From NCBI GenBank assembly GCA_048571215.1, contig CP182352.1, positions 1,952,001-2,016,000 of the forward strand: a DNA stretch of 64,000 nucleotides, written 5' to 3'. A program made the translations under genes and the position numbers. The notes under the pieces are model-generated. The model searched no databases. It was not told the origin of the DNA and was given only the letters and a program-made list of their open reading frames with translations. Shown here one piece after another: positions 1 through 64,000 of this stretch (positions within the stretch are counted from its first letter, which is position 1; the number at the start of each line of letters is the position of its first letter). This DNA is from Halarcobacter sp. (GTDB lineage: Bacteria > Campylobacterota > Campylobacteria > Campylobacterales > Arcobacteraceae).

Positions 1-11
1 ATAATATAACT

Positions 12-1691
12 ATGTATTTAGATGAAGTTGCCTTAGATAACAAAGAACTTAATCTATCAATTTATGGCTCAGCAGAATCAAAAGATTTTGACTCTCACAA
101 GTGGCGAATTGTAAAAGTAAAAGTTACTGACTCAAAATCAAAAACTCTGAAATTTGAAACCCAATCAGATAAAAGAGGTCTTTGGGAAGTTGATAATATA
201 GATATTTCAAACTTAAGTGATGGAAAACTTACAATAAAAGCTACTATGTTAGATGATAATAATCAACAACTAGCTACCTTAACAGATGACAGCTCAATCA
301 AAGATACAAGCTTTAAATTAAGTGAATTTTTGAAAGAACATCTTGCTGCTTCGATTTTCCTTTTAATGGTAGTATTACTTCTTACTGGTTTTCCTATGAT
401 GATACCTCTTATTTCAGGTACAACCCTTGGGATATATCTATTATTTGATGGTGATTTTTCAAAAATGGAATTCTTGATTCAGCAAATGATGGGTGGTATT
501 AGACCAGCTGCACTTATTGCTGTTCCTATGTTTATACTTTCAGCAGATATTATGACAAGAGGTAAATCAGCAGAAAAACTTATTGACCTTGTTATGGCTT
601 TTGTAAGACATATCAAAGGTGGACTTGCAGTAAGTACGGCAGGAGCATGTGCAATGTTTGGTGCTGTTTCTGGTTCAACGCAAGCTACAGTTGTAGCTAT
701 TGGTTCTCCTCTTCGCCCAAGACTAAAAAAAGGTGGATATAAAGACTCATTTATCTTAGCTTTAATTGTAAATTCAAGTGATATTGCCTTTTTAATCCCT
801 CCAAGTATTGGGATGATTATCTATGGTATTGTTGCAAAAACTTCTATTCCTGAACTTTTTATCGCTGGTATTGGTCCAGGGCTTTTAATCTTAGTTCTTT
901 TTTCAATATATAGTATTATATATGCATATAGACATGATATTCCAACAGAACCAAAAGCAACATGGAAAGAAAGATGGATGGCACTTTATAAAGCCTTATG
1001 GCCTTTAGGTTTCCCTATAATTATTGTTGGTGGTATTTTTGGAGGGATATTTAGTCCTACTGAAGCAGCAGCAGTTAGTGTTGCCTACGCAATATTTTTA
1101 GAAGGTCTTGTCTTTAAAACAATGAAATTAAAAGATCTTTATGCAACTGCAAAATCAACAGGACTTGTTACTGGTGTTGTATTTATCTTAGTTGGTGCAG
1201 GTGCAGGTTTTGCATGGGTATTATCTTTTGCTCAAGTACCTCAAGAGATTTTAGATAGTATTGGTATTACTGATATGGGTCCTTACCAAGTTCTATTTGT
1301 AATCTCAATAGCTTTCTTTGTTGGATGTATGTTTGTTGACCCTATTGTAGTAATTTTAGTATTAGTTCCTATTTTTGCACCAGTTGTTGATTCAGTGGGA
1401 TTAGATCCAGTTTTAGTTGGGACTATTATTACTTTACAAGTTGCTATTGGTTCGGCCACTCCCCCATTTGGATGTGATATTTTTACAGCTATTGCTGTAT
1501 TTAAACGACCATATTTAGAAGTGATAAAAGGAACACCACCTTTTATTATTATTCTATTAAGTGTTTCAGTTGCACTTATTTTTATACCAGAAATTGCACT
1601 ATTTTTAAGGGACATTGCATTTAGAGATGTAAGTGTAATGGAAAGTATTCAAAAAATGTTTGGCTTAGTTCCAGAAGTAGTAACAAAATAA
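12..1691 (+). CDS. TRAP transporter large permease (DctM/TeaC-like) with N-terminal Ig-like domain; true start may lie upstream of window
   Basis: DctM motifs (AVPMFILSADIM, FGAVSGS, LIPPSIGMIIYG, ELFIAGIGPG, SPTEAAA, TPPFG); frame is open to the window edge. Confidence 0.9.
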   Translation: MYLDEVALDNKELNLSIYGSAESKDFDSHKWRIVKVKVTDSKSKTLKFETQSDKRGLWEVDNIDISNLSDGKLTIKATMLDDNNQQLATLTDDSSIKDTSFKLSEFLKEHLAASIFLLMVVLLLTGFPMMIPLISGTTLGIYLLFDGDFSKMEFLIQQMMGGIRPAALIAVPMFILSADIMTRGKSAEKLIDLVMAFVRHIKGGLAVSTAGACAMFGAVSGSTQATVVAIGSPLRPRLKKGGYKDSFILALIVNSSDIAFLIPPSIGMIIYGIVAKTSIPELFIAGIGPGLLILVLFSIYSIIYAYRHDIPTEPKATWKERWMALYKALWPLGFPIIIVGGIFGGIFSPTEAAAVSVAYAIFLEGLVFKTMKLKDLYATAKSTGLVTGVVFILVGAGAGFAWVLSFAQVPQEILDSIGITDMGPYQVLFVISIAFFVGCMFVDPIVVILVLVPIFAPVVDSVGLDPVLVGTIITLQVAIGSATPPFGCDIFTAIAVFKRPYLEVIKGTPPFIIILLSVSVALIFIPEIALFLRDIAFRDVSVMESIQKMFGLVPEVVTK

Positions 1692-1705
1692 TTTAAGGAG
1701 AATAG

Positions 1706-2158
1706 ATGTTTAAAAAAATTTTAGTGCCAACAGATGGTTCTCAACAGGCAAACAAAGCATTAAAAGTAGCTTGTGAAATGGCTATAAATAATGATGCTCA
1801 AATAAGTATTTTATCTGTTTTTAGACATCACAGTTTTATAGAGGGTTCCTTATCAATGTTGCCAAGACAGATAGATGATAAAGCTTATAATCTTGAAGAT
1901 GCCTTAGGAGAATACTCAAAAGAGATAGTGGGTGAGGCAAAAGAGATTGCTTTAAATTATGGAGTAAAAAAAGAAAATGTAAAAGGTTTTGTTCGTATAG
2001 GCCCTGTCACAAAAGAGATATTGGAGTTTGTTAAAGATAAAGATATCGAAATTGTTATTATTGGTAAACAAGGTAAAGGTGACCTTAGTGGATATTTGCT
2101 AGGTGGAGTTTCACATAAAGTTGCAGGACTTGCTGATATACCAGTTCTAGTAGTGTGA
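1706..2158 (+). CDS. Universal stress protein (TeaD-like)
   Basis: MFKKILVPTDGS N-terminus, IIGKQG..LLGGVSHKV...PVLVV C-terminus; follows TRAP permease; AAGGAG RBS. Confidence 0.9.
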   Translation: MFKKILVPTDGSQQANKALKVACEMAINNDAQISILSVFRHHSFIEGSLSMLPRQIDDKAYNLEDALGEYSKEIVGEAKEIALNYGVKKENVKGFVRIGPVTKEILEFVKDKDIEIVIIGKQGKGDLSGYLLGGVSHKVAGLADIPVLVV

Positions 2159-2226
2159 TTAAAATTGATAAAATTTATAGAAAAAATGAGTATGTATTGT
2201 TTTAATCGTATATATTCAAAAGTAGT

Positions 2227-2329
2227 TTACTCGTCCAGTTAAATAAAGGGGTGATTCTTTATGTTTTGCTCCTGTAAAAAGAACGCTTTTTACAAATTGA
2301 ATAATACTAATAATTTTTTACTGGAGTAA
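2227..2329 (+). promoter_or_regulatory. Candidate structured 5' leader pairing over the Shine-Dalgarno of the 2332 gene
   Basis: ttactc..ccagt (2227-2239) is complementary to actggagtaa (2320-2329); internal hairpins ataaaggg-gtga-ttctttat and tgtaaaaag-aacg-ctttttaca. Confidence 0.35.
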
Positions 2330-2331
2330 TT

Positions 2332-3489
2332 ATGGAAAATAATTCAATGAAAGCTATGGTCTTAGTTGGTCATGGTGGAATAGATAAGTTAATATATAAA
2401 GATGTTGAAATTCCTACACCCAAAAAAGGTGAGGTTCTAATAAAAGTAACAGCAACAGCTAAAAACAATACAGATAGAAAAGCCCGAGAAGGTTTATATC
2501 CAGTTGATGATAACAATAAAGAAGAGGTAACCTCTTTTAATATGACAGGAGATAATACCTTCACCTTTCCTAGAATTCAAGGGGCAGATATCGTTGGAGT
2601 TGTTGAAAAAGTTGCAGATGATGAAAATAAGAATCTAATAGGTCAAAGGGGACTTGTTGATTTTAATATCTATTTATCTCAAAATCCCGATTTAAATTTA
2701 ATACCTGATTATTATGGTCATGGAGCAGATGGCGGATATGCGGAATATGTAGTTGTTCCTAGTGAAAACTTTTATGCTATACCAAATAAAAATCTTGATG
2801 ATGCCCAATTAGCCTCTCTTGGTATGTGTTCATATCAAACTGGCTTTAGAATGTTAAATGCTTCACGGGTAAAAGCTGGAGATAAAGTACTAATAAGCGG
2901 TGCAAGTGGTGGAGTTGGAACTGCCCTAATTCAAATGTGCAAAGTCTTAAAAGCTATACCTTATGCCCTTAGTTCTAAGGATAAAGAAGAGGAACTTTTA
3001 GCTCTTGGTGCTGAAAAAGTGATTGATAGAGGTGAAATCTCAACTTTAAAACAAAGAATTCTAGAAGCAACAAAGGGTGAAAATATTGATGCTGTTATGG
3101 ATTTAGTTGGTGGAGAATATACAAATATTTTTATTGATACTATGATTATAGATATGAAAAAAAGAGATGACTACCCAAGACTAAGTATAGCAGGAGCTAG
3201 TTCATATAACATCACTGAAGTATTATGGTCTAAGATTTATCTTTATCAAGTGGAGATTCATGGAGTATCACATGGTACAAAAAATGAAGCAAAACAGTTA
3301 ATGCAATGGATAAAAGAGGAAAAACTAAAACCCATTTTACATGCAACCTTTAAACTTTCAAATCTCCATGAAGCAGAAAAATATTTTGTTTCAAGGGGAA
3401 AAGGATATTTAGGGAAAATAGTAATAGTACCTGATTCTCAATGGGAAGAGCATGGTGCAAAATACTCTTTAAAGATAGAAAATGAATAA
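2332..3489 (+). CDS. MDR-family (zinc-binding alcohol dehydrogenase/quinone reductase-like) oxidoreductase
   Basis: PTPKKGEVLIKV, FPRIQGADIVG, GGYAEYVVVP, ISGASGGVG nucleotide-binding motif, GKIVI. Confidence 0.85.
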   Translation: MENNSMKAMVLVGHGGIDKLIYKDVEIPTPKKGEVLIKVTATAKNNTDRKAREGLYPVDDNNKEEVTSFNMTGDNTFTFPRIQGADIVGVVEKVADDENKNLIGQRGLVDFNIYLSQNPDLNLIPDYYGHGADGGYAEYVVVPSENFYAIPNKNLDDAQLASLGMCSYQTGFRMLNASRVKAGDKVLISGASGGVGTALIQMCKVLKAIPYALSSKDKEEELLALGAEKVIDRGEISTLKQRILEATKGENIDAVMDLVGGEYTNIFIDTMIIDMKKRDDYPRLSIAGASSYNITEVLWSKIYLYQVEIHGVSHGTKNEAKQLMQWIKEEKLKPILHATFKLSNLHEAEKYFVSRGKGYLGKIVIVPDSQWEEHGAKYSLKIENE

Positions 3490-4516
3490 GCCACACACAA
3501 TAGGACTAATAGACACCCATGCGGGTGGTGATGTGAGTAGAATAGTATTTACAGGTATAAAAGAGTTAGAGGGTAATAGTGTAAGAGAACAGATGCTTTA
3601 TTTGCAAGAGCATGCTGATGATTTGAGAGAAACACTACTTTATGAACCTTATGGTATCCCTGAGATGTCTATAGATTTGGTAGTTCCCTCTAAAAATAAA
3701 GAAGCAGTTGCTGGATATATTATCATGGAAGTTATGGGTTATCCTATATATTCAGGTTCAAATACCATGTGTACTGCAACAGCAGTTATTGAAAATGGAT
3801 TAGTTGAGAAAAAAGATGGTACCTTAAACTTTAAACTTGAAGCACCAGCTGGACTTGTAGATATTGAAGCTAAAGTAGAAAACGGTGTTGTTGAATCTAT
3901 AACTTGTGAGGGACTTCCAAGTTATATTTATCAATATAAAGAAAAAATTGTGATTCAAGAGTTAGGTGAGATTACCTATTCTGTAGCTTATAGTGGAGGT
4001 TTCTATATCCTTGTAGAAGCTAGTGAGTTAGGATTTAATCTTACACTTGATGAAGAAAAAAGATTAAGTGATGCAGCTTATTTAATAGTTGAAGCAGTTA
4101 GAAAAAAAGAGTCACTAAGACACTATTTATTAGGTGATGTGGGACCAGTTCCTTTTTTACATTTTATGGGAGAAATTGAGAAAAAAGAAGATGGTTTTTA
4201 TACCTCAAGATCAACAACTTATGTTCACCCAGGAGTTATTTGTAGAAGCACAACAGGAACAGGTACCTCTGCTAGATTGGCATATTTACAATATGAAGAC
4301 AAGATTAAACCAGGTGAAAGATTAGAAACTGTAAGTTTAAGGGGTACAAAATTCATTGGTACTTTTGATGCAGTTGAAAATATCGATGGACAAAATGTAG
4401 TAAGAAATAGAACAACAGGCAAAAGTTATATAATAGCAAAATCAGAGATTTTAGTTAATTGTGATGATTGCCTAACAAAATATAATGAATTAGCAAAAGT
4501 GATTCAGCATTTATAA
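3482..4516 (+). CDS. Proline racemase family protein (Ser/Thr-type active site)
   Basis: IDTHAGGDVSRIV, LLYEPYG, YSGSNTMC, EAPAGLV, AYSGGFY, CRSTTGTGTSAR. Confidence 0.85.
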   Translation: MNKPHTIGLIDTHAGGDVSRIVFTGIKELEGNSVREQMLYLQEHADDLRETLLYEPYGIPEMSIDLVVPSKNKEAVAGYIIMEVMGYPIYSGSNTMCTATAVIENGLVEKKDGTLNFKLEAPAGLVDIEAKVENGVVESITCEGLPSYIYQYKEKIVIQELGEITYSVAYSGGFYILVEASELGFNLTLDEEKRLSDAAYLIVEAVRKKESLRHYLLGDVGPVPFLHFMGEIEKKEDGFYTSRSTTYVHPGVICRSTTGTGTSARLAYLQYEDKIKPGERLETVSLRGTKFIGTFDAVENIDGQNVVRNRTTGKSYIIAKSEILVNCDDCLTKYNELAKVIQHL

Positions 4517-4531
4517 TAAAAAGGAGTCGGT

Positions 4532-5686
4532 ATGTATAAAAATTTTGATGAAGTAGTAGAGTTTGCTACAAATTTTAGACATAATTTACATAAAAATCCC
4601 GAATTGACTTGGGAAGAGACAGATACTGCAAAAGCAATAAGAGAGATATTAGATAAGCATAATATTACATATAAAACTTATGCAGGAACTGGAACTGTTG
4701 GCTTACTTGCCCAAGATAAAGAGGGACCTCATATAGCATTAAGGGGAGATATTGATGCTCTTCCATTAGAAGAGAAAACTGATGTTTCATATAAATCAGT
4801 TAAAACTCAATGTATGCATGCTTGTGGACATGATGGACACACAGCAACTCTAATGGCAGCTGCTATTTGGTTAAAACAAAATGAAGATAAACTAACAAAC
4901 CCAATATCACTTATATTTCAACCTGCTGAAGAGGGAGGTCATGGAGCTAAGAAGATGATTGAAGAGGGATGTTTAGATGGAGTTGATATGATTTTTGGTT
5001 GGCATAATTGGCCAGCTATTAAATTTGGTCAAGCTGTTTGTCCTGAGAGTACAGTAATGGCTGGAAATGGAACTTTTCATATTACACTTAAAGGTTCGGG
5101 AGGTCACTCCTCTCAACCTGAAATTTGTAAAGATCCAGTTCTTGCAGCTTCTGCTTTAACTATGGCACTACAACAAATTGTAAGTAGACAAGTGGCACCT
5201 CAAGATGCCGTTGTAGTTTCTGTTACATCAATAGATGCAATTAGTGGAGTAACAGTAATTCCTGATAATGCAAAAGTTGAAGGAAGTATTAGGGTTCCTA
5301 CAAATGAGTTAAAAACAAAAGTATTTAATCAAATAGAAGAGATATCAAAAGGGATTGCACTAGCATATAATGTAGATGTGGATATTGATTTAAGAGATAG
5401 ATATCAACCAACAATCAATCATAAAGATGAATCTTCAAAGGTGCGAGAAGTATTAAAAGACACCTTAGGGGAAAACTGGCAAAGCGATATTGCAACTCCA
5501 ATTATGGCAAGTGAAGATTTTAGTTATTACCTAAACAAAATCCCAGGAGCTTTTGCTCTTATAGGAAGTGATGATGGAGTTGAAAAACATCAAAAAGCTT
5601 GCCACAATGTACACTATGATTTCAATGATAAGCTAATAAAACCAGTTAGCATATCACTCATGAAATTAGCTAATTTTACTTTTTGA
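4532..5686 (+). CDS. M20D amidohydrolase (possibly DoeB2-like N-acetyl-diaminobutyrate deacetylase)
   Basis: LHKNPEL, RGDIDALP, MHACGHDGH, FQPAEEG, SEDFSYY motifs; substrate is inference from context. Confidence 0.85.
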   Translation: MYKNFDEVVEFATNFRHNLHKNPELTWEETDTAKAIREILDKHNITYKTYAGTGTVGLLAQDKEGPHIALRGDIDALPLEEKTDVSYKSVKTQCMHACGHDGHTATLMAAAIWLKQNEDKLTNPISLIFQPAEEGGHGAKKMIEEGCLDGVDMIFGWHNWPAIKFGQAVCPESTVMAGNGTFHITLKGSGGHSSQPEICKDPVLAASALTMALQQIVSRQVAPQDAVVVSVTSIDAISGVTVIPDNAKVEGSIRVPTNELKTKVFNQIEEISKGIALAYNVDVDIDLRDRYQPTINHKDESSKVREVLKDTLGENWQSDIATPIMASEDFSYYLNKIPGAFALIGSDDGVEKHQKACHNVHYDFNDKLIKPVSISLMKLANFTF

Positions 5687-5699
5687 TTAAAGAAAAAAA

Positions 5700-6266
5700 A
5701 TGGTCTCTTTAATCGTAGCAATTTTAGGTGTTTTGGCTATTGTCTTAAATGGCATAGGAATGGCAATAAAAGATGTAATAAAAACAAAAATTTTATTGGG
5801 TTCCTCTATTGTACTTATTATCCCAGATTTATATAATAGTGGAGGGATACATGGAGTTTATCAATCAGCAATAATAGCTACAATGTATTTTATAGGTGCC
5901 TTGGAGTATAGGAAACTTGAAAGAATCATACTCTACTCTATCCCATTTTTTTCTGTATTTTTACTTTTGGGATTAAAAGAGTATGAGGGACTTTTTTTAG
6001 TACTAGCTTCAATAAGCACTCCCTTAGCAACTATTTCCAAAGACTCCTTTAAAATGAAACTTCTGCTTTTGGTTTCAACTCTGTCTTGGGGAACATATGC
6101 AATTCTTACACAAGCATGGTTTGCCTTAGCTTTTGATATATTAGGAGCCCTAGCCTTGATATACTTTTTTGGTCAATATAGAAGAGAAAAAAAAGCTATG
6201 CAAATGATAGATACAGTTTGTACTGAGATTGAAAAAACAAAAGATATTTTCCAAAAGGAGAATTAG
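5700..6266 (+). CDS. Small multi-pass inner membrane protein (YgjV-like)
   Basis: About 6 hydrophobic segments; family call tentative. Confidence 0.6.
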   Translation: MVSLIVAILGVLAIVLNGIGMAIKDVIKTKILLGSSIVLIIPDLYNSGGIHGVYQSAIIATMYFIGALEYRKLERIILYSIPFFSVFLLLGLKEYEGLFLVLASISTPLATISKDSFKMKLLLLVSTLSWGTYAILTQAWFALAFDILGALALIYFFGQYRREKKAMQMIDTVCTEIEKTKDIFQKEN

Positions 6267-6283
6267 TTTATCTACTTATTAAA

Positions 6284-6325
6284 ATAAGACAAATGTAAAT
6301 ATATCACTTTATACATTTGTCTTAA
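6284..6325 (+). terminator. Hairpin, probable terminator after the catabolic cluster
   Basis: taagacaaatgta ... tacatttgtctta inverted repeat just after the 6266 stop. Confidence 0.45.
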
Positions 6326-6517
6326 TTAGGTATCATGTCTACAAGTTTTTAGGAGTAGATTTCTACTCCTAGTTTAATTAGAAAACTACTTTAAACTCTT
6401 AAATTTCATCTTTTTTATGGTGGTGACTCGTATACTATTCAAATTATTATAATACTTGAATTTTTTTCATAGCTGATATTGGAAAAACAAAAGATATTTT
6501 CAAAAATATGGTTTGAA

Positions 6518-7201
6518 TCAATTGATAAGTAAAGTATATCCCTCTTGGGGAACATTTTTTATGATATTTATAGGGAGTTTTGCTCTTAACTCTTTTATAA
6601 AAGATTTAAGGGCATGGTTAGTCATAAATCTATCTATCCATAATTGGCTTTCTATCATCTCATAAGTTACTATTTTGTTTTTATTTTCAATAAGCATTTG
6701 TAAAAACTCTTTTTCTCTTCTTCTTAGAGGAATAGTTTCATCCTTATAAACTAAGGCTCTACTTGAAGGATCTAAAAACAAATCTTCACCTAATTGAATT
6801 TTTTTTGATAAGTTTTTATTTATATATTTGTTTAGGGCTTCAGTCAGTTTTTTGTGGTTTAGGGGTTTTAGGATATAGTGATTTATATTTAGATTAATCA
6901 AATCCATAAGATACTCTTCATTTGAAAAAGCAGTAAGCATAATAATTGTAGTATAAGAATCAGTTTTTCTAATCTTTTTTACCAATTCTATCCCATTTAT
7001 ATCCTTCATTTGTATATCTGACAATATAATCTTTGGTTTGTACTCTTCATATATATAAAAGGCATCTTCCACATTGCTTGCTTCATAAACCTCATCAAAA
7101 TAGTATTTCAAGGTATCAACTATTGCTTTTCTAATACCATCTTCATCTTCTACACATAAGATTGGTATATTTTTCAACTCATCTAATAGATTCTCATTCA
7201 T
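6518..7201 (-). CDS. OmpR-family response regulator
   Basis: Receiver (VEDE, SDIQM, YILKP) plus winged helix (IKNVPQEGY). Confidence 0.92.
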   Translation of the reverse strand: MNENLLDELKNIPILCVEDEDGIRKAIVDTLKYYFDEVYEASNVEDAFYIYEEYKPKIILSDIQMKDINGIELVKKIRKTDSYTTIIMLTAFSNEEYLMDLINLNINHYILKPLNHKKLTEALNKYINKNLSKKIQLGEDLFLDPSSRALVYKDETIPLRRREKEFLQMLIENKNKIVTYEMIESQLWIDRFMTNHALKSFIKELRAKLPINIIKNVPQEGYTLLIN

Positions 7202-7203
7202 AT

Positions 7204-8379
7204 TTATCCCACCAATACTATTTTGAAAATAGCCCCTTCATTATCATTTTGTACACTTAACTCTCCACCCATATTTCTTTCAATAATAAGTTTTGAGATA
7301 TATAAACCAAGTCCTGTCCCTTTTGAGGTATCTTTTGTACTAAAGTATGGGTCAAAAATCATATCAATATTTTCTAAGGCAATTCCACCTGCATTGTCTT
7401 TTACAGTTACAATAGAGTTTAAACCTTTTGTGTCAATTGTTAACTCAATTTTAGGTTTACTTATATTTTTCTCAACTAATATATCTTTTGCATTTGAAAG
7501 TAGATTTAATATAACCTGCGAAAACTCTGTTGGATAGCCGAATATATCTTTATTTCTTATAACATTTACTTTACATTCTATGCCACTTTCATCTAAAGTT
7601 GCATCTATAAGATTAACTGCTTTTTGACAAGATTCTAGGATATTGAAATTCTCTTTTTTCTTATCTGGTTTATAAAAATTTCTAAAATCATCAATAGTAT
7701 TTGACATAAACTCTATCATATTATCACTTTTTTCAATAGAGTTTAGTATATGTTTATCATCAACTTTTTTAAACCTTGTGGCAGTTTCAAGCTCCATTAA
7801 TATTCCAGACAATTCACTTAATGGTTGTCTCCACTGGTGGGCTATCATAGATATCATAGAACCCATACGAGCTAGTTTTGATTGTGCTAAGATAGCTTTA
7901 TCTTTTCTTTTACCCTCTTCTATTCCAACCTTAACTTTTTGTTCTAGATTTTTATTTAGACTTTGCAGTTTATTCTCTTTGTATTCCACTTGATTTTTAT
8001 ATTTTTTTATAGTGTCATTTATAATTGTAGTCATCAAATAAGTAAATAAAATCATAAAAACTAAAACAGTGATAGTCAAAGTGATAACAAAACTTTTATA
8101 TTCATCTTTTCTTTGATTTAATTCATCTCTTTTTTGTTTTTCAAAAAGTTTGAAATTTGTTGATAGATTTTGCTTTGAATATAAAACTCTATACTCTTGT
8201 AAATCTTTTTCAAAGTTTTTATCTTCAAGTTTCAAGTAGTATGATAGAGAAAAAAAGGATATAAATATAACAGATAAAAAAGGTATCATAATAACAAAAA
8301 AAGGTATTCCCTCTTTATTAAACATATTTTGCTCTTTTTTTTTCATATCATATCTAAATTGTTTTAAAAAGTTTTTCAA
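7204..8379 (-). CDS. Sensor histidine kinase
   Basis: Two TM helices, IAHQWRQPL H-box, NLLSNAKD, DNAGGI, FSTK, GTGLGL. Confidence 0.92.
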   Translation of the reverse strand: MKNFLKQFRYDMKKKEQNMFNKEGIPFFVIMIPFLSVIFISFFSLSYYLKLEDKNFEKDLQEYRVLYSKQNLSTNFKLFEKQKRDELNQRKDEYKSFVITLTITVLVFMILFTYLMTTIINDTIKKYKNQVEYKENKLQSLNKNLEQKVKVGIEEGKRKDKAILAQSKLARMGSMISMIAHQWRQPLSELSGILMELETATRFKKVDDKHILNSIEKSDNMIEFMSNTIDDFRNFYKPDKKKENFNILESCQKAVNLIDATLDESGIECKVNVIRNKDIFGYPTEFSQVILNLLSNAKDILVEKNISKPKIELTIDTKGLNSIVTVKDNAGGIALENIDMIFDPYFSTKDTSKGTGLGLYISKLIIERNMGGELSVQNDNEGAIFKIVLVG

Positions 8380-8432
8380 ATTTTTGCTGTTTTGTTATTT
8401 TGTTTTATAAAGTGCAAGCTTTCGCTTACACC

Positions 8433-9875
8433 TTATTTTTTAGATCTTTTATCGTTGATATTATCAACAATCTCTTTCCAAATTACTTTATCGATTTTAA
8501 ATTCATTGTAGTCATTATATCTTAGGACTGGATTTTTCCCTTCAGCAATTTGTCTATCATACCCTTTGATAAGTCTAAGAACTGGTTTATAAAGAAGTGC
8601 AATAACTACCATATTAATAACAGCTAATAATCCCATAGATAAATCAGCAAAAGAGAAAATAGAACCTAAATCTTGCATAGAACCCCAAATAATAAGTCCA
8701 ACAACAAACAATCTAAAACCATTGAACATCATTTTATTGCCTTTAGAGAAAAAGTTTAGTGAGTTTTCTGCTAAATAATAGTTATAAAGTATAGAAGAGA
8801 AACCAAATAACAATAAAGCAATAGTAACAAAATATCCGCCCCATGGTCCAATATGCTCAATTAAAGCATTTTGAGTTAGAAGAATACCTTGAACACTTTC
8901 ATTTCCAGGTACATAAACCCCTGATAAAAGGATGATAAATGCAGTACAAGAACATAAGATAATAGTATCAATGAATACTGAGAATGATTGAACAATACCT
9001 TGTTGAACTGGATGAGCCACATAAGCAACAGCTGCAACATTTGGTGCAGATCCTAATCCCGCTTCATTTGAGAACATACCTCTTTTTGCACCTTGTAACA
9101 TAACAGCACCAAAACCACCTGCAATAGCAGAACTAGGGTTAAACGCTTCACTTACAATCAAACTAATAAGATCAGGTATTTTTCCAAAATTTAATACTAT
9201 TACAACAACAGCAATAAGTAGATACCCAACAGCCATTATTGGAACAATAACTTCTGAAAACTTTGTGATTCTTTTTATCCCACCAAATACTGCAAAAGCA
9301 AATATAATAGTAAGTGCAATACCTGTAATCCAAGTTGGAATATTAAATGAAGATTCAAAAGAGTTTGTTATGATAAAAGATTGTGTGGCATTAAATGCAA
9401 ATCCAAAAGTTATCATAAGTAAAATAGAGATAACAACCCCCAGCCATTTTTGACCTAAAGCTTTTGTAGCATAATATGCAGGTCCCCCTCTATAAACACA
9501 AGAGTCTTGGGCATCTTTTTCTTTATAAAGTTGAGCCAATGAACACTCAAAGAAACTGGTACTCATACCAATAAGACCAATAACCCACATCCAAAAAACT
9601 GCTCCTGGACCACCTAGAGTGATTGCAACTGCAACTCCTGCAATATTTCCACCACCAACACGACCTGCAACACTTAACATCAGTGCTTGAAAAGAACTGA
9701 TATGTCCCTCTTTATCATGTTCCGTATGTCTTAATATATTGAACATCTTAAAAAAGTACCTAAATTGTACAAATTTTGAACTAATAGTGAAAAATAACCC
9801 AAGTGCGGGAAGTAAGTAAATTAGAATATTTCCCCAAATAAGGTTGTTTAGAAAATCATTAATTTCACCTAACAT
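8433..9875 (-). CDS. Alanine/glycine:cation symporter (AGCS)
   Basis: GRVGGGNIAGVA, GGPGAVFWMW, YRGGPAYY, RGMFSNEAGLGSAP; start moved to ATG 9875 with AGGAG RBS. Confidence 0.92.
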   Translation of the reverse strand: MLGEINDFLNNLIWGNILIYLLPALGLFFTISSKFVQFRYFFKMFNILRHTEHDKEGHISSFQALMLSVAGRVGGGNIAGVAVAITLGGPGAVFWMWVIGLIGMSTSFFECSLAQLYKEKDAQDSCVYRGGPAYYATKALGQKWLGVVISILLMITFGFAFNATQSFIITNSFESSFNIPTWITGIALTIIFAFAVFGGIKRITKFSEVIVPIMAVGYLLIAVVVIVLNFGKIPDLISLIVSEAFNPSSAIAGGFGAVMLQGAKRGMFSNEAGLGSAPNVAAVAYVAHPVQQGIVQSFSVFIDTIILCSCTAFIILLSGVYVPGNESVQGILLTQNALIEHIGPWGGYFVTIALLLFGFSSILYNYYLAENSLNFFSKGNKMMFNGFRLFVVGLIIWGSMQDLGSIFSFADLSMGLLAVINMVVIALLYKPVLRLIKGYDRQIAEGKNPVLRYNDYNEFKIDKVIWKEIVDNINDKRSKK

Positions 9876-9963
9876 ATTATCTCCTTTTATATTGATAAAA
9901 GAATTGTAACAATCCAAAGAGGGTTAAAAGTGTCTTTAAAAATTACTTACTTATAGTTTTTAA

Positions 9964-11166
9964 TTAAATTTTAACCTCACTAGCATACATTTTATCATTC
10001 AGCTTTAAAGTGGTTTCAAAACCTTGTTTTGGATTTTTTGGAACTAAAAAAGATAAAATAAAAGATAAAACTGCAATTGATGCACCAATTACAAAAACTA
10101 AAGAACTAGAGTATAACCAAACCATTCCTAAAAGTACTGGTAAAAATACTGCTGCAATATGATTTATAGTAAAACTAACAGCACTCGCACTTGCAATATC
10201 TTTTGGATCTGCTATTTTTTGAAAATATGTTTTAAGGGCTATTGCCATAGAAAACAACAAATGATCAACTACATATAAACAAAAAGCAATATAGATATTT
10301 TCAACATAAGCGTATGAAACAAATACCAAGATAAGTCCTAGATATTCTAATCTTAAAGTTAGTCTCTCCCCTACTTTTGCAATAAACTTTCCAATTTTTG
10401 GCGCAAAATATATATTTAAAACAGAGTTTACAAATAAAAGTACAACCATATTGTGAACATCTACACCAAACTTTTCTACAAGTAAAAAACCTGCAAATAC
10501 AATAAATATCTGTCTTCTAGCACCTGCAAAAAAGGTTAAAACATAAAAAAGCCAATACTCTTTTTTTAAAACTAGTTTTTTTTCTTGTACCACATCATCT
10601 TTAAAATGTTCAAATAAAATCCAAGCTAAAATACCAATAATAAATGTTGTTCCGCCAAAAAATGCATACACATATTTATACTCAATAGAGTAGTTGCTCA
10701 TCATAAAATATATCAATACAAAAGCAAATAAAGAGGTAAAAGATTTAGCTGCTGTAATTTTTCCCAAAACTATAGGAGCTTTATCTTTACTCAACCATTG
10801 TAAAGATAGAGATTGGTTTAAAGTCTCCAAATAATGAAACCCCATAGACATAATAACTGTTGTGATATAAAGTCCAAAGGCATTTGGGAAAAATCCAGTT
10901 AGTAAAATTCCCAAACCTAATAACATCATAGAGATGAAAGCTAGCCTTTGTTGGGCTATAAACATAATAGCAAGTACCACAGTAAAAGCTAAAAAACCAG
11001 GAATCTCTCTAAGACTTTGTAAAATTCCTATTTGACTACCATCAAATGATGCTACTTCAATAACAAAGTTATTTAATAAACTCATCCATGCTGAAAAAGA
11101 AAACACCATAGATATTGACATAATATAAAGAAGTGCTTCACGAGACTTAAACATATTTTTTACCAT
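9964..11166 (-). CDS. MFS transporter
   Basis: About 12 TM helices, SLREIPGFLAF, GARRQIF, FTINHIAAV. Confidence 0.8.
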   Translation of the reverse strand: MVKNMFKSREALLYIMSISMVFSFSAWMSLLNNFVIEVASFDGSQIGILQSLREIPGFLAFTVVLAIMFIAQQRLAFISMMLLGLGILLTGFFPNAFGLYITTVIMSMGFHYLETLNQSLSLQWLSKDKAPIVLGKITAAKSFTSLFAFVLIYFMMSNYSIEYKYVYAFFGGTTFIIGILAWILFEHFKDDVVQEKKLVLKKEYWLFYVLTFFAGARRQIFIVFAGFLLVEKFGVDVHNMVVLLFVNSVLNIYFAPKIGKFIAKVGERLTLRLEYLGLILVFVSYAYVENIYIAFCLYVVDHLLFSMAIALKTYFQKIADPKDIASASAVSFTINHIAAVFLPVLLGMVWLYSSSLVFVIGASIAVLSFILSFLVPKNPKQGFETTLKLNDKMYASEVKI

Positions 11167-11876
11167 AATATACCAGCTATCAATTTAATTGCTAAAGCTG
11201 ACAAAAGAATTTTTAAAACTATCATAAACTTTTTCCCATCTATTTTATCCCTAAGTTTTGTACCCATCCAGCTTCCAGCTATTGCTCCAATTATCATGGC
11301 AGTTAAAACTGTAATATAATCAAAAAATACAAAACCAAAAAACATAAAAGCAAGTACTTTTAAAGTATGAGTTATACTCTTCAAAGCAGCAGCTGTAGCT
11401 ACTATCGTATCTTTTTCATTGTAATCTTTTACAAGTAGTGATGTAGCTAAAGGGCCTGTTGCTCCAACAACTATAGATAAACCTGTTTGAAGGAAACCAA
11501 CTAGTACATAACTTTCATATCTTTCAATCTTAGCATTAAATTTATTACTCCATAAAGACAATAAAATATATACCCCAATAAATAAAGGAACATACTCTAA
11601 AGAGATAAAATACAAAATTGAAGCAAAAAAAGATATTCCTAAAATAGAACCAAGTAAAAACTTAGGTATAACTTCCACTTTAATATCTTTATATCCAAAG
11701 ATAGCTCTTGATAGGTTACTTGACATTTGGGTTAAACCATGTACAGGTATTATTGCATTTACAGGCAAAAATGAAGGTAAAACAGCAATAAGTATCATAC
11801 CACCACCAAGTCCAATGATTCCCGCAATAGTTGAAGTGAAAAAAGTGACAAGTCCTAAAATTAATTCTGTAGGCAT
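11160..11876 (-). CDS. TauE/SafE (TSUP) family membrane transporter
   Basis: GIIGLGGG, VGATGPL, GSWMGTKL pattern. Confidence 0.85.
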   Translation of the reverse strand: MPTELILGLVTFFTSTIAGIIGLGGGMILIAVLPSFLPVNAIIPVHGLTQMSSNLSRAIFGYKDIKVEVIPKFLLGSILGISFFASILYFISLEYVPLFIGVYILLSLWSNKFNAKIERYESYVLVGFLQTGLSIVVGATGPLATSLLVKDYNEKDTIVATAAALKSITHTLKVLAFMFFGFVFFDYITVLTAMIIGAIAGSWMGTKLRDKIDGKKFMIVLKILLSALAIKLIAGILW

Positions 11877-11987
11877 TTAACGTCTTTATAAAAAATTTAT
11901 CGTAAAATACCAAAATTAGACTTAGTGAACAAAATACTTTTAAAATATAGAATTATTTTTAAGAAAAAATTTACGTAAAGGAAAGGT

Positions 11988-12248
11988 ATGAAAAAAATAT
12001 TTTTAGTTTTTTTTATAGTGATTTTAAATACAACTATTTTTTTTGCATATGAAAACCAAAAAGGTAAGATTGATATGCATGGAGGGAAAAGTGAAAGACT
12101 CACTTCAAAAAATGCCTTAAATATGGCTGTGGGTTTAGGAACAGTCTTAAATAAAAAAGAAGATAAACAAATAGAAAAAAAAGATAAGAATTTTATCAAT
12201 GTAGATAAGATAGAAAAGATAGAAAATATAAAGGAAAAAAATGACTAA
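11988..12248 (+). CDS. Small hypothetical exported protein
   Basis: Signal-peptide-like N-terminus, AAGG RBS, overlaps xth start. Confidence 0.6.
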   Translation: MKKIFLVFFIVILNTTIFFAYENQKGKIDMHGGKSERLTSKNALNMAVGLGTVLNKKEDKQIEKKDKNFINVDKIEKIENIKEKND

Positions 12249-13026
12249 ATATAAATTTGTATCATGGAATGTAAATGGAATAAGAGCAGTTGATAAAAAA
12301 GAAGCTTTAAAATGGGTTGATGAAGCAAATATTGATTTATTAGGGATCCAAGAAACAAAATCAATGAAAACACAAATTCCAAATACAATTTTTGATAAAG
12401 AATTCAAAACTATAACAGCAAGTGAATCAGCTATAAAAGGACGTTCTGGAACTGCCCTTTTTACAGATATAGATATAAATTTTGAATCTACTTGTCCAAG
12501 TGTTGATATCTTAGAAGAGGGAAGAATAAACGAAGTTCATTTTACTTTAGCAGATAAAGATATAGCATTTTTTAATGTTTATTTTCCAAATGGTCAAAGT
12601 AAAGAGGAGAGACTAGTATATAAAATGGAGTTTTATGATAGATTTTTAGAATATTGTGAAGCTTTAAAAAAAGAGGGAAAATCGATAATAATATGTGGGG
12701 ATGTAAATACAGCTCATACTGAAATAGATATAGCAAGACCAAAAGCAAATGAAAAAACATCTGGTTTTTTACCAATGGAAAGAGATTGGATAACAAAATT
12801 TTTAGCTCATGGTTATATAGATACTTTTAGACACATAAATGGTGATGTAAAAGATCACTATAGCTGGTGGAGTTATAGAGCAAATGCAAGAGCAAATAAT
12901 GTTGGCTGGAGAATCGACTACTTTTATGTAAGTGATGATTTAAAAGACTACGTAAAAGATGCTTATATTATGAGTGATATTATGGGAAGCGACCACTGCC
13001 CTATTGGTTTGGAAATTGAAGTATAA
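12241..13026 (+). CDS. xth: Exodeoxyribonuclease III
   Basis: SWNVNGIRA, IQETK, NVYFPNG, GDVNTAH, YSWWSYR, GWRIDYF, SDHCP. Confidence 0.95.
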   Translation: MTKYKFVSWNVNGIRAVDKKEALKWVDEANIDLLGIQETKSMKTQIPNTIFDKEFKTITASESAIKGRSGTALFTDIDINFESTCPSVDILEEGRINEVHFTLADKDIAFFNVYFPNGQSKEERLVYKMEFYDRFLEYCEALKKEGKSIIICGDVNTAHTEIDIARPKANEKTSGFLPMERDWITKFLAHGYIDTFRHINGDVKDHYSWWSYRANARANNVGWRIDYFYVSDDLKDYVKDAYIMSDIMGSDHCPIGLEIEV

Positions 13027-13388
13027 GAGATCTCTCTTATACTCATGAAACTATTTAAAAACAATTCTTTTTAATATACTAAATATATGCACTAGACTAA
13101 AAATATCTCCTTAAAACCCGACATTTTATTAAAAATTCTTAAAATTTAGTATTAAATTTAAAATTAAGATACTTAAATAAGCATAATATTAATCTTTATT
13201 TAATAAAAAAGTAACAAAACTAAATAAATTAAAACAATATTAGCAACATAGAACTTTATGGGATTATAAGTTTTACAAATACTACTTTAAATTTAATTAT
13301 AATTTTTATATATAAGTAAAGATAAAGAAATTAAGTTTTTTATTATTTAACAAGCACTATAATTTTACATATCCACAAGGAGTTTGAT

Positions 13389-14975
13389 ATGTATCCTTTT
13401 AAACAAAAACTGTTCTTTTGCTCACTTGTAAGTTTTTTTTTGTCTTCTTTTTCTTTAATTGCAGATGAAAATCTTCCCACACTAAAAATAAAAAATGATT
13501 TTTATTTAGAGTACAATGATATTTCAGGTCCTAAGGCTTCAAGTTCAACGTTAACCAATGGATTAACATATTACAACCTAATTAACTTTTACACAAAAGG
13601 TATCTATTCTAATTATAGATATAATTTAAATTTGGGTATAAAGTTAACTGATAATAAAAATAAAGATGTAAAAAAAATATCTTTAGTTAATTTATCAGGA
13701 AAAGTCACTAAAAAAAATCATACATTAGAGCTTGGTGACTATATCAAATCTTTTTCAAAGTACTCTTTGAATAGTTCACTCAAAGGTGCAGCTTACACCT
13801 ACTATGATAAGGTAAATACTATTGATTTTCTCTATGGTATAGCCTATCCAAGATGGGATAGTTTTTGGGATAATGAAACAGATACCCTAAAAAGAGAAGT
13901 AGTAGCAGCTAGATATAATAAAAAAGTTAACGATGAATTATCTGTTGGTATAGATGTAGTTAATTCCAATGATAAAGATGACCCAAATTCAACATTAACA
14001 TTATTTGAAACAAACCTTATAACAGTAAATACAACATATAGACCAATTAAAGGACTAAAGCTTTATGGTGAATACTCATTTTCAGACAATGAATCAAATA
14101 CTTCAGGAGTCATAAGTAAGCAAAATGGTTCAGCAATATTTCTTCAAGCTATAGGGAATAAAAATCCAAGTAGAGTCCAACTAGAATATGAAAGGGTATC
14201 ACCTGATTATAAAACAGTTACAGGTTCTGCAACCCAAGATAGAGAAAAATTTAAAGCGAAATGGAGATATAAAATCACTAAACTTACTACAATAAATAGT
14301 GGTTTTTTATGGTTTAAAGATAACCTTAATAATACAAAAACAAATACTACAAATACTTATAGACCAGATATTGGTGTTACTTTCAAAAAATTATTTGATC
14401 GTAGATATTCTGTTCTTGACTTAAGTTATAAGTTAAACTATATTGATAAAGGTATAACTAAAACATCAGATGACATGTATAATATAAATTATAAAGATAA
14501 ATATGGAATAATCAATTCTGATACAAATTTAACTTATAATATTTATGATACAAAATCAAATATTAGATCTCAAAAAGATTTTAAATTTAATACTACCATC
14601 AACTCAAGACATACCTTTGATGATTTAGTTCTTAAACCATCATTGATTTTAGGAACTTGGGATATGAATGATGAATTAACAAATAATGGTGATAATAAAT
14701 ATTATCAAGCTGCCGTTGGTTTAGGAGTTCAAATACCAAGTAAAAAACTTAGCACCTCAATAAAAATAGGTAAAAATAAATCAACAAGAGATGTAGGAGA
14801 TGATTTAGATAAACTATTTGCATCTTTTGATTTATATTGGAGAATAGGAAATTATAATATATTTAAAGATGTGATGGTATATGTTAAATCATATTTAAAT
14901 GATTATAGTTATACTACATCAACAAATAATTACCAAGAAAGAAGTTTCACTCTTGGTGTAAGACTAACATTTTAA
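13389..14975 (+). CDS. Putative outer-membrane beta-barrel protein
   Basis: Signal peptide, alternating aromatic/hydrophobic beta strands, C-terminal TLGVRLTF beta-signal. Confidence 0.7.
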   Translation: MYPFKQKLFFCSLVSFFLSSFSLIADENLPTLKIKNDFYLEYNDISGPKASSSTLTNGLTYYNLINFYTKGIYSNYRYNLNLGIKLTDNKNKDVKKISLVNLSGKVTKKNHTLELGDYIKSFSKYSLNSSLKGAAYTYYDKVNTIDFLYGIAYPRWDSFWDNETDTLKREVVAARYNKKVNDELSVGIDVVNSNDKDDPNSTLTLFETNLITVNTTYRPIKGLKLYGEYSFSDNESNTSGVISKQNGSAIFLQAIGNKNPSRVQLEYERVSPDYKTVTGSATQDREKFKAKWRYKITKLTTINSGFLWFKDNLNNTKTNTTNTYRPDIGVTFKKLFDRRYSVLDLSYKLNYIDKGITKTSDDMYNINYKDKYGIINSDTNLTYNIYDTKSNIRSQKDFKFNTTINSRHTFDDLVLKPSLILGTWDMNDELTNNGDNKYYQAAVGLGVQIPSKKLSTSIKIGKNKSTRDVGDDLDKLFASFDLYWRIGNYNIFKDVMVYVKSYLNDYSYTTSTNNYQERSFTLGVRLTF

Positions 14976-14984
14976 GGATTTATT

Positions 14985-16280
14985 ATGAAAAATAAACTAT
15001 TAATATTATTGATAACTTTATTGTGCATTGTACCAAGTATTGAAGCAAAATGGTGGATATTCGGTGGTTCAGAAGAAGAAGTTGGTTTTGATTATTTATA
15101 TGTAGGAGATTTATCTTTTGATGATATAAACCAAGAGGCGATTATCTTAAAAAGCAGTTTAGATGAGGGATATTTACATATAAGAGGGAAAGGTTATTCC
15201 GGTAAAAATCAAATTGGAAATATAAGTATATCTTTAGATGGTGCTAAAACTTGGAAGAAAATAAAATTTGAAAAAGATGGTGGATTTGATTATACATTCG
15301 AACCAAATCTTGATAGTACCTATGATATTTATGTAAAAATCATAGATACAGCAGGAAAGTCAAACGAAATTGAAGATTCCCATGTAAAAATAAGTTTAAG
15401 TGACCTTGATGTAGAAGAACAAATTGAAAAAACATTAAATGCATTAAGAGATGCTTACCAAAATGAAAACTATATAGACTTTATGAAATATGTATCTACA
15501 AACTTTGAGGGAGATGATGTAACTTTAGAAAGGGCTATAATAAAAGACTTCTCTGTACTTGAAGATATAAATATTGACTTCAATATTAACAGTGTAGCTT
15601 TTTCAGATAATAAATATTATGCTTCTATCTCTTTTAATAGACGTGTTACATCTGCTTATAATGCTTCTTTAATAAGTGATTCAGGAGTAACAGAATTTAC
15701 ATTTTCTGTAGGAAAAAATGGAGCAATGTTACTTTCAATGAAACACCCATTGATTTTTGGTTTAACTTATGCAAATGATGTAGCTACTGGAGTTGTAGCC
15801 TCTGCTTTAAATAATGATAAGTATTTAACTATAAGTGATGATGGTACAATAAAAGAAGAATCTCTACAAACTATAAGTGAAGGTGGAGCTGGAGATGATT
15901 ATTCTACTAGTGGTTCATTTACTTTAGAAACAAGTTGTACTCCCCCTTGTAATACAGCAGATGGATTTAATTTTACAGATGACAATAAAACAACACTAAT
16001 ATCAAATAGTGAAATCTATAAAGAGATAAATATGCTTTGGGGACAATCAGGAACTACTATGCAAGAATTAGGAGATGTAAGTATCTCTAATATAACTGTT
16101 CCTGATTCAGGTTATAATCCTAGTGCCATGTTAAATGACTTTGAAACTATTGCTATAAGATTGGCTAACAATACTTATGCAGTGATAAAAGTAACAAATC
16201 TTATTGATTTAGGTGGTGGTGCTTTTAGAGTTACTTTTGATTATAAATATAATCCAGGTGGGTCAAGAACCTTTCCTTAA
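14985..16280 (+). CDS. Secreted multidomain protein (Ig-like + NTF2-like + beta-rich C-terminal domain)
   Basis: Signal peptide; ISLDGAKTWK..IYVKIIDTAGK Ig-like pattern; IEKTLNALRDAYQNEN..FMKYVS NTF2/SnoaL-like pattern. Confidence 0.65.
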   Translation: MKNKLLILLITLLCIVPSIEAKWWIFGGSEEEVGFDYLYVGDLSFDDINQEAIILKSSLDEGYLHIRGKGYSGKNQIGNISISLDGAKTWKKIKFEKDGGFDYTFEPNLDSTYDIYVKIIDTAGKSNEIEDSHVKISLSDLDVEEQIEKTLNALRDAYQNENYIDFMKYVSTNFEGDDVTLERAIIKDFSVLEDINIDFNINSVAFSDNKYYASISFNRRVTSAYNASLISDSGVTEFTFSVGKNGAMLLSMKHPLIFGLTYANDVATGVVASALNNDKYLTISDDGTIKEESLQTISEGGAGDDYSTSGSFTLETSCTPPCNTADGFNFTDDNKTTLISNSEIYKEINMLWGQSGTTMQELGDVSISNITVPDSGYNPSAMLNDFETIAIRLANNTYAVIKVTNLIDLGGGAFRVTFDYKYNPGGSRTFP

Positions 16281-16298
16281 TCTCTAAAGGAGATTGTC

Positions 16299-19200
16299 AT
16301 GAAAAGATTAATATATATCTTATTTTTGCTATCTTGTTTCTTTATTAGTAATATAATTGCTGATGAAGAAACAGAAGCCTCACTAGCACAAATCAAAGCC
16401 CAAATAGATGAACTTGAAATTGCAAAAGTTAACTTACAAAAAATAATTAAAGTCAATGAACCAGAAATAGATAAAACCTCTAATATGATAATCCAACTAC
16501 TTAAGGTTGAAAAAGAGCTAGATTCAGCAATAAAAAAGAATATATATAAAACATTAATTGCTGGTAATATCAATGTTATATTAGAGATTCAAGGTTCATC
16601 AAATGCAGGTAAAATACTTGACTTGGGTACTTGGGTAGTTGGGAAAGTTGCAGGAGTAAGTATGGAAAAAAGTGGATTATTTAGTAGCCCTGCTTACTAT
16701 ACAAAAAAAATGACCCAACTAAATGAGCAAAATATCAGATTAACTGTAGAATTAAAAGAGTTATATGAAGCAAGTAAAAAATCTGATGATGAGATTCAAA
16801 AACATTATGATACCCATAAAAAGAATGATTTTTTTTATGATAGTGGCTTAGGTACTCTAGGAACTATACAATACAGAATGAAATTAGTTTTAAGTAAAGT
16901 TTCTCCTACTATTATGTCTCTAAAACAATTACGAACAAATCATAGACAAGTTGTAAATCAAGCAAAAAATGAGTTAGAATTGACACGTGAAGGTATCGCT
17001 CTTTTAAGAGATAGGTATCAAGAACTAAATAATGCTAAAGATAAAAAAGAGGATAAAAATAAACTTGAAGAAAAACTTGCAAAAATTGATGATGTAAAAA
17101 GAGAAATAAAACTCTCATCTTCTGATATTACAGTTAATGTACCTGACAAATGTAAATATTATGAAGATAAGGCAAATAGTTTACTAAATAATTATATTAG
17201 TCTATCAAAAAGATATGAAACTGTTTATGAAATTTATAATGAAAAAATGAATAAATTCTATGCAGAAAAAGAAGAAAAATTAAATAGTATAAACAAAGAA
17301 TTTGAGAAAAAAACAAAAGAGATATTTAAAAAATATCCAAATACTGCATATTATACTCCTCAAACAATGAGTTTTGAATATAATAGAGAATTACCTTTTG
17401 CAAAATTATTATCAAATACAAGATACTCACATAATGAATATACATCAGCCAAAAAATCATATATAAGCTCTATTAAAGAGTTATCACATAATATCTTAAA
17501 TGGTATTCCTGGAGAGTCTGAAGAAAAAATATTAAGTCAATTAATAGCAGATATAAATGCTACAGTCTCAGGATATTCTTCATTAATTAATAGCAAACAG
17601 TGTAGTTCAACAAAATCCGTAGAAAGAGAAATAGTTACCTATGAACCAATATATGAAGTAGTTGATGGTATTAATATCATAGTAGGTGAAAAAAAAGTTC
17701 TAAAAATAATCTATGTAGATGTTCAATATTTTAAATCAACAAACTATAGAACCTATGATAATCTATATCCATATTCTCAACTCAAAGAGCATTTAGTAAT
17801 CTCAAAATTAAAAGTATTGAAAAAGAATTTACTTTCAGATATAGAAAGAAAGACAACTCAAGTTAAAAATGAAGAGAAATCATTTGCAGACCAATACATT
17901 AAAATTAGAATCCATTTCAGAAAGATAGAAAATGAAATAAAAATAGCACTTAATCAATATATAGAAAATGAAAATGAAATAATCCCTTTTAATAGACAAT
18001 ATATACAAAAACTTAAAAAACTTTTAGATTATTATAAAAATAAAAACATATTTGATAGAAAAAGTGATGGAACACATAAAGAGTATCTCATTGTCAAAGA
18101 TGATTGGTTACTTCCAAAAGATATAGATGAAAAAAATTCTTGTGAAAAAATACAAAACATAAAAAATAAAATTCTTTCACCACAAATTCAAAATATTGTT
18201 TTATTAGAAAAAGAAATAGATTCCCTACAAAATTCTAGATTACCAAGGCTTTATATACCTACTTATGGATATGTACACTTCCCAGGACTCGCTGCAACAG
18301 CAGAAAATTTAAAAAAAACAAGTGATAAATTGTGGGGAAAACGTACTGATTTAAATTTGATAAGATTAGATAATTATTCTAATTTATCATCTTTATTTAA
18401 CAAAATTTCTAATAATAAATTCTATCAATTATCAATATTAAATGGTGGCATATTTATAGAAATCCATGATAATCAAGTAAAAGCAGCACGTGAAATAATA
18501 AATGTACTAAAAAATACAATAATAATTGTAAAAGGTGATATTAATCAAAAAAGAATCCACAGGGATACCTATAAAGAGAATAAATCTATTTATGACACTC
18601 AATTAAAAAAATTCAAAAATGAACTCTCATGTTTAGGAAAGGATGAATCATATAATAAACAAATTAGACCTTTATTTGAAGAACTAAAAAACCTTCTTCC
18701 AAAACTAAAATCAAAATCTGTATTTATAAATGCAAATAAATATATAAATCAATTAGAAAATTTTAAAAAAGAAGTTGAGAATTTTGGAATAAGTGATTCA
18801 TCAAATCATGAAAAAAAATATAAAGTATTATTAGCTAAGTATAATAATTATGATAAAGAGATAAACTCAAAAAAAGAGTTATTTTTCTCTTTAGACTTTG
18901 AAAAACTATATAAACTTTTAAATGAAATATATCCTCTTTTTGAAGCCCATAGAATACATATAGAGGAGAAAAATAAAAGTGGAAATGAAGATGCCAATCA
19001 AGAACTTATAAAAGATTTGTATAAAAACTTTACAAATTTTTATTCCAATAAAAACCTTCCATCTTTAATGAATCTATTATCAGACCAATGGGAAAGTAGT
19101 AGTGATGGAACTACACTAATGGATTTAGAAGAGACATTAGATAACAGTTTTTCAGTTTTTGATGAAATAAATTGTTCAATTGAAAATTTAGATATATTTA

Positions 19201-19373
19201 AACTATCAGCAAATAAATATCAAATTAGTTATGTAATTACTATAAAAGGCTATATCTATGACAATGATATAAAACATCTAGAAAAATCCTCAGTTAAAGA
19301 AGAAGTGTTAATAGAAAACTCAAAAGCTAAAATATCAAAAACTTTAAATGGTAATTTTTGGCCCAATAATTAA
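16299..19373 (+). CDS. Large secreted coiled-coil protein with C-terminal NTF2-like domain
   Basis: Signal peptide, AAGGAG RBS, helical heptads; C-terminal IKDLYKNFTNFYSNKNLPSLMNLLS pattern. Confidence 0.65.
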   Translation: MKRLIYILFLLSCFFISNIIADEETEASLAQIKAQIDELEIAKVNLQKIIKVNEPEIDKTSNMIIQLLKVEKELDSAIKKNIYKTLIAGNINVILEIQGSSNAGKILDLGTWVVGKVAGVSMEKSGLFSSPAYYTKKMTQLNEQNIRLTVELKELYEASKKSDDEIQKHYDTHKKNDFFYDSGLGTLGTIQYRMKLVLSKVSPTIMSLKQLRTNHRQVVNQAKNELELTREGIALLRDRYQELNNAKDKKEDKNKLEEKLAKIDDVKREIKLSSSDITVNVPDKCKYYEDKANSLLNNYISLSKRYETVYEIYNEKMNKFYAEKEEKLNSINKEFEKKTKEIFKKYPNTAYYTPQTMSFEYNRELPFAKLLSNTRYSHNEYTSAKKSYISSIKELSHNILNGIPGESEEKILSQLIADINATVSGYSSLINSKQCSSTKSVEREIVTYEPIYEVVDGINIIVGEKKVLKIIYVDVQYFKSTNYRTYDNLYPYSQLKEHLVISKLKVLKKNLLSDIERKTTQVKNEEKSFADQYIKIRIHFRKIENEIKIALNQYIENENEIIPFNRQYIQKLKKLLDYYKNKNIFDRKSDGTHKEYLIVKDDWLLPKDIDEKNSCEKIQNIKNKILSPQIQNIVLLEKEIDSLQNSRLPRLYIPTYGYVHFPGLAATAENLKKTSDKLWGKRTDLNLIRLDNYSNLSSLFNKISNNKFYQLSILNGGIFIEIHDNQVKAAREIINVLKNTIIIVKGDINQKRIHRDTYKENKSIYDTQLKKFKNELSCLGKDESYNKQIRPLFEELKNLLPKLKSKSVFINANKYINQLENFKKEVENFGISDSSNHEKKYKVLLAKYNNYDKEINSKKELFFSLDFEKLYKLLNEIYPLFEAHRIHIEEKNKSGNEDANQELIKDLYKNFTNFYSNKNLPSLMNLLSDQWESSSDGTTLMDLEETLDNSFSVFDEINCSIENLDIFKLSANKYQISYVITIKGYIYDNDIKHLEKSSVKEEVLIENSKAKISKTLNGNFWPNN

Positions 19374-19456
19374 AGTATAGATTTAACTAGAATTTTTATT
19401 TTTTGAATTAATTTTTAAAAGATTCAATCTTTAAGATAAAAAATAAATAGGAAAGT

Positions 19457-21457
19457 TTAAAAACTTTCCCATTCATTATTATCATTATCTTTTGCTTTTA
19501 TTTCTAATGATGTTTTTTGTGGTTTTTTAACAGTTGCACTAGGCTGTTGTTTTACCATCTTCTGTGTTGTTGTATTTTCATCCAAAGTAATCACCTTTGC
19601 TTCAACACTATCTTTTCCAATAAACTCTTTTTGATTTGTATCAGAAATGATTAGTTTAGCAATCTGATCTGTTTGAGCTGCTACATCTCTTGTTTGGTTT
19701 GCTACAGATGCATTTTGTTGGGTTTGTTGATCAAGTTTAGTGATTGCATCATTGATTTGTTCTATACCACTTTGTTGCTCTTTTGAAGCACTTTCAATAT
19801 CATTTATTAAGCCTATAGTTTTAGTGATATTATCATTTAAACCAGTATATCCCTCAATCATTTTATCAGCTATGATTTTTCCATTGTTTGCTTTTTGAGT
19901 AGCATTTCCAACTAATGTTTTAATCTCATTTGCTGCTTCTGCACTTCTTGTTGCTAAGTTTCTAACCTCTTGGGCAACTACTGCAAACCCTTTACCTGCT
20001 TCACCAGCAGTTGCTGCTTCTACAGCTGCATTTAAAGAAAGTATATTTGTTTGAAATGCAATTTGGTCAATTACTGTAATCGCTTCATTAATTGCAGTTA
20101 CTTGTTGATTTATTTCATCCATAGATATAGTTGTATCTTTAGCTAAAGACTCACCCTCTTTTGCTGATGATGTAACATGAGAAGCAAAATTTGCCATTTT
20201 TATTACATTTTCAGTATTGCTTGTGATTGTACCAGTCATCTCTTCTAAAGCTGCTGCTGTTTCTTCCAAAGAAGCTGCTGTTTCATTTGAAACACTATTT
20301 AACAAATTTACATTTTTAAGAAGAACATTAGCACTATTACCCAAGGTTAAACCATTAGATTTATTTTCTACAAGCATATTATTGATTATATCTGCCAAAC
20401 TATTAAGACCTTTTGCTACACCACCCTCATCATTTTCTATTCTTTTTGTAAAGTCAAAAGATGCGTAACTATTTAAGACTTCAGTGATTTTATTTACATC
20501 TTCACAAATATTTTTAGATGTACCTTTTATCATCTGATTAAAAGTAACTTTTAGCTCTTCAAGACTTTGATTTTGTGTACTTTTTTCTATAGTTTTAGTA
20601 AATCTTCCTTGATTTACCTCTTCTACAACATCTTTTACATCTTCAATTAAAGCATTATCCTCTTCAATTAAATCTTTTGTTTTTTTAATATTCTCATTTA
20701 CTACCTCAGCCATTTTTGATATTTCATCTTTTTTTGAAGTATCAAGTAGTTTTATATCTAAAACCTCTCTATTTAGAAACCTAAAGAATTCTAAAAGACC
20801 TTGTTGGAAATTTGTAATTGAAGAATTAATACTTTTACTAAGAACTATAGTAAAGATTATTGTAACTACAACAATTATTATAGAGATAATCATAAAAAAT
20901 ATAAATGAATCATCAATAATAGCTGTAGTATGATTTTTATTTGTCTCAATTACACTATACGTTTTCCCTGTAAAATAATCCATCGCATCTCTAGTTGATT
21001 CATAGTTTTTAAGATAAGAATTATAATAAAGGTTTTGTGCTTCCTCAATCCTATTTGATTTAACCAAATCTATAGCATCCTTTGTATCTTTTTCCCAAGA
21101 AGAATAATATTTATCAAATTCATCAAATTTAGTTTGTTCAGCTTTTAAATCTTCCAAAAGAAGTTTTTTAAATTTGTCAAACCTTTGTCTAACTTGTTCA
21201 AGGTTATCTAAGACGCCTTTTTTTATAGTCTTTTCAATATTTTTATTACTATTTATTATTTGTAGTAATGCAACATTTGATTGATATGAATCCCTATCAG
21301 CTTCTAAAAGATAAGTAACACCTTTATAATCTTTTTTAGTTAACATATCTACATTCATTTGTATCTTTGATATATTAAAAGATATAAAAATCGCCGAAAC
21401 CAATGATAGTATTATTAGAACACTAAAAGTAATTATTATTTTTTTCTTAATATTCAT
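19457..21457 (-). CDS. Methyl-accepting chemotaxis protein
   Basis: [37 protein letters not shown]; two TMs flanking a helical sensor; start set to ATG 21457. Confidence 0.95.
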
Positions 21458-21563
21458 TCTTACTTCCCCCACTATTTGATATATACAAATTATATTTGTA
21501 AATAGTCAAGAAGTAGTCAAGAATATAAAAGATTAAAATTTATTCTTATAAAGATGCTTATTT

Positions 21564-23228
21564 TTAAGAATATGTAACTTTGTTTTTCCCCTCTTTTTTA
21601 GATTGGTACATTGCTTTATCTGCTTTAGATAAAAGATCATTAAGATTCTCATTTTCTTTATAAGTAGAAACACCAAAACTTGCAGTTTTAGAACCTATTA
21701 ACTCAAATTCATGATTTTGAATTTTAACTCTTAAGTTTTCTGCTAAAGTTAAAACCTCCTCTTTATTTGTTTTTGGACAGACTATTAAAAACTCTTCACC
21801 ACCCCATCTTCCAACAAAATCTACATCTCTTGTACAAGTAGTTAAGATATTTCCTAATTCTATTAAAAACTTATCACCTACCAAATGCCCAAAAGTGTCG
21901 TTTACTTGTTTAAAATCATCTATATCCAGTAAAATAACAGAAAAAATATCTGAATATCTTTGGGAAATACTTTGACTTTTATAAAGTATAGAATCTATCT
22001 CTTTTCTATTATATAGTTTCGTTAAATAGTCAGTTGATGATAAAACAGTTAACTCCTCTTTTGCATCTTCAAGTTCTTTTGTATAATTTAAATTTTTTAC
22101 TACTGAATAAGATAAAAGTAACAAACATAAAAAAACAGCAATATCATTTGGATATTCTACCCAAGGTACAACTCCATACGCAATCAATGATGAATAAAGC
22201 CAATAAAGTGATATTATTAAAAAACTTGAAGTGACTAATTTGGTTTGATTATCTCCTTTAAAAAAGAAATAAATCAAAAATACAGTTATAATTGGCAAAG
22301 ATATAAAATTGTAAAGAATATCAAAATACTCATAGGTAGAAGAGATATCATAAAAACCAAAAATAGCTCCAAAAACGGCAACTAAAAGATAAGTCAAATG
22401 AATTTGCCATAATCTTCTTATAATATTAAATGGGGACTTGCATTTTATAGTTTTATCTATAAACATACACATTCCAACAGGAAAGAAAAAGAAAACAATT
22501 GCTAATATATATTGATTTAATAATGGAAAATAGAAATACATTTGGATAATTTTTGCTGAAATTAATACATCTAATCCTTGGGTTAAAAATAGTAAACCTA
22601 AAATAAATAATTCTACTCTAATAAACTTTGATAAAAAAGATAATAAAAATATAACTCCCACAAAAATAGAAACAGAACCCACCATAATCTTTGGAATACT
22701 ACTGTTTAGTACTTTTTCTAAAATATATCCTTTTGAAGCTACTAAAACTTCTCCCCATAATCCAATATCTACATAATTTGAATAAACCCTAAAATATAAA
22801 TACTTTCCTGCACTATTATTAGGAATAGAAAACATATGCCAAGGCCAGCCTTCAAACACATCTTTACCATCTTTATTAAAGTTGCCAAAATGATATATTT
22901 GTTTTTCATCACAATAAACTTGTGTGATTAAATCAACACTGAAAATGTATATATTTGGGTCTTTTGTCAAAGTATTAGGAAGTTTAACTCTAAACCAAAC
23001 ATTTGTTTTGCCATCTCTATTTGGTGGATTACTAGGAAAATTGATTTTTTCCCATTTTGAAGAACTTTCTTTTTCTTTAGTCCACAAAGGAACACTCTTT
23101 TCAAAAGGTGAATCACCCCATCTGTATTCCCATTTACTTTGTGATAAATCTATTACATCTAAATCATTTGCAAATAGATTAATAACAAAAAAGAAAGGTA
23201 AAAAAAATAAAATTAATAACTTTTTCAT
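21564..23228 (-). CDS. Diguanylate cyclase with periplasmic beta domain and 7TM region
   Basis: TDYLTKLYNR, DIDDFKQVND..GH, RWGGEEF; multiple TMs. Confidence 0.9.
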   Translation of the reverse strand: MKKLLILFFLPFFFVINLFANDLDVIDLSQSKWEYRWGDSPFEKSVPLWTKEKESSSKWEKINFPSNPPNRDGKTNVWFRVKLPNTLTKDPNIYIFSVDLITQVYCDEKQIYHFGNFNKDGKDVFEGWPWHMFSIPNNSAGKYLYFRVYSNYVDIGLWGEVLVASKGYILEKVLNSSIPKIMVGSVSIFVGVIFLLSFLSKFIRVELFILGLLFLTQGLDVLISAKIIQMYFYFPLLNQYILAIVFFFFPVGMCMFIDKTIKCKSPFNIIRRLWQIHLTYLLVAVFGAIFGFYDISSTYEYFDILYNFISLPIITVFLIYFFFKGDNQTKLVTSSFLIISLYWLYSSLIAYGVVPWVEYPNDIAVFLCLLLLSYSVVKNLNYTKELEDAKEELTVLSSTDYLTKLYNRKEIDSILYKSQSISQRYSDIFSVILLDIDDFKQVNDTFGHLVGDKFLIELGNILTTCTRDVDFVGRWGGEEFLIVCPKTNKEEVLTLAENLRVKIQNHEFELIGSKTASFGVSTYKENENLNDLLSKADKAMYQSKKEGKNKVTYS

Positions 23229-23332
23229 AGTAACACTTTATTATCTATCATTTTAATAATAATCATTAAATCATATAAATTTATAATTTTCGCTAAAATA
23301 TAATAACTAAATTTTATACAAGGGTATATCTA

Positions 23333-23998
23333 ATGGAAAATTTTGACTATGAATCATATGTAAAGATGGTAAAAACATACCAAAAAAATGATAATCCTAC
23401 AGGTTGGTTTGATTCTATTTATAAAAGTGCAAAGGGTGATTATACAAAAGTATTTTGGGCAGATTTAGAACCAAATCCATATCTAATAGAGTGGTTAGAA
23501 AAAAATTTAATAAAAAAAGAATATAAAACAGCCTGTGTTATTGGATGTGGTGTGGGTGATGATGCTCAAGCATTAAGCCAATTTGGATACAAGGTTACAG
23601 CTTTTGATATAGCCCCAAGTGCAATAGAACTTTGTAAAAAAAGATATCCAAATACAAAAGTAAACTATCTAGTTGCAGACCTATTTGATTATCCAAAAGA
23701 GTGGTTTGAAAACTTTGATGTAGTCTACGAATGTAATACAATTCAAGTATTACCAGATGAATATAGAAAAAAAGCAAGGGTAGCAATGAGTTCTTTAATA
23801 GCAAAAAATGGTTATATCTTAGTTTCATGTAGAAGTAGAGAGGAAGGAACAATGGAAGATGTAATCCCCCTACCCCTTAGCAAAAAAGAGATGGATGAGT
23901 TTGTGACAATTGATAAACTAAAAGAGATAAGTTTTGAAGCTTATGATGACACACAAGAACCACCAGTACCTCACTTTTGGGGAGTTTATAGAAAATAG
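23333..23998 (+). CDS. Class I SAM-dependent methyltransferase (TPMT-like)
   Basis: VIGCGVGDDA, AFDIAPSAI, ADLF, FDVVYE. Confidence 0.88.
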   Translation: MENFDYESYVKMVKTYQKNDNPTGWFDSIYKSAKGDYTKVFWADLEPNPYLIEWLEKNLIKKEYKTACVIGCGVGDDAQALSQFGYKVTAFDIAPSAIELCKKRYPNTKVNYLVADLFDYPKEWFENFDVVYECNTIQVLPDEYRKKARVAMSSLIAKNGYILVSCRSREEGTMEDVIPLPLSKKEMDEFVTIDKLKEISFEAYDDTQEPPVPHFWGVYRK

Positions 23999-24021
23999 AT
24001 AGGTTTATTTTAAACCTATCT
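23996..24021. terminator. Hairpin between the methyltransferase and the convergent cassette array
   Basis: agataggttta-ttt-taaacctatct perfect inverted repeat. Confidence 0.55.
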
Positions 24022-24373
24022 TATGAGATTTTTCAAGTTTATTTATAAATATATTTTCATCTTTTTCAATATATTTAAAACTTCCATTTATTTTGTTTGT
24101 ATCTAAGTTATGTGTTTCTATGATTTGATATGCCGAGTCAGGGAGTATTTCTGGAATCCAATCTCTTTAAGGATTTAAATATTCTGTTTCAGAAGCATAT
24201 TTTATTGCTTTTTTTTTCTCCTTTTAAGACAGCTTCATCAAGGTTACGAGCTTTTATGGTAATGATGCGTTCTTCAATTAAATCAATATTTTCTGATAAT
24301 ATTTATCGGTTTTTTTTTGTTTACCCAAAGTTGTTGTTATATATAGTGTTTTAATTGCAAATACTTTTTTTAT
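24005..24373 (-). pseudogene. Decayed cassette remnant(s): frameshifted DUF4288-like fragment joined to an unrelated C-terminal fragment
   Basis: AAGGAG RBS then ATA instead of ATG; KKVFAIKTLY.. then frameshift to ENIDLIEERIITIKARNLDEAVLKGEKKAIKY..YLNP*, then RDWIPEILPDSAYQIIETHNLDTN; family call from memory. Confidence 0.55.
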
Positions 24374-24391
24374 ATTAACTCCTTTGGATGA

Positions 24392-24523
24392 TGATAACGC
24401 CAAGCTAAGTGGCGACTGATACGGAGTGACATTTGTGAAAAAATGGCGAAGCCATTCGCAAATGCAGTGGAGTATCAAGCGTCCGAGTGAGCATAAGCGA
24501 ACGACTTGAGCACATTGTTATGC
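24392..24523 (-). mobile_element. attC site (long, ~132 bp)
   Basis: Minus strand GCATAAC (R'', holds the gene's TAA stop) to GTTATCA (R'); imperfect internal palindrome. Confidence 0.8.
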
Positions 24524-24976
24524 GTTGCACGATTCTAGCCTCGTAGTGATTTCTTCACCCAACCCGATCATTCGATTGTGGTGATTCTCGCACAGCAGCC
24601 AAGCCCGAGACTTGGGGACAAGGTAATACTCAAACCCATAGCACTCGCCAATAACCTTTTGAATTGCAACTGGCGTGGCTTCATAGATTGGATAGAAAGG
24701 CATTTGAACATCTTCAACCACAAACCAGACCACTTCGACCGGATCGGGTACCAACTCCGTGATTCTTTCGAAACCTTTTCCATCCATGAACTCTCTCGAC
24801 GCACTTGGTATTGCGAAAGCCTCCCACCACCAGCGCCTATCACCACCTACGACAAAGTGTGCAACAAGTTCTTTGTAAAGCCGTTCGCCCTCGATGCTTG
24901 GAACCTGCGAAAATTCTCTCTGGGGAATGGATAGTGAACGCAAGGCGTTGGCAATTTCTTCAGTGACGATATCCAT
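24518..24976 (-). CDS. Cassette ORF, DUF6756-like (possible immunity-type protein), GC-rich
   Basis: RRWWWE, FEYYLV, WLLCENHH motifs; ATG 24976 with AAGGAAG RBS; stop within attC. Confidence 0.7.
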   Translation of the reverse strand: MDIVTEEIANALRSLSIPQREFSQVPSIEGERLYKELVAHFVVGGDRRWWWEAFAIPSASREFMDGKGFERITELVPDPVEVVWFVVEDVQMPFYPIYEATPVAIQKVIGECYGFEYYLVPKSRAWLLCENHHNRMIGLGEEITTRLESCNA

Positions 24977-24991
24977 ACTCTTCCTTTTTAC

Positions 24992-25060
24992 GCATAACGT
25001 TTGAGTTGAGAAATATTTGAGCCGCAGGGTCAAATATTTCTCTCCAATGTTTTGTTATAA
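24992..25060 (-). mobile_element. attC site (~69 bp)
   Basis: Minus strand TTATAAC to GTTATGC; central stem gagaaatatttga/tcaaatatttctc around gccgcaggg. Confidence 0.85.
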
Positions 25061-25282
25061 CTTTTTTTCAATTTCAGTTTTCAAATCACTTTCAATACAT
25101 TCTTCAAAATATTCTAATCCAAACTTTATAATAGCACTAATTGGAATTTTAAAATCTAAAGTCATCTTTTTAGCACCATTATCATCTAATAGTTTCCCAT
25201 GAAAAGTTTTACTTGCCAAATCAATATTCCATTCGCCATTAATTTCATACTTTTTATTTTTAACTTCTATATTTTTTTTCAA
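25055..25282 (-). CDS. Cassette ORF, 75-aa hypothetical protein
   Basis: TTG start with AAGGA RBS just after GTTATAA; stop inside attC R''. Confidence 0.7.
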   Translation of the reverse strand: MKKNIEVKNKKYEINGEWNIDLASKTFHGKLLDDNGAKKMTLDFKIPISAIIKFGLEYFEECIESDLKTEIEKKL

Positions 25283-25297
25283 TTCGTATCCTTATGG

Positions 25298-25366
25298 TTA
25301 TAACGTTTAAAATGAGCTAATAAATTAGCCGTAGGGTAATTTATTGGCTCCACTGATTTGTTAGAC
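25298..25366 (-). mobile_element. attC site (~69 bp)
   Basis: Minus strand GTCTAAC to GTTATAA; central stem gagctaataaatta/taatttattggctc around gccgtaggg. Confidence 0.85.
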
Positions 25367-26608
25367 ATTGAGTTTTTCAAAATCAAAATCCTCATTAAAA
25401 TACTCTTTATAAGCTATTATATGGGTTTGGGGAATTCCAAATGTGTATTCAAATATATTGATAATCTCATCAGGCTCAGGATTAACAATTACTACTTTAG
25501 GAAGTTCCATTTTCTTACAAAAAGCCTCTCTAAATAATTGAATAGTTCTTGTATCAGTTCTTGGAAAAGAATATCCTATGATAATGATTTCATTAGCATT
25601 GATAATTTCATCTTTTGCAGTTTCCCATAGCTCTATAAAGAGATTTGCAAATAAGGTATATTTTTTATCCTTAACAGGTGGGATAATTAAAGGCATAGTA
25701 ATTACACCTTGTTCTAGTCCTGTACGCTGTGGAATATTAAGCTCAGCTCCAAGTAGTTCTTCGTATATTTTTTGTGCTTCTGGTTGATTTGTTACTCCAG
25801 CTTTAAACATCACTTTATTTTTATTTTCTTCTAAAGCTATATCATCAAGAATATTTGGTGGGTAATAAAAATATGAAAATGGCTCGTATGGGCCTTTGAA
25901 TCTTCCGTCATAACAGTGATAGGGACTATATGTATGCTCGTAAATATAAAAAGATGAGTTATCAATTTTTTGATTTAATTTAAGTAGCTGTTCTCTGTCT
26001 GGCTGAGGGTATGTAGTAAGCCAATTTGTTGAGCCATGAAGCTTTATTAACTTAGTATATTTATGTGTACAATCTTCTACATCAGTCCATTGGTCTTTAT
26101 ATATTTTCTCAGGTTTCAAACAATAACCAAAATCAGTTTTCCAATTTGTGTTTTCAGACAATGCCCGATCTATCAACGTATCCCAGTTAAAAGTAATAAT
26201 GCTGTCATCTTTTCTAAGAGACTTGACTAATTTAACATGTGCATTGGAAGTAGGTCCATTTTGTATTTCATTAATGATTGACGTATATAAAAAGATAAGT
26301 TGTAAATATGCCTTGTAGTAGTAGATGTTATTCCATATTGAATTTTCTTTCATTTGTTCTAAAAGCTTTTTTTCTACATGAGTATGAAAATCTTCGATGT
26401 CAAATGAGGAAGTGAAAAAGTCATTAATATCTATATCGAAATCCTGTTTACCAATGTTGATTATATCTCCAATTAGTACCCATAAATCATCACTGATATC
26501 CAAATTTTGAAACGTATTAAAAAAATCATTTGCTATAGGCATTGTGCAATTTGTAGGTGATGAAGAATAGGCTTTTGAAGCTCCTGCTCCAATAATAAAT
26601 GTTCTCAT
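25361..26608 (-). CDS. SIR2-like (SIR2_2) domain protein, first cassette of array
   Basis: FIIGAGAS, IITFNWD, KLHGSTNW, IIPP, IIGYSF..D motifs; stop within attC. Confidence 0.85.
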   Translation of the reverse strand: MRTFIIGAGASKAYSSSPTNCTMPIANDFFNTFQNLDISDDLWVLIGDIINIGKQDFDIDINDFFTSSFDIEDFHTHVEKKLLEQMKENSIWNNIYYYKAYLQLIFLYTSIINEIQNGPTSNAHVKLVKSLRKDDSIITFNWDTLIDRALSENTNWKTDFGYCLKPEKIYKDQWTDVEDCTHKYTKLIKLHGSTNWLTTYPQPDREQLLKLNQKIDNSSFYIYEHTYSPYHCYDGRFKGPYEPFSYFYYPPNILDDIALEENKNKVMFKAGVTNQPEAQKIYEELLGAELNIPQRTGLEQGVITMPLIIPPVKDKKYTLFANLFIELWETAKDEIINANEIIIIGYSFPRTDTRTIQLFREAFCKKMELPKVVIVNPEPDEIINIFEYTFGIPQTHIIAYKEYFNEDFDFEKLNV

Positions 26609-26628
26609 ATGCAGTCCATCTTTCAGTT

Positions 26629-26714
26629 GTCTAACTAATTATTAGTAATACATTATATATAAATAATATATAAAAACATCTAATATCTTAACATTAAAAA
26701 TGTAAAGATATTAA
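26629..26714 (-). promoter_or_regulatory. Array entry point (GTTAGAC) with candidate attI-like site and promoter
   Basis: GTTAGAC at 26635-26629 complements the SIR2 cassette R''; TATAAT at 26657-26652 on minus; inverted repeat aatatctt-a-acatt/aatgt-a-aagatatt near 26682-26712. Confidence 0.45.
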
Positions 26715-26895
26715 CTCAATTAAGCCTTAAATAGTCTAAATTTAATGAAATACAAAATAATATAAGAAAAAGTAGAATATTTTTTATGTTAAATTATCAA
26801 GGTATATCCTTAATATCTTATCATTTTGTATGACTATTGGGTGAAAATCTTGATAGTTTAACAAAATGATAAATATATTATATTGTGTTATTGTG

Positions 26896-28672
26896 AAACT
26901 ATTATCAATATATTTAGGTGTAAATAAACTTTTGCTGTACCTCTTGGCTTTCTCGACTTTCTTTTCTGAAAAAGAAAGTAGCAAAGAAAACATCCCACAG
27001 GTTTCGAAGGTGAAACTTCCCTCGCTTATTATTCATCCCTTTTGAGTGCCTAAAAACTTGCTAAAATGTGCTCCCAGCACATTTCTTTACGCTTCAAACA
27101 GTTTAGTCACTTGTTTTCAAAAGAGATAAATAAACACTCGGCTTCTCAAATGCGGGAAGCTGGGATAAGGACCTTTGCATTTTTTGTTACCATTTTATTT
27201 AAGCTGGTGTGATACTCAAATAGTATGAGAAAGTTCAAAGCTAGTGTATTTAGTCCAGACTTTGTTGAAGCCGGAAGTTTTCTAATTATTTTCGGAAAAG
27301 ACTGAGGACCGTTCAACTGGATAAAAGGTACTGAATGTACCTTTTAGGAAGGCGTTTCGCAGGTCAGAAGATAATTAGAAAGCTGTAGGGAACTTTAGCT
27401 TCAACAACCGTCTAGTTGCTTTTTGTCTTACTTTTTACAACTAAAAAGTGAGAAAGCGGAGAGCTTTGCTCTACAAGACAATTGCAGACAATAAAAACTA
27501 TTTTCAAAATATTTGAGTAAAGTTAAACTTTTACTGTACGTCTTAACTTATTCCGACTTTCTTTTGTAAAAAAGAAAGTAGCAAAGAAATTATCCCACAG
27601 GTTTCGAAGGCGGAAGCTCCCCTCGCTTATTATTCATCCCTTTTGAGTGCCTAAAAACTTGCTAAAATGTGCTCCCAGCACATTTCTTTACGCTTCAGAC
27701 AGTTTAGTCACTTGTTTTCAAAAGAGATAAATAAACGCTCGGCTTCTCAAATGCGGGAAGGTGGAATAATGACCTTTTCATTTTTTGGTACCATTTTGTT
27801 TGGATTTGTGTAATACTCAAATAGTATGAGAAAGTTCAAGGCTAGGGTATTTTAGTCCAGACTTTGTTGAAGCCGGAAGGTTTTTAATTATTTTCGGAAA
27901 AGCCTGAGAATGTTTGAGGAGAGAAAAGTGACTAGATGTCACTTTTTCGACGAGTTTCGCAAGGCAGAAAATAATTAAGAACCTGTAGGGAACTTTAGCT
28001 TCGACAACGCGTCTGGTGGCTTTTATTTTACTTTTACCACTAAAAGTAAAGAAAGCGAAGAACTTGTTCTTCAAGAGGGTGCATACAATAAAAACTATTT
28101 TCAAAATATTTGAGTGTAGTTAAATTTCTACTGTACGTCTTAACTTATTCCGACTTTCTTTTGTAAAAAAGAAAGTAGCAAAGAAATTATCCCACAGGTT
28201 TCGAAGGTGAAACTACCCTCGCTTATTATTTATTGTTTCTGTTTTGTAAAACTCACATAAAAATATGCTCCCAGCATATTTGTTCTGTTCAAACAGTTAC
28301 AAAACTTCTCCGAAACAATAAATAAACACTCGGCTTCTCAAATGCGGAAAGGTAGGAAATTGACCTTTTGCATTTTTAGTACCATTTTATTTGGATTGGT
28401 GTAATACTCAATATATATTTTGAAAGTTCAAAGCTAAGCTATTTTAGTCCAGACTTTGTTAAAGCCGAGTGCTTTGCTTTTTAAAGCGGAAAAAGTCGAG
28501 AATGTTTGACGAGAGAAAAGTGACTAACTCACTTTTTCGAGGAGTTTCGCAGACTAGCTTTAAAAAGTAAAGTGGGAGGGAACTTTAGCTTCAACAACGC
28601 GTCTGGTTGCTTTTTTGCTTCTTTTTTACAACTAAAAAAGATGAAAGCGAAGAACTTGTTCTTCAAGACAAA
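26896..28672. repeat. Three tandem ~600-bp non-coding units, each an inverted pair of a ~215-nt structured element
   Basis: ctgtac anchors at 26935, 27534, 28131 (periods 599 and 597); shared blocks atcccacaggtttcgaagg, ctcggcttctcaaatgcgg, agtccagactttgtt, agggaactttagcttc. Confidence 0.95.
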
Positions 28673-28741
28673 TACAACATTGATAAAAAACTAAGCTACA
28701 ACACACTAGAATTCCAAAAATTTAAAACAAAGTTACTTTTT

Positions 28742-29893
28742 ATGAGAAAACAATTATTGCCACTTGCTTTAGGTGGTCTTGCTATTGGTACTACAGAATT
28801 TGCTATTATGGGATTATTGCCAGATGTTGCAAATGATTTAGATATTAGTATTCCTGTTGCGGGTCATTTAATCTCTACTTATGCTTTAGGAGTGGTTATT
28901 GGAGCACCTATTTTAGTAGCTTTAAGTGCAAAATTTCCTGCTAAAAATATCTTAATAGTTTTTATGGTGTTATTTACATTTTTCAACTTTTTATCTGCTA
29001 TTGCACCAAATTATTCTACACTTTTGATATCTAGGTTTTTAAGTGGTTTACCCCATGGTGCTTTTTTTGGTGTGGGTACTGTTGTTGCTGCAAAACTTGC
29101 CCAAAAAGGTAAATCAGCACAAGCAATTGCTGTGATGTTTACGGGGCTTACTATTGCAAATGTTGCCATGGTTCCCCTTACTACATACCTAGGTCATACT
29201 TTTAGTTGGAGAATTGCATTTGCTATAGTTTCACTTATTGGCTTAGTAACAGTTTTCTTTTTATATAAAAATCTTCCAAAACAAAAAGAGGTGAAAACTA
29301 TAACACTAAAAGATGAATTCCAATTTTTAAAGACAATTAAGGCTTGGCATATCTTAGCTATAGTAGCAACAGGTTTTGGTGGCTTGTTTGCTTGGATTAG
29401 TTATATCGCTCCACTACTTATTCATGTTACAAATTTTGAAGAGGGTAGTGTCTCTTATTTGATGATAGTTGCAGGTCTTGGAATGTTGGTTGGAAATATA
29501 GTTGGTGGATATTTAGCAGATAAAAGAAACCCTATAAAAGTAGCAATTTTTCTTTTATCTATGATGTTTATATGTTTAGTATTAGTATTTTTACTATCTG
29601 AATATAAGTTTGCAACTATAATTCTTACCTTTTTATGTGGAGCCTTTGGTATGTCTATTGGAGCACCTATCAATATTATCATGTTAGATAGTGCAAAACA
29701 CTCTGCCCTACTTGGAGCGGCATTTTTACAAGCTGCTTTTAATGTAGCAAACTCTTTAGGTGCATTTTTAGGAGGTATCCCTTTATTTTTAGGATTAAAT
29801 TACAACTACCCTGCACTAAGTGGCGCGTTTATGGCTTTATTAGGGGTTGGACTATGTTTATATTTTTTAAAAAGATATAAGGTTGAGAAATAA
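28742..29893 (+). CDS. MFS transporter, DHA1/AraJ-like
   Basis: AIGTTEFAIMGLLP, YALGVVIGAP, GLPHGAFFG, AAFNVANSLGA; start moved to ATG 28742 because the upstream extension is repeat-derived. Confidence 0.92.
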   Translation: MRKQLLPLALGGLAIGTTEFAIMGLLPDVANDLDISIPVAGHLISTYALGVVIGAPILVALSAKFPAKNILIVFMVLFTFFNFLSAIAPNYSTLLISRFLSGLPHGAFFGVGTVVAAKLAQKGKSAQAIAVMFTGLTIANVAMVPLTTYLGHTFSWRIAFAIVSLIGLVTVFFLYKNLPKQKEVKTITLKDEFQFLKTIKAWHILAIVATGFGGLFAWISYIAPLLIHVTNFEEGSVSYLMIVAGLGMLVGNIVGGYLADKRNPIKVAIFLLSMMFICLVLVFLLSEYKFATIILTFLCGAFGMSIGAPINIIMLDSAKHSALLGAAFLQAAFNVANSLGAFLGGIPLFLGLNYNYPALSGAFMALLGVGLCLYFLKRYKVEK

Positions 29894-29942
29894 TTTCAAA
29901 TATCAATACTTCTATAGATAATGAGACTTAAAAGTTGAAATT

Positions 29943-30830
29943 TTAAAAAGATCTTAAAAACTTAGGTCTTAACATGCTACTATCATCTATTGCCATATCT
30001 AATACCTCAAGCAAATTAGCTTTATCTTTTGGTAAAGTCCCTTTTAGAGGCAATGCATTTGAAGCATGATTTGATCTAAAGATTATTGGATTTTTAGGAT
30101 TGATTAGGTTTATAAACTTTTTTTGTTCATCAAGCATATCCTTATCACTACAAAAAATAAACTCTTGATTTTTCTTTTCAAATCTTTTAAAAAAATCATC
30201 CTCTTTTGTATCACTTAGTCCTAATTGTAAGGTTGATAAATAGTTTATATGTTCACACTTGTTTATTAATTTTGCTGTGTCTTCTATATGTTGTTGTGAA
30301 AGTTTTTTTCCCCCAAGACCTAGTATAACTGTAGCTGAAATCTTTATATTTGCTTTTGCTGCTTTGTCTAATCCCTCTTTCATTTTATCTGGATTCATTG
30401 GTTTATTTATATATTTTAATAACTCTTGATTTCCTGATTCTATCCCATAATAAACCAAACTTAAGCCATTTTCTCTTAATAACTCAAGTTCTTCCAAAGA
30501 TTTTTCAAGAAGATTATAAGGGCTTGCATATGAGGATACCCTTTGTAGTTTTGGAAATGTTTTTTTTAGATATTGTAAAACCTCTAATAAAAACTCAGTT
30601 TTACAAGCAAATGCATCTCCATCTGCTAAAAAAACTCTTCTTATATCTTGATAATAAGATATTTCATCTATCTCATCTTTTATCTCTTCTATATCTTTGA
30701 TTTTAAATTTTTTTGTTTCATACATAGAACAAAAGCTACATTTATTGTAGCTACACCCCAATGTCACTTGCAATATAAGTGAATTTGCTTCTGCTGGTGG
30801 TCTATATACTGGTTCGTGATACTCAATCAT
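29943..30830 (-). CDS. Radical SAM protein
   Basis: CSYNKCSFC (CX3CX2C), VYRPPAEA, FLADGDA, FRSNHASN; start set to ATG 30830. Confidence 0.9.
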   Translation of the reverse strand: MIEYHEPVYRPPAEANSLILQVTLGCSYNKCSFCSMYETKKFKIKDIEEIKDEIDEISYYQDIRRVFLADGDAFACKTEFLLEVLQYLKKTFPKLQRVSSYASPYNLLEKSLEELELLRENGLSLVYYGIESGNQELLKYINKPMNPDKMKEGLDKAAKANIKISATVILGLGGKKLSQQHIEDTAKLINKCEHINYLSTLQLGLSDTKEDDFFKRFEKKNQEFIFCSDKDMLDEQKKFINLINPKNPIIFRSNHASNALPLKGTLPKDKANLLEVLDMAIDDSSMLRPKFLRSF

Positions 30831-31251
30831 CTTTAAAAGTCTCTTCTTCCTCTTTTTTACCAAACATATATCTTTGTGAAGTTTTAACAGCAAGATACCT
30901 TACAAACAATAAAAAGATAATAACCCCAGATAATACTAAAATATTAAAGTTTAGACTACTATGCATCAAAGAATCCAGGGTATCTATATTTTCTGCATTT
31001 ATCTTAACTACATTGACTATTAATTCTCTCAATGCTAAAATTATAAAAGCATCAACAAGTATTGCTAAAACAACCCTTTGTTCTCTTATAAAATTAACCA
31101 CTGCTCTTACTATCTCTAAAAAGATAATAAAATACAACATATAGATTATAAACTCCATCAACATATTTAAAGATAAAGCTACTAGAAATAAAACAGAGGC
31201 TATGGATAGTTCTATATAAAATTTATCTTTTATAAACTTAATATTATCCAT
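30823..31251 (-). CDS. PsiE-family membrane protein
   Basis: FIIFLEIVR, DAFIILALREL; start set to ATG 31251. Confidence 0.7.
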   Translation of the reverse strand: MDNIKFIKDKFYIELSIASVLFLVALSLNMLMEFIIYMLYFIIFLEIVRAVVNFIREQRVVLAILVDAFIILALRELIVNVVKINAENIDTLDSLMHSSLNFNILVLSGVIIFLLFVRYLAVKTSQRYMFGKKEEEETFKDD

Positions 31252-31262
31252 AATATATCCTT

Positions 31263-32126
31263 TTAGATTACTGCTTTTATATTTAACCAAGAGCTTGGAA
31301 TTTGACTTAAAGTTTTATCCTCTTGTGCCATAAATATCATAGTAGCAACCATTCCTCTTGCACTACTATCTCCACCAGCTTTTGCATTGTTTATTAACAT
31401 CTCTTTTAGATTATCGTATTTTGCTAAAAGATGCATAACTCCTTCAAAACCACCATTTATATCACAAGCTGGTCCAAAGTCTCTTATAGCTACAAAACTA
31501 TCTTTATCGTTAGATGAAGAACCATCTACTATATATGATTGAATTTTCATATCAAAATCTTCTCTTAAAAAACTTATTGCCTCTTGAATCGTTTTTCCAC
31601 CTAAGACTTCAAGTAAAAGTTTGGCAAAAAACTTACCACTTGTAGTTGCTTCATATGAGTTATGACTCGCTTTTATAAATACCTCAACATTATTCAAAAA
31701 CTCATCTTTATCTTTTGATACCAAAAGTAATGGAGCAATTCTTCCAACAATAGATAAATCAGTAGAATTAGAACCCGTAGGAGAAATACCTTTTTCTATA
31801 TTTTCTAAAGTATTTTTTGAGGCAGAGTCAATATATCCACCATAAATCTCCATTTTTGTTTTCCAAAAATCTATATACTCTTGTAGATCAAAACTCTCTT
31901 TATCTTTTATAAACTGATAAAGCCAAAGGGTTTGATCTCCATAATGGGTAAACTCACCTGCAACTTTTCCTTTATGCCAAATAGCTTGAGGAGCATTTAA
32001 CTCTTCCCAATTTATGTCCAATGTTTGTAGTTTTTTTTCATCATAAATCCAATGGGCACCTAAAGAGTATGAATCTGCCACTAATACACTTAAAATTATC
32101 TCTTTTACCTTCTTCTCATTAAACAT
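31263..32126 (-). CDS. ADP-ribosylglycohydrolase family protein
   Basis: VADSYSLGAHW, FTHYGDQ, NAKAGGDSSARG. Confidence 0.85.
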   Translation of the reverse strand: MFNEKKVKEIILSVLVADSYSLGAHWIYDEKKLQTLDINWEELNAPQAIWHKGKVAGEFTHYGDQTLWLYQFIKDKESFDLQEYIDFWKTKMEIYGGYIDSASKNTLENIEKGISPTGSNSTDLSIVGRIAPLLLVSKDKDEFLNNVEVFIKASHNSYEATTSGKFFAKLLLEVLGGKTIQEAISFLREDFDMKIQSYIVDGSSSNDKDSFVAIRDFGPACDINGGFEGVMHLLAKYDNLKEMLINNAKAGGDSSARGMVATMIFMAQEDKTLSQIPSSWLNIKAVI

Positions 32127-32135
32127 AAATCTCTC

Positions 32136-33593
32136 CTATTTTGATTTTACTGGTTTTTCTATTTCGTAACCAAATTCTATAATTTTTGTTTCCTTTGGTT
32201 TCAACACAAAATCAAAATATATTTTACCATTTTTATCAAGTTTAGTATATTTTGATTCCCCTATTACTTTTACTTTTATATCTTCATGTTTTGATACAGG
32301 AACCCTCTCAACTAAAGATATTTTTTCCTCTTCTTTACCACTATTTTTTATCTCATACTTCCAAAGTTTTTGAGTTTTTAAAACATTAATACTAAAAAAT
32401 GGTTCCTCTTTCATATCTTTTATCAACTCTTTTTTTACATCTATAAAACTATTTACTCCAAAGTATATACTACTCTTTTTATCTTTTTTAATCTCATCTA
32501 TACTATTTCTGCCAACTAAAACTCCATCTATATAGAGTTGTACAAAACTTCTTTCATATAGTTTATCACTTTTAAAATCAACTTTATAGAATGGATTTGA
32601 AGTAGAGTATCCATCTATTTCTATATAGTTTGAAGCTTTTATACTATCATTTGATAAATCTACTTTAGTTTTTTTGCCTGTTTTTAAATCTACATGTGAA
32701 ACTCTATTTACAGATTTTGTTGTAAGTTCTACATATTCATTTACTATAGACTTTTTTGCAACATTTGATCTCATCAAAGTTTGTTTTTCCATCACCATAT
32801 CAGAGGCAAAAGCAACAGGTCTATTTGGCGTTACATCTAAATATTCTGGTATAAAAGTGAATGGTTTAACTAAATTAAAGTAGTTCCCAACATAAAAATT
32901 CATAACAACATCTTCAAAATTTACTCCCGTATTTTGTGTTACGTAAGCACTTGATTTCAATTCAATATTTTTATTTGTAGTATCATAGTTAATAGTGTTA
33001 AATTTACTTACAGATATAAGATTTGTCGGATAAGAAACAATTATCTTATCACTATTTTTACAATCAATTTTATAATCAAGTTTTGTAAATACACTCCCAA
33101 AGGTTTGGTTTTTTAGTTGATTTAACTCTTTTTGGTACTCTTTAACATCATTTTCAATACCATAAATCTCATCATAACTCTTAGTTATCTCAGCAATTAA
33201 AAATTCACTACTTTTTTCTAAGGTTTCTATATTTTGATTTTCTTGAAGCTTTAAACCTTGCAAAAATTTTATATTTGCCTCTAAAGCCTTTTTTTTATTT
33301 AAAGCTTTTGATATTTTCTCTTCCATATTAGATATGAGTTTATCTATCTGGGTTTTTTGTGTATCAATTACTTTAAAATCCAAATCTAAAATCTTGCAAC
33401 TTTTATCAATATTGAATTTTATAGTTTCTAAACTAACCTTACCTAATAAATCCACACTAGTGTTTTTTAAATCTAACTCTTGATTTAAAACTGTTCTATT
33501 CTTATATATATCCACACTTTTTATTTGGGTATTTGAATACATACAGGATACTGAAACTATTAAAGCTAATACAATTTTACTATTTTTTATCAT
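32136..33593 (-). CDS. DUF4139/DUF4140 exported protein
   Basis: IKSVDIY, coiled coil, VTQNTGVNF, ERVPVSKHEDIKV; start set to ATG 33593. Confidence 0.8.
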   Translation of the reverse strand: MIKNSKIVLALIVSVSCMYSNTQIKSVDIYKNRTVLNQELDLKNTSVDLLGKVSLETIKFNIDKSCKILDLDFKVIDTQKTQIDKLISNMEEKISKALNKKKALEANIKFLQGLKLQENQNIETLEKSSEFLIAEITKSYDEIYGIENDVKEYQKELNQLKNQTFGSVFTKLDYKIDCKNSDKIIVSYPTNLISVSKFNTINYDTTNKNIELKSSAYVTQNTGVNFEDVVMNFYVGNYFNLVKPFTFIPEYLDVTPNRPVAFASDMVMEKQTLMRSNVAKKSIVNEYVELTTKSVNRVSHVDLKTGKKTKVDLSNDSIKASNYIEIDGYSTSNPFYKVDFKSDKLYERSFVQLYIDGVLVGRNSIDEIKKDKKSSIYFGVNSFIDVKKELIKDMKEEPFFSINVLKTQKLWKYEIKNSGKEEEKISLVERVPVSKHEDIKVKVIGESKYTKLDKNGKIYFDFVLKPKETKIIEFGYEIEKPVKSK

Positions 33594-33594
33594 T

Positions 33595-33858
33595 TTACAT
33601 CCAATTTTTATAATTTGAGAATGAAGGGTATTGAGTTTTAAACTCCTCTTCATCAAAAGCATAATTAAATGAATTCATATAATCATTTAACAACTCATAA
33701 GACTCTTGTAACTCTTGAAACTTTTCTTCACTTCCGCCTGGCATATCAGGATGATAAAGTTTTGACAACTTTAAATATTTTTTCTTTAAATCTTTTTTTG
33801 AAGTTCGAATAAGTATACCAAATAGTTCCACTGCTTTTTCGAATTTTTCATAATCCAT
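33595..33858 (-). CDS. Stand-alone J-domain protein
   Basis: LKKKYLKLSKLYHPD..GGSEEKFQEL. Confidence 0.9.
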   Translation of the reverse strand: MDYEKFEKAVELFGILIRTSKKDLKKKYLKLSKLYHPDMPGGSEEKFQELQESYELLNDYMNSFNYAFDEEEFKTQYPSFSNYKNWM

Positions 33859-34067
33859 TAACTTTCCTAATATTGGTAGTCATCATTGTACTAAATCATT
33901 TTTAATCTTTCATAAATAGATTCAAAAAGATTTTACTAATATTTAGTTTAGTTATTTTTTAGCTCTTTTTCTATAAATCTTTCCTTAAGAAATAACTTTA
34001 AAAAAAATATTAAAAAAATATTAAAAAATGAGACATTTGTGAGACACTTTTAAGATATATTACCGTT

Positions 34068-34670
34068 ATGAGAATATTAATATATGACAACAATCAAAAT
34101 GAAGTTGAATCACTATATCAAATGATAAAACTTTTACCAATTCAAACTATAGTTGATATAGTTACTACATATGAAGAAGCAATACATTTATACTCTTTAT
34201 ATGAGTATAATAGAGTCTTTATAAATTATATTGATACAAAGGGTAAAGATTTAGAAAGATATATTATGGATAAGTCTCCACAACAAAATATAATACTATT
34301 AAAAGATACATATGATTGTATCCATCTACATAGTTGTAAAAAGTGTAAAGAGTTTTTTAATAAATTTTTAGTCATAAAACCTATAAATATTTCTCAACTA
34401 CCAAAAATTATAAATGATAATTTTGAATGTGAAGGTTATAGTAAAACTCTTTACCAATACAATCTAGACAAAATAATTAAAAGAATAAAACATAAATATC
34501 CTACAATAATCTTTGATAAGGAAAAAAATAAATTTAAATTTGATGATATACCCAACTCATTTATAGTTGAACTTTTTATTGATTTGACAACACAATTATC
34601 TCAACATAATATTGAATATAGAATTTATGAAAATAAATCTATTGATATTATCTCAGAAAGAGAAGAATGA
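34068..34670 (+). CDS. Degenerate receiver-domain protein
   Basis: MRILIYDN, VIKPI; phospho-acceptor position appears as VFINY rather than D. Confidence 0.55.
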   Translation: MRILIYDNNQNEVESLYQMIKLLPIQTIVDIVTTYEEAIHLYSLYEYNRVFINYIDTKGKDLERYIMDKSPQQNIILLKDTYDCIHLHSCKKCKEFFNKFLVIKPINISQLPKIINDNFECEGYSKTLYQYNLDKIIKRIKHKYPTIIFDKEKNKFKFDDIPNSFIVELFIDLTTQLSQHNIEYRIYENKSIDIISEREE

Positions 34671-34675
34671 TTCTA

Positions 34676-36073
34676 TTATTGTTTTATGATATTAGAAAGC
34701 TCTTCAAGTTCTCTTTTTGATTTTTTTGTATCTTTATTTTTTTTCAATGAATACTCAAAACATTGAACTGCATCTTCAAATAAACCTAAATTTTTAAAAA
34801 TTATACCAATACAATAAGCCATATCAAAATCCTCATCTATATTAAAATAATTATCCCAGCATTTTTTAATATAAACTTTTAATACATCCTTATAATATTC
34901 ATCATCCCTTTTTGAAATGACTGTTAATTTATCGCTAAAAACTCTTATTATATAAGGATCATAACCACTAAGTTTAATTAAAGAAAATAGTGCCATAGAT
35001 ACAATTTTATCTTTTTTAACTTGATTAAAAATTTGTAAAAAGTCATTTGTATTAAACTCTTCAATTAACTCTTTTAGACTATCAGTATAACTACAATTTT
35101 CAGGAACTATCATATATGTATCAAACCACATATAAGCTACTTGTTTATCTATCATATTACAACTATTATTTTTAACATATTTTTTTAATGCATTTAGATT
35201 TGTTTTATTTGATAATAATCCAGAAGGTAGTTTATTTATATGAGGTTTTTTGTTTTTAAACCTATTTAAATGATAATTTGCTTCATCACTTATCAACCAA
35301 TAGAATTGAGTACTAAATTTTTTAAAAAAATCAAAAGTATTTATAGCATCAATTGGTATATCAAAGGTCGCATTATCAAACTGACTTAAATAGCTTTTTA
35401 ATATCCCATTAACAGCTTCACTTTCATAATAGTTACTATCTATTTTTTTCAACTTAAAACCTATTTTTGAATCTTTAATTGTTTCAAGATAATCTTTGTC
35501 TAAAGTACTTAAATCTTTATCAATATCTAATAAACATTCAAATAATTCTTTTGATTTAATAGTAAATAAATCATCACCTAAATCAGATAAAGTATAGTTT
35601 GATATAACAATATTTATACCATTATTTAAAACATTACTTAATCTCCTATTTGATTGCAAAATACAATCTTCAGGGTTTGTTATATCAAAAAGTGTAAAAT
35701 CTAAGTTACCCTCTTGTATATAAGGAATAAATTTTTCATGATTTTTCCAAAACTCCAATCTGTCAGGTGATAAGTCTGTCATAATATAGTTTAATTTTGA
35801 AAAATCTTTTTTATTTAATAAATGTTTTAGATTATTTAAAAGAAAAAATGAAAATCTTCCTTGCCCTGCTCCAAGTTCAATGATATTTATATTTTCATCA
35901 TTTTCTTCTACTATTTTTCTGATTATTTTGCTATATTTGCTAGCTATAAAATTATTGTTCGTCCAAAAAAATGTATCAACCTCTTCACCCCAAGCAAAAT
36001 TTATATTGTATTCACTATAAAATTTTTTGTGTAATTTAAATAAATCTGACTTTGATAAAATACTATTAACCAT
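34676..36073 (-). CDS. SAM-dependent methyltransferase (MidA/NDUFAF7-like) with C-terminal TPR
   Basis: IIELGAGQGRF, YIMTDLS; IGIIFKNLGLFEDAVQCFEYSL TPR. Confidence 0.7.
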   Translation of the reverse strand: MVNSILSKSDLFKLHKKFYSEYNINFAWGEEVDTFFWTNNNFIASKYSKIIRKIVEENDENINIIELGAGQGRFSFFLLNNLKHLLNKKDFSKLNYIMTDLSPDRLEFWKNHEKFIPYIQEGNLDFTLFDITNPEDCILQSNRRLSNVLNNGINIVISNYTLSDLGDDLFTIKSKELFECLLDIDKDLSTLDKDYLETIKDSKIGFKLKKIDSNYYESEAVNGILKSYLSQFDNATFDIPIDAINTFDFFKKFSTQFYWLISDEANYHLNRFKNKKPHINKLPSGLLSNKTNLNALKKYVKNNSCNMIDKQVAYMWFDTYMIVPENCSYTDSLKELIEEFNTNDFLQIFNQVKKDKIVSMALFSLIKLSGYDPYIIRVFSDKLTVISKRDDEYYKDVLKVYIKKCWDNYFNIDEDFDMAYCIGIIFKNLGLFEDAVQCFEYSLKKNKDTKKSKRELEELSNIIKQ

Positions 36074-36203
36074 ATTGCTCCTTATTAACTTTAAGTTATA
36101 ATATCGACATTATCTTTAAATAAAATATATTATTTAAGGTAAATATAATCTATATATAAAGTAATAATTCATATAATTACTAGGATTAACCTTAGGAATA
36201 AAA

Positions 36204-37667
36204 ATGCCTTTTAATAATAACTTTCATAAAATAACAAAAATAGAATCTACTAATGCAAATACTTCAAGTAATTCATCTTTAGAGAACTTGATATTAGGTC
36301 CAGATAAAGGTTTTAGTACTACACCACCTTTTGAGTGTTTATCATGGGAATCATGGAGAACAATAGCCTCAAATAGTAGAACTATAAACTATTTTCAACA
36401 ATACCCTTCTCCTATAGTGATTGATTTACACTTAGAAGAGGAAAAAGATATTGATGCCATCGGTATTTGGCCTAGTAGGGAAAATACAGGTATCTCAATA
36501 AGAGAATTTTTAATACAGTTTGCTACTAATAGTGACAAAAAAACATTTACTAATCCTATTAGAAAAGTTGCAAGAGAAAGAAATCCACACGATATAGAAA
36601 TATTTTCATTTCCTCAAGTCAAAACAAATATTATTCGTATAACAATACTTTCCAATTTTGAACATACAAAACTTAGAAGCAATAGAGTTGGATTTAGAGA
36701 AGTTACAGTAATAAGTGATAATAAAAAGATAAAAGAAGCTATTAGAAACTCTAAAAGTGATAGTTGTACTTTTGATTTTTTAAAACCACTCATATCAAAT
36801 AACTTAACAGATGAAGAATATTTTGCTTTAAATATAAGACCTGAATTTAGTTTAGATAATAGATGGAAACCAAACTCTAGTTATGAAGACTTTTTAAAAA
36901 TGAGAGGTTTTTATTCTAATGGTGTTCAATTAAGAAGAGTTGATTTATCTAAATGGGCAGATAAAATATATGTATATCTTTTCCTAAAAGAAAATGGAAT
37001 AAAAGGTATGCCTATTTTAAAATACGGATACTACTTCAATAGTGATGTTTTGGATTATGCAAAAGATTTATTTTATGCTGGAGAACTTAAGTCTTTTGTG
37101 ATTAAAACAAGCCATTTAGGATATGGGGTAAGTGTACTAAGAGTAAAAAATGGAAGATTTATTACAAATGATGAACACCATAAGGGTAATAATAAAACCA
37201 ATTCAAAAGTAGACTTCAATTATATTCAAAATGAACTTGAAAAACATTGGAATAGACAGCAATTTTCAGATGAATGGGCTTGCAATATTTTGCCACCAGG
37301 TTTAATACTTGAAGAGCTTATTGAAGATACAACTGAAATAAAATATATAACAGTATTTGGAGAAATAATTGGTATAATATTACAAGTTGAAGGTTTCCCA
37401 GCATTTGATATAAATGGCAATCCTTTGGATAACTCAGGACATACCTTACCAGTATGGTGGGAAAAGGGGCTAGAAAAAGCAAAAGAGGTTGCAAATTTAG
37501 TAAAAGCAGATCATATTAGAATAGATCTTTTTTATCATAAAGGGGAAGTTATAGTTTGTGAAATAACCTATAATGGTTTTTATGAACCAAAACAATTTCA
37601 TGAACAAATTGTAAATAAATTAAATGCAGGCTATGAATTAAGAGCAAAATTTTTAAAAAATAAATAA
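36204..37667 (+). CDS. Discoidin/galactose-binding-like domain fused to TupA-like ATP-grasp domain
   Basis: [55 protein letters not shown]. Confidence 0.7.
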
Positions 37668-37681
37668 ATATAGGATATAAA

Positions 37682-38965
37682 ATGAATATTACAAAATCAC
37701 AAAATGCAATAAAAGAAGCACAAAAACTTATGCCAGGAGGTGTTAATTCACCTGTTAGAGCTTGTATAAGTGTTGGAACAACTCCAATATTTATAAAAGA
37801 TGGAAAAGGTGGAAAAATCTATGACTTAGATGATAATTCATATGTAGATTATGTTCAAAGTTGGGGACCTTTATTATTTGGTCATAGAGATGAAGATATT
37901 GAAAAAGCTGTAATAGAAGCAGTATCACATGGACTTAGTTTTGGAGCACCAACACTAGTGGAGAGTCAACTTGCCCAAGAAGTAATATCTTTATTTGACT
38001 CTATAGAAAAAATCAGATTTGTAAGTAGTGGAACAGAAGCTGTGATGAGTGCTATTCGATTAGCAAGGGGTTATACAAATAGAGATGATATTATTAAATT
38101 TGAAGGTTGTTACCATGGACATAGCGATTCACTTTTAGTTCAAACAGGTGGAGGTGCTACAGATTGTGGAACTCCAAGCTCTCCAGGGGTACCTGCTGAT
38201 TTTACAAAACATACTTTATTATCTAAATATAATGATATTGAAAGTGTAAAAAAACATTTTAAAAAAGGTAATAATATTGCTTGTATAATAGTAGAACCAA
38301 TTGCAGGGAATATGGGACTTGTTCCTGCAAAAAAAGAGTTTTTAAAAGAGCTTAGAGAACTTTGTGATGAAAATGGAAGTTTACTTATTTTTGATGAAGT
38401 TATGAGTGGGTTTAGAACAAGCTTAAATGGAACAGAAAGTAAAGTATCTGTAAAACCTGACTTGGTTACTTTAGGAAAAGTTTTAGGAGGAGGAATGCCT
38501 GTAGGAGCTTTTGGAGGAAAAGAAGAGATTTTAAACTATCTAGCTCCACAAGGACCTGTATATCAAGCAGGAACACTTAGTGGAAATCCTATTGCTATGG
38601 CAGCTGGACTAGCTTCTATAAGAAAACTAAAAGCAAATCCACAACTTATCGATATCCTTGAAAAAAGAGCCAAAACATTAGTATCAGGGATGAAGGAAGC
38701 TGCAAAACAAAACAATATAACAATGCAAACAGAAGTTAGAGGTTCAATCTTTGGAATCTTTTTTAATGACAAAGAGGTTACAAATTTCGAAATTGCTACA
38801 CAAAGTAAAATTGAAATATTTAAAAAGTTCTATAAAGGGATGTTAGAAAAAGGTTTTTATTTTGCTTCATCACAGCTAGAAACGGGCTTTATAAGTTTAC
38901 AAACAACAGATGAAATGATTGAAGATACAATAAAGGCAAGCCAAGAAGTATTTGCCACAATATAA
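37682..38965 (+). CDS. hemL: Glutamate-1-semialdehyde 2,1-aminomutase (divergent copy possible)
   Basis: [66 protein letters not shown]. Confidence 0.88.
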
Positions 38966-39032
38966 ATAAAAGCAATAATTTAAGATAAAATACTATAATA
39001 CATATTTAAAATTTTGAGGATTCTTAATATAT

Positions 39033-39512
39033 ATGGGACAATTAATTTCAAGCCTTATTAAATGGGCTATTTTTTTTGGTATTTTATACCTAATTTTTAC
39101 AAACTTTGGTACTTTTTTGATTATTATTTTTATATTTGTAGCTTTAGGATACTACGCACTTTATCAATTTAAGCAAAAACTTCGACAGTCACAAGGAGGT
39201 TCATCTTTTAGATTTACTTTCAATGGACAAGAGTTTAACAATGCGGGTGGTTCTAATTTTAACTTTAATGAGTTTGAACAAAGATTTAGAAATGGAAGCT
39301 ATAACAATGGTTTTAATACTCAAGCTCCATTTAGTGAGGTCCAAAAAGCAAAAGATTTTTTTGGCTTCACTAATGAACCAACAAAAGAAGAGATAAAAAA
39401 AAGATATAAAGAGTTGGCAAAAAAATATCATCCAGATATAAATAAACATGGTGCTACCTTAATGCAACAACTAAATCATTACAAAGAGATTCTTATAAAA
39501 ACCTATTCCTAA
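39033..39512 (+). CDS. Membrane-anchored protein with C-terminal J domain
   Basis: N-terminal TMs; IKKRYKELAKKYHPD. Confidence 0.85.
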   Translation: MGQLISSLIKWAIFFGILYLIFTNFGTFLIIIFIFVALGYYALYQFKQKLRQSQGGSSFRFTFNGQEFNNAGGSNFNFNEFEQRFRNGSYNNGFNTQAPFSEVQKAKDFFGFTNEPTKEEIKKRYKELAKKYHPDINKHGATLMQQLNHYKEILIKTYS

Positions 39513-39522
39513 GAAGTTTCAT

Positions 39523-40020
39523 TTGTTTATAGATAAATTAAAAATATTTTTTCTTTTTATTACTATAATAGGAACTATTTTTTTTATCTATTTAGTTATA
39601 AAAAACTACAATTTTGATAATTCTAATTTAGATGAAAAAATTCTAAAAAAAATTTATGAAAAACAAATAATTCTTCAAAATCTAAGTTTAAAAAAATTTG
39701 CAGTAAAAGAAAAGTTTCCCATAATCATATCAAATAAAATGCCCTCAAATCTTTTTGGTGCAGCAACTCTAACAACAGATGATAAGATAGTTATTTATCT
39801 AAATAAAAAAAGATTTAAAGAGAGTGTTGATTATATGATAAGTGATGTTTTACCTCACGAGTACGCCCATGCAATTATGTTTAAACTTAAAGATATATCA
39901 AACAAAAATGGTGGTCATACAAAAAAATGGCAATCCATATGTAAAGCTCTAAATGGTTTAAGATGTAATAGATTTGTAAACAATCAAGATATCATCATAA
40001 ATAAAACCAGTTTTTTTTAA
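39523..40020 (+). CDS. SprT-like zinc metalloprotease
   Basis: HEYAH..H motif, GHTKKW. Confidence 0.8.
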   Translation: MFIDKLKIFFLFITIIGTIFFIYLVIKNYNFDNSNLDEKILKKIYEKQIILQNLSLKKFAVKEKFPIIISNKMPSNLFGAATLTTDDKIVIYLNKKRFKESVDYMISDVLPHEYAHAIMFKLKDISNKNGGHTKKWQSICKALNGLRCNRFVNNQDIIINKTSFF

Positions 40021-40097
40021 TGTATGAAAAATCTATTAAAACCTTAATATCTTGAAAAATCAATTGTTTTTTTGATATTATCATATAAAGGATATAC

Positions 40098-41375
40098 ATG
40101 ATAAATTTAAAACGAAGAGAGTTTTTAAAAACTAGTTCAAAACTTACTTTAACAACAGCTTGTTCAATAGGTTTTCCATCTATCCTAACCGCAAAAAATA
40201 AAAGACCTACTATAAAAATAGTTGGTACTCATGTAACCTTACAAGAAGAACTTAGACAAAGAGCACAAAAAGAATTAGGAATAAATATAGAGTATTATCC
40301 AGGGGGAAGTGCAGAAGTTTTACTAAAAGCTACAACTGACCCCTCATCTTTTGATATTTATGAACAATGGTCAAACAGTATACGCCCCCTATGGCTATCA
40401 GATGCTATAGAACCAATTGAAATTAAAAAATTAAAATATTGGGATGAGATAAACTCATTATCAAAAACAGGAAAAATATCCCAAGAAGGGAAAATTGCCC
40501 CAGGAGATACACCAAACAAAATATTATATATCCAAGAAGATGGTACTTTAGGGGAAAAACAAAGTGATAAAGTAAGTTTTATGCCCTATGTTCACAATGT
40601 AGATTCTTTTGGATACAACACAAAATATATACAAAAAGGTATCCCTTATGAAACTGAAAGTTGGGCTTGGCTTTTAGATAAAAAATATAAAGGTAAGGTT
40701 GCTTTAGTAAATGATCCTACTATTGGTCTTTTTGATGCTGCACTTGCTGTTCAAGCCAAAGGTTTAATGGATTTTAAAGATATGGGTAATATGAGTAGAA
40801 GTGAGATTGATGAACTTTTTAAAATCATGACTTCCTATAAATTAGCTGGTCATTTTAGAGGAGTTTGGTCTTCAGTTCCCCACTCAATTGAACTTATGAA
40901 ATCAAATCAAGTTTATATAGAAAGTATGTTTTCTCCTGCAGTATCAAGTCTAAATGGACTAAATATCCCTTGTACATATGCAGCACCTAAAGAGGGTTAT
41001 AGAGCTTGGCACGGAGTAATGTGTCTTTCAAAAGAATCAAAAAATGAACAAAAAGATGCGGCTTATAAATATATGAATTGGTGGTTATCTGGTTGGCCTG
41101 GAGCTTTTATTGCAAGACAAGGGTATTATATCTCAAATCCAAATAGAGCAAAAGAGTTTATGAGCCAAGAGGAATGGGATTATTGGTATGAAGGGAAAAT
41201 TGCCACAAAAGAGTTAAAAGGAACTGATGGAAAAATTTCAGTACATAAAGGTAATATTAGAACAGGTGGTTCATATAAAAAACGCTTTGAAAATATAGCT
41301 GTGTGGAATACAGTTATGCCAAACTATGAATATACCTTAAGAAAATGGAACGAATTTGTTCTAGCCAAATCATAA
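40098..41375 (+). CDS. Tat-exported PotD/PotF-like solute-binding protein
   Basis: KRREFLK twin-arginine signal; SWAWLLD..KGKVAL, PKEG, DAAYKYMNW. Confidence 0.85.
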   Translation: MINLKRREFLKTSSKLTLTTACSIGFPSILTAKNKRPTIKIVGTHVTLQEELRQRAQKELGINIEYYPGGSAEVLLKATTDPSSFDIYEQWSNSIRPLWLSDAIEPIEIKKLKYWDEINSLSKTGKISQEGKIAPGDTPNKILYIQEDGTLGEKQSDKVSFMPYVHNVDSFGYNTKYIQKGIPYETESWAWLLDKKYKGKVALVNDPTIGLFDAALAVQAKGLMDFKDMGNMSRSEIDELFKIMTSYKLAGHFRGVWSSVPHSIELMKSNQVYIESMFSPAVSSLNGLNIPCTYAAPKEGYRAWHGVMCLSKESKNEQKDAAYKYMNWWLSGWPGAFIARQGYYISNPNRAKEFMSQEEWDYWYEGKIATKELKGTDGKISVHKGNIRTGGSYKKRFENIAVWNTVMPNYEYTLRKWNEFVLAKS

Positions 41376-41386
41376 AGGATACTTTA

Positions 41387-43675
41387 GTGTTTATCTCTTC
41401 ATTAAAAATAAAAAATAAAATCTATGCCTTAACTATTTTGGCAAGTATATTTTTTGTATCTATAAGTCTAATTACATATAAAAGTTTTAATACCCTTGAT
41501 GAAAATTTTGAACACTTAGCAAACACTAATAATAGTGCAAAAAACTATATAAACCTAAGTTATGAGGTTGAAAAGCTCAAAAGACATGTACAAAACTACA
41601 CCTATACGGGCTATAAAAACTCTGCAAAAGAAACAAAAAATATTTATAAAGATATAATAAATACTCTAAATAATACCAAATCAATATATGAGCTAAATTT
41701 AGATGAAAATATAAAAGCTATAAGAATACATCTAGAAAAGTATTATAAAACTTTTTTAATAGTTGAACAACAAAGAAAAAAAAGAGACCAACTTAGAAAT
41801 AAAATAAGAGATGATGCCCATCAAATAGAACAGTGGCTTAAAGAGTATGCACAAAATAGTAAAAATGAAAAAACAAGAAAAGATTTTTTTGCCCTGTATG
41901 CAGATGTTCTTACAACTGAGAAAGGTGCTTTTAAATACTTTGAAACATTAGACTACGAAAATGTAAAAGTTTCAAAAAAACTTTTAAAAGATATTGATAA
42001 TAAAATCAAAATTTATCTTAAGAAAGAACTTATTGAAGAAAATATTAAAAAACTAAAAGATATTGAAAACTTGATTCAAATTTATAAAAATACTTTTATA
42101 AAATCAGTACAACACACAAGGGGATACTTATCTTTAATAAATGTAGTTATGGCAGCTGAAGCCTATGAGATAATCTATCACTCAGATATTATCAATAAAA
42201 AAGCTTTTGATGCTATCAAAACTATTGAAGGCAACTTTGATAATAGTATCAAGACTAATAGTACAAACCTATTAATTATTTTTATTTTATTTTTTATTAT
42301 GATGATTGTTTTATCAATCTCAATAATAAAAAGAATAATTAAACCTTTAACAACTTTGACTAACACCTTTAACCAGTTAAGTTTAGGAGATACCAATATT
42401 AAATTACCAAATTATAATACTAATGATGAAATCTCAAAACTATATCAAGCTGCAAAAGAGTTTCAAAAAAAGAGTATTGAAACAAAAAAACTATTAGAAA
42501 AACAAGAGATATTATCTAATGATTTATACACCAAAAAAGAGGAATTAAAAATTGCAACTCAAAGTGGAAACATTGGGATTTGGAGTTTAGATTTAGAAAA
42601 CAAAAAATTGGTTTTTGATGATATTTTGTATGAACTATATGGGATGGATAAAAGCTTAAATGAAGACACCTATTCAAGATGGGAAAATACTATTTATAAA
42701 GATGACTTTGAAATGGTAAAAAATATACTTTTTGGTTCTATTATGAAAGGGAATATAATAAATACTACTTTTAGAATTCTAAAAGAAGATACTAAAGAGC
42801 TAAGATATATAAAATCCTATGCAATTGTGACTAGAAGTGGAAATAAAAAAGCAACAAATATTATTGGTGTAAACTATGATGTTACAGAGTTTGAACTTCT
42901 AAGAAATAAACTAGAAAAAAGAGTTGAAGAGGAAGTAAGTAAACAAAGAGAACAAGAACAAGTTATAATTCAACAATCAAAATTAGCCTCAATGGGTGAA
43001 ATGATAAGTGCAATCTCACACCAATGGAGACAACCACTAAATGCAGTATCTTTATATTTGCAGGATTTGCTAAGTGCTCAAAAATATAATGAACTTGATG
43101 AAAAATATTTAAAAGAGAGTGTAATAAAATGTAGAGAACAAATAGAATATATGTCAAGTACTATTGATGATTTTAGAAACTATTTCAATCCCCTTTCTAC
43201 AAATGAAACCCTTAATGTACTTGAAATAATACAAAAAAGTATAAACCTTTTTGAAGCACAATTTAAAAACAATTTTATCGATTTATCTCTAAATTTTAAT
43301 GAAAATGAAAAATATACTTTATTTGGTAACTCAAATCATTTAAAACAAGCTATTGTAAATATCTTAAGTAATTCAGTTTATGCAATAAAAGATAAAATGA
43401 AAAATCAATCTTTGGAGGGTAAAATATTAATTAATCTAGAAAAAAATCAAAATAGCATTAAAATTGAGATTCTAGATAATGGAATAGGAATAAAAAAAGA
43501 GATTTTAAATAGAATCTTTGAACCATACTTTACAACAAAAGAACAAGGTGAAGGTACTGGAATAGGACTATATATGACAAGAACCATTTTAAAGAAATAT
43601 TTTAATGGTAATATCACTTTAGAACAGCAAGAAGAGGGAACAAAAGCAACAATACTATTGCCAATTGAGTCTTAA
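41387..43675 (+). CDS. Sensor histidine kinase (periplasmic helical domain, HAMP, PAS)
   Basis: ISHQWRQPL, NILSNS, DNGIGI, FTTK, GTGIGL; GIWSLD PAS; GTG 41387 with AAGGA RBS. Confidence 0.9.
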   Translation: MFISSLKIKNKIYALTILASIFFVSISLITYKSFNTLDENFEHLANTNNSAKNYINLSYEVEKLKRHVQNYTYTGYKNSAKETKNIYKDIINTLNNTKSIYELNLDENIKAIRIHLEKYYKTFLIVEQQRKKRDQLRNKIRDDAHQIEQWLKEYAQNSKNEKTRKDFFALYADVLTTEKGAFKYFETLDYENVKVSKKLLKDIDNKIKIYLKKELIEENIKKLKDIENLIQIYKNTFIKSVQHTRGYLSLINVVMAAEAYEIIYHSDIINKKAFDAIKTIEGNFDNSIKTNSTNLLIIFILFFIMMIVLSISIIKRIIKPLTTLTNTFNQLSLGDTNIKLPNYNTNDEISKLYQAAKEFQKKSIETKKLLEKQEILSNDLYTKKEELKIATQSGNIGIWSLDLENKKLVFDDILYELYGMDKSLNEDTYSRWENTIYKDDFEMVKNILFGSIMKGNIINTTFRILKEDTKELRYIKSYAIVTRSGNKKATNIIGVNYDVTEFELLRNKLEKRVEEEVSKQREQEQVIIQQSKLASMGEMISAISHQWRQPLNAVSLYLQDLLSAQKYNELDEKYLKESVIKCREQIEYMSSTIDDFRNYFNPLSTNETLNVLEIIQKSINLFEAQFKNNFIDLSLNFNENEKYTLFGNSNHLKQAIVNILSNSVYAIKDKMKNQSLEGKILINLEKNQNSIKIEILDNGIGIKKEILNRIFEPYFTTKEQGEGTGIGLYMTRTILKKYFNGNITLEQQEEGTKATILLPIES

Positions 43676-44047
43676 TTATAAATCAAAATAATCTAAAATA
43701 TGTTTTTCCACCTCATCAACATCAATAGGTTTTTTAAAAACTCTAACATTTAAATCCTTTATTTGGTCCATTTGTGAAGTTGATGCCTCCCCTGTTATGG
43801 CAATCAATGGATGAATATTTGGATATCTTTTTTTTACCTCTTTTATAAGAGATAAGCCATCCATTTTAGGCATAACTATATCTGTAATAAGTAAATCAAT
43901 ATCTTCATTTTCACAAATAATTAAAGCTTCTTCTCCATTTTCAGCAAGATGACAATCCTTGAAAATTCTTCTAAAGATTCTATACATACTTTCTCTAATA
44001 CTCTCTACATCATCTACAATTAAAATAGATTTGTCAATAACTTTCAT
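43676..44047 (-). CDS. Single-domain response regulator
   Basis: IVDD, ITDIVMPKMDG, AITG, KKPI. Confidence 0.9.
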   Translation of the reverse strand: MKVIDKSILIVDDVESIRESMYRIFRRIFKDCHLAENGEEALIICENEDIDLLITDIVMPKMDGLSLIKEVKKRYPNIHPLIAITGEASTSQMDQIKDLNVRVFKKPIDVDEVEKHILDYFDL

Positions 44048-44183
44048 AGAATCTCCTTATTCGTATTTATTTTTATTATATATCTTTTTTATTAAAAATA
44101 CAAAATTTCAATATTTGCTTAAAATTTAAATATTTATTTAACAAAATCCATTATACTTACGAAAAAGGTTTACGGTTTAATAT

Positions 44184-45071
44184 ATGAATAGAAAGTTTAT
44201 GATTTTAGTATTGTTTTTAGTTACACTCATAACAAATAGTTATGCAAATACAATGCCAACTGTCGAAATAAAAAAACAAAAACTAATAATTGGTTATTAT
44301 GGTAGACCAAATACAAAATCTCTTGGTATATTAGGTCAAAGTAATATTGATGAACTTGTAGCTAAAATGCAAAAAAAGAAAAACTATTTTGAAGAAGAAT
44401 TAGATAATAAAGTTGATGTTCAAATGGCATTTCACATAATCTATGGGCTTGCAACACCTGATCCGGGTAAAAGAAATACTTATATGTTACGAATGTCTAA
44501 AAATAGTTTAATGGAATATATAAATAGAGCAAAAAAAGAGAATTTTAAAGTATATATAGATCTACAGATGGGAACAAATACTCCAGTTGAAGCTTTAACA
44601 CCTATTTTAAAATATCTAAAATACGATAATGTACATTTAGCAATTGATCCTGAATTTAAAATTCCAAAACATAGAAGATACCCACCTGGAAGATACGTAG
44701 GTCATATTTTTGCAAAAGATTTAAATGATGCACAAGAGTTGATTAGTGCTTATATAAAAAAACATAATCTAAATAAAAAAGAATTAATTGTTCATATGTT
44801 TCACCAAAGAATGTTGAGAGATAAACAAAATGTTAAGATATTTGATAATATAGATTTAATTTATAATATAGATGGTCATGGAGATCCAGCAGTGAAAATA
44901 AAAATCTACAATCATCTATATAAGCAAGAAGAAAAAAATATTGCAAAAAGTGGATTTAAAATTTTCTACCATGCGGATACTCATATAATGACACCAAAAC
45001 AGATAATGGGATGGGAAAAAGCCAGAGGAAGAAAAATCTGGTCTGAACCTTATTATATAAATTATCAATAA
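44184..45071 (+). CDS. Exported hypothetical protein (possible TIM-barrel fold)
   Basis: Signal peptide; GYYGRP..LGILG, YIDLQ, VHLAIDPEF, IDGHG, GFKIFY. Confidence 0.65.
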   Translation: MNRKFMILVLFLVTLITNSYANTMPTVEIKKQKLIIGYYGRPNTKSLGILGQSNIDELVAKMQKKKNYFEEELDNKVDVQMAFHIIYGLATPDPGKRNTYMLRMSKNSLMEYINRAKKENFKVYIDLQMGTNTPVEALTPILKYLKYDNVHLAIDPEFKIPKHRRYPPGRYVGHIFAKDLNDAQELISAYIKKHNLNKKELIVHMFHQRMLRDKQNVKIFDNIDLIYNIDGHGDPAVKIKIYNHLYKQEEKNIAKSGFKIFYHADTHIMTPKQIMGWEKARGRKIWSEPYYINYQ

Positions 45072-45141
45072 AAAGTACAATAACTAAACCTTTGATGAAA
45101 AGATGTATTTTCAACAAAGGTTTTTTTGATATAATCCCTAA

Positions 45142-46974
45142 ATGACTTTAGAAGAGAAACTACAACAATTACCCAATGAAGCTGGTGTATATCAGTACTT
45201 TGATGAAAATGGGAAACTACTATATATAGGAAAAGCAAAAGTACTTAAAAATAGAGTAAAATCTTATTTTAAATTTACACCAAAACTTCTTCCTGCTGAT
45301 AAACTAGGTCCGCGTATTTATAAGATGATTACAGAAGTGAAATCTTTGGAGTGGATTGTTGTACCAAATGAGCATGATGCACTTATTTTAGAAAACTCTT
45401 TAATAAAACAATTAAAACCAAAATACAATATTTTACTTAGAGATGATAAAACTTACCCTTATATTTATATAGATTTAAATGAAGACTTTCCAAGACTTGA
45501 GATAACAAGAAGGGTCTTAAAAGAAAAAAATATAAAATATTTTGGTCCCTACTCCACTGGGGCAAGAGATATGCTTGATTCTATTTATGAGATTATCCCT
45601 TTAGTTCAGAAAAAAGCATGTGTAAAAGGTAAAAAAGCGTGTCTTTTTTATCAAATTAAAAAATGTTTTGCTCCTTGTGAAGGGAAAATAACAAAAGAGG
45701 ATTATTCAAAACTTGTTGATGAAGCATTAGCATACATCTACAACAAAAATAAACTTATAAATAAACTTAGTTCAAAAATGGAAGACTTGAGTGCTGAATT
45801 TAGATTTGAAGAGGCGATGAAACTAAGGGATAGAATCAAGACCATAGAAAAATCTCAGATTCAAACAGGAATGGATTTAGCAACAAATGAAAACCTTGAT
45901 TTATTTGCTATAAAATCATCAAATGAAAAAGCTATTGTAGTAAGAATGTTTTTTAGAGATGGGAAACTAGCTTCTAGTAACCATGATTATATTAAGAAAA
46001 ACTCAGCAGATATTGAAATAGATATAAATGAAGCCTATGAAAGAGCAATTATAAACTACTATGACAATGAAATACCCGTACTACCAAGTGAAATCTTAAT
46101 AGCACAAGAGATAGAACAAAAAGATGATATAGAAAGTTTCTTAAAAAAAAGATTTGATAAAAAAATAGCTTTAAACAACCCAAAGATAGGAAAGAAAAAA
46201 GAGATTATAAATATTGCACTTAATAACTGTGATGAACTTTTAAGACTATCCCAAAATGATAAAAATCAAACAATTTATAGTGAACTTAAACTATTATTTG
46301 ATTTAGAAAAAACAGCCACAAGATTTGAGTGCTTTGATAACTCTCATATGATGGGGCAAGCTACAGTTGGAGCTATGATTACTTGGGAAGAAAAACTTAT
46401 AAAAAGCGATTACAGACACTATAATCTTGACTCAAAAGATGAGTATGCCCAAATGAAAGAGATGCTTATAAAAAGAGTTGAAAGCTTTGAAAAAAATCCT
46501 GCACCTGATATGTGGGTGATAGATGGGGGAGAAACTTTACTTAAACTTGCAATAGATATTAGAAACTCAGTTGGAGTAAATCTTGATATTGTTGCAATTG
46601 CTAAAGAGAAACTTGATTTTAAAGCCCATAGGGCAAAAGGTAGTGCAAAGGATATTATATATTTTGAAAAAAATGGTGAAATACATAGACTAAATTTACT
46701 ACCAAGTGATAAAAGATTGCAATTTATTCAAAGATTAAGAGATGAAGCCCACAGATTTGCAATAACATTTCACAAAAAACAAAAAAGAAAAGAAGATACT
46801 CAAATCTCACTTCTACAAATCAAAGGTATAGGTGAAGCAAAACTTAAAAAACTTCTTTTATATTTTGGTTCTTTTGAAAAAATAAAAAATTCAAACTTAG
46901 CTGAATTGAAAGAGATTTTAAACGAAAAAGATGCTATTGTTATACTTGAATATTTCAAAAATCTTAAGGCTTAA
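45142..46974 (+). CDS. uvrC: Excinuclease ABC subunit C
   Basis: GVYQY..LYIGKAK.LKNRV, PKYNILLRDDK, ECFDNSH, RDEAHRFAI, HhH. Confidence 0.97.
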   Translation: MTLEEKLQQLPNEAGVYQYFDENGKLLYIGKAKVLKNRVKSYFKFTPKLLPADKLGPRIYKMITEVKSLEWIVVPNEHDALILENSLIKQLKPKYNILLRDDKTYPYIYIDLNEDFPRLEITRRVLKEKNIKYFGPYSTGARDMLDSIYEIIPLVQKKACVKGKKACLFYQIKKCFAPCEGKITKEDYSKLVDEALAYIYNKNKLINKLSSKMEDLSAEFRFEEAMKLRDRIKTIEKSQIQTGMDLATNENLDLFAIKSSNEKAIVVRMFFRDGKLASSNHDYIKKNSADIEIDINEAYERAIINYYDNEIPVLPSEILIAQEIEQKDDIESFLKKRFDKKIALNNPKIGKKKEIINIALNNCDELLRLSQNDKNQTIYSELKLLFDLEKTATRFECFDNSHMMGQATVGAMITWEEKLIKSDYRHYNLDSKDEYAQMKEMLIKRVESFEKNPAPDMWVIDGGETLLKLAIDIRNSVGVNLDIVAIAKEKLDFKAHRAKGSAKDIIYFEKNGEIHRLNLLPSDKRLQFIQRLRDEAHRFAITFHKKQKRKEDTQISLLQIKGIGEAKLKKLLLYFGSFEKIKNSNLAELKEILNEKDAIVILEYFKNLKA

Positions 46975-46977
46975 CTT

Positions 46978-48000
46978 TTGGCATATATAGAATTAAATAA
47001 ATCAAACTATTTTCACAATCTTTCAGTTATTTCTAAGAAAGCTGGTTCAAAAGAAAAAGTTGCAGTTGTATTAAAAGACAATGCTTATGGTCACGGTCTT
47101 ATAGAAATGGCTACACTTGCAAATGAGTTTGGTATAAAATCCGCAGTAGTCCGAACTGTAGAGGAAGCTAGAAAAATTGAGACATTTTTTGATCAAATCT
47201 TAATTTTAGCTGATACTAATATCGGTACTTATTCACATACTTTTCACATTGTAATAAATAGCCTCCAAGATATCCAGCGGTTACCCAAAAATACGAATGT
47301 TCATCTAAAAGTTGATACAGGAATGCACAGAAATGGTATCCAAGTAGATTCTTTAGAAGAGGCTATTTTAGGGCTTTTGAAGAATAATTTAAACTTAACA
47401 GGTGTTATGACCCACTATAGAAGTGCTGATGAACTAAGTTGTGATTTTTTTTGGCAAAGAAATAACTTTATTCATGCAAAAAAGGAAGTTATAAGATTAT
47501 GTGAAAAACTTTTTTTACCTATTCCTAAGTTCCATTCTGCTAACTCTTCCGCTTTATTTAGATTTAAGAATTACGAAGATGATATAGCAAGAGTTGGTAT
47601 TGCCCAATATGGATATATAGATTTTCATCCAGCGTTTAATACTCCAACTTTGAAACCAGTTTTATCACTTTGGGGTAAAAAAATTGTTACAAGAGAATTA
47701 AAGAAAAATCAAAAAGTTGGATATGGAGGTATGTTTATTGCCCCTAAAAATATGAATATTTCAACTTATGATGTTGGATATGGAGATGGTTTTTTTAGAT
47801 TAAATGGAACTAAAGAGTTTATTACTCCAAAAGGTTATAAAGTTTTAGGAAAAGTATCTATGGATTCACTTTCAATAAACTCAACAGAAGATGAAGTTTG
47901 TATCTTTGATGATGCAACACCCTTATCAAAAATCCATGATACAATAACATATGAAATAGTAACATCACTAAATTCAAATATTCCAAAAGTAATTAAATGA
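46978..48000 (+). CDS. alr: Alanine racemase
   Basis: [32 protein letters not shown]. Confidence 0.95.
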
Positions 48001-48662
48001 AAAAGCTTATATTTTTATTCTTAATTAGTGTTAATCTAATATTTGCAATTAGTTTTGAAGAGGCAAAAAAGATTGAAAAAGAGCAAGGAGTTTTAGCTTC
48101 ACTAAATAGCTATAAAGTTTTAGCTAGTCAAAATAATGTTAATGCCATCTTTAAATTAGCTTTAATTTATGCAAATGGAAAAGAAGTAGAACAAAGCTTA
48201 ATTATGAGTAAGAAATATCTTGAAAAAGGAAGTTTATTAAAACATAATAAATCAAGCTATTATCTAGCAAAACTCTATCTTTCTAAAAAAACTCCCTACT
48301 ATAACTTAGCAAAGGCATTTAATACTTTTTTGGAAGCAGCAAAAAGAGGTTATGCACCTGCACAAAATATGATAGGTCAATTTTTGGCTACAGGAACTGT
48401 AGTAGATACAGATTATAAAAAAGCAGTAGAGTATTTTGAAAAAGCTTCAAAACAAGGTTATATTGAAGCACACTGTAATCTTGCATTTATGTATGCAAGT
48501 GGAAAAGGAGTTTTCCCAAACTTTGGGCGTGCCCACCAATTTGCAAAAAAGGGTATTAAAGTGGGCAATAAAAAGTGCCAAAAAGTCTGGGATGAATATA
48601 ACTTAGCAAAATATGATAAAGATAAAGGTTGGAAATTTAACTTTTATACCAAACCTAAATAG
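47997..48662 (+). CDS. Sel1-repeat exported protein
   Basis: Repeated A..LA.MY..G.GV / [12 protein letters not shown]. Confidence 0.88.
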
Positions 48663-48664
48663 TC

Positions 48665-48901
48665 TTAATCTTCATCAAAATCTCTATGACCTTTATAGTT
48701 GTCATAGTCATCATCAAAATCATCATAGTTATCATAATCTATATCGTCATAATCAACTGTAAAGATTTTATTATATCCCAGTTTTACTAACTCATTGTCA
48801 ACATTTTCTTCCGAAATTCGGTTTTTTACTCTTTCAATAATTGTCTTGATATCTTGTTCTTTTACATTATTATATCTTAACTCATAAATTATTGATTCCA
48901 C
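48665..48901 (-). CDS. Small hypothetical protein with acidic tail
   Basis: ORF tightly coupled to neighbours; D/Y-rich C-terminus. Confidence 0.6.
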   Translation of the reverse strand: MESIIYELRYNNVKEQDIKTIIERVKNRISEENVDNELVKLGYNKIFTVDYDDIDYDNYDDFDDDYDNYKGHRDFDED

Positions 48902-48904
48902 TTT

Positions 48905-49108
48905 TTAATTTCCTTTTTTTATTTGTTTTATTGAATCTGTTAATTTTGCTAATTTGTATATAGAGAATTTTAAAGTAAGTTTTGTTAGCTGATTTATTGT
49001 AATATTATTTGCTACCATTAACTTAGCTGCCTCTTTATACTCTTGCTTAGTAATCACCAAATGTACAATTTGAACAACAATATTTTTCATACTTAAATCT
49101 TCAGTCAT
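48905..49108 (-). CDS. Small basic hypothetical protein
   Basis: ORF in operon; aligns by eye with 49126-49359. Confidence 0.55.
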   Translation of the reverse strand: MTEDLSMKNIVVQIVHLVITKQEYKEAAKLMVANNITINQLTKLTLKFSIYKLAKLTDSIKQIKKGN

Positions 49109-49125
49109 AAATATATTCTTATTTT

Positions 49126-49359
49126 TTATGATTTACTGATTATTAAATCAGCTAATATTACAACATCATCTTGGTCTAATCTACAAGTTCTTGTTATAAC
49201 ATCTTCTAGTGATAAGTTATTGTTTATGATTGTTTGAAATGCCTTGTCATAATTTTTCTCATTCTTAATATAACTAGCAATCTCATATACAGTTTTATTT
49301 ATGGGATCTTCAATTATATAGTTACTGTCAAATTCTAAATTAATTATATACTCAGACAT
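49126..49359 (-). CDS. Small acidic hypothetical protein
   Basis: ORF in operon; aligns by eye with 48905-49108. Confidence 0.55.
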   Translation of the reverse strand: MSEYIINLEFDSNYIIEDPINKTVYEIASYIKNEKNYDKAFQTIINNNLSLEDVITRTCRLDQDDVVILADLIISKS

Positions 49360-49745
49360 CTTATTTAAGATAGCTCTTTTTGTTTTCTATACTCTTATAC
49401 TTCACTTTAACTAAACCTAAGTTTAATGTGTTAGTATTTCGTATTCACATTCAGTGATTACACCTATTTCTAAAAACTCTCTAAACTGCACCTACAAATG
49501 CTTTGATAGATTTTTAGAACACTTTCAATTCCTATTATTTTCAAATGTAATTATAATCTATAAAAAAAAGAAATAAGCTGAAATAAAACTTAAAGTAATT
49601 TCACACTAAAAAAAGTGCCAATTTTAGCCACTATTTCAATAAATTTTTTTTTAAAAACAAAAAAGAATTTTCAAAATTTTTGTAAAAAAATGTGAAAATA
49701 TTTTGTTTTTTTTATATAATGATATACAATATAGGAAAGTTTATT

Positions 49746-50171
49746 ATGAAAAATAAAAAAATTGTTGGAAGAAAAGAGATAATTTCAATATTAGATTTGA
49801 ACCTAATTGATTTAGATGCAAAGATTGATACAGGGGCTGATTCAAATGCATTGCATTGTGATGATATTGTTATAAATGAAGATAGTGTTGAGTTTACACT
49901 TTTAGATGAAATACACCCTTCTTATCATGGTAAAAGAATGAAACTACCAATATATAAGATAAAAAGGGTAAAAAGTTCAAATGGACAAGTACAATTAAGA
50001 CCATCAATAAAAGTTACTGTAGATTTTATGGGTAAAAAGTATAAAAGTGTAATTTCACTAACAAATAGATCAGATATGAAATTTCCCATGTTGATTGGAA
50101 GAAAATTTTTACATGATAGATTTTTGGTGGATGTATCAAAAGAGTATTTAACAAAAGAAAGCAAGGATTAA
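49746..50171 (+). CDS. RimK-associated retropepsin-like aspartyl protease (RimB-like)
   Basis: AKIDTGA, VKSSNG, LTNRSDMKFPMLIGR; ATG 49746. Confidence 0.88.
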   Translation: MKNKKIVGRKEIISILDLNLIDLDAKIDTGADSNALHCDDIVINEDSVEFTLLDEIHPSYHGKRMKLPIYKIKRVKSSNGQVQLRPSIKVTVDFMGKKYKSVISLTNRSDMKFPMLIGRKFLHDRFLVDVSKEYLTKESKD

Positions 50172-50177
50172 TATAAT

Positions 50178-51113
50178 ATGCGTGTATATATACTATCAAG
50201 AAACTCTACGTTGTATTCAACTTCAAGGTTAGTTGAAGCTGCTACGCAAAGAGGTTGGGAAGTTGAAGTAATTGATTATTTGAAATGTAGTATTGAGATA
50301 ATGAAGGGTGAACTAAAAATAAACTATTTAGGTAAAGAATTACCAAAGCCTGATGCTATTATTCCAAGAATAGGAGCTAGTAGGACTTTTTATGGTACTG
50401 CAATGGTTAGACACTTTGAGATGATGGATGTATTTACTGTAACAGGAAGTTTAGCTATAAAAAGAAGTAGAGATAAACTAAGAAGTTTACAAATACTTTC
50501 TAAAAATGGTGTAGATATGCCAAAAACTGTATTTGCTTCAAATAAATCTAGTGCAAAAGATGTTATTGCCCTAAGTGGTGGAACACCTTTAGTTCTAAAG
50601 ATTTTAGAAGGAACTCAAGGGGTTGGAGTAGTTTTAGTTGAGACACTAAAAGCTGCAAAATCTGTACTTGATGCCTTTTATGGAATGGATGTAAATTTAC
50701 TAGTTCAAGAGTTTATTGAAGAAGCCGGTGGAGCTGATATAAGAGTTTTTATAGTTGATGGAGAAGTTGTTGGAGCTATGAAAAGACAAGGAGCTGAGGG
50801 TGATTTTAGATCAAACCTACACCAAGGTGGAACTGCAACAGCCCACAAATTAACAAGAAAAGAAAAAAGTACAGCACTTGCAGCTGCAAAAGCTATGGGA
50901 CTGGGTGTTTGTGGAGTTGATATGATTGAATCAAAAAGAGGACCTCTTGTAATGGAAGTAAATTCATCTCCTGGATTAGAAGGGATAGAAAAATCAACAA
51001 AAATTGATATCGCTGGAAAAATCATGGATTTTATAGAAAAAAATGTAACTCCTATTGACGACTCACCAACTCCAAAAAGAAGAAGAATAAAAAAAGATAA
51101 TATTGGAGCATAA
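50178..51113 (+). CDS. rimK: ATP-grasp glutamate ligase RimK
   Basis: [53 protein letters not shown]. Confidence 0.95.
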
Positions 51114-51115
51114 AT

Positions 51116-52165
51116 TTGATAGAAAATGATAAGTTTTTTCTTGCAGGGGAAGAGATAAAAAGAGGAGCTACAACTACAGTATATTTGGAGCTTCCAAAGC
51201 TTTATCAAACTCCTGCAAAACTTCCTATTAGAGTAATAAGAGGGAAAAGAAATGGACCAACTATTTTCATAAGTGCTGCAATACATGGGGATGAATTAAA
51301 TGGTATAGAGATAATTAGAAGGTTTAGAAAACTAAATATTTTAAAAAGAATCAAAGGAACTATAATCTTAATCCCCATAGTGAATATTTATGGGGTTATG
51401 ACTCTATCTAGGTATATGCCAGATAGAAGAGATTTGAATAGATCTTTTCCTGGAACAAATAGAGGTTCATTAGCTAGTCGTGTAGCTAATATATTTTTTA
51501 ATGAAATTATTTCAAAATGTGATTTAGGAATAGATTTACATACTGCATCTATTCATAAATCTAATCTACCTCAAATTAGAGCAAATATCAAAGATGAATT
51601 TACTTTTAATCTTGCAAAATCTTTTGAAGCACCTGTTGTACTACACGCAGAGCTTAGAGATGGTTCATTAAGACAAGTTGCTCAAGAGAATAATATACCA
51701 ATCTTACTTTATGAAGCAGGAGAAGCATTAAGATTTGATGAGACTTCTATTAGAATTGGAGTAAAAGGGATAGTAAATGTTTTAAGGGAACTTAATATGA
51801 TACCTAAAACTACTATTAAAAGAAAAAGACTGCCAATTGTCACAAGAAGTAGCCAGTGGATAAGAGCAGTTGAGAGTGGGATATTAAGAACTATCAAAGC
51901 CTTAGGAGATACTGTACATGAAGGTGAAATTATAGCCTATGTGGATGAAGCACTAGATGATGAAACTTTTGAGATAAAGGCATCTTTTGATGGGATTATA
52001 ATAGGAAAATCTGAGATACCTTTAGTACAAGAAGGGGATGCTATTTTTCATATAGCTAGATTTAAAAACCTTGAAACAGCTGAAAATAAAATAGAATACT
52101 TTAGTGAAGATGCAATTGAAGAGAGTGAATTTATGGAGTTAAATAAAGAACAAATTATAGAATAA
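51116..52165 (+). CDS. Succinylglutamate desuccinylase/aspartoacylase family (M14)
   Basis: AAIHGDELNG, DLNRSFPG, IDLHT, YEAGE. Confidence 0.9.
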   Translation: MIENDKFFLAGEEIKRGATTTVYLELPKLYQTPAKLPIRVIRGKRNGPTIFISAAIHGDELNGIEIIRRFRKLNILKRIKGTIILIPIVNIYGVMTLSRYMPDRRDLNRSFPGTNRGSLASRVANIFFNEIISKCDLGIDLHTASIHKSNLPQIRANIKDEFTFNLAKSFEAPVVLHAELRDGSLRQVAQENNIPILLYEAGEALRFDETSIRIGVKGIVNVLRELNMIPKTTIKRKRLPIVTRSSQWIRAVESGILRTIKALGDTVHEGEIIAYVDEALDDETFEIKASFDGIIIGKSEIPLVQEGDAIFHIARFKNLETAENKIEYFSEDAIEESEFMELNKEQIIE

Positions 52166-52233
52166 AACTTAAATATTTAATCTCACTCTTTGTGATATAA
52201 TATTCTTATATAAAATTTAAAATAAGGATTATT

Positions 52234-52668
52234 ATGAAAAATATTATCACTATGATTAGTTTAACTTTATTATTTATTTTTACAGCTTGTGCGGATAAAA
52301 ATAATGTAGCTTATGATTCACAAAACTATAAAAAAATAAAACATATATCTGTTGGAAAAATAATACATATAAGAGATGTGTATATTAAAGACTCAGGTAC
52401 AGGTTCCTTTCTAGGTGGGGTTATAGGTGTTGTTCTTGGTTCAACAATTGGTAGAGGAGATGGAAGAACACTTGCAAGTTTAGGTGGAGCCATTGTGGGT
52501 GCTCAAGTTGGTAGTAAAGTAAATGAAAAAAATGCCCAAGAACTAACAGTTCAGTTAGATACAAATGAAACAATAGTTATTTTATCTAAAGATACAAATC
52601 TACAGCTAAATGATAGAGTACGCATAATAACTGTGGGAGATGAAGTATCATCTGTATATAAAATCTAA
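52234..52668 (+). CDS. Glycine-zipper outer membrane lipoprotein (SlyB-like)
   Basis: Lipobox FTAC; GGVIGVVLGSTIGRGDG..GAIVG. Confidence 0.85.
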   Translation: MKNIITMISLTLLFIFTACADKNNVAYDSQNYKKIKHISVGKIIHIRDVYIKDSGTGSFLGGVIGVVLGSTIGRGDGRTLASLGGAIVGAQVGSKVNEKNAQELTVQLDTNETIVILSKDTNLQLNDRVRIITVGDEVSSVYKI

Positions 52669-52719
52669 CTCTTTTATAGAGTTAGATTATTTAAAAAAAT
52701 TCCTTAATAATTTTAAATC

Positions 52720-54084
52720 TCAAAGTAAAATAATTGTTGCCAAACCTAAAAAACTAAAAAAACCAACCACATCAGTTACAGTTGTTAAAATAACAGTTGA
52801 GCCAATAGCTGGATCTATTTCAAACTTTTCTAAAAGTATTGGAATAACTGCACCAAAAAAACCTGCACTAAGTAAATTTATAATCATAGACATGGCTATA
52901 ACTAAACCTAAAAGAGGAATTTTAAACCATAAGAAAGCTATAATCCCTATAACAAATGCAAATAAAAGTCCATTTACTAAAGATATAATAACCTCTTTAT
53001 ATATAGTTTTTTTTGCATCTGTATAACTTATCTCACCTAAAGCCATTTGTCTAACTGTTACTGTTAGAGTTTGAGTACCTGCATTTCCACCCATTGATGC
53101 AACTATTGGCATCAGTACAGCAAGGGCAACCAAAGATTGAATAGTAGCATCAAACATACCTATTACTATTGAAGCAAAGATAGCAGTAACTAAGTTTATA
53201 CTTAACCATATAGCTCTATTTTTACCAATTAAATACATACTCTCTTCATGCTCTGCATCATCACTAACCCCAGCTAATGAATAAAGTTGTTTAGTATCTT
53301 GTTGTTGTATAACATCATGGATATCATCATGGGTTACCCTACCTAATAGTTTCCCCTCATCATCAACTATTGCTAAAGCACTTAAGTTATAGTTGACAAC
53401 CATTTCAACAACTTCTGAGATATCACTATTGTGTGTACATGAATAGTTTTTTATTTTATCAGCTGGAATATCATTAAAAGTTAAATCTCTTTCAAATACA
53501 ATCAACTCCTCTAAACCAATAGAACCTATATATATACCATCTTTATCCACTAAATAAACATGAAAAATATTATCTAACTCATCTTCATCTTTTAATTTTT
53601 TTAATCTTTTTAGTGCAACTCCTATGTTTTCATTTAATGAAGCACTAAAAAGCTCATTTTGCATATATGAACCAGCTTTATCATCATCATATGCATTTAA
53701 TCTTTCAATAATCTGCTTATCTTCATCATTAAGTTTTTCTAAGATTAATTGTGCTGTTTCTTCATCTTTTTGTGAAATATTATAAATAAGCATAGAAGCA
53801 TCATCACTATCCATTTTAGAAGTGATATTTGCAATCTTTTTATCACTTATAACATCGCTAATCTCTTCTTGGATATAACTTGGCATCTCACATAAAACTT
53901 GTGCAAAAAGATCACTTGGCATCTTTTTACAAATATATTCATACTCATCATCACTTAAGTCCCTTAGTTTTTCAAGCTCCTTTGCTATATCATAAGGGTG
54001 CAATTCAAATTTGTCATTTTTATAATCATCAATTGCCTGTAATAAAAACTCTTTTATCTCTTCATAATTTTTTAATTCATCCAT
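52720..54084 (-). CDS. mgtE: Magnesium transporter MgtE
   Basis: CBS pair, PIVASMGGNAGTQ, DPAIGS..TTVTDVVG. Confidence 0.95.
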   Translation of the reverse strand: MDELKNYEEIKEFLLQAIDDYKNDKFELHPYDIAKELEKLRDLSDDEYEYICKKMPSDLFAQVLCEMPSYIQEEISDVISDKKIANITSKMDSDDASMLIYNISQKDEETAQLILEKLNDEDKQIIERLNAYDDDKAGSYMQNELFSASLNENIGVALKRLKKLKDEDELDNIFHVYLVDKDGIYIGSIGLEELIVFERDLTFNDIPADKIKNYSCTHNSDISEVVEMVVNYNLSALAIVDDEGKLLGRVTHDDIHDVIQQQDTKQLYSLAGVSDDAEHEESMYLIGKNRAIWLSINLVTAIFASIVIGMFDATIQSLVALAVLMPIVASMGGNAGTQTLTVTVRQMALGEISYTDAKKTIYKEVIISLVNGLLFAFVIGIIAFLWFKIPLLGLVIAMSMIINLLSAGFFGAVIPILLEKFEIDPAIGSTVILTTVTDVVGFFSFLGLATIILL

Positions 54085-54085
54085 T

Positions 54086-55057
54086 TTAAATCCATTTGTA
54101 TTTTTTCAATAAATAAAACTGTAAGGCACCAATAAAAAACAATATTAATATAAATAAACTAAATGCCCCTTTATCTTCAGAACCAGGAATCCCTCCAACA
54201 TTTACACCCAATAAACCTGTTAGAAACCCTAGTGGCAAAAATATTACTGAGATTATTGATAAGACATACATTCTTTGATTCATCTGTTCACTAATATTAT
54301 TTACCAATTCTTCTTGTATTAAAGCTACTTTATCATTAATGGAGTCTAACTCTTCTACATATCTTATAAGTTGGTCTGTTATCTCCCTTAGCTCTATTCT
54401 ATCATATTCACTTAGCCATGAGATTTTATCATGATATAGTTTATACATAGCCTCTTTTTGGGGTGCTAAATATCTTCTTAAGGTTATAGATTCTCTTCTG
54501 ATTTTAGATATTTGTGTTCTTAATTGAACATTTTCTGATTCTAAAATCATCTCTTCTATTTCTAAAGCTCTATCTTCTAACTCATTAATAGTCTCTTCCA
54601 TTCTTGAAGTTAGTCTATCTGTTAAAGAGATTATAAATTCTGCACTATTTACAGGACCTTTATTATGTTCAAAACTTTCTAAGATATCTTTTACAGATAA
54701 TAAATCTCTTTTTTTGGTACTTATTATTATATCTTGGGATATAAATAATCTTATAGAAATCATATCTTCTGGGTCTGAATTTGCATTTAAATTAACACCC
54801 CTTAAGGCAAGTAAAATAGTATCATCTAAAATTGTAGTTCTAGGTCTAGTCTCTTGAGTTAATAAAGCTTCAATAGCAATTGGATCAATACCACTTTTAT
54901 TTGTAATCCAATCGATTGCTTCTTGACTTGAATAATCAAAATGAACCCATAATAAGCCCATACTTTTGTCATAATCTTGTAGTTGATCATATGAAAGCTC
55001 TTTAGCTGAACCTTTTTTATCAAAAATAACCGCATGAGATAATCCATTTTGATGCAC
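54086..55057 (-). CDS. zntB: CorA-family zinc transporter ZntB
   Basis: ETRPR, LRGVNLN, PEDMISIR, LRRYLAPQ, GLLGVNVGGIPG. Confidence 0.88.
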   Translation of the reverse strand: MHQNGLSHAVIFDKKGSAKELSYDQLQDYDKSMGLLWVHFDYSSQEAIDWITNKSGIDPIAIEALLTQETRPRTTILDDTILLALRGVNLNANSDPEDMISIRLFISQDIIISTKKRDLLSVKDILESFEHNKGPVNSAEFIISLTDRLTSRMEETINELEDRALEIEEMILESENVQLRTQISKIRRESITLRRYLAPQKEAMYKLYHDKISWLSEYDRIELREITDQLIRYVEELDSINDKVALIQEELVNNISEQMNQRMYVLSIISVIFLPLGFLTGLLGVNVGGIPGSEDKGAFSLFILILFFIGALQFYLLKKYKWI

Positions 55058-55118
55058 TTTATATCCTTTATAATAACTTTTATATTATAATCAAAAATAT
55101 AAAAAACTAAGGTTTATA

Positions 55119-56930
55119 ATGAAACTTTTAATTAATTTTTTACTCTTTTGTACTCTTTGTTTCAGTGCAGAGATTGATACTAAGCTTTTTGATACTCAAA
55201 CTAATATTTCATATCTTAAAGAGATTAAAAAAAATATAGATAGTTCTAACAAAAGTAAAAAAATCATAGAAAATGAAAAAAAATACCTTCAGATTCTAAA
55301 AGAGGCTAGTGCTAAAACTGTATCAATTGAAAAGTTTAATTATACTCTTTTAGATAAAAAAGATTTAAGCCTTGATGAAATCTATCAAACAATTGAATTT
55401 TTATTAGATTTAAATAAAAAACAAAATAGTACAAAAAATCTTTTGCTTGCTATTCAAGATAATCTTTCATACCTAAAAAAGAGAATAGAAAATATTATAG
55501 AGATTGAAAAAGATAAACTATTAATATATCAACTACAATTTGCATACTATAAAATTGAAAAAACAAATTTAGAAAAAAAAGAAGCCTTGATAAAAGATGA
55601 AAAGATAAAACTTCTTTCAAGTCTAAATGAAAGTATCCCAAAGCTTTCAGAAACAGAAATAAAAACAATAGATATACATCTTAATAAAAATATTGAAAAC
55701 TTAGATAGATTAACTCAATATATCAACTCTCTAAAAGTAGATTTACAAAGGGAAAAACTAGATGAAAATAAACCAAAGGTAAAAAGCCTTGAAAATAGTA
55801 TCAAAAAGTTTGAAAATAGTTATCAAGAGGAGCTAATAAAAACTATCAATAATCTAAGTAAAAAACTCTTAATAACACTAAAAGATGAACAAGAAAAAGA
55901 GTTTTTAGCCACCTATAAATCCCTAAATGGATATATCTCAAAGCTAGATGAAGATAAGCAAAAAAAATATTCCTATTTAAGTACTATTTTTAAAGAGTTA
56001 TCAAAAAAATATTTAAGTAATACAAAACTACTTTTTGCAAGCTCTAGTTCACAACTTAGTTCTATTTATGATTCTAGTAAATCTTTTTTTAATACAAGCC
56101 TTGTTGTTTTTAATGAACAAGCTATTACACCTAAAAGTATATTTAAAGCCTTGATTTTAATTATCATTGGTCTTCTTTTAGGGAAATTTTATAAAAAATG
56201 GCTTTTAAAAATATCATCTAAATGGCCAAATATTGGTGAAGTTTCTTTAAAAGTAACTTCAAATGTAGGCTTTTATCTAATAATATTTATCACAATTATA
56301 ATAGCAATGAATAGTTTAGGAATAGATATGTCTTCCATCTCACTAATAGCTGGGGCATTATCTATTGGTATTGGTTTTGGTTTACAAACTGTTGTATCAA
56401 ACTTTATTGCTGGAATAATTTTGATGTTTGAAAGAACTATTAGAATTGGTGATGTAATAGAGATAAATGATGTACTAAAGGGCACAGTAACAGATATAAG
56501 AGTTCGTTCAACCACTATAAAAACCTTTGATAATATAGATATTGTTGTTCCAAACTCTTCATTTATCCAAAACAATGTTATCAATTGGACCTTAGAAGAT
56601 AAATCAAGAAGATTACATGTACCTTTTGGGGTTGCATATGGAACCAAAATAGAAGAAGTTAAAAAGATTATTTTAGAAGAATTAAAAAATAGTGACTTGA
56701 AATTTATTAGAGAAGATAAAGATAAACAAGCAGAAATAAGATTTGAAGGGATGAATAACAGCAGCGTTGATTTAGAACTATTAGTTTATATAAGAGTAAA
56801 TGATAGAATTACACCAAATTCACTTAAATCTGATTTCTTACTTCTTATATACAATGCCTTATATAAACACAATATAGAGATACCATTTCCACAATTGGAT
56901 TTACATATTAAAAAAGAGCTAAAAAAATAG
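55119..56930 (+). CDS. MscS-family mechanosensitive channel with long periplasmic coiled coil
   Basis: GALSIGIGFGLQ, IRIGDVIE, VPNS, IEIPFPQ. Confidence 0.92.
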   Translation: MKLLINFLLFCTLCFSAEIDTKLFDTQTNISYLKEIKKNIDSSNKSKKIIENEKKYLQILKEASAKTVSIEKFNYTLLDKKDLSLDEIYQTIEFLLDLNKKQNSTKNLLLAIQDNLSYLKKRIENIIEIEKDKLLIYQLQFAYYKIEKTNLEKKEALIKDEKIKLLSSLNESIPKLSETEIKTIDIHLNKNIENLDRLTQYINSLKVDLQREKLDENKPKVKSLENSIKKFENSYQEELIKTINNLSKKLLITLKDEQEKEFLATYKSLNGYISKLDEDKQKKYSYLSTIFKELSKKYLSNTKLLFASSSSQLSSIYDSSKSFFNTSLVVFNEQAITPKSIFKALILIIIGLLLGKFYKKWLLKISSKWPNIGEVSLKVTSNVGFYLIIFITIIIAMNSLGIDMSSISLIAGALSIGIGFGLQTVVSNFIAGIILMFERTIRIGDVIEINDVLKGTVTDIRVRSTTIKTFDNIDIVVPNSSFIQNNVINWTLEDKSRRLHVPFGVAYGTKIEEVKKIILEELKNSDLKFIREDKDKQAEIRFEGMNNSSVDLELLVYIRVNDRITPNSLKSDFLLLIYNALYKHNIEIPFPQLDLHIKKELKK

Positions 56931-56937
56931 ATCTAGT

Positions 56938-57657
56938 CTAGTTTATAATGGCATCATGCCATTGAACTAAACTTAATCTATAACCACTTTTTACCTCTAA
57001 AACCTCATGGGTAAAATATGGATTACTTAAAAAAATAACCATATCTCCAGCACTTGGCTTTAATATTATATTTTCACCATTTTCATCATATAGGTAATTA
57101 AATATCAATTCCCCACCTGTAAAAGAGTTTGTTTTTTTACTATCTTCACAACTTGTAGTAAATAAAACTGTAGTTAGTTTTCTATTATTTGCCACACACT
57201 TAAAGCCTGCAAGTTTTTCATCCTTTAGAATCATACTAGAATCATCACTATGTGCCACATAAAAAGAGCCTTTTTTATACTCTAAAACTTGCAGTTTTGA
57301 ACTTGTTGTTAAAGCTATATTAAAATAGTTTTCAATTTCACTTTGATGGTGTTTAAAAACCTTTTCGTAAAGTTTTTTATAATCTTTATTTAGTTTATAA
57401 ATCTTTGTTTTTCTTATATCTTCATCTACTTGATTTGTATAATTTTCAATTTTTACTTTTGCATCAATAAAATCACTATTTTCTCGTATAGAGTTTGTTA
57501 TCTCTTCACATAACTCTTCATTGAAAAAGTTTTTAATTATCATATATGGATAATCATAATATGGGTTTGGAAGTAACTTTGTCTCAATATCAAAATCGTT
57601 TAAAAAACTATCACAAAAAACAAAGTTACTTATTTGGTCAAAAGTTCTTATACTCAT
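56938..57657 (-). CDS. 2OG-Fe(II) oxygenase
   Basis: FYVAHSD (HxD), FTGGEL, THEV, RLSLVQW. Confidence 0.88.
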   Translation of the reverse strand: MSIRTFDQISNFVFCDSFLNDFDIETKLLPNPYYDYPYMIIKNFFNEELCEEITNSIRENSDFIDAKVKIENYTNQVDEDIRKTKIYKLNKDYKKLYEKVFKHHQSEIENYFNIALTTSSKLQVLEYKKGSFYVAHSDDSSMILKDEKLAGFKCVANNRKLTTVLFTTSCEDSKKTNSFTGGELIFNYLYDENGENIILKPSAGDMVIFLSNPYFTHEVLEVKSGYRLSLVQWHDAIIN

Positions 57658-58067
57658 TTTATTAATTGTTTATGTAAGGTTGCTAAATCACCTAAAACCC
57701 AAATATCACAAATTTTTCCATCTTTAAATCTAAAAAATGAAGCTCCATTATATTTGATTCTATTATTTGTTGGTTCAAAATCAAATAATTTACCCTTGTG
57801 AGTACCATTATAAACAGCTCTTACTGCAATTTTATCATCTTCACTTATCATAATCTCTACTCCATGATAAAGGTTTGGAATACCTGTTAAAACATTATCC
57901 ATATATGTTTCAAACTCTTTTTTGCCTTTTGCTACAACATTTAGTGAACCATGAAAAGTTATCTCTTCATCAAAAAGAATATCTATATACTCTTTATTAT
58001 GTTTATTCCATAACTCTTCATAATACAATTTAACTAAATTTTTGTAATTATTACTTTTCATCTTCAT
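57654..58067 (-). CDS. SnoaL-like ester cyclase family protein
   Basis: YNGTHKG..PTN, FRFKDGKI..W; ATGA overlaps on both sides. Confidence 0.85.
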   Translation of the reverse strand: MKMKSNNYKNLVKLYYEELWNKHNKEYIDILFDEEITFHGSLNVVAKGKKEFETYMDNVLTGIPNLYHGVEIMISEDDKIAVRAVYNGTHKGKLFDFEPTNNRIKYNGASFFRFKDGKICDIWVLGDLATLHKQLIK

Positions 58068-59182
58068 CCTACACTTTTTTTATCTATATATAGACTTTTT
58101 AAAATAAATAAAGTCGACTTAACAGAGTTAATCGAAGCTGTTTCTTCTATAGTATGATAACCAGTTGTTGGTATTTGTAAAGTTGTTCCTTGAATCATAC
58201 CTTTTGATTCTTTTACTATTCTTCCCATCTCTGTACTTCCTAAACTCATTAAAGGAAGATTTTTTTCATTTAATATTTTGTTTTTCTCTTGGATAAATGT
58301 ATCTTTACAAGAAAAAATTATATTATTTTTATGACAAAAGTTTTTTAAAACTTTTAAAAGTGGTGATTTAAACCTAGCATTTGCATCCCTATTTCTTAGA
58401 ACAATATCCTGCATACTTACCTCTTCATCAGTATTATATGGACTAGTATCTAATACTAAAAGTTCTGTTGTAGAAATTTTATTTTTCATAAACCACTCAT
58501 ACATATATCTCCAACTTCTTCCTGCTTCCTCTTGGGCTGTGAAAAAAGCTGTTCCTTGATAACCATTTTGATACAAATACAAAATAATTGCAGCTGAGAT
58601 AACATTGTCTAACTGAGCAGAAATTTGTTCATTTTTAATATCAAGTTTATCAACAAATGCAATAGGAGTTCCAGGCATAAGATGTTCTAAACCTCTAACT
58701 TTAAACATAAGGTTATTTATCTCTTTACACATATAAACATCATTTATCTCACCAATTCCCAGATAACTGCCAGAGTATGGCTCATAAGCTTGAACTCCTA
58801 AGTTTAAATATCTTGATAAAAAGGTTTTATAAATCTGTTCAGAAACTGAGTTTCCCTTAAGTTCACTCCTATTTTTTGCTAAAAAAGCTGCAAATTGGAA
58901 CTCTTTTGGTCCTGTACAAACAAGACCATGTCTATCTATGTGAGCACTTAAAATACCATTTGTTGGTTCAGTTCCTTGGGCAACTAACAAACCATCATAA
59001 TATTGGGTTTTTATATTTAACTCATCTAATTCTCTTTTTAAATATAGAAAAAATGAGTGTTCAAAACCTGTAACACTTGGGATTCTAATCAACTGTTTTA
59101 ATGTATCTAAAAAATCACTAAAGTTTTCTACTTCATCAATCAATTTTTTTGATTTTTCGATACTTAGCTTTCTGTATTTCAC
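58064..59182 (-). CDS. M42/M28-like zinc peptidase
   Basis: IRIPSVTGFE, SAHIDRHG, AQLDN, TAQEEAG, LDTS, GYHT; start uncertain (GTG 59182 or TTG 59218). Confidence 0.75.
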   Translation of the reverse strand: MKYRKLSIEKSKKLIDEVENFSDFLDTLKQLIRIPSVTGFEHSFFLYLKRELDELNIKTQYYDGLLVAQGTEPTNGILSAHIDRHGLVCTGPKEFQFAAFLAKNRSELKGNSVSEQIYKTFLSRYLNLGVQAYEPYSGSYLGIGEINDVYMCKEINNLMFKVRGLEHLMPGTPIAFVDKLDIKNEQISAQLDNVISAAIILYLYQNGYQGTAFFTAQEEAGRSWRYMYEWFMKNKISTTELLVLDTSPYNTDEEVSMQDIVLRNRDANARFKSPLLKVLKNFCHKNNIIFSCKDTFIQEKNKILNEKNLPLMSLGSTEMGRIVKESKGMIQGTTLQIPTTGYHTIEETASINSVKSTLFILKSLYIDKKSVG

Positions 59183-59229
59183 TACTTTTTTTACCTTTAA
59201 AAAACTTTTGTAGAACAAGGCAAAGTGAG

Positions 59230-59460
59230 TTACTGATCTTGTTTTTCGTCCAAACTCTCTTCAACTTTTGTTTGGCAAAGATAATAATCTTTTTCACAAG
59301 TTGAAATACATTCTGTAAAATCTGTACTTTCATTATCTTCACATTTTACTGAACATTGATCATAATTTTTTTCACATAAAGCAAGTTTTTCTTCAATTGC
59401 ATCATTTGCAAAAGCAGATACTGTTAGCAAAGTAACAGCAAATAAAAATGATTTTAACAT
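59230..59460 (-). CDS. Small secreted six-cysteine protein
   Basis: Signal peptide ending SAFA; GGGAG RBS; CX6CX3CX10CX3CX6C. Confidence 0.75.
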   Translation of the reverse strand: MLKSFLFAVTLLTVSAFANDAIEEKLALCEKNYDQCSVKCEDNESTDFTECISTCEKDYYLCQTKVEESLDEKQDQ

Positions 59461-59496
59461 TTATACTCCCTAAAATAACAAACCTATAAGTTTGCT

Positions 59497-59593
59497 AAAA
59501 TAAATGTACTCTAAATTAGAGTACACCAATTTAAAAACCAAACGAATGCTTCGCTGGCTTTTTACTTAAAACGTACTTTCCTTATTCTACTTG
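59497..59593 (-). ncRNA. Candidate small RNA or terminated leader
   Basis: TATAAT at 59603-59598 (minus), hairpin aaaagccagcgaa/ttcgtttggtttt, terminator tgtactcta/tagagtaca plus U-rich tract. Confidence 0.4.
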
Positions 59594-59698
59594 CGAAATT
59601 ATAAACTAAAAAAAAAGAAAAATACTTAAAATTTTCTTAAAGTGTTTTGGGGAGTTAAAAGTGCCCTTTATAAGGCTAATTATTATAGAATTTTTTTT

Positions 59699-60451
59699 TC
59701 AACTTATATCTTTTAGTAGATATTTTATTGAATTTTCTTCTAAAAAATTTACAAATTTTGAAAAATAGATATCTATTAAATCTTTGTCATATCCACATAA
59801 GGATAATACAACTAATCTTTTATCATCTAAGATTTTAGGAAGAGAAGATAACTCAATAGAAGTTGGCACAGTTTTCATAATATCTATTAAATCATTTTCA
59901 CCACAAAATGCAGTCAAAGTTACTCTATACTCTTGAATATTGTTTTTATAATAATGTTTATCTAAAGCTTCAAGAACCATAGCTTGGCTCATAGAAGGGA
60001 AACCTGGAGTGAAAAAGAATCTATCTTCTAAATAAAAACCAGCAACATTATTTACAACATTTTTAAGAAGTTTTGCCCCTACAGGAAGATATGCCATATT
60101 TATTCTATGGGGATAGGCTTCTTGCTTAAATTGATTTTCAATAAGTTGTTTTGCTTCTTTATGAAACTGCATATTACTATCTGTAAAAACCTCAGCAGCA
60201 ATTTTTCTTGTATAATCATCAGGAGTAGTACCAATACCTCCATAACAAAACATAACAGAATTTTTATCAGCCTTGATAAGTGTAAAGATATTTTTCATTA
60301 AAGAGGTATCATCTGCAATAACAAAAGAACCTTTATGGGTCCAACCTCTTTTTAAAAGTTGTTCATTTAAAAAAGCAAAATGGGCATCTTTTCGACGCCC
60401 ATTTAGTAGCTCTGTTCCTATAATAACAGAATAAAAATTCAAATTTTTCAA
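59699..60451 (-). CDS. CinA-like molybdopterin-binding domain protein
   Basis: IIGTELLNG..D, GGIGTTPDD.T, PGFP. Confidence 0.85.
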   Translation of the reverse strand: MKNLNFYSVIIGTELLNGRRKDAHFAFLNEQLLKRGWTHKGSFVIADDTSLMKNIFTLIKADKNSVMFCYGGIGTTPDDYTRKIAAEVFTDSNMQFHKEAKQLIENQFKQEAYPHRINMAYLPVGAKLLKNVVNNVAGFYLEDRFFFTPGFPSMSQAMVLEALDKHYYKNNIQEYRVTLTAFCGENDLIDIMKTVPTSIELSSLPKILDDKRLVVLSLCGYDKDLIDIYFSKFVNFLEENSIKYLLKDIS

Positions 60452-60473
60452 ATATTACCTTTATAATTTATAA

Positions 60474-61043
60474 CTAGATTCTAGATTGAATAAATGAGTC
60501 CATTTCATCAATAATCTCTTTAATAGTTCTTTCACCATCAATTTTTTTTAATAAATTTTTAGATTCATAAAACTCTTGAATCTGCTTTAATGGTTCACTA
60601 TATACTTTCATTCTATTATTAAATACTTCAACATTATCATCAGTTCCTCTAGCACGTCCTAGAACTCTATGTTTTGCCACCTCTTCTGATACTTCAACTT
60701 CAATAGTATTTATTAACTCTACTTCATCTTCACTTGCTAAATATTTATCTAATTCTGCCATTTGTTCAAAACTTCTTGGATATCCATCAATAATTACAAC
60801 ATCTGTTGGAGCTTTTTTAATAGCACCTATAATAGTCTCTATAGCAATATCTATTGGTACAATATTTCCAGCACTAATATATTTTTCAATAATTGCACCT
60901 CTTTGACTACCACTTGCAACCTCAGTTCTAAACATATCTCCAGTTGAATAATGAGTGATTTTCATATGATTTTTTGCAATCAATTCAGCATCAGTAGTTT
61001 TTCCACTTCCTGGTGCTCCAATAATTAAAAATAGTTTTTTCAT
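60474..61043 (-). CDS. adk: Adenylate kinase, short type (no Zn LID)
   Basis: GAPGSGKTT, STGDMFR, IDGYPR, RGTDD. Confidence 0.88.
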   Translation of the reverse strand: MKKLFLIIGAPGSGKTTDAELIAKNHMKITHYSTGDMFRTEVASGSQRGAIIEKYISAGNIVPIDIAIETIIGAIKKAPTDVVIIDGYPRSFEQMAELDKYLASEDEVELINTIEVEVSEEVAKHRVLGRARGTDDNVEVFNNRMKVYSEPLKQIQEFYESKNLLKKIDGERTIKEIIDEMDSFIQSRI

Positions 61044-61260
61044 TTACGCCCTTGTTAAATTTAGAATTATGATTATATCAAAATCTATTTAAATTATTTA
61101 TGTGATATTAAAAGCTTTTTGAATACAATACTGAAAAACTAAGAACAACTACTTGTATCTTTATAGTTTATTTTTTAACAGTTTTTATAAATTGTACAAA
61201 AAGAAATTAATCAAGCAAAGATCCCTTTTCAAATAGGGACTATTTAAAAGGAAATAAAAT

Positions 61261-61902
61261 ATGAATTTAATGCTATTTGGTGCACCAGGAGCTGGTAAAG
61301 GAACCCAAGCAAAATTTTTAATTGAGAAATATAATATTCCACAAATCTCAACTGGAGATATTTTAAGAGCTGCAATTGCTGATAAAACAGATATGGGGAT
61401 GGAAGCAAAAAAGTTTATGGATGAGGGTAAATTAGTTCCTGATTCAACTATTATTGGTATTATCAAAGACAGATTAGCTGAAGCTGACTGTAAAGAGGGT
61501 TTTATCCTTGATGGCTTTCCAAGAACGTTAGCGCAAGCAGAAGCTTTAAAAGAGTTAATGGCAACTATGGGAATCTCACTTGATAAAGTAATTTCACTTA
61601 ATGTTCCAGATGAACTAATCGTTGGAAGAATCACAGGAAGAAGAGTTTGTTCTAAATGTGGAGCATCTTTCCATGTTGAGTTTAACCCTTCAAAAAAAGA
61701 AAATGTTTGTGACTACTGTGGTGGTGAATTGATTATTAGAAAAGATGACAATGCCGAAACTGTAAAAAGTAGATTAGAAGCATACCATGCGCAAACTGCA
61801 CCACTTATTGATTTTTATACTGATATGGGTGTCTTTATAGAACTTGATGGAACAAAAGATGTTTCAGAAGTTACAAGTGATATGATTGAAGCACTTTCAT
61901 AA
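61261..61902 (+). CDS. adk: Adenylate kinase, long type with Cys4 LID
   Basis: GAPGAGKGTQA, STGDILR, LDGFPR, CSKC..CDYC, RKDD. Confidence 0.95.
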   Translation: MNLMLFGAPGAGKGTQAKFLIEKYNIPQISTGDILRAAIADKTDMGMEAKKFMDEGKLVPDSTIIGIIKDRLAEADCKEGFILDGFPRTLAQAEALKELMATMGISLDKVISLNVPDELIVGRITGRRVCSKCGASFHVEFNPSKKENVCDYCGGELIIRKDDNAETVKSRLEAYHAQTAPLIDFYTDMGVFIELDGTKDVSEVTSDMIEALS

Positions 61903-61921
61903 TCAATTTTAACTACTAAGA

Positions 61922-61950
61922 AAAAAAGGGCAACTATTGCCTTTTTTTTT
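61922..61950. terminator. Bidirectional intrinsic terminator between adk and bioA
   Basis: A-tract, ggcaa-cta-ttgcc, T-tract. Confidence 0.7.
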
Positions 61951-61960
61951 GGATAATTTT

Positions 61961-63250
61961 CTATAACTTTGATGAGACTATTTTATAAGTTACCTCTATC
62001 ATCTTTTCTAATTGTTCAAAAGTGAAACAATATGGTGGCATAAAATATAAAATATTTCCTAAAGGTCTTACATAAACCCCATCTTTAAGTGCTTCTTGAA
62101 AAATCTCTAAATTTATTCTTCTATTGTTATATTCTTTTAATTCAATAGCACATATCATTCCTCTTTGTCTAACTTCCAAAACATTTTTCAACTCTTTGAA
62201 CTTTTGTGTTTTCTCTTTTATAAAGGCAATTTTTTCTTTATTTTTTTCAATTATATTTTCATTTTCAAAAATATCTAATACAGCATTTGCAACTGCACAG
62301 GCAAGAGTATTTCCAGTATAAGAGTGTGAATCTAAAAAAGATTTTCCTTCATTGTAATCACAATAAAAAGCATTATAAATATCATCTGTAAACATTACAA
62401 CAGATAAAGGCATATATCCACCTGTAATGCCCTTTGATAAACATAAAAAATCTGGGCTTATATCTGCTTGTTCAATAGCAAACATAGTACCAGTTCTTCC
62501 AAAACCAACTGCAATCTCATCTACTATTAGAAATACCCCATACTCATCACAAAGTTTTCTAAGTTTTTTTATATAACTTGCATCATACATAAGCATACCT
62601 GCTGCACATTGAACTATTGGTTCAATCACTACAGAAGAGACATTGCCTTTGTTTTCCTCTAATACTCTTCTCATATCCTCAATTGCTTCATCTTCACTAA
62701 CAAGTGCTGGAGATTTTGCTTTTAAGGTTTTGATTAAAATATCATCATAGATATCTTTATATAATCCAGTATCTGAAACTGCCAAAGCTCCCATTGTTTC
62801 ACCGTGATATGAATTTTGCAATGATATAAATTGAGTTCTTGTCTCACCTTTGTTTTTAAAATACTGAAAAGCCATTTTTAAAGCTATCTCAATGGCACTT
62901 GAACCATTATCAGCAAAAAAGATTTTTTGTAAAGGCTTAGGAGTTAAATCAACTAATCTTTTAGCCAAAGTAACTGCTGGTTCGTGGGTGAATCCTGCAA
63001 AAATAACATGCTCCAAATCTTGAAGCTGTTCATTTATTTTTTTATTTATATACTCATTACTATGTCCAAAAATATTAACCCACCAAGAGCTTATACAATC
63101 TAAAAATTCATTTCCATCAAAATCTTTTATATAAGAACCCTTAGCACTTTTTATTGGAATAAGAGGAATAGTTTCATAATCTTTCATTTGGGAACAAGGG
63201 TGAAAAATATGTTTTAAGTCTTCTTTCATCAATTCATTATTTGTAATCAT
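61961..63250 (-). CDS. bioA: Adenosylmethionine-8-amino-7-oxononanoate transaminase
   Basis: FHPCSQM, SSWWVNIFGH, ADNGSSAIEIALKMA, YHGET, DEIAVGFGRTG, LSKGITGG, RPLGN. Confidence 0.95.
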   Translation of the reverse strand: MITNNELMKEDLKHIFHPCSQMKDYETIPLIPIKSAKGSYIKDFDGNEFLDCISSWWVNIFGHSNEYINKKINEQLQDLEHVIFAGFTHEPAVTLAKRLVDLTPKPLQKIFFADNGSSAIEIALKMAFQYFKNKGETRTQFISLQNSYHGETMGALAVSDTGLYKDIYDDILIKTLKAKSPALVSEDEAIEDMRRVLEENKGNVSSVVIEPIVQCAAGMLMYDASYIKKLRKLCDEYGVFLIVDEIAVGFGRTGTMFAIEQADISPDFLCLSKGITGGYMPLSVVMFTDDIYNAFYCDYNEGKSFLDSHSYTGNTLACAVANAVLDIFENENIIEKNKEKIAFIKEKTQKFKELKNVLEVRQRGMICAIELKEYNNRRINLEIFQEALKDGVYVRPLGNILYFMPPYCFTFEQLEKMIEVTYKIVSSKL

Positions 63251-63263
63251 AAATTATCCTCTC

Positions 63264-64000
63264 TTAGCTTTGCATTCCATTATTGGACTTTTTTCTTCTT
63301 TGGTAATAACTCTTATCTATTACTATGTTTTTTTGTTTCTCTTTTTTGCCATTATCTTTTTCTACAAAGATTTTTTTTCTAGTTACTGGGTCAAGTTCAG
63401 TATAATACATCACACTAGAATAGGTTCCAGGTGTCGGTGTAAACACTTGTGCTTGTTCTGGATTCATCTTTAGTTCATGGGTAGTAAACTGTTTTAACTC
63501 ATGCATATCCCTCTCTTCACACCCTGGGTGTGCTGCAATCAAATAATATGTTAAAAACTGTTTTTTCCCAGCTTCTTTGTTTAATCTATCATACATCTTT
63601 TTAAACTCAATAAGTGGTTGTTTCCCAGGTTTTCCCATTAGTTTTAAAACTCTATCTGAGGTGTGTTCAGGTGCAACTTTCATTTGACCTGAAATATGAT
63701 GATTTACAAGCTCTTTAAGATATTCATAACCATGTTTTTTATCTGCACTTATGAAGTCATATCTTAAACCAGAAGCTACAAAAGCTTTTTTAATCCCTGG
63801 AACTTGTCTAATATCTCTTAGAAGTTTCAAGTGTCTACTATGATCAACTTTCATAACCTTGCAAAGTCTATCAAAATCTACACATCTAATATCATCACAG
63901 GTACCCTTTTTAAGTTTTTTCCCACACTCATATCCATACATATTAGCAGTAGGCCCTCCAACATCTGAGATAACACCTTTGAAGTCTTTCATCTTGGTAA
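63264..64000 (-). CDS. ygiQ: YgiQ-family radical SAM protein, C-terminal part (5' end outside window)
   Basis: SDVGGPTANMY, SGLRYD, KVAPEH, YLIAAHPG, QVFTPTP. Confidence 0.85.
   Translation of the reverse strand, partial: TKMKDFKGVISDVGGPTANMYGYECGKKLKKGTCDDIRCVDFDRLCKVMKVDHSRHLKLLRDIRQVPGIKKAFVASGLRYDFISADKKHGYEYLKELVNHHISGQMKVAPEHTSDRVLKLMGKPGKQPLIEFKKMYDRLNKEAGKKQFLTYYLIAAHPGCEERDMHELKQFTTHELKMNPEQAQVFTPTPGTYSSVMYYTELDPVTRKKIFVEKDNGKKEKQKNIVIDKSYYQRRKKSNNGMQS

Follow-up and report, generated by a model that had tools for sequence, protein, structure and literature searches.

The window, by which we mean the whole stretch of 64,000 nucleotides that was analysed, comes from a Halarcobacter sp. 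genome of 3.61 Mb and 28.5% G+C, and holds at 26944-28669 an array of three tandem units of ~600 bp (86%, 79% and 75% identical), in each of which a module A on the minus strand and a module B on the plus strand stand with their 5' ends together. In order, these are A1 (26944..27219, core 26944-27160), B1 (27226..27480, core 27251-27463), A2 (27541..27820, core 27544-27762), B2 (27827..28078, core 27853-28062), A3 (28138..28411, core 28141-28352, with an arm class differing from that of A1 and A2) and B3 (28419..28669, core 28445-28654). An initial sequence-only reading had outlined the feature as 27020..28580; it does lie there, but reaches further, to about 26944-28669, and the stems quoted in that reading are present where it had put them, as read from the displayed sequence rather than by string search. 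That reading mentions neither the many copies across the genome nor the neighbouring integron. The right flank, outside the element, is an MFS transporter gene (28742..29893, plus strand, PF07690); in seven congeners the 1.5 kb upstream of its homologue contain no A-B array, an A fragment being present there in one. Elsewhere in the window, an ORF of 1024 amino acids (16299-19373) matches no Pfam family.

On its left the array adjoins a spacer of the intI-attI type (26636..26932, given no strand), which ends in a degenerate remnant of the 5' end of intI, without an intact integrase, and borders an attI-like site (26629..26665, minus strand), with the crossover G|TT at position 26635; a homologous site adjoins the genome's intI gene. 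We take the layout of 26636-26665 to resemble that of a dif/Xer site. Three minus-strand cassettes follow. The first encodes a SIR2-like protein (25361..26608; PF13289 at 22.5 bits, below cut-off, and PADLOC SIR2 at E 8e-7), a possible anti-phage gene, and is closed by an attC-type site at 25298..25366; the second holds a 75-residue ORF assigned to no Pfam family (25055..25282, from the ORF list) and is closed at 24992..25060; the third encodes a DUF6756 protein (24518..24976, Pfam PF20541), has 48% G+C against 28.5% for the genome, and is closed at 24392..24523. All attC sites were called by a heuristic of our own and not by a curated attC model. In three wastewater runs from two studies, contigs with the SIR2 cassette match up to 26635 and continue with other sequence, while other contigs skip whole cassettes, joining the attC site 24992..25060 to 25299 and 26631; the attC site 25298..25366 appears in wastewater contigs at loose ends with differing neighbours. 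PADLOC models were matched by nine of 13 hand-picked cassette or neighbour proteins, several of them solely by virtue of generic domains of the kinase or ATPase kind.

Each module folds on one strand into a rod of ~200 nt followed by a separate 3' hairpin. The rod comprises a pair of outer helices, an internal loop bearing a small side hairpin, and one long and one short helix, and its top consists of two conserved motifs flanking a variable apical hairpin, the internal loops being of the G·A type. In B1 one arm pair is the inverted repeat 27276-27296 / 27364-27384, and in B2 the family-wide motifs flanking the apex lie at 27911-27918 and 27951-27956. The two modules represent a single rod-plus-hairpin fold in diverged copies: their profiles match each other in inverted orientation, and a single covariance model (33 family copies) detects both. 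Across these 33 copies pairing is kept in 82% of cells of a 57-pair structure, slid controls pairing at 40-57%, and double-sided changes are found in 45 of the 57 pairs, a level reached in none of 500 shuffles, in keeping with the compensatory substitutions expected at the outset. This structure was drawn by hand from the same sequences that it scores, and the covariation result depends on it, because RNAalifold alone, the check originally proposed, did recover pairs but only 12 of them from an unrefined MAFFT alignment.

The mismatches that interrupt these helices are strand-biased in the manner first suspected: G-T pairs mark B's plus strand and A's minus strand. With folding performed without G-U pairs, and hence neutral as to strand, isolated G·T outnumber A·C mismatches by 21:4 in the 26 full A copies, 23:1 in the 21 full B copies and 59:13 in 79 distant relatives, the excess shrinking to 105 against 77 in column counts on a rough alignment. 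First mismatches of the G·A type in small internal loops favour the same strands over their opposites (37:1 for A, 53:2 for B), a count partly favoured by the energy model, and none of these counts are independent trials, because the module copies are related. RNA folding energy is likewise lower on the A-minus or B-plus strand in 21 of 26 A and all 21 B copies, and z-scores on these strands (single copies, 25 shuffles each) range from -1.9 to -5.3 with RNA and from -3.4 to -8.1 with DNA parameters. Folding on one strand, upheld by the G·T and G·A bias, is nevertheless not exclusive, since the opposite strand folds well too and gives the stronger RNA z-score for A3, B2 and B3, three of the six window modules. 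Taken together, the fold is real, selected and strand-specific, and the proposal that a single-stranded fold with conserved junctions is under selection is sustained by pair covariation and strand-biased mismatches alike.

Less of the original picture of freely variable arms remains. Three allele classes of the A long stem can be distinguished (13, 7 and 6 copies), with 5' and 3' strands co-segregating in 26 of 26 copies; one apex class is common to two outer-stem classes of A, and among the 14 of 21 B copies that were parsed, two join the 5' strand of one allele to the 3' strand of another. A scaffold with exchangeable parts is therefore apparent in the swapping of apices between outer stems, but not in arms that vary at will. 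Each window module is at least as close to a copy elsewhere in the genome as to its neighbours. The suggestion that arms match phage, plasmid or host sequences was not supported, as seven tested arms had no host-genome match outside repeat copies at up to two mismatches, and the ~600-bp unit had no BLAST match in plasmid or phage collections. Since strands co-segregate and outside matches are missing, the arms are best regarded as alleles shuffled among copies and not as guides. A guide-RNA system (CRISPR, OMEGA/TnpB or bridge RNA) was rejected, the variable segment having no target in the host, plasmid and phage sequences searched and an effector gene being absent nearby, and resemblances to group I/II introns, HEARO/omega RNA and difH were dropped because a Rfam hit or effector gene was absent. 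What looked like wholesale stem replacement may instead be a fixed legacy: a few alleles that diverged long ago by compensatory change, together with shuffling among copies.

The host genome has 64 covariance-model matches (best 150 candidates scored), and profiles recover 77 pieces at 16 loci, with close pairs (23 divergent, 16 convergent) always joining A to B. By BLAST the element is present in 18 of 24 congeners and in none of 16 genomes of other families; it occurs in 40 of 150 genomes of its own family, and copy counts vary strongly among congeners, from 0 to at least 17 BLAST matches among those listed. Truncated copies are common, as are mini-insertions and arms of mosaic make-up. Modules within the family recur near L20, SecF/DUF6394, S12, CysRS, HIT and MTHFR, with varying foreign genes adjoining. 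Neither modules nor attI sites show a marked replication-strand bias, MITE-type terminal inverted repeats with target-site duplication did not stand out in flank listings, and no clean empty-site pair defining a transposition event was obtained. Further afield, a phylum survey with the model found three of 140 other genomes positive (one strong in the family, two weak; best 16 candidates per genome), and a pattern search of GTDB genomes returned at least 122 loci in Proteobacteria, Bacteroidota, Bacillota, Nitrospirota and others. Of 79 such loci tested, all chosen by shared motifs, 45 match the covariance model at E<=0.1, and by eye the distant loci keep the same architecture. Viral sequences gave no loci with the first pattern and 80 with a looser one, as pattern matches alone. 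Judged from sequence, this repeat family is widespread and absent from catalogues.

Several individual loci deserve mention in their own right. In Haemophilus (L148, L174) a module or inverted pair lies between two genes that by name, assigned by eye, belong to fatty-acid synthesis. In another genus (G043; L074, L078, L072) a different conserved segment precedes the modules, the attI pattern is unmatched, and the far side of the module loci bears SIR2-like or NTPase-like genes (names again by eye). In the host, a solo B follows directly upon a PDC-S21-like defence gene behind HIT (G000:C1:2043161-2044476, L031), where relatives have different genes, and a truncated module adjoins a phage-type tyrosine integrase gene (G000:C1:2205545-2207030), possibly an integrated element using the repeat as its site. 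A separate repeat of ~30 nt, its 5' boundary sharp, stands at the head of most solo A modules and occurs also without modules; it is often paired at 0.8-3 kb, also among Rhs-like orphan modules, and has 30 pattern hits, a few of which are due to chance (G000:C1:1715054, 1804733, 809312, 810143, 2554870, 2557879, 3395567, 3396754 and others).

The 3' part of the fold links the modules to TwoAYGGAY (RF01731). As far as the available text of the preprint goes, extended TwoAYGGAY combines a long, hairpin-bearing basal stem with additional hairpins on the 3' side, short upstream repeats, 68% divergent doublets and strong copy-number variation, and is described as an RNA whose mobility is suspected without a mechanism (10.64898/2026.09.22.753630). 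A profile of the 3' scaffold, built from 79 distant relatives, matches 12 of 26 RF01731 loci 8-49 nt downstream on the same strand (nine hits at E<=1.1e-7), these loci coming from three of eight genomes; on the host genome it gives 13 hits, all in A modules and weak (E 0.006-0.85), and a direct model of the module family applied to 22 of these 26 RF01731 loci reaches only E 0.045-0.25. Repeats of 5-6 nt occur upstream of the distant relatives at 1.14 per 100 nt compared with 0.62 in random sequence, and divergent doublets, of which the host has 23 A-B pairs, are seen in distant genera too. A column scan for a 3' pseudoknot produced low-complexity candidates only. The likeness thus takes in the basal stem with its side hairpin, the 3' hairpins, the divergent doublets and the copy-number variation (10.64898/2026.09.22.753630), whereas the modules have as their apex one hairpin flanked by two conserved motifs, and TwoAYGGAY a pair of AYGGAY loops. 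The module family is also found in Campylobacterota, Bacteroidota and Bacillota, and it is joined to integron platforms, which do not figure in the available part of the preprint's description (10.64898/2026.09.22.753630). Membership in RF01731 itself was rejected: the AYGGAY motif occurs in none of the 26 A and 21 B copies (0/47), Rfam at gathering level has no match in the window, and its E-value mode yields just four chance-level matches to unrelated families at 13 loci. These comparisons would make the module family a sister family on the TwoAYGGAY scaffold, the same outer scaffold bearing, across bacteria, either the module apex or the TwoAYGGAY apex.

A further question is whether the selected strand works as RNA or as DNA. 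If the modules were structured non-coding RNAs, transcribed divergently or as 3' extensions of mRNAs and serving as protein scaffolds or stabilisers, with the integron link incidental, then the G·T/G·U and G·A mismatches would be explained equally well, and the account would also fit the lower RNA energy on the A-minus and B-plus strands (21/26 and 21/21), the several solo copies in relatives that lie just after a co-oriented gene, and the description of the related TwoAYGGAY scaffold as RNA (10.64898/2026.09.22.753630). Against this account, promoter-like sites at modules are at chance level (7 vs 6.7) and terminator-like sites are absent from the scan; genes upstream of the distant copies, ordinary neighbours, are evenly oriented (33 co-oriented, 34 opposed); the AYGGAY motif and a Rfam match are wanting; and RNA tetraloops are not in excess, folding versus opposite strand counts in distant relatives being 28:25 for GNRA and 6:10 for UUCG. 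G-N-A triloop hairpins, which are very stable in DNA (PMC13037366, PMC3201870), number 119 on the folding strand and 20 on the opposite strand of the distant relatives, outside the apex fixed by the search pattern, and 52 of the 79 distant apices are themselves G-N-A mini-hairpins. This excess is absent from the AT-rich host copies (A 44:44, B 45:33) and from the 33 family copies (34:39). RNA runs held 5-8% of the words, in contigs of relatives, and carry neither strand nor level. The loop motifs of the distant relatives favour ssDNA over RNA; we regard the RNA account as rather doubtful and rank ssDNA ahead of it, as about twice as probable, the repeat family probably working as single-stranded DNA.

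The association with integrons extends well beyond the window. The sole intact IntI of the genome (G000:C1:895239-896243; TIGR02249, 398.5 bits) is about 1.08 Mb away, with the homologous attI beside it, and from 16 of the 21 A ends that no B follows, conserved AT-rich sequence runs for a few hundred bases up to an attI-like site, conservation stopping at G|TT. Of 23 attI-like sites counted in the genome, 17, at about ten separate loci, are headed by A or an A fragment. The platform spacers share 73-90% identity with genuine intI-attI spacers, and four types can be told apart, each nearest a different intI-attI spacer (G017, G024/G019, G006 and the host genome); that of the window is 80% identical over 295 nt to the G017 spacer and has lost its in-frame stub. 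An in-frame intI start ending after ~12 codons is retained in six of 11 units checked, and also in G012, G016 and G017, so that module A stands where intI should be from about codon 12, with spacer and attI-like site kept. Behind 13 of the 17 A-linked sites the heuristic calls attC sites, 25 in 57.8 kb compared with one in 60 kb of random DNA; it is nearly strand-symmetric (23 opposite-strand calls), and a few of its calls look false. Among congeners, attI-like sites occur in 19 of 24 (none with a reversed-pattern control), and of 28 such loci ten have intI or a fragment of it, four a module directly upstream and 14 neither, which indicates that attI spreads without the module too. Modules and intI do not follow one common distribution: three genomes (G012, G021, G023) have modules and no intI match, and three others (G015, G019, G020) intI matches and no module match; at the 79 distant loci a link to integrons was not seen.

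In having IntI, an attI-like site and attC cassettes with foreign and defence-like genes, this system resembles sedentary chromosomal integrons; it differs in that one genome carries about 23 attI-like sites, 17 of them headed by a folded repeat in place of intI, and four spacer lineages. CALINs, by comparison, are defined by clusters of attC and not by repeated attI platforms. Excision from attI to attI, as in delta-attI cassettes, is known for IntI1, which can excise attI-gene-attI units (PMC12901181). A published account of the module repeat or of integrase-less platforms was not found in a literature that covered few subscription journals. One further region, G000:C1:1702000-1724500, is a co-oriented array of 20 kb with four internal A-spacer-attI platforms, and one of its cassettes, for a methyltransferase, recurs at 94% identity within the array at 1805589.

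Such proximity raises the question of whether IntI acts directly on the modules, as attC-like sites of giant size or as cassettes without a gene. IntI uses the bottom strand of attC, and the folding strand of A is the top strand of the cassettes, contrary to what an attC site would require. The cassettes moreover have ordinary attC sites, the heuristic extended to 320 nt made two weak calls, neither bounding a module, and the family is present in genomes without an intI match. Long imperfect ssDNA hairpins with bulges do adjoin attI and cassettes, in some relatives a module directly follows a gene, and novel attC-like ssDNA motifs exist (PMC8632094), but we consider direct handling by IntI very improbable. 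The module as an attC site proper was rejected, its sequence lacking paired R boxes and a folded bottom strand.

The constancy of the intI truncation point, shared by four genomes, suggests a different possibility, namely that copies are now passive, their fold a relic of earlier mobility: a single ancient insertion in intI would have been followed by attI-by-attI and homologous exchange, the modules acting only as portable homology at variable chromosomal hot spots. The recurrence of modules near the same core genes in different species, with differing foreign neighbours, and the abundance of mosaic arms, truncated copies and mini-insertions are consistent with this. Passive descent sits poorly, however, with pairing that survives many double-sided changes, even between alleles within one genome, with the strong differences in copy number among congeners (0 to at least 17 BLAST matches among those listed), and with the strict A-B alternation, which suggests a generating mechanism; we hold it to be unlikely.

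The modules also serve as insertion sites. Two types of IS110 element (NF033542) are present in four and three full copies, and modules contain all seven; one type sits at the apical motif and the other at the base of the 3' hairpin. In the non-coding regions upstream of the elements, stretches of 10 nt and 7 nt are complementary to the right target flanks, as would be expected of bridge RNAs, a match that is no more than suggestive. IS110 elements are known to target structured repeats (PMC11208160, PMC11187229, 10.64898/2026.03.19.712850), and the fixed-motif insertion and target-flank complements resemble those of bridge-RNA elements aimed at REP or attC, the targets here being two conserved motifs of the module repeat. 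We count these IS110 copies as passengers. A mini-insertion of 23 nt after T runs has nine copies in the genome, seven of them inside modules (G000:C1:958088, 971136, 1711693, 1803934 and five more), and also interrupts the intI of G017 (L023); a second, of ~21 nt, has eight copies in or at modules, and one of ~35 nt a single copy.

A mobilising enzyme for the modules was sought without success. None of 19 Y1-transposase loci in the genus is flanked by modules, one hit at E=0.04 aside, on which ground a RAYT/Y1 partner was rejected; the host's single RAYT-like gene has no flanking modules, and no recurring neighbour family offers a candidate enzyme among the 79 distant loci. This RAYT-like Y1 transposase (NF047646, 78.2 bits, cut-off 80) lies at G000:C1:2560378-2560911 (L011), beside a row of Rhs-like orphan modules. 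REP elements are typically short single hairpins, and the modules differ from them in being ~250 nt long and multi-helix, with no Y1/RAYT gene flanked by them. REP, REPIN and BIME sequences are multicopy extragenic palindromes found as alternating inverted pairs and tandem arrays, and are targeted by IS110 (PMC2817692, PMC3116915, 10.1101/2025.01.17.633520). The modules share the multicopy extragenic palindromic nature, the alternating orientation and the targeting by IS110, and the parallel is one of behaviour and not of membership, because no Y1/RAYT gene is flanked by modules.

The reading that we prefer, and to which we grant an even chance, is that of a BIME/REPIN-like non-autonomous repeat array whose working form is folded ssDNA, joined here to integron platforms. 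Its fold would be recognised as ssDNA by a copying or strand-transfer enzyme acting in trans, the Y1/HUH or recombinase type being a guess. The single intact IntI may service the satellite attI sites in trans, excising and re-inserting units that lie between two attI sites, while recombination would swap arms and spacers among copies; re-insertion of attI units and exchange could together multiply the platforms and make them mosaic. More tentatively, with the balance of judgement leaning against it, the modules might belong to a pan-bacterial superfamily of ssDNA scaffolds that includes TwoAYGGAY, bears interchangeable apices and is copied by an enzyme, and which this family has put to use as the anchoring element of a distributed integron, with many promoter-attI platforms chromosome-wide, defence and other cassettes, and one trans-acting integrase.

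What seems new, on the literature covered, is the coupling of a folded repeat to multiple integrase-less attI platforms; its kin, the TwoAYGGAY scaffold, BIME-like arrays and integrons, are of known kinds. A common repeat family without a match in Rfam 15 is now tied to TwoAYGGAY, and two types of apex on one scaffold make the choice between RNA and ssDNA directly testable. The two natural IS110 elements inserted in the same repeat are a clean system for target choice. Tools keyed to intI or to attC clusters would miss most such platforms, and if the proposal is true, one integrase with about twenty attI platforms lets the cell express many first-position cassettes at once.

Follow-up and report, generated by a model that had tools for sequence, protein, structure and literature searches.

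What is an array of six large folded repeats, and why does one end of it run into integron cassettes? The window, by which we mean the whole stretch of 64,000 nucleotides analysed here, contains such an array (Table 1). An earlier note had read it as a row of structured non-coding elements and had missed its main feature, which is the fusion to an integron attI site with cassettes. We consider it probable that the array belongs to a folded, dispersed repeat which in its A form is joined to attI in the place of intI, and that a single integrase likely loads the cassettes remotely. The anatomy of the module-attI fusion, the attC cassettes and the mosaicism of the copies are well supported. A broader reading is tentative and falls somewhat short of an even chance in our judgement: a protein-free, pan-bacterial single-stranded DNA (ssDNA) element with a triplex knot would have captured attI and made it the core of a network of about 17 mini-integrons, non-autonomous and exchanging attI alleles as well as cassettes among loci and species, and thereby a fifth route to integrase-less cassette clusters (CALINs).

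Table 1. Positions of the repeat modules, the attI site and the cassettes in the window.
Feature	Position	Strand	Remark
Cassette 3 long attC-like site	24392..24523	-	read by eye; weaker fold z -2.7, 2/200 shuffles
Cassette 3 gene, DUF6756	24518..24976	-	family match
Cassette 2 attC	24992..25060	-	fold z -6.3
Cassette 2 ORF, 75 aa	25055..25282	-	ORF
Cassette 1 attC	25298..25366	-	fold z -4.8
Cassette 1 gene, 415 aa	25361..26608	-	weak SIR2_2 match, E 1.4e-4, below Pfam cut-off
attI core	26633..26689	-	crossover G26635 / T26634; relatives' homology stops here
A1 tail	26636..26936	-	homologue of intI-attI intergenic region
Module A1	26937..27166	-	covariance model; rod with TGTTTGA/AGTT internal loop, 3' pseudoknot-triplex (predicted)
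Head-to-head spacer 1	27167..27245	.	between A1 and B1
Module B1	27246..27467	+	covariance model
Tail-to-tail linker 1	27468..27536	.	same DNA as start of A's attI tail
Module A2	27537..27767	-	covariance model
Head-to-head spacer 2	27768..27847	.	between A2 and B2
Module B2	27848..28066	+	covariance model
Tail-to-tail linker 2	28067..28133	.	between B2 and A3
Module A3	28134..28358	-	covariance model
Head-to-head spacer 3	28359..28439	.	promoter-like match 28411-28384 (-)
Module B3	28440..28658	+	covariance model; outer array end, without attI beyond

The array consists of six modules of about 220 nt, with A on the minus and B on the plus strand in alternation and a period of about 600 bp. 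Direct repeats are spaced 590-602 bp apart and the modules score 183-208 bits with a covariance model, which bears out the inverted pairs in ~600-bp units of the earlier note. A and B are, as also claimed there, reverse-complement homologues (identity 62-69%), and identities within types are 80-93% for A and 74-81% for B. A tRNA search of the array found none. Rfam, a check that the note had asked for, gave no family at gathering score in the window, and none of the 14 chance-level matches at E≤10 is credible. Spacer 1 carries a sigma70-like match, TTGAGT-N16-TAAAAT, on the minus strand (27219-27192) and directed into A1. Such sites lie at a fixed position before A modules, and it is this conserved position that makes the argument, not their count (7 observed versus 6.2 in shuffles).

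The modules are structured. Folding is stronger than in any of 200 shuffles for B2 (z -5.9 with DNA and -6.1 with RNA parameters) and for A1 (z -3.9, DNA). Among 115 distinct copies of the module family, 56 of 59 pairs show compensatory change and 89% of cells are paired versus 66% in shuffled data (0/500 shuffles), figures that are overstated because the alignment was fitted to the model and the copies are kin. From 37 copies aligned with MAFFT, RNAalifold retrieved no more than 16 pairs, since the helices of A and B are out of register; the structure was then set from per-sequence pairing. It comprises a long rod interrupted by a conserved internal loop, TGTTTGA/GAGTT, an exchangeable tip (single hairpins in the window modules) and then a 3' unit.

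This 3' unit had been described as a hairpin. The hairpin is present, though not free-standing. In 36 of 37 distinct types, a pyrimidine run 5' of it is a parallel-register match to its purine strand. In distant copies, 75 of 88 hairpins parsed cleanly (13 were dropped), and the parallel-register run averages 6.2 versus 4.1 in shuffles (p 1e-4), under a search pattern that itself prescribes three T in the third strand and a portion of the stem. Where the types are asymmetric, the third strand is the mirror of the arm in 16 and a direct repeat in 0. This pattern is the signature of a predicted pyrimidine-motif triple helix of class IV. The hairpin loop can moreover pair with bases just upstream (4.3 versus 3.4 bp, p 3e-4), which would close an H-type pseudoknot, so that the hairpin belongs to a predicted pseudoknot/triplex.

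Does the module fold as RNA or as DNA? Loops of the form c(GNA)g are stable in DNA and not, so far as is known, in RNA. In 86 distinct distant copies there are 169 such triloops on the folding strand, 47 of them at the tip, against 16 on the other strand and 23 in shuffles; GNRA and cUNCGg loops are not enriched on the folding strand. The signal is weak in Arcobacteraceae copies (29 versus 20). To judge by these loops, the module more likely folds as ssDNA than as RNA.

If the modules were instead transcribed non-coding RNAs, the spacers would hold divergent promoters, the knot-triplex would stabilise the transcript or bind a protein, and the A promoter would serve the cassettes. The fixed TTGAGT-N16-TAAAAT site before A fits such a scheme, and a sister family, TwoAYGGAY, is catalogued as RNA. 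Pyrimidine triplexes can form in RNA, according to the accessible text of PMC4666352. In 110 of 115 copies one strand has the lower energy with RNA parameters and also holds G-U/G-T pairs; however, the strand preference holds with DNA parameters too. The sevenfold enrichment of c(GNA)g without GNRA or cUNCGg also speaks for DNA, and c(GNA)g triloops cap two attC hairpins of the window, attC being a known ssDNA site. No evidence of a transcript came from 13 public runs (shares 0.06-0.10), which gave contigs only, from other organisms, and in which module depth is uninformative on transcription. We therefore regard the RNA reading as unlikely, yet as the strongest rival of the dispersed, attI-fused repeat.

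The earlier note took the array alone. A count over the 3.61-Mb single-contig genome gives 78 module pieces in 17 clusters, with 49 full-length modules (27 A and 22 B). At each of the 37 inverted junctions an A meets a B across one of two fixed gaps, and 21 head-to-head pairs occur. All six window modules resemble a copy elsewhere (91-96%) more than they do their array neighbours, and the 27 A copies represent 22 combinations of four segments, including all 9 combinations of rod and knot. From these two facts we infer growth by exchange among dispersed copies. Local tandem duplication, considered as the origin of the array, is ruled out because the modules are closest to copies elsewhere.

Beyond this genome, near-identical modules are present in Arcobacteraceae records. 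Within the family, 66 of 151 genomes and 12 of 20 genera have the module by the covariance model (a few matches are weak), with 1 to 42 or more matches per genome. None appears in 144 sampled genomes from other families of the phylum; here the model reaches its limit, for copies in Sulfurimonas and other Campylobacterales were detected with a motif pattern. A scan of GTDB with the motif pattern matched at least 123 stretches, 80 of which were fetched; Betaproteobacteria, other Gammaproteobacteria, Bacteroidota, Desulfobacterales, Nitrospirales and others are among the matches listed. Twenty distant loci gave no Rfam match, and blastn with the module gave no match in plasmids and phages. On viral contigs one pattern had 0 matches and a second had 8, three of which fall within ORFs and seem due to chance; among the ORFs listed for the matched contigs there is no evident partner gene. 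As a separate observation, insertions starting TGT interrupt the knot loop of the Betaproteobacterial copies L162 and L220, and the insert in L162 encodes an integrase-core (rve) transposase.

What lies beyond the array? The left boundary drawn in the earlier note falls short: the outward-facing module A1 continues for about 300 bp into attI at 26633-26689, and three attC-bearing cassettes follow. The A1 tail is 71-72% identical to integrase-adjacent regions of other species over 272-297 bp. Throughout the genome, outward A tails converge on a single site ending AG-TT, homologous to the region between the genome's intI and its first cassette. An attI model trained solely on 22 integrase-adjacent sites finds 20 matches in this genome: one at intI, 16 linked to A and three without a module. 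The 16 lie 156-286 bp downstream of A on the same strand; a 17th linked site comes from an earlier attI model. For a random intergenic position the chance of such a link is 0.011, a figure to be read with the shared descent of the copies in mind. An attI follows 16 of 21 outward A modules and 0 of 12 outward B modules. In 19 stretches from five relatives it follows 17 of 18 outward A, a biased rate because these loci were picked by similarity, partly to the tail, and 0 of 8 outward B.

Behind all 17 linked sites, an ORF starts within 11-48 bp, a different gene each time, and the first cassettes all start exactly at the GTT of attI. All 22 local-type attC sites lie within 4.3 kb downstream of an attI and on its strand, 16 of them in module-led arrays and 6 behind two module-less attI. 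The attI cores are conserved, while the surrounding tails are decayed or shortened. In wastewater contigs from other organisms, the window's first cassette has its break at 26635, in one case after an attC arm, and the two short attC sites of the window recur with many different flanks. The cassette boundary at 26635 and the variable first cassettes are indirect signs of a putative IntI-mediated attI x attC recombination at the satellite sites. Genes 3' of A are accessory and co-oriented; they include HNH, TIR-Mrr and Mrr genes, kinases, toxin-antitoxin pairs and orphans.

Two side observations concern the cassettes. Beyond the third attC, window positions 24000-24390 resemble a fourth cassette in decay; the cassette strand holds no intact ORF there. 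Elsewhere on the chromosome, the module-less attI lie at C1:1935852-1940177 and 432681-432729, and two of them head six attC.

Where is the integrase? The sole intact IntI gene (C1:895245-896189; 398 bits versus a cut-off of 265) lies about 1.08 Mb from the array. No intact intI adjoins the array; only a stub is found in the tails. All six type-2 tails keep the intI start and about 12 codons (z 3.7-11), and their several alleles are all joined at one junction. For type-1 tails and linkers, 12 of 30 have z>2, mostly the attI-bearing ones, against at most 1.1 in six controls. Tail-to-tail linker 1 is probably a decayed intI 5' end too, as its identity with type-1 tails suggests; scored alone against the intI 5' end it reaches z 0.5. 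With A fused to attI at 17 chromosomal places, a single distant integrase likely serves many scattered sites.

Relatives show how these sites vary. At orthologous positions (after carA, rplT, guaB and others) they have A-attI with other cargo or nothing, and G017 lacks the site of the window altogether, three of the flanking genes being contiguous there. Among the attI alleles beside integrases of other species, at least five types have a match in the tails, at up to 94%. The A-attI link is seen in eight genomes of the genus and in G148 of another genus, and is absent from the loci sampled in seven other genera. By hand count, 26 of the 66 family genomes with the module have IntI, as do 25 of the other 85. 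Modules without attI also sit at gene gains: G125 has module-gene-module where G111 has a single module, and a toxin-antitoxin pair behind the module in G064 is missing in G113. We also considered whether a module lies downstream of intact intI genes in this family; this is the case in none of 24 integrase loci.

Could the satellites be passive hitchhikers? The fusion would then have arisen once or twice and spread solely by homologous recombination among repeat copies, incoming DNA included, and most satellites would be relics that receive ready-made arrays and not single cassettes. Such exchange would fit the foreign attI alleles, which meet the intI stub at a constant point within it. The G125/G111 difference, the truncated attC and IS remnants at the left end of A, and G012, which has linked attI sites and no IntI match, agree with it as well. 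Relics are harder to reconcile with first cassettes that start exactly at the attI GTT everywhere linked and differ site by site, or with attI cores that stay conserved while the tails around them decay or shorten. We judge hitchhiking rather improbable, slightly more so than the RNA reading, and prefer remote loading by IntI.

The integron loci yielded three further observations. The intI of G017 is split into two frames (L073:8754-9739). The resident integron's first cassette (L051:2750-2930) appears ORF-less, GC-rich and palindromic, and a close copy stands first in the integron of G130. Another rod-like repeat, which resembles ERIC-type elements, often lies between intI and the adjacent core gene, just past the intI stop codon (L056, L073, L125, L140, L142-L144, L147, L152, L153).

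What moves the module itself? A doublet fills a site in some Variovorax-group genomes, and the same site is empty in another; no clear terminal repeats or duplication are seen there, in sites that are only ~75-80% alike. Searches for a reverse transcriptase (RT), for Y1 genes, among neighbouring proteins and on viral contigs found no mobilising enzyme. A Pfam scan of 120 of the 144 neighbour ORFs of distant copies gave no recurring mobility gene and no RT; it did give one IntI-like integrase and two IS-type transposases.

The earlier note had proposed a giant REPIN- or MITE-like ssDNA element, mobilised in trans by an HUH (RAYT/Y1) nuclease. The first half fares better than the second. Inverted doublets, variable copy number, A/C-rich outer tails, the filled and empty Variovorax-group site and the DNA-type loops all suit such an element. 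As for the enzyme, a Y1 gene is present in 34 of 39 module-bearing genomes, and in G063 a RAYT-like gene lies directly behind a module, on one side only. Yet only one of 31 Y1 loci has a module adjacent, the other 30 having none within 1.5 kb; five of the 39 genomes have no Y1 match, and the single Y1 gene of our genome has a different upstream motif. A RAYT-moved giant REPIN is therefore improbable in our view.

Alternatively, IntI or a related tyrosine recombinase may recognise the folded module or its ends and move it. IntI does work on folded ssDNA, as stated in the accessible part of 10.1101/2022.09.11.507474, and in an unclassified MAG (L160:1-1640) a distant module lies between a short IntI-like integrase and a GTT-bounded cassette. 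That integrase lacks the IntI insertion and is 31% identical to our genome's IntI. Against this scheme, the order of GTT and AAC in the module stem is opposite to that of attC, IntI is missing from most module-bearing genomes, and only one of 120 neighbour proteins is of this kind. We consider it very improbable.

Least of all do we expect a template array for a reverse transcriptase, similar to UG27 and its ncRNA. The rod with conserved internal-loop motifs around a variable tip, plus a pseudoknot, does recall UG27, and 20-23-nt inserts confined to modules could be read in the same way; the alternating inverted geometry does not fit. The earlier note had suggested looking for a co-occurring RT gene, and there is none in the complete genome or among the 120 neighbours.

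Several small elements lie in or beside the modules. The inserts just mentioned are of two types with a TGCTTGCA/TGCAAGCA core; they occupy several different positions inside modules, which hold 7 of 7 and 7 of 9 copies (G000 C1, e.g. 963603, 1464577, 1717521, 958066 and 1804526). Seven IS110 copies were found, every one of them in or at a module, three encoding 323 aa (L033:5541-6509, L034:4881-5849, L036:16088-17056) and four 327 aa (L038:8774-9754, L039:3612-4592, L045:5628-6608, L047:10243-11223). One variant occupies a fixed site in A and the other, whose protein is 63% identical, a fixed site in B; the arrangement is seen again in G012 and G016. The non-coding regions upstream of the two variants are unlike in two short stretches, where each variant matches its own target, as retargeted bridge-RNA guides would.

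The left end of solo A coincides with a motif starting TAACACCCC. It has about 27 matches in the genome (G000 C1, e.g. 1711888, 1715064, 549196, 810153 and 3396764), many without a module, and therefore this end is ruled out as an att site of the module: the motif is a separate one. It also occurs next to IS110 ends, a GGGGACAG motif and tRNA genes, and in relatives it is found inside cassette rows.

How could the arrangement have arisen? In the scheme we prefer, the module folds as ssDNA and would spread as doublets through a trans-acting enzyme. The 5' end of intI may have received an A copy, by insertion or by joining, and this copy would later have taken attI to other places on the chromosome. 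Recombination among dispersed copies would build the A-B-A-B arrays and swap helices, attI alleles and cargo, and IntI would act in trans at the satellite attI sites. Several points count against this explanation. Five of 21 outward A lack attI, and three attI lack a module. The A-attI link is limited to a lineage, and the presence of the module and of IntI is uncoupled in the family. No moving enzyme was found, the c(GNA)g signal comes from distant copies, and a promoter-like site points into A.

Why does this matter? The origin of integrase-less cassette clusters is treated as an open question in the accessible text of PMC4889954 and 10.1101/2022.09.11.507474. This genome offers a testable route to CALINs, a repeat fused to attI 17 times and heading 16 of 22 local-type attC, and many genes in the module-led cassette rows are of defence type. 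Our literature search, conducted outside subscription journals and bioRxiv supplements, found no paper on the module-attI fusion.

How do the modules compare with known systems? In BIME-2, two repeat types alternate in inverted orientation with two fixed linkers. The A/B alternation is of this kind, and like REP, BIME-2 and REPIN sequences the modules are targeted by IS110-family elements; they differ in size, about 220 nt with a knot versus about 35 nt for REP hairpins. The inverted doublet is shared with the REPIN/RAYT system, whereas the repeat-flanked RAYT is not (1/31 Y1 loci, one side). UG27 and retron-like RT arrays have a linked reverse transcriptase, unlike the modules.

The closest structural relative is the extended TwoAYGGAY element (RF01731 core), described in the available text of 10.64898/2026.09.22.753630 with a long basal stem, a 3' pseudoknot and divergent doublets. 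The modules share all three, as well as variable copy number. TwoAYGGAY loci of G497 and G428 share base and 3' knot with the modules, and they are matched by an HMM built from distant module copies (E 5e-11 to 1e-7). Since base and knot are common to both, we place the window modules as a sister form on the TwoAYGGAY chassis. The "undescribed large ncRNA" of the earlier note is right in part: there is no Rfam match, but base stem and knot are those of extended TwoAYGGAY as well. The modules fail the defining TwoAYGGAY test, two AYGGAY-loop hairpins on a common stem, and have the TGTTTGA/GAGTT internal loop and one tip hairpin instead. RF01731 gave no match at E≤1 in our genome (cut-off 43 bits); control genomes were equally silent, but it matched in 7 of 151 other genomes. 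No 5' GMTBT(T) short-repeat array, as in extended TwoAYGGAY, is visible in the module spacers. Modules form arrays of up to six from two set partner types; only doublets, by contrast, are enriched in extended TwoAYGGAY, by the available text of 10.64898/2026.09.22.753630; its main text, as available, mentions neither triplex, integron nor RAYT, nor Arcobacter or Campylobacter. RF02278, a toxic sRNA of Betaproteobacteria, scored at best 18 bits in our genome, outside modules (cut-off 50), and was absent from 20 distant loci.

A large unannotated repeat family of several phyla is thereby placed on this chassis, which gains a predicted triplex with three-way covariation and a loop signature pointing to DNA. 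Both make the RNA-or-DNA question and the search for the moving enzyme directly testable. A class IV intrastrand triplex has the Hoogsteen, pyrimidine and purine strands in this order on one strand (PMC4666352). The modules show the same strand order, here embedded, unlike there, in a pseudoknot that ends a large covarying element. The accessible text of PMC4666352 studies a purine-motif repeat of E. coli and nowhere mentions Arcobacter or Burkholderia.

On the integron side, the module-led arrays resemble a sedentary chromosomal integron (intI-Pc-attI) in their homologous attI with GTT crossover and in the attC cassettes downstream on the attI strand. They resemble CALINs and SALINs in having no integrase nearby. 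With two clear attC sites and a third read by eye, the window array falls under the definition of a CALIN (at least two attC, no integrase nearby). Among the four CALIN origins listed in the accessible text of PMC4889954 there is no attI-multiplying repeat, and the accessible part of 10.1101/2022.09.11.507474 reports that attI on its own does not become inserted into genomes. Unlike a CALIN, each module-led array has its own attI and intI stub and is headed by a structured repeat, and there are 17 of them on one chromosome.
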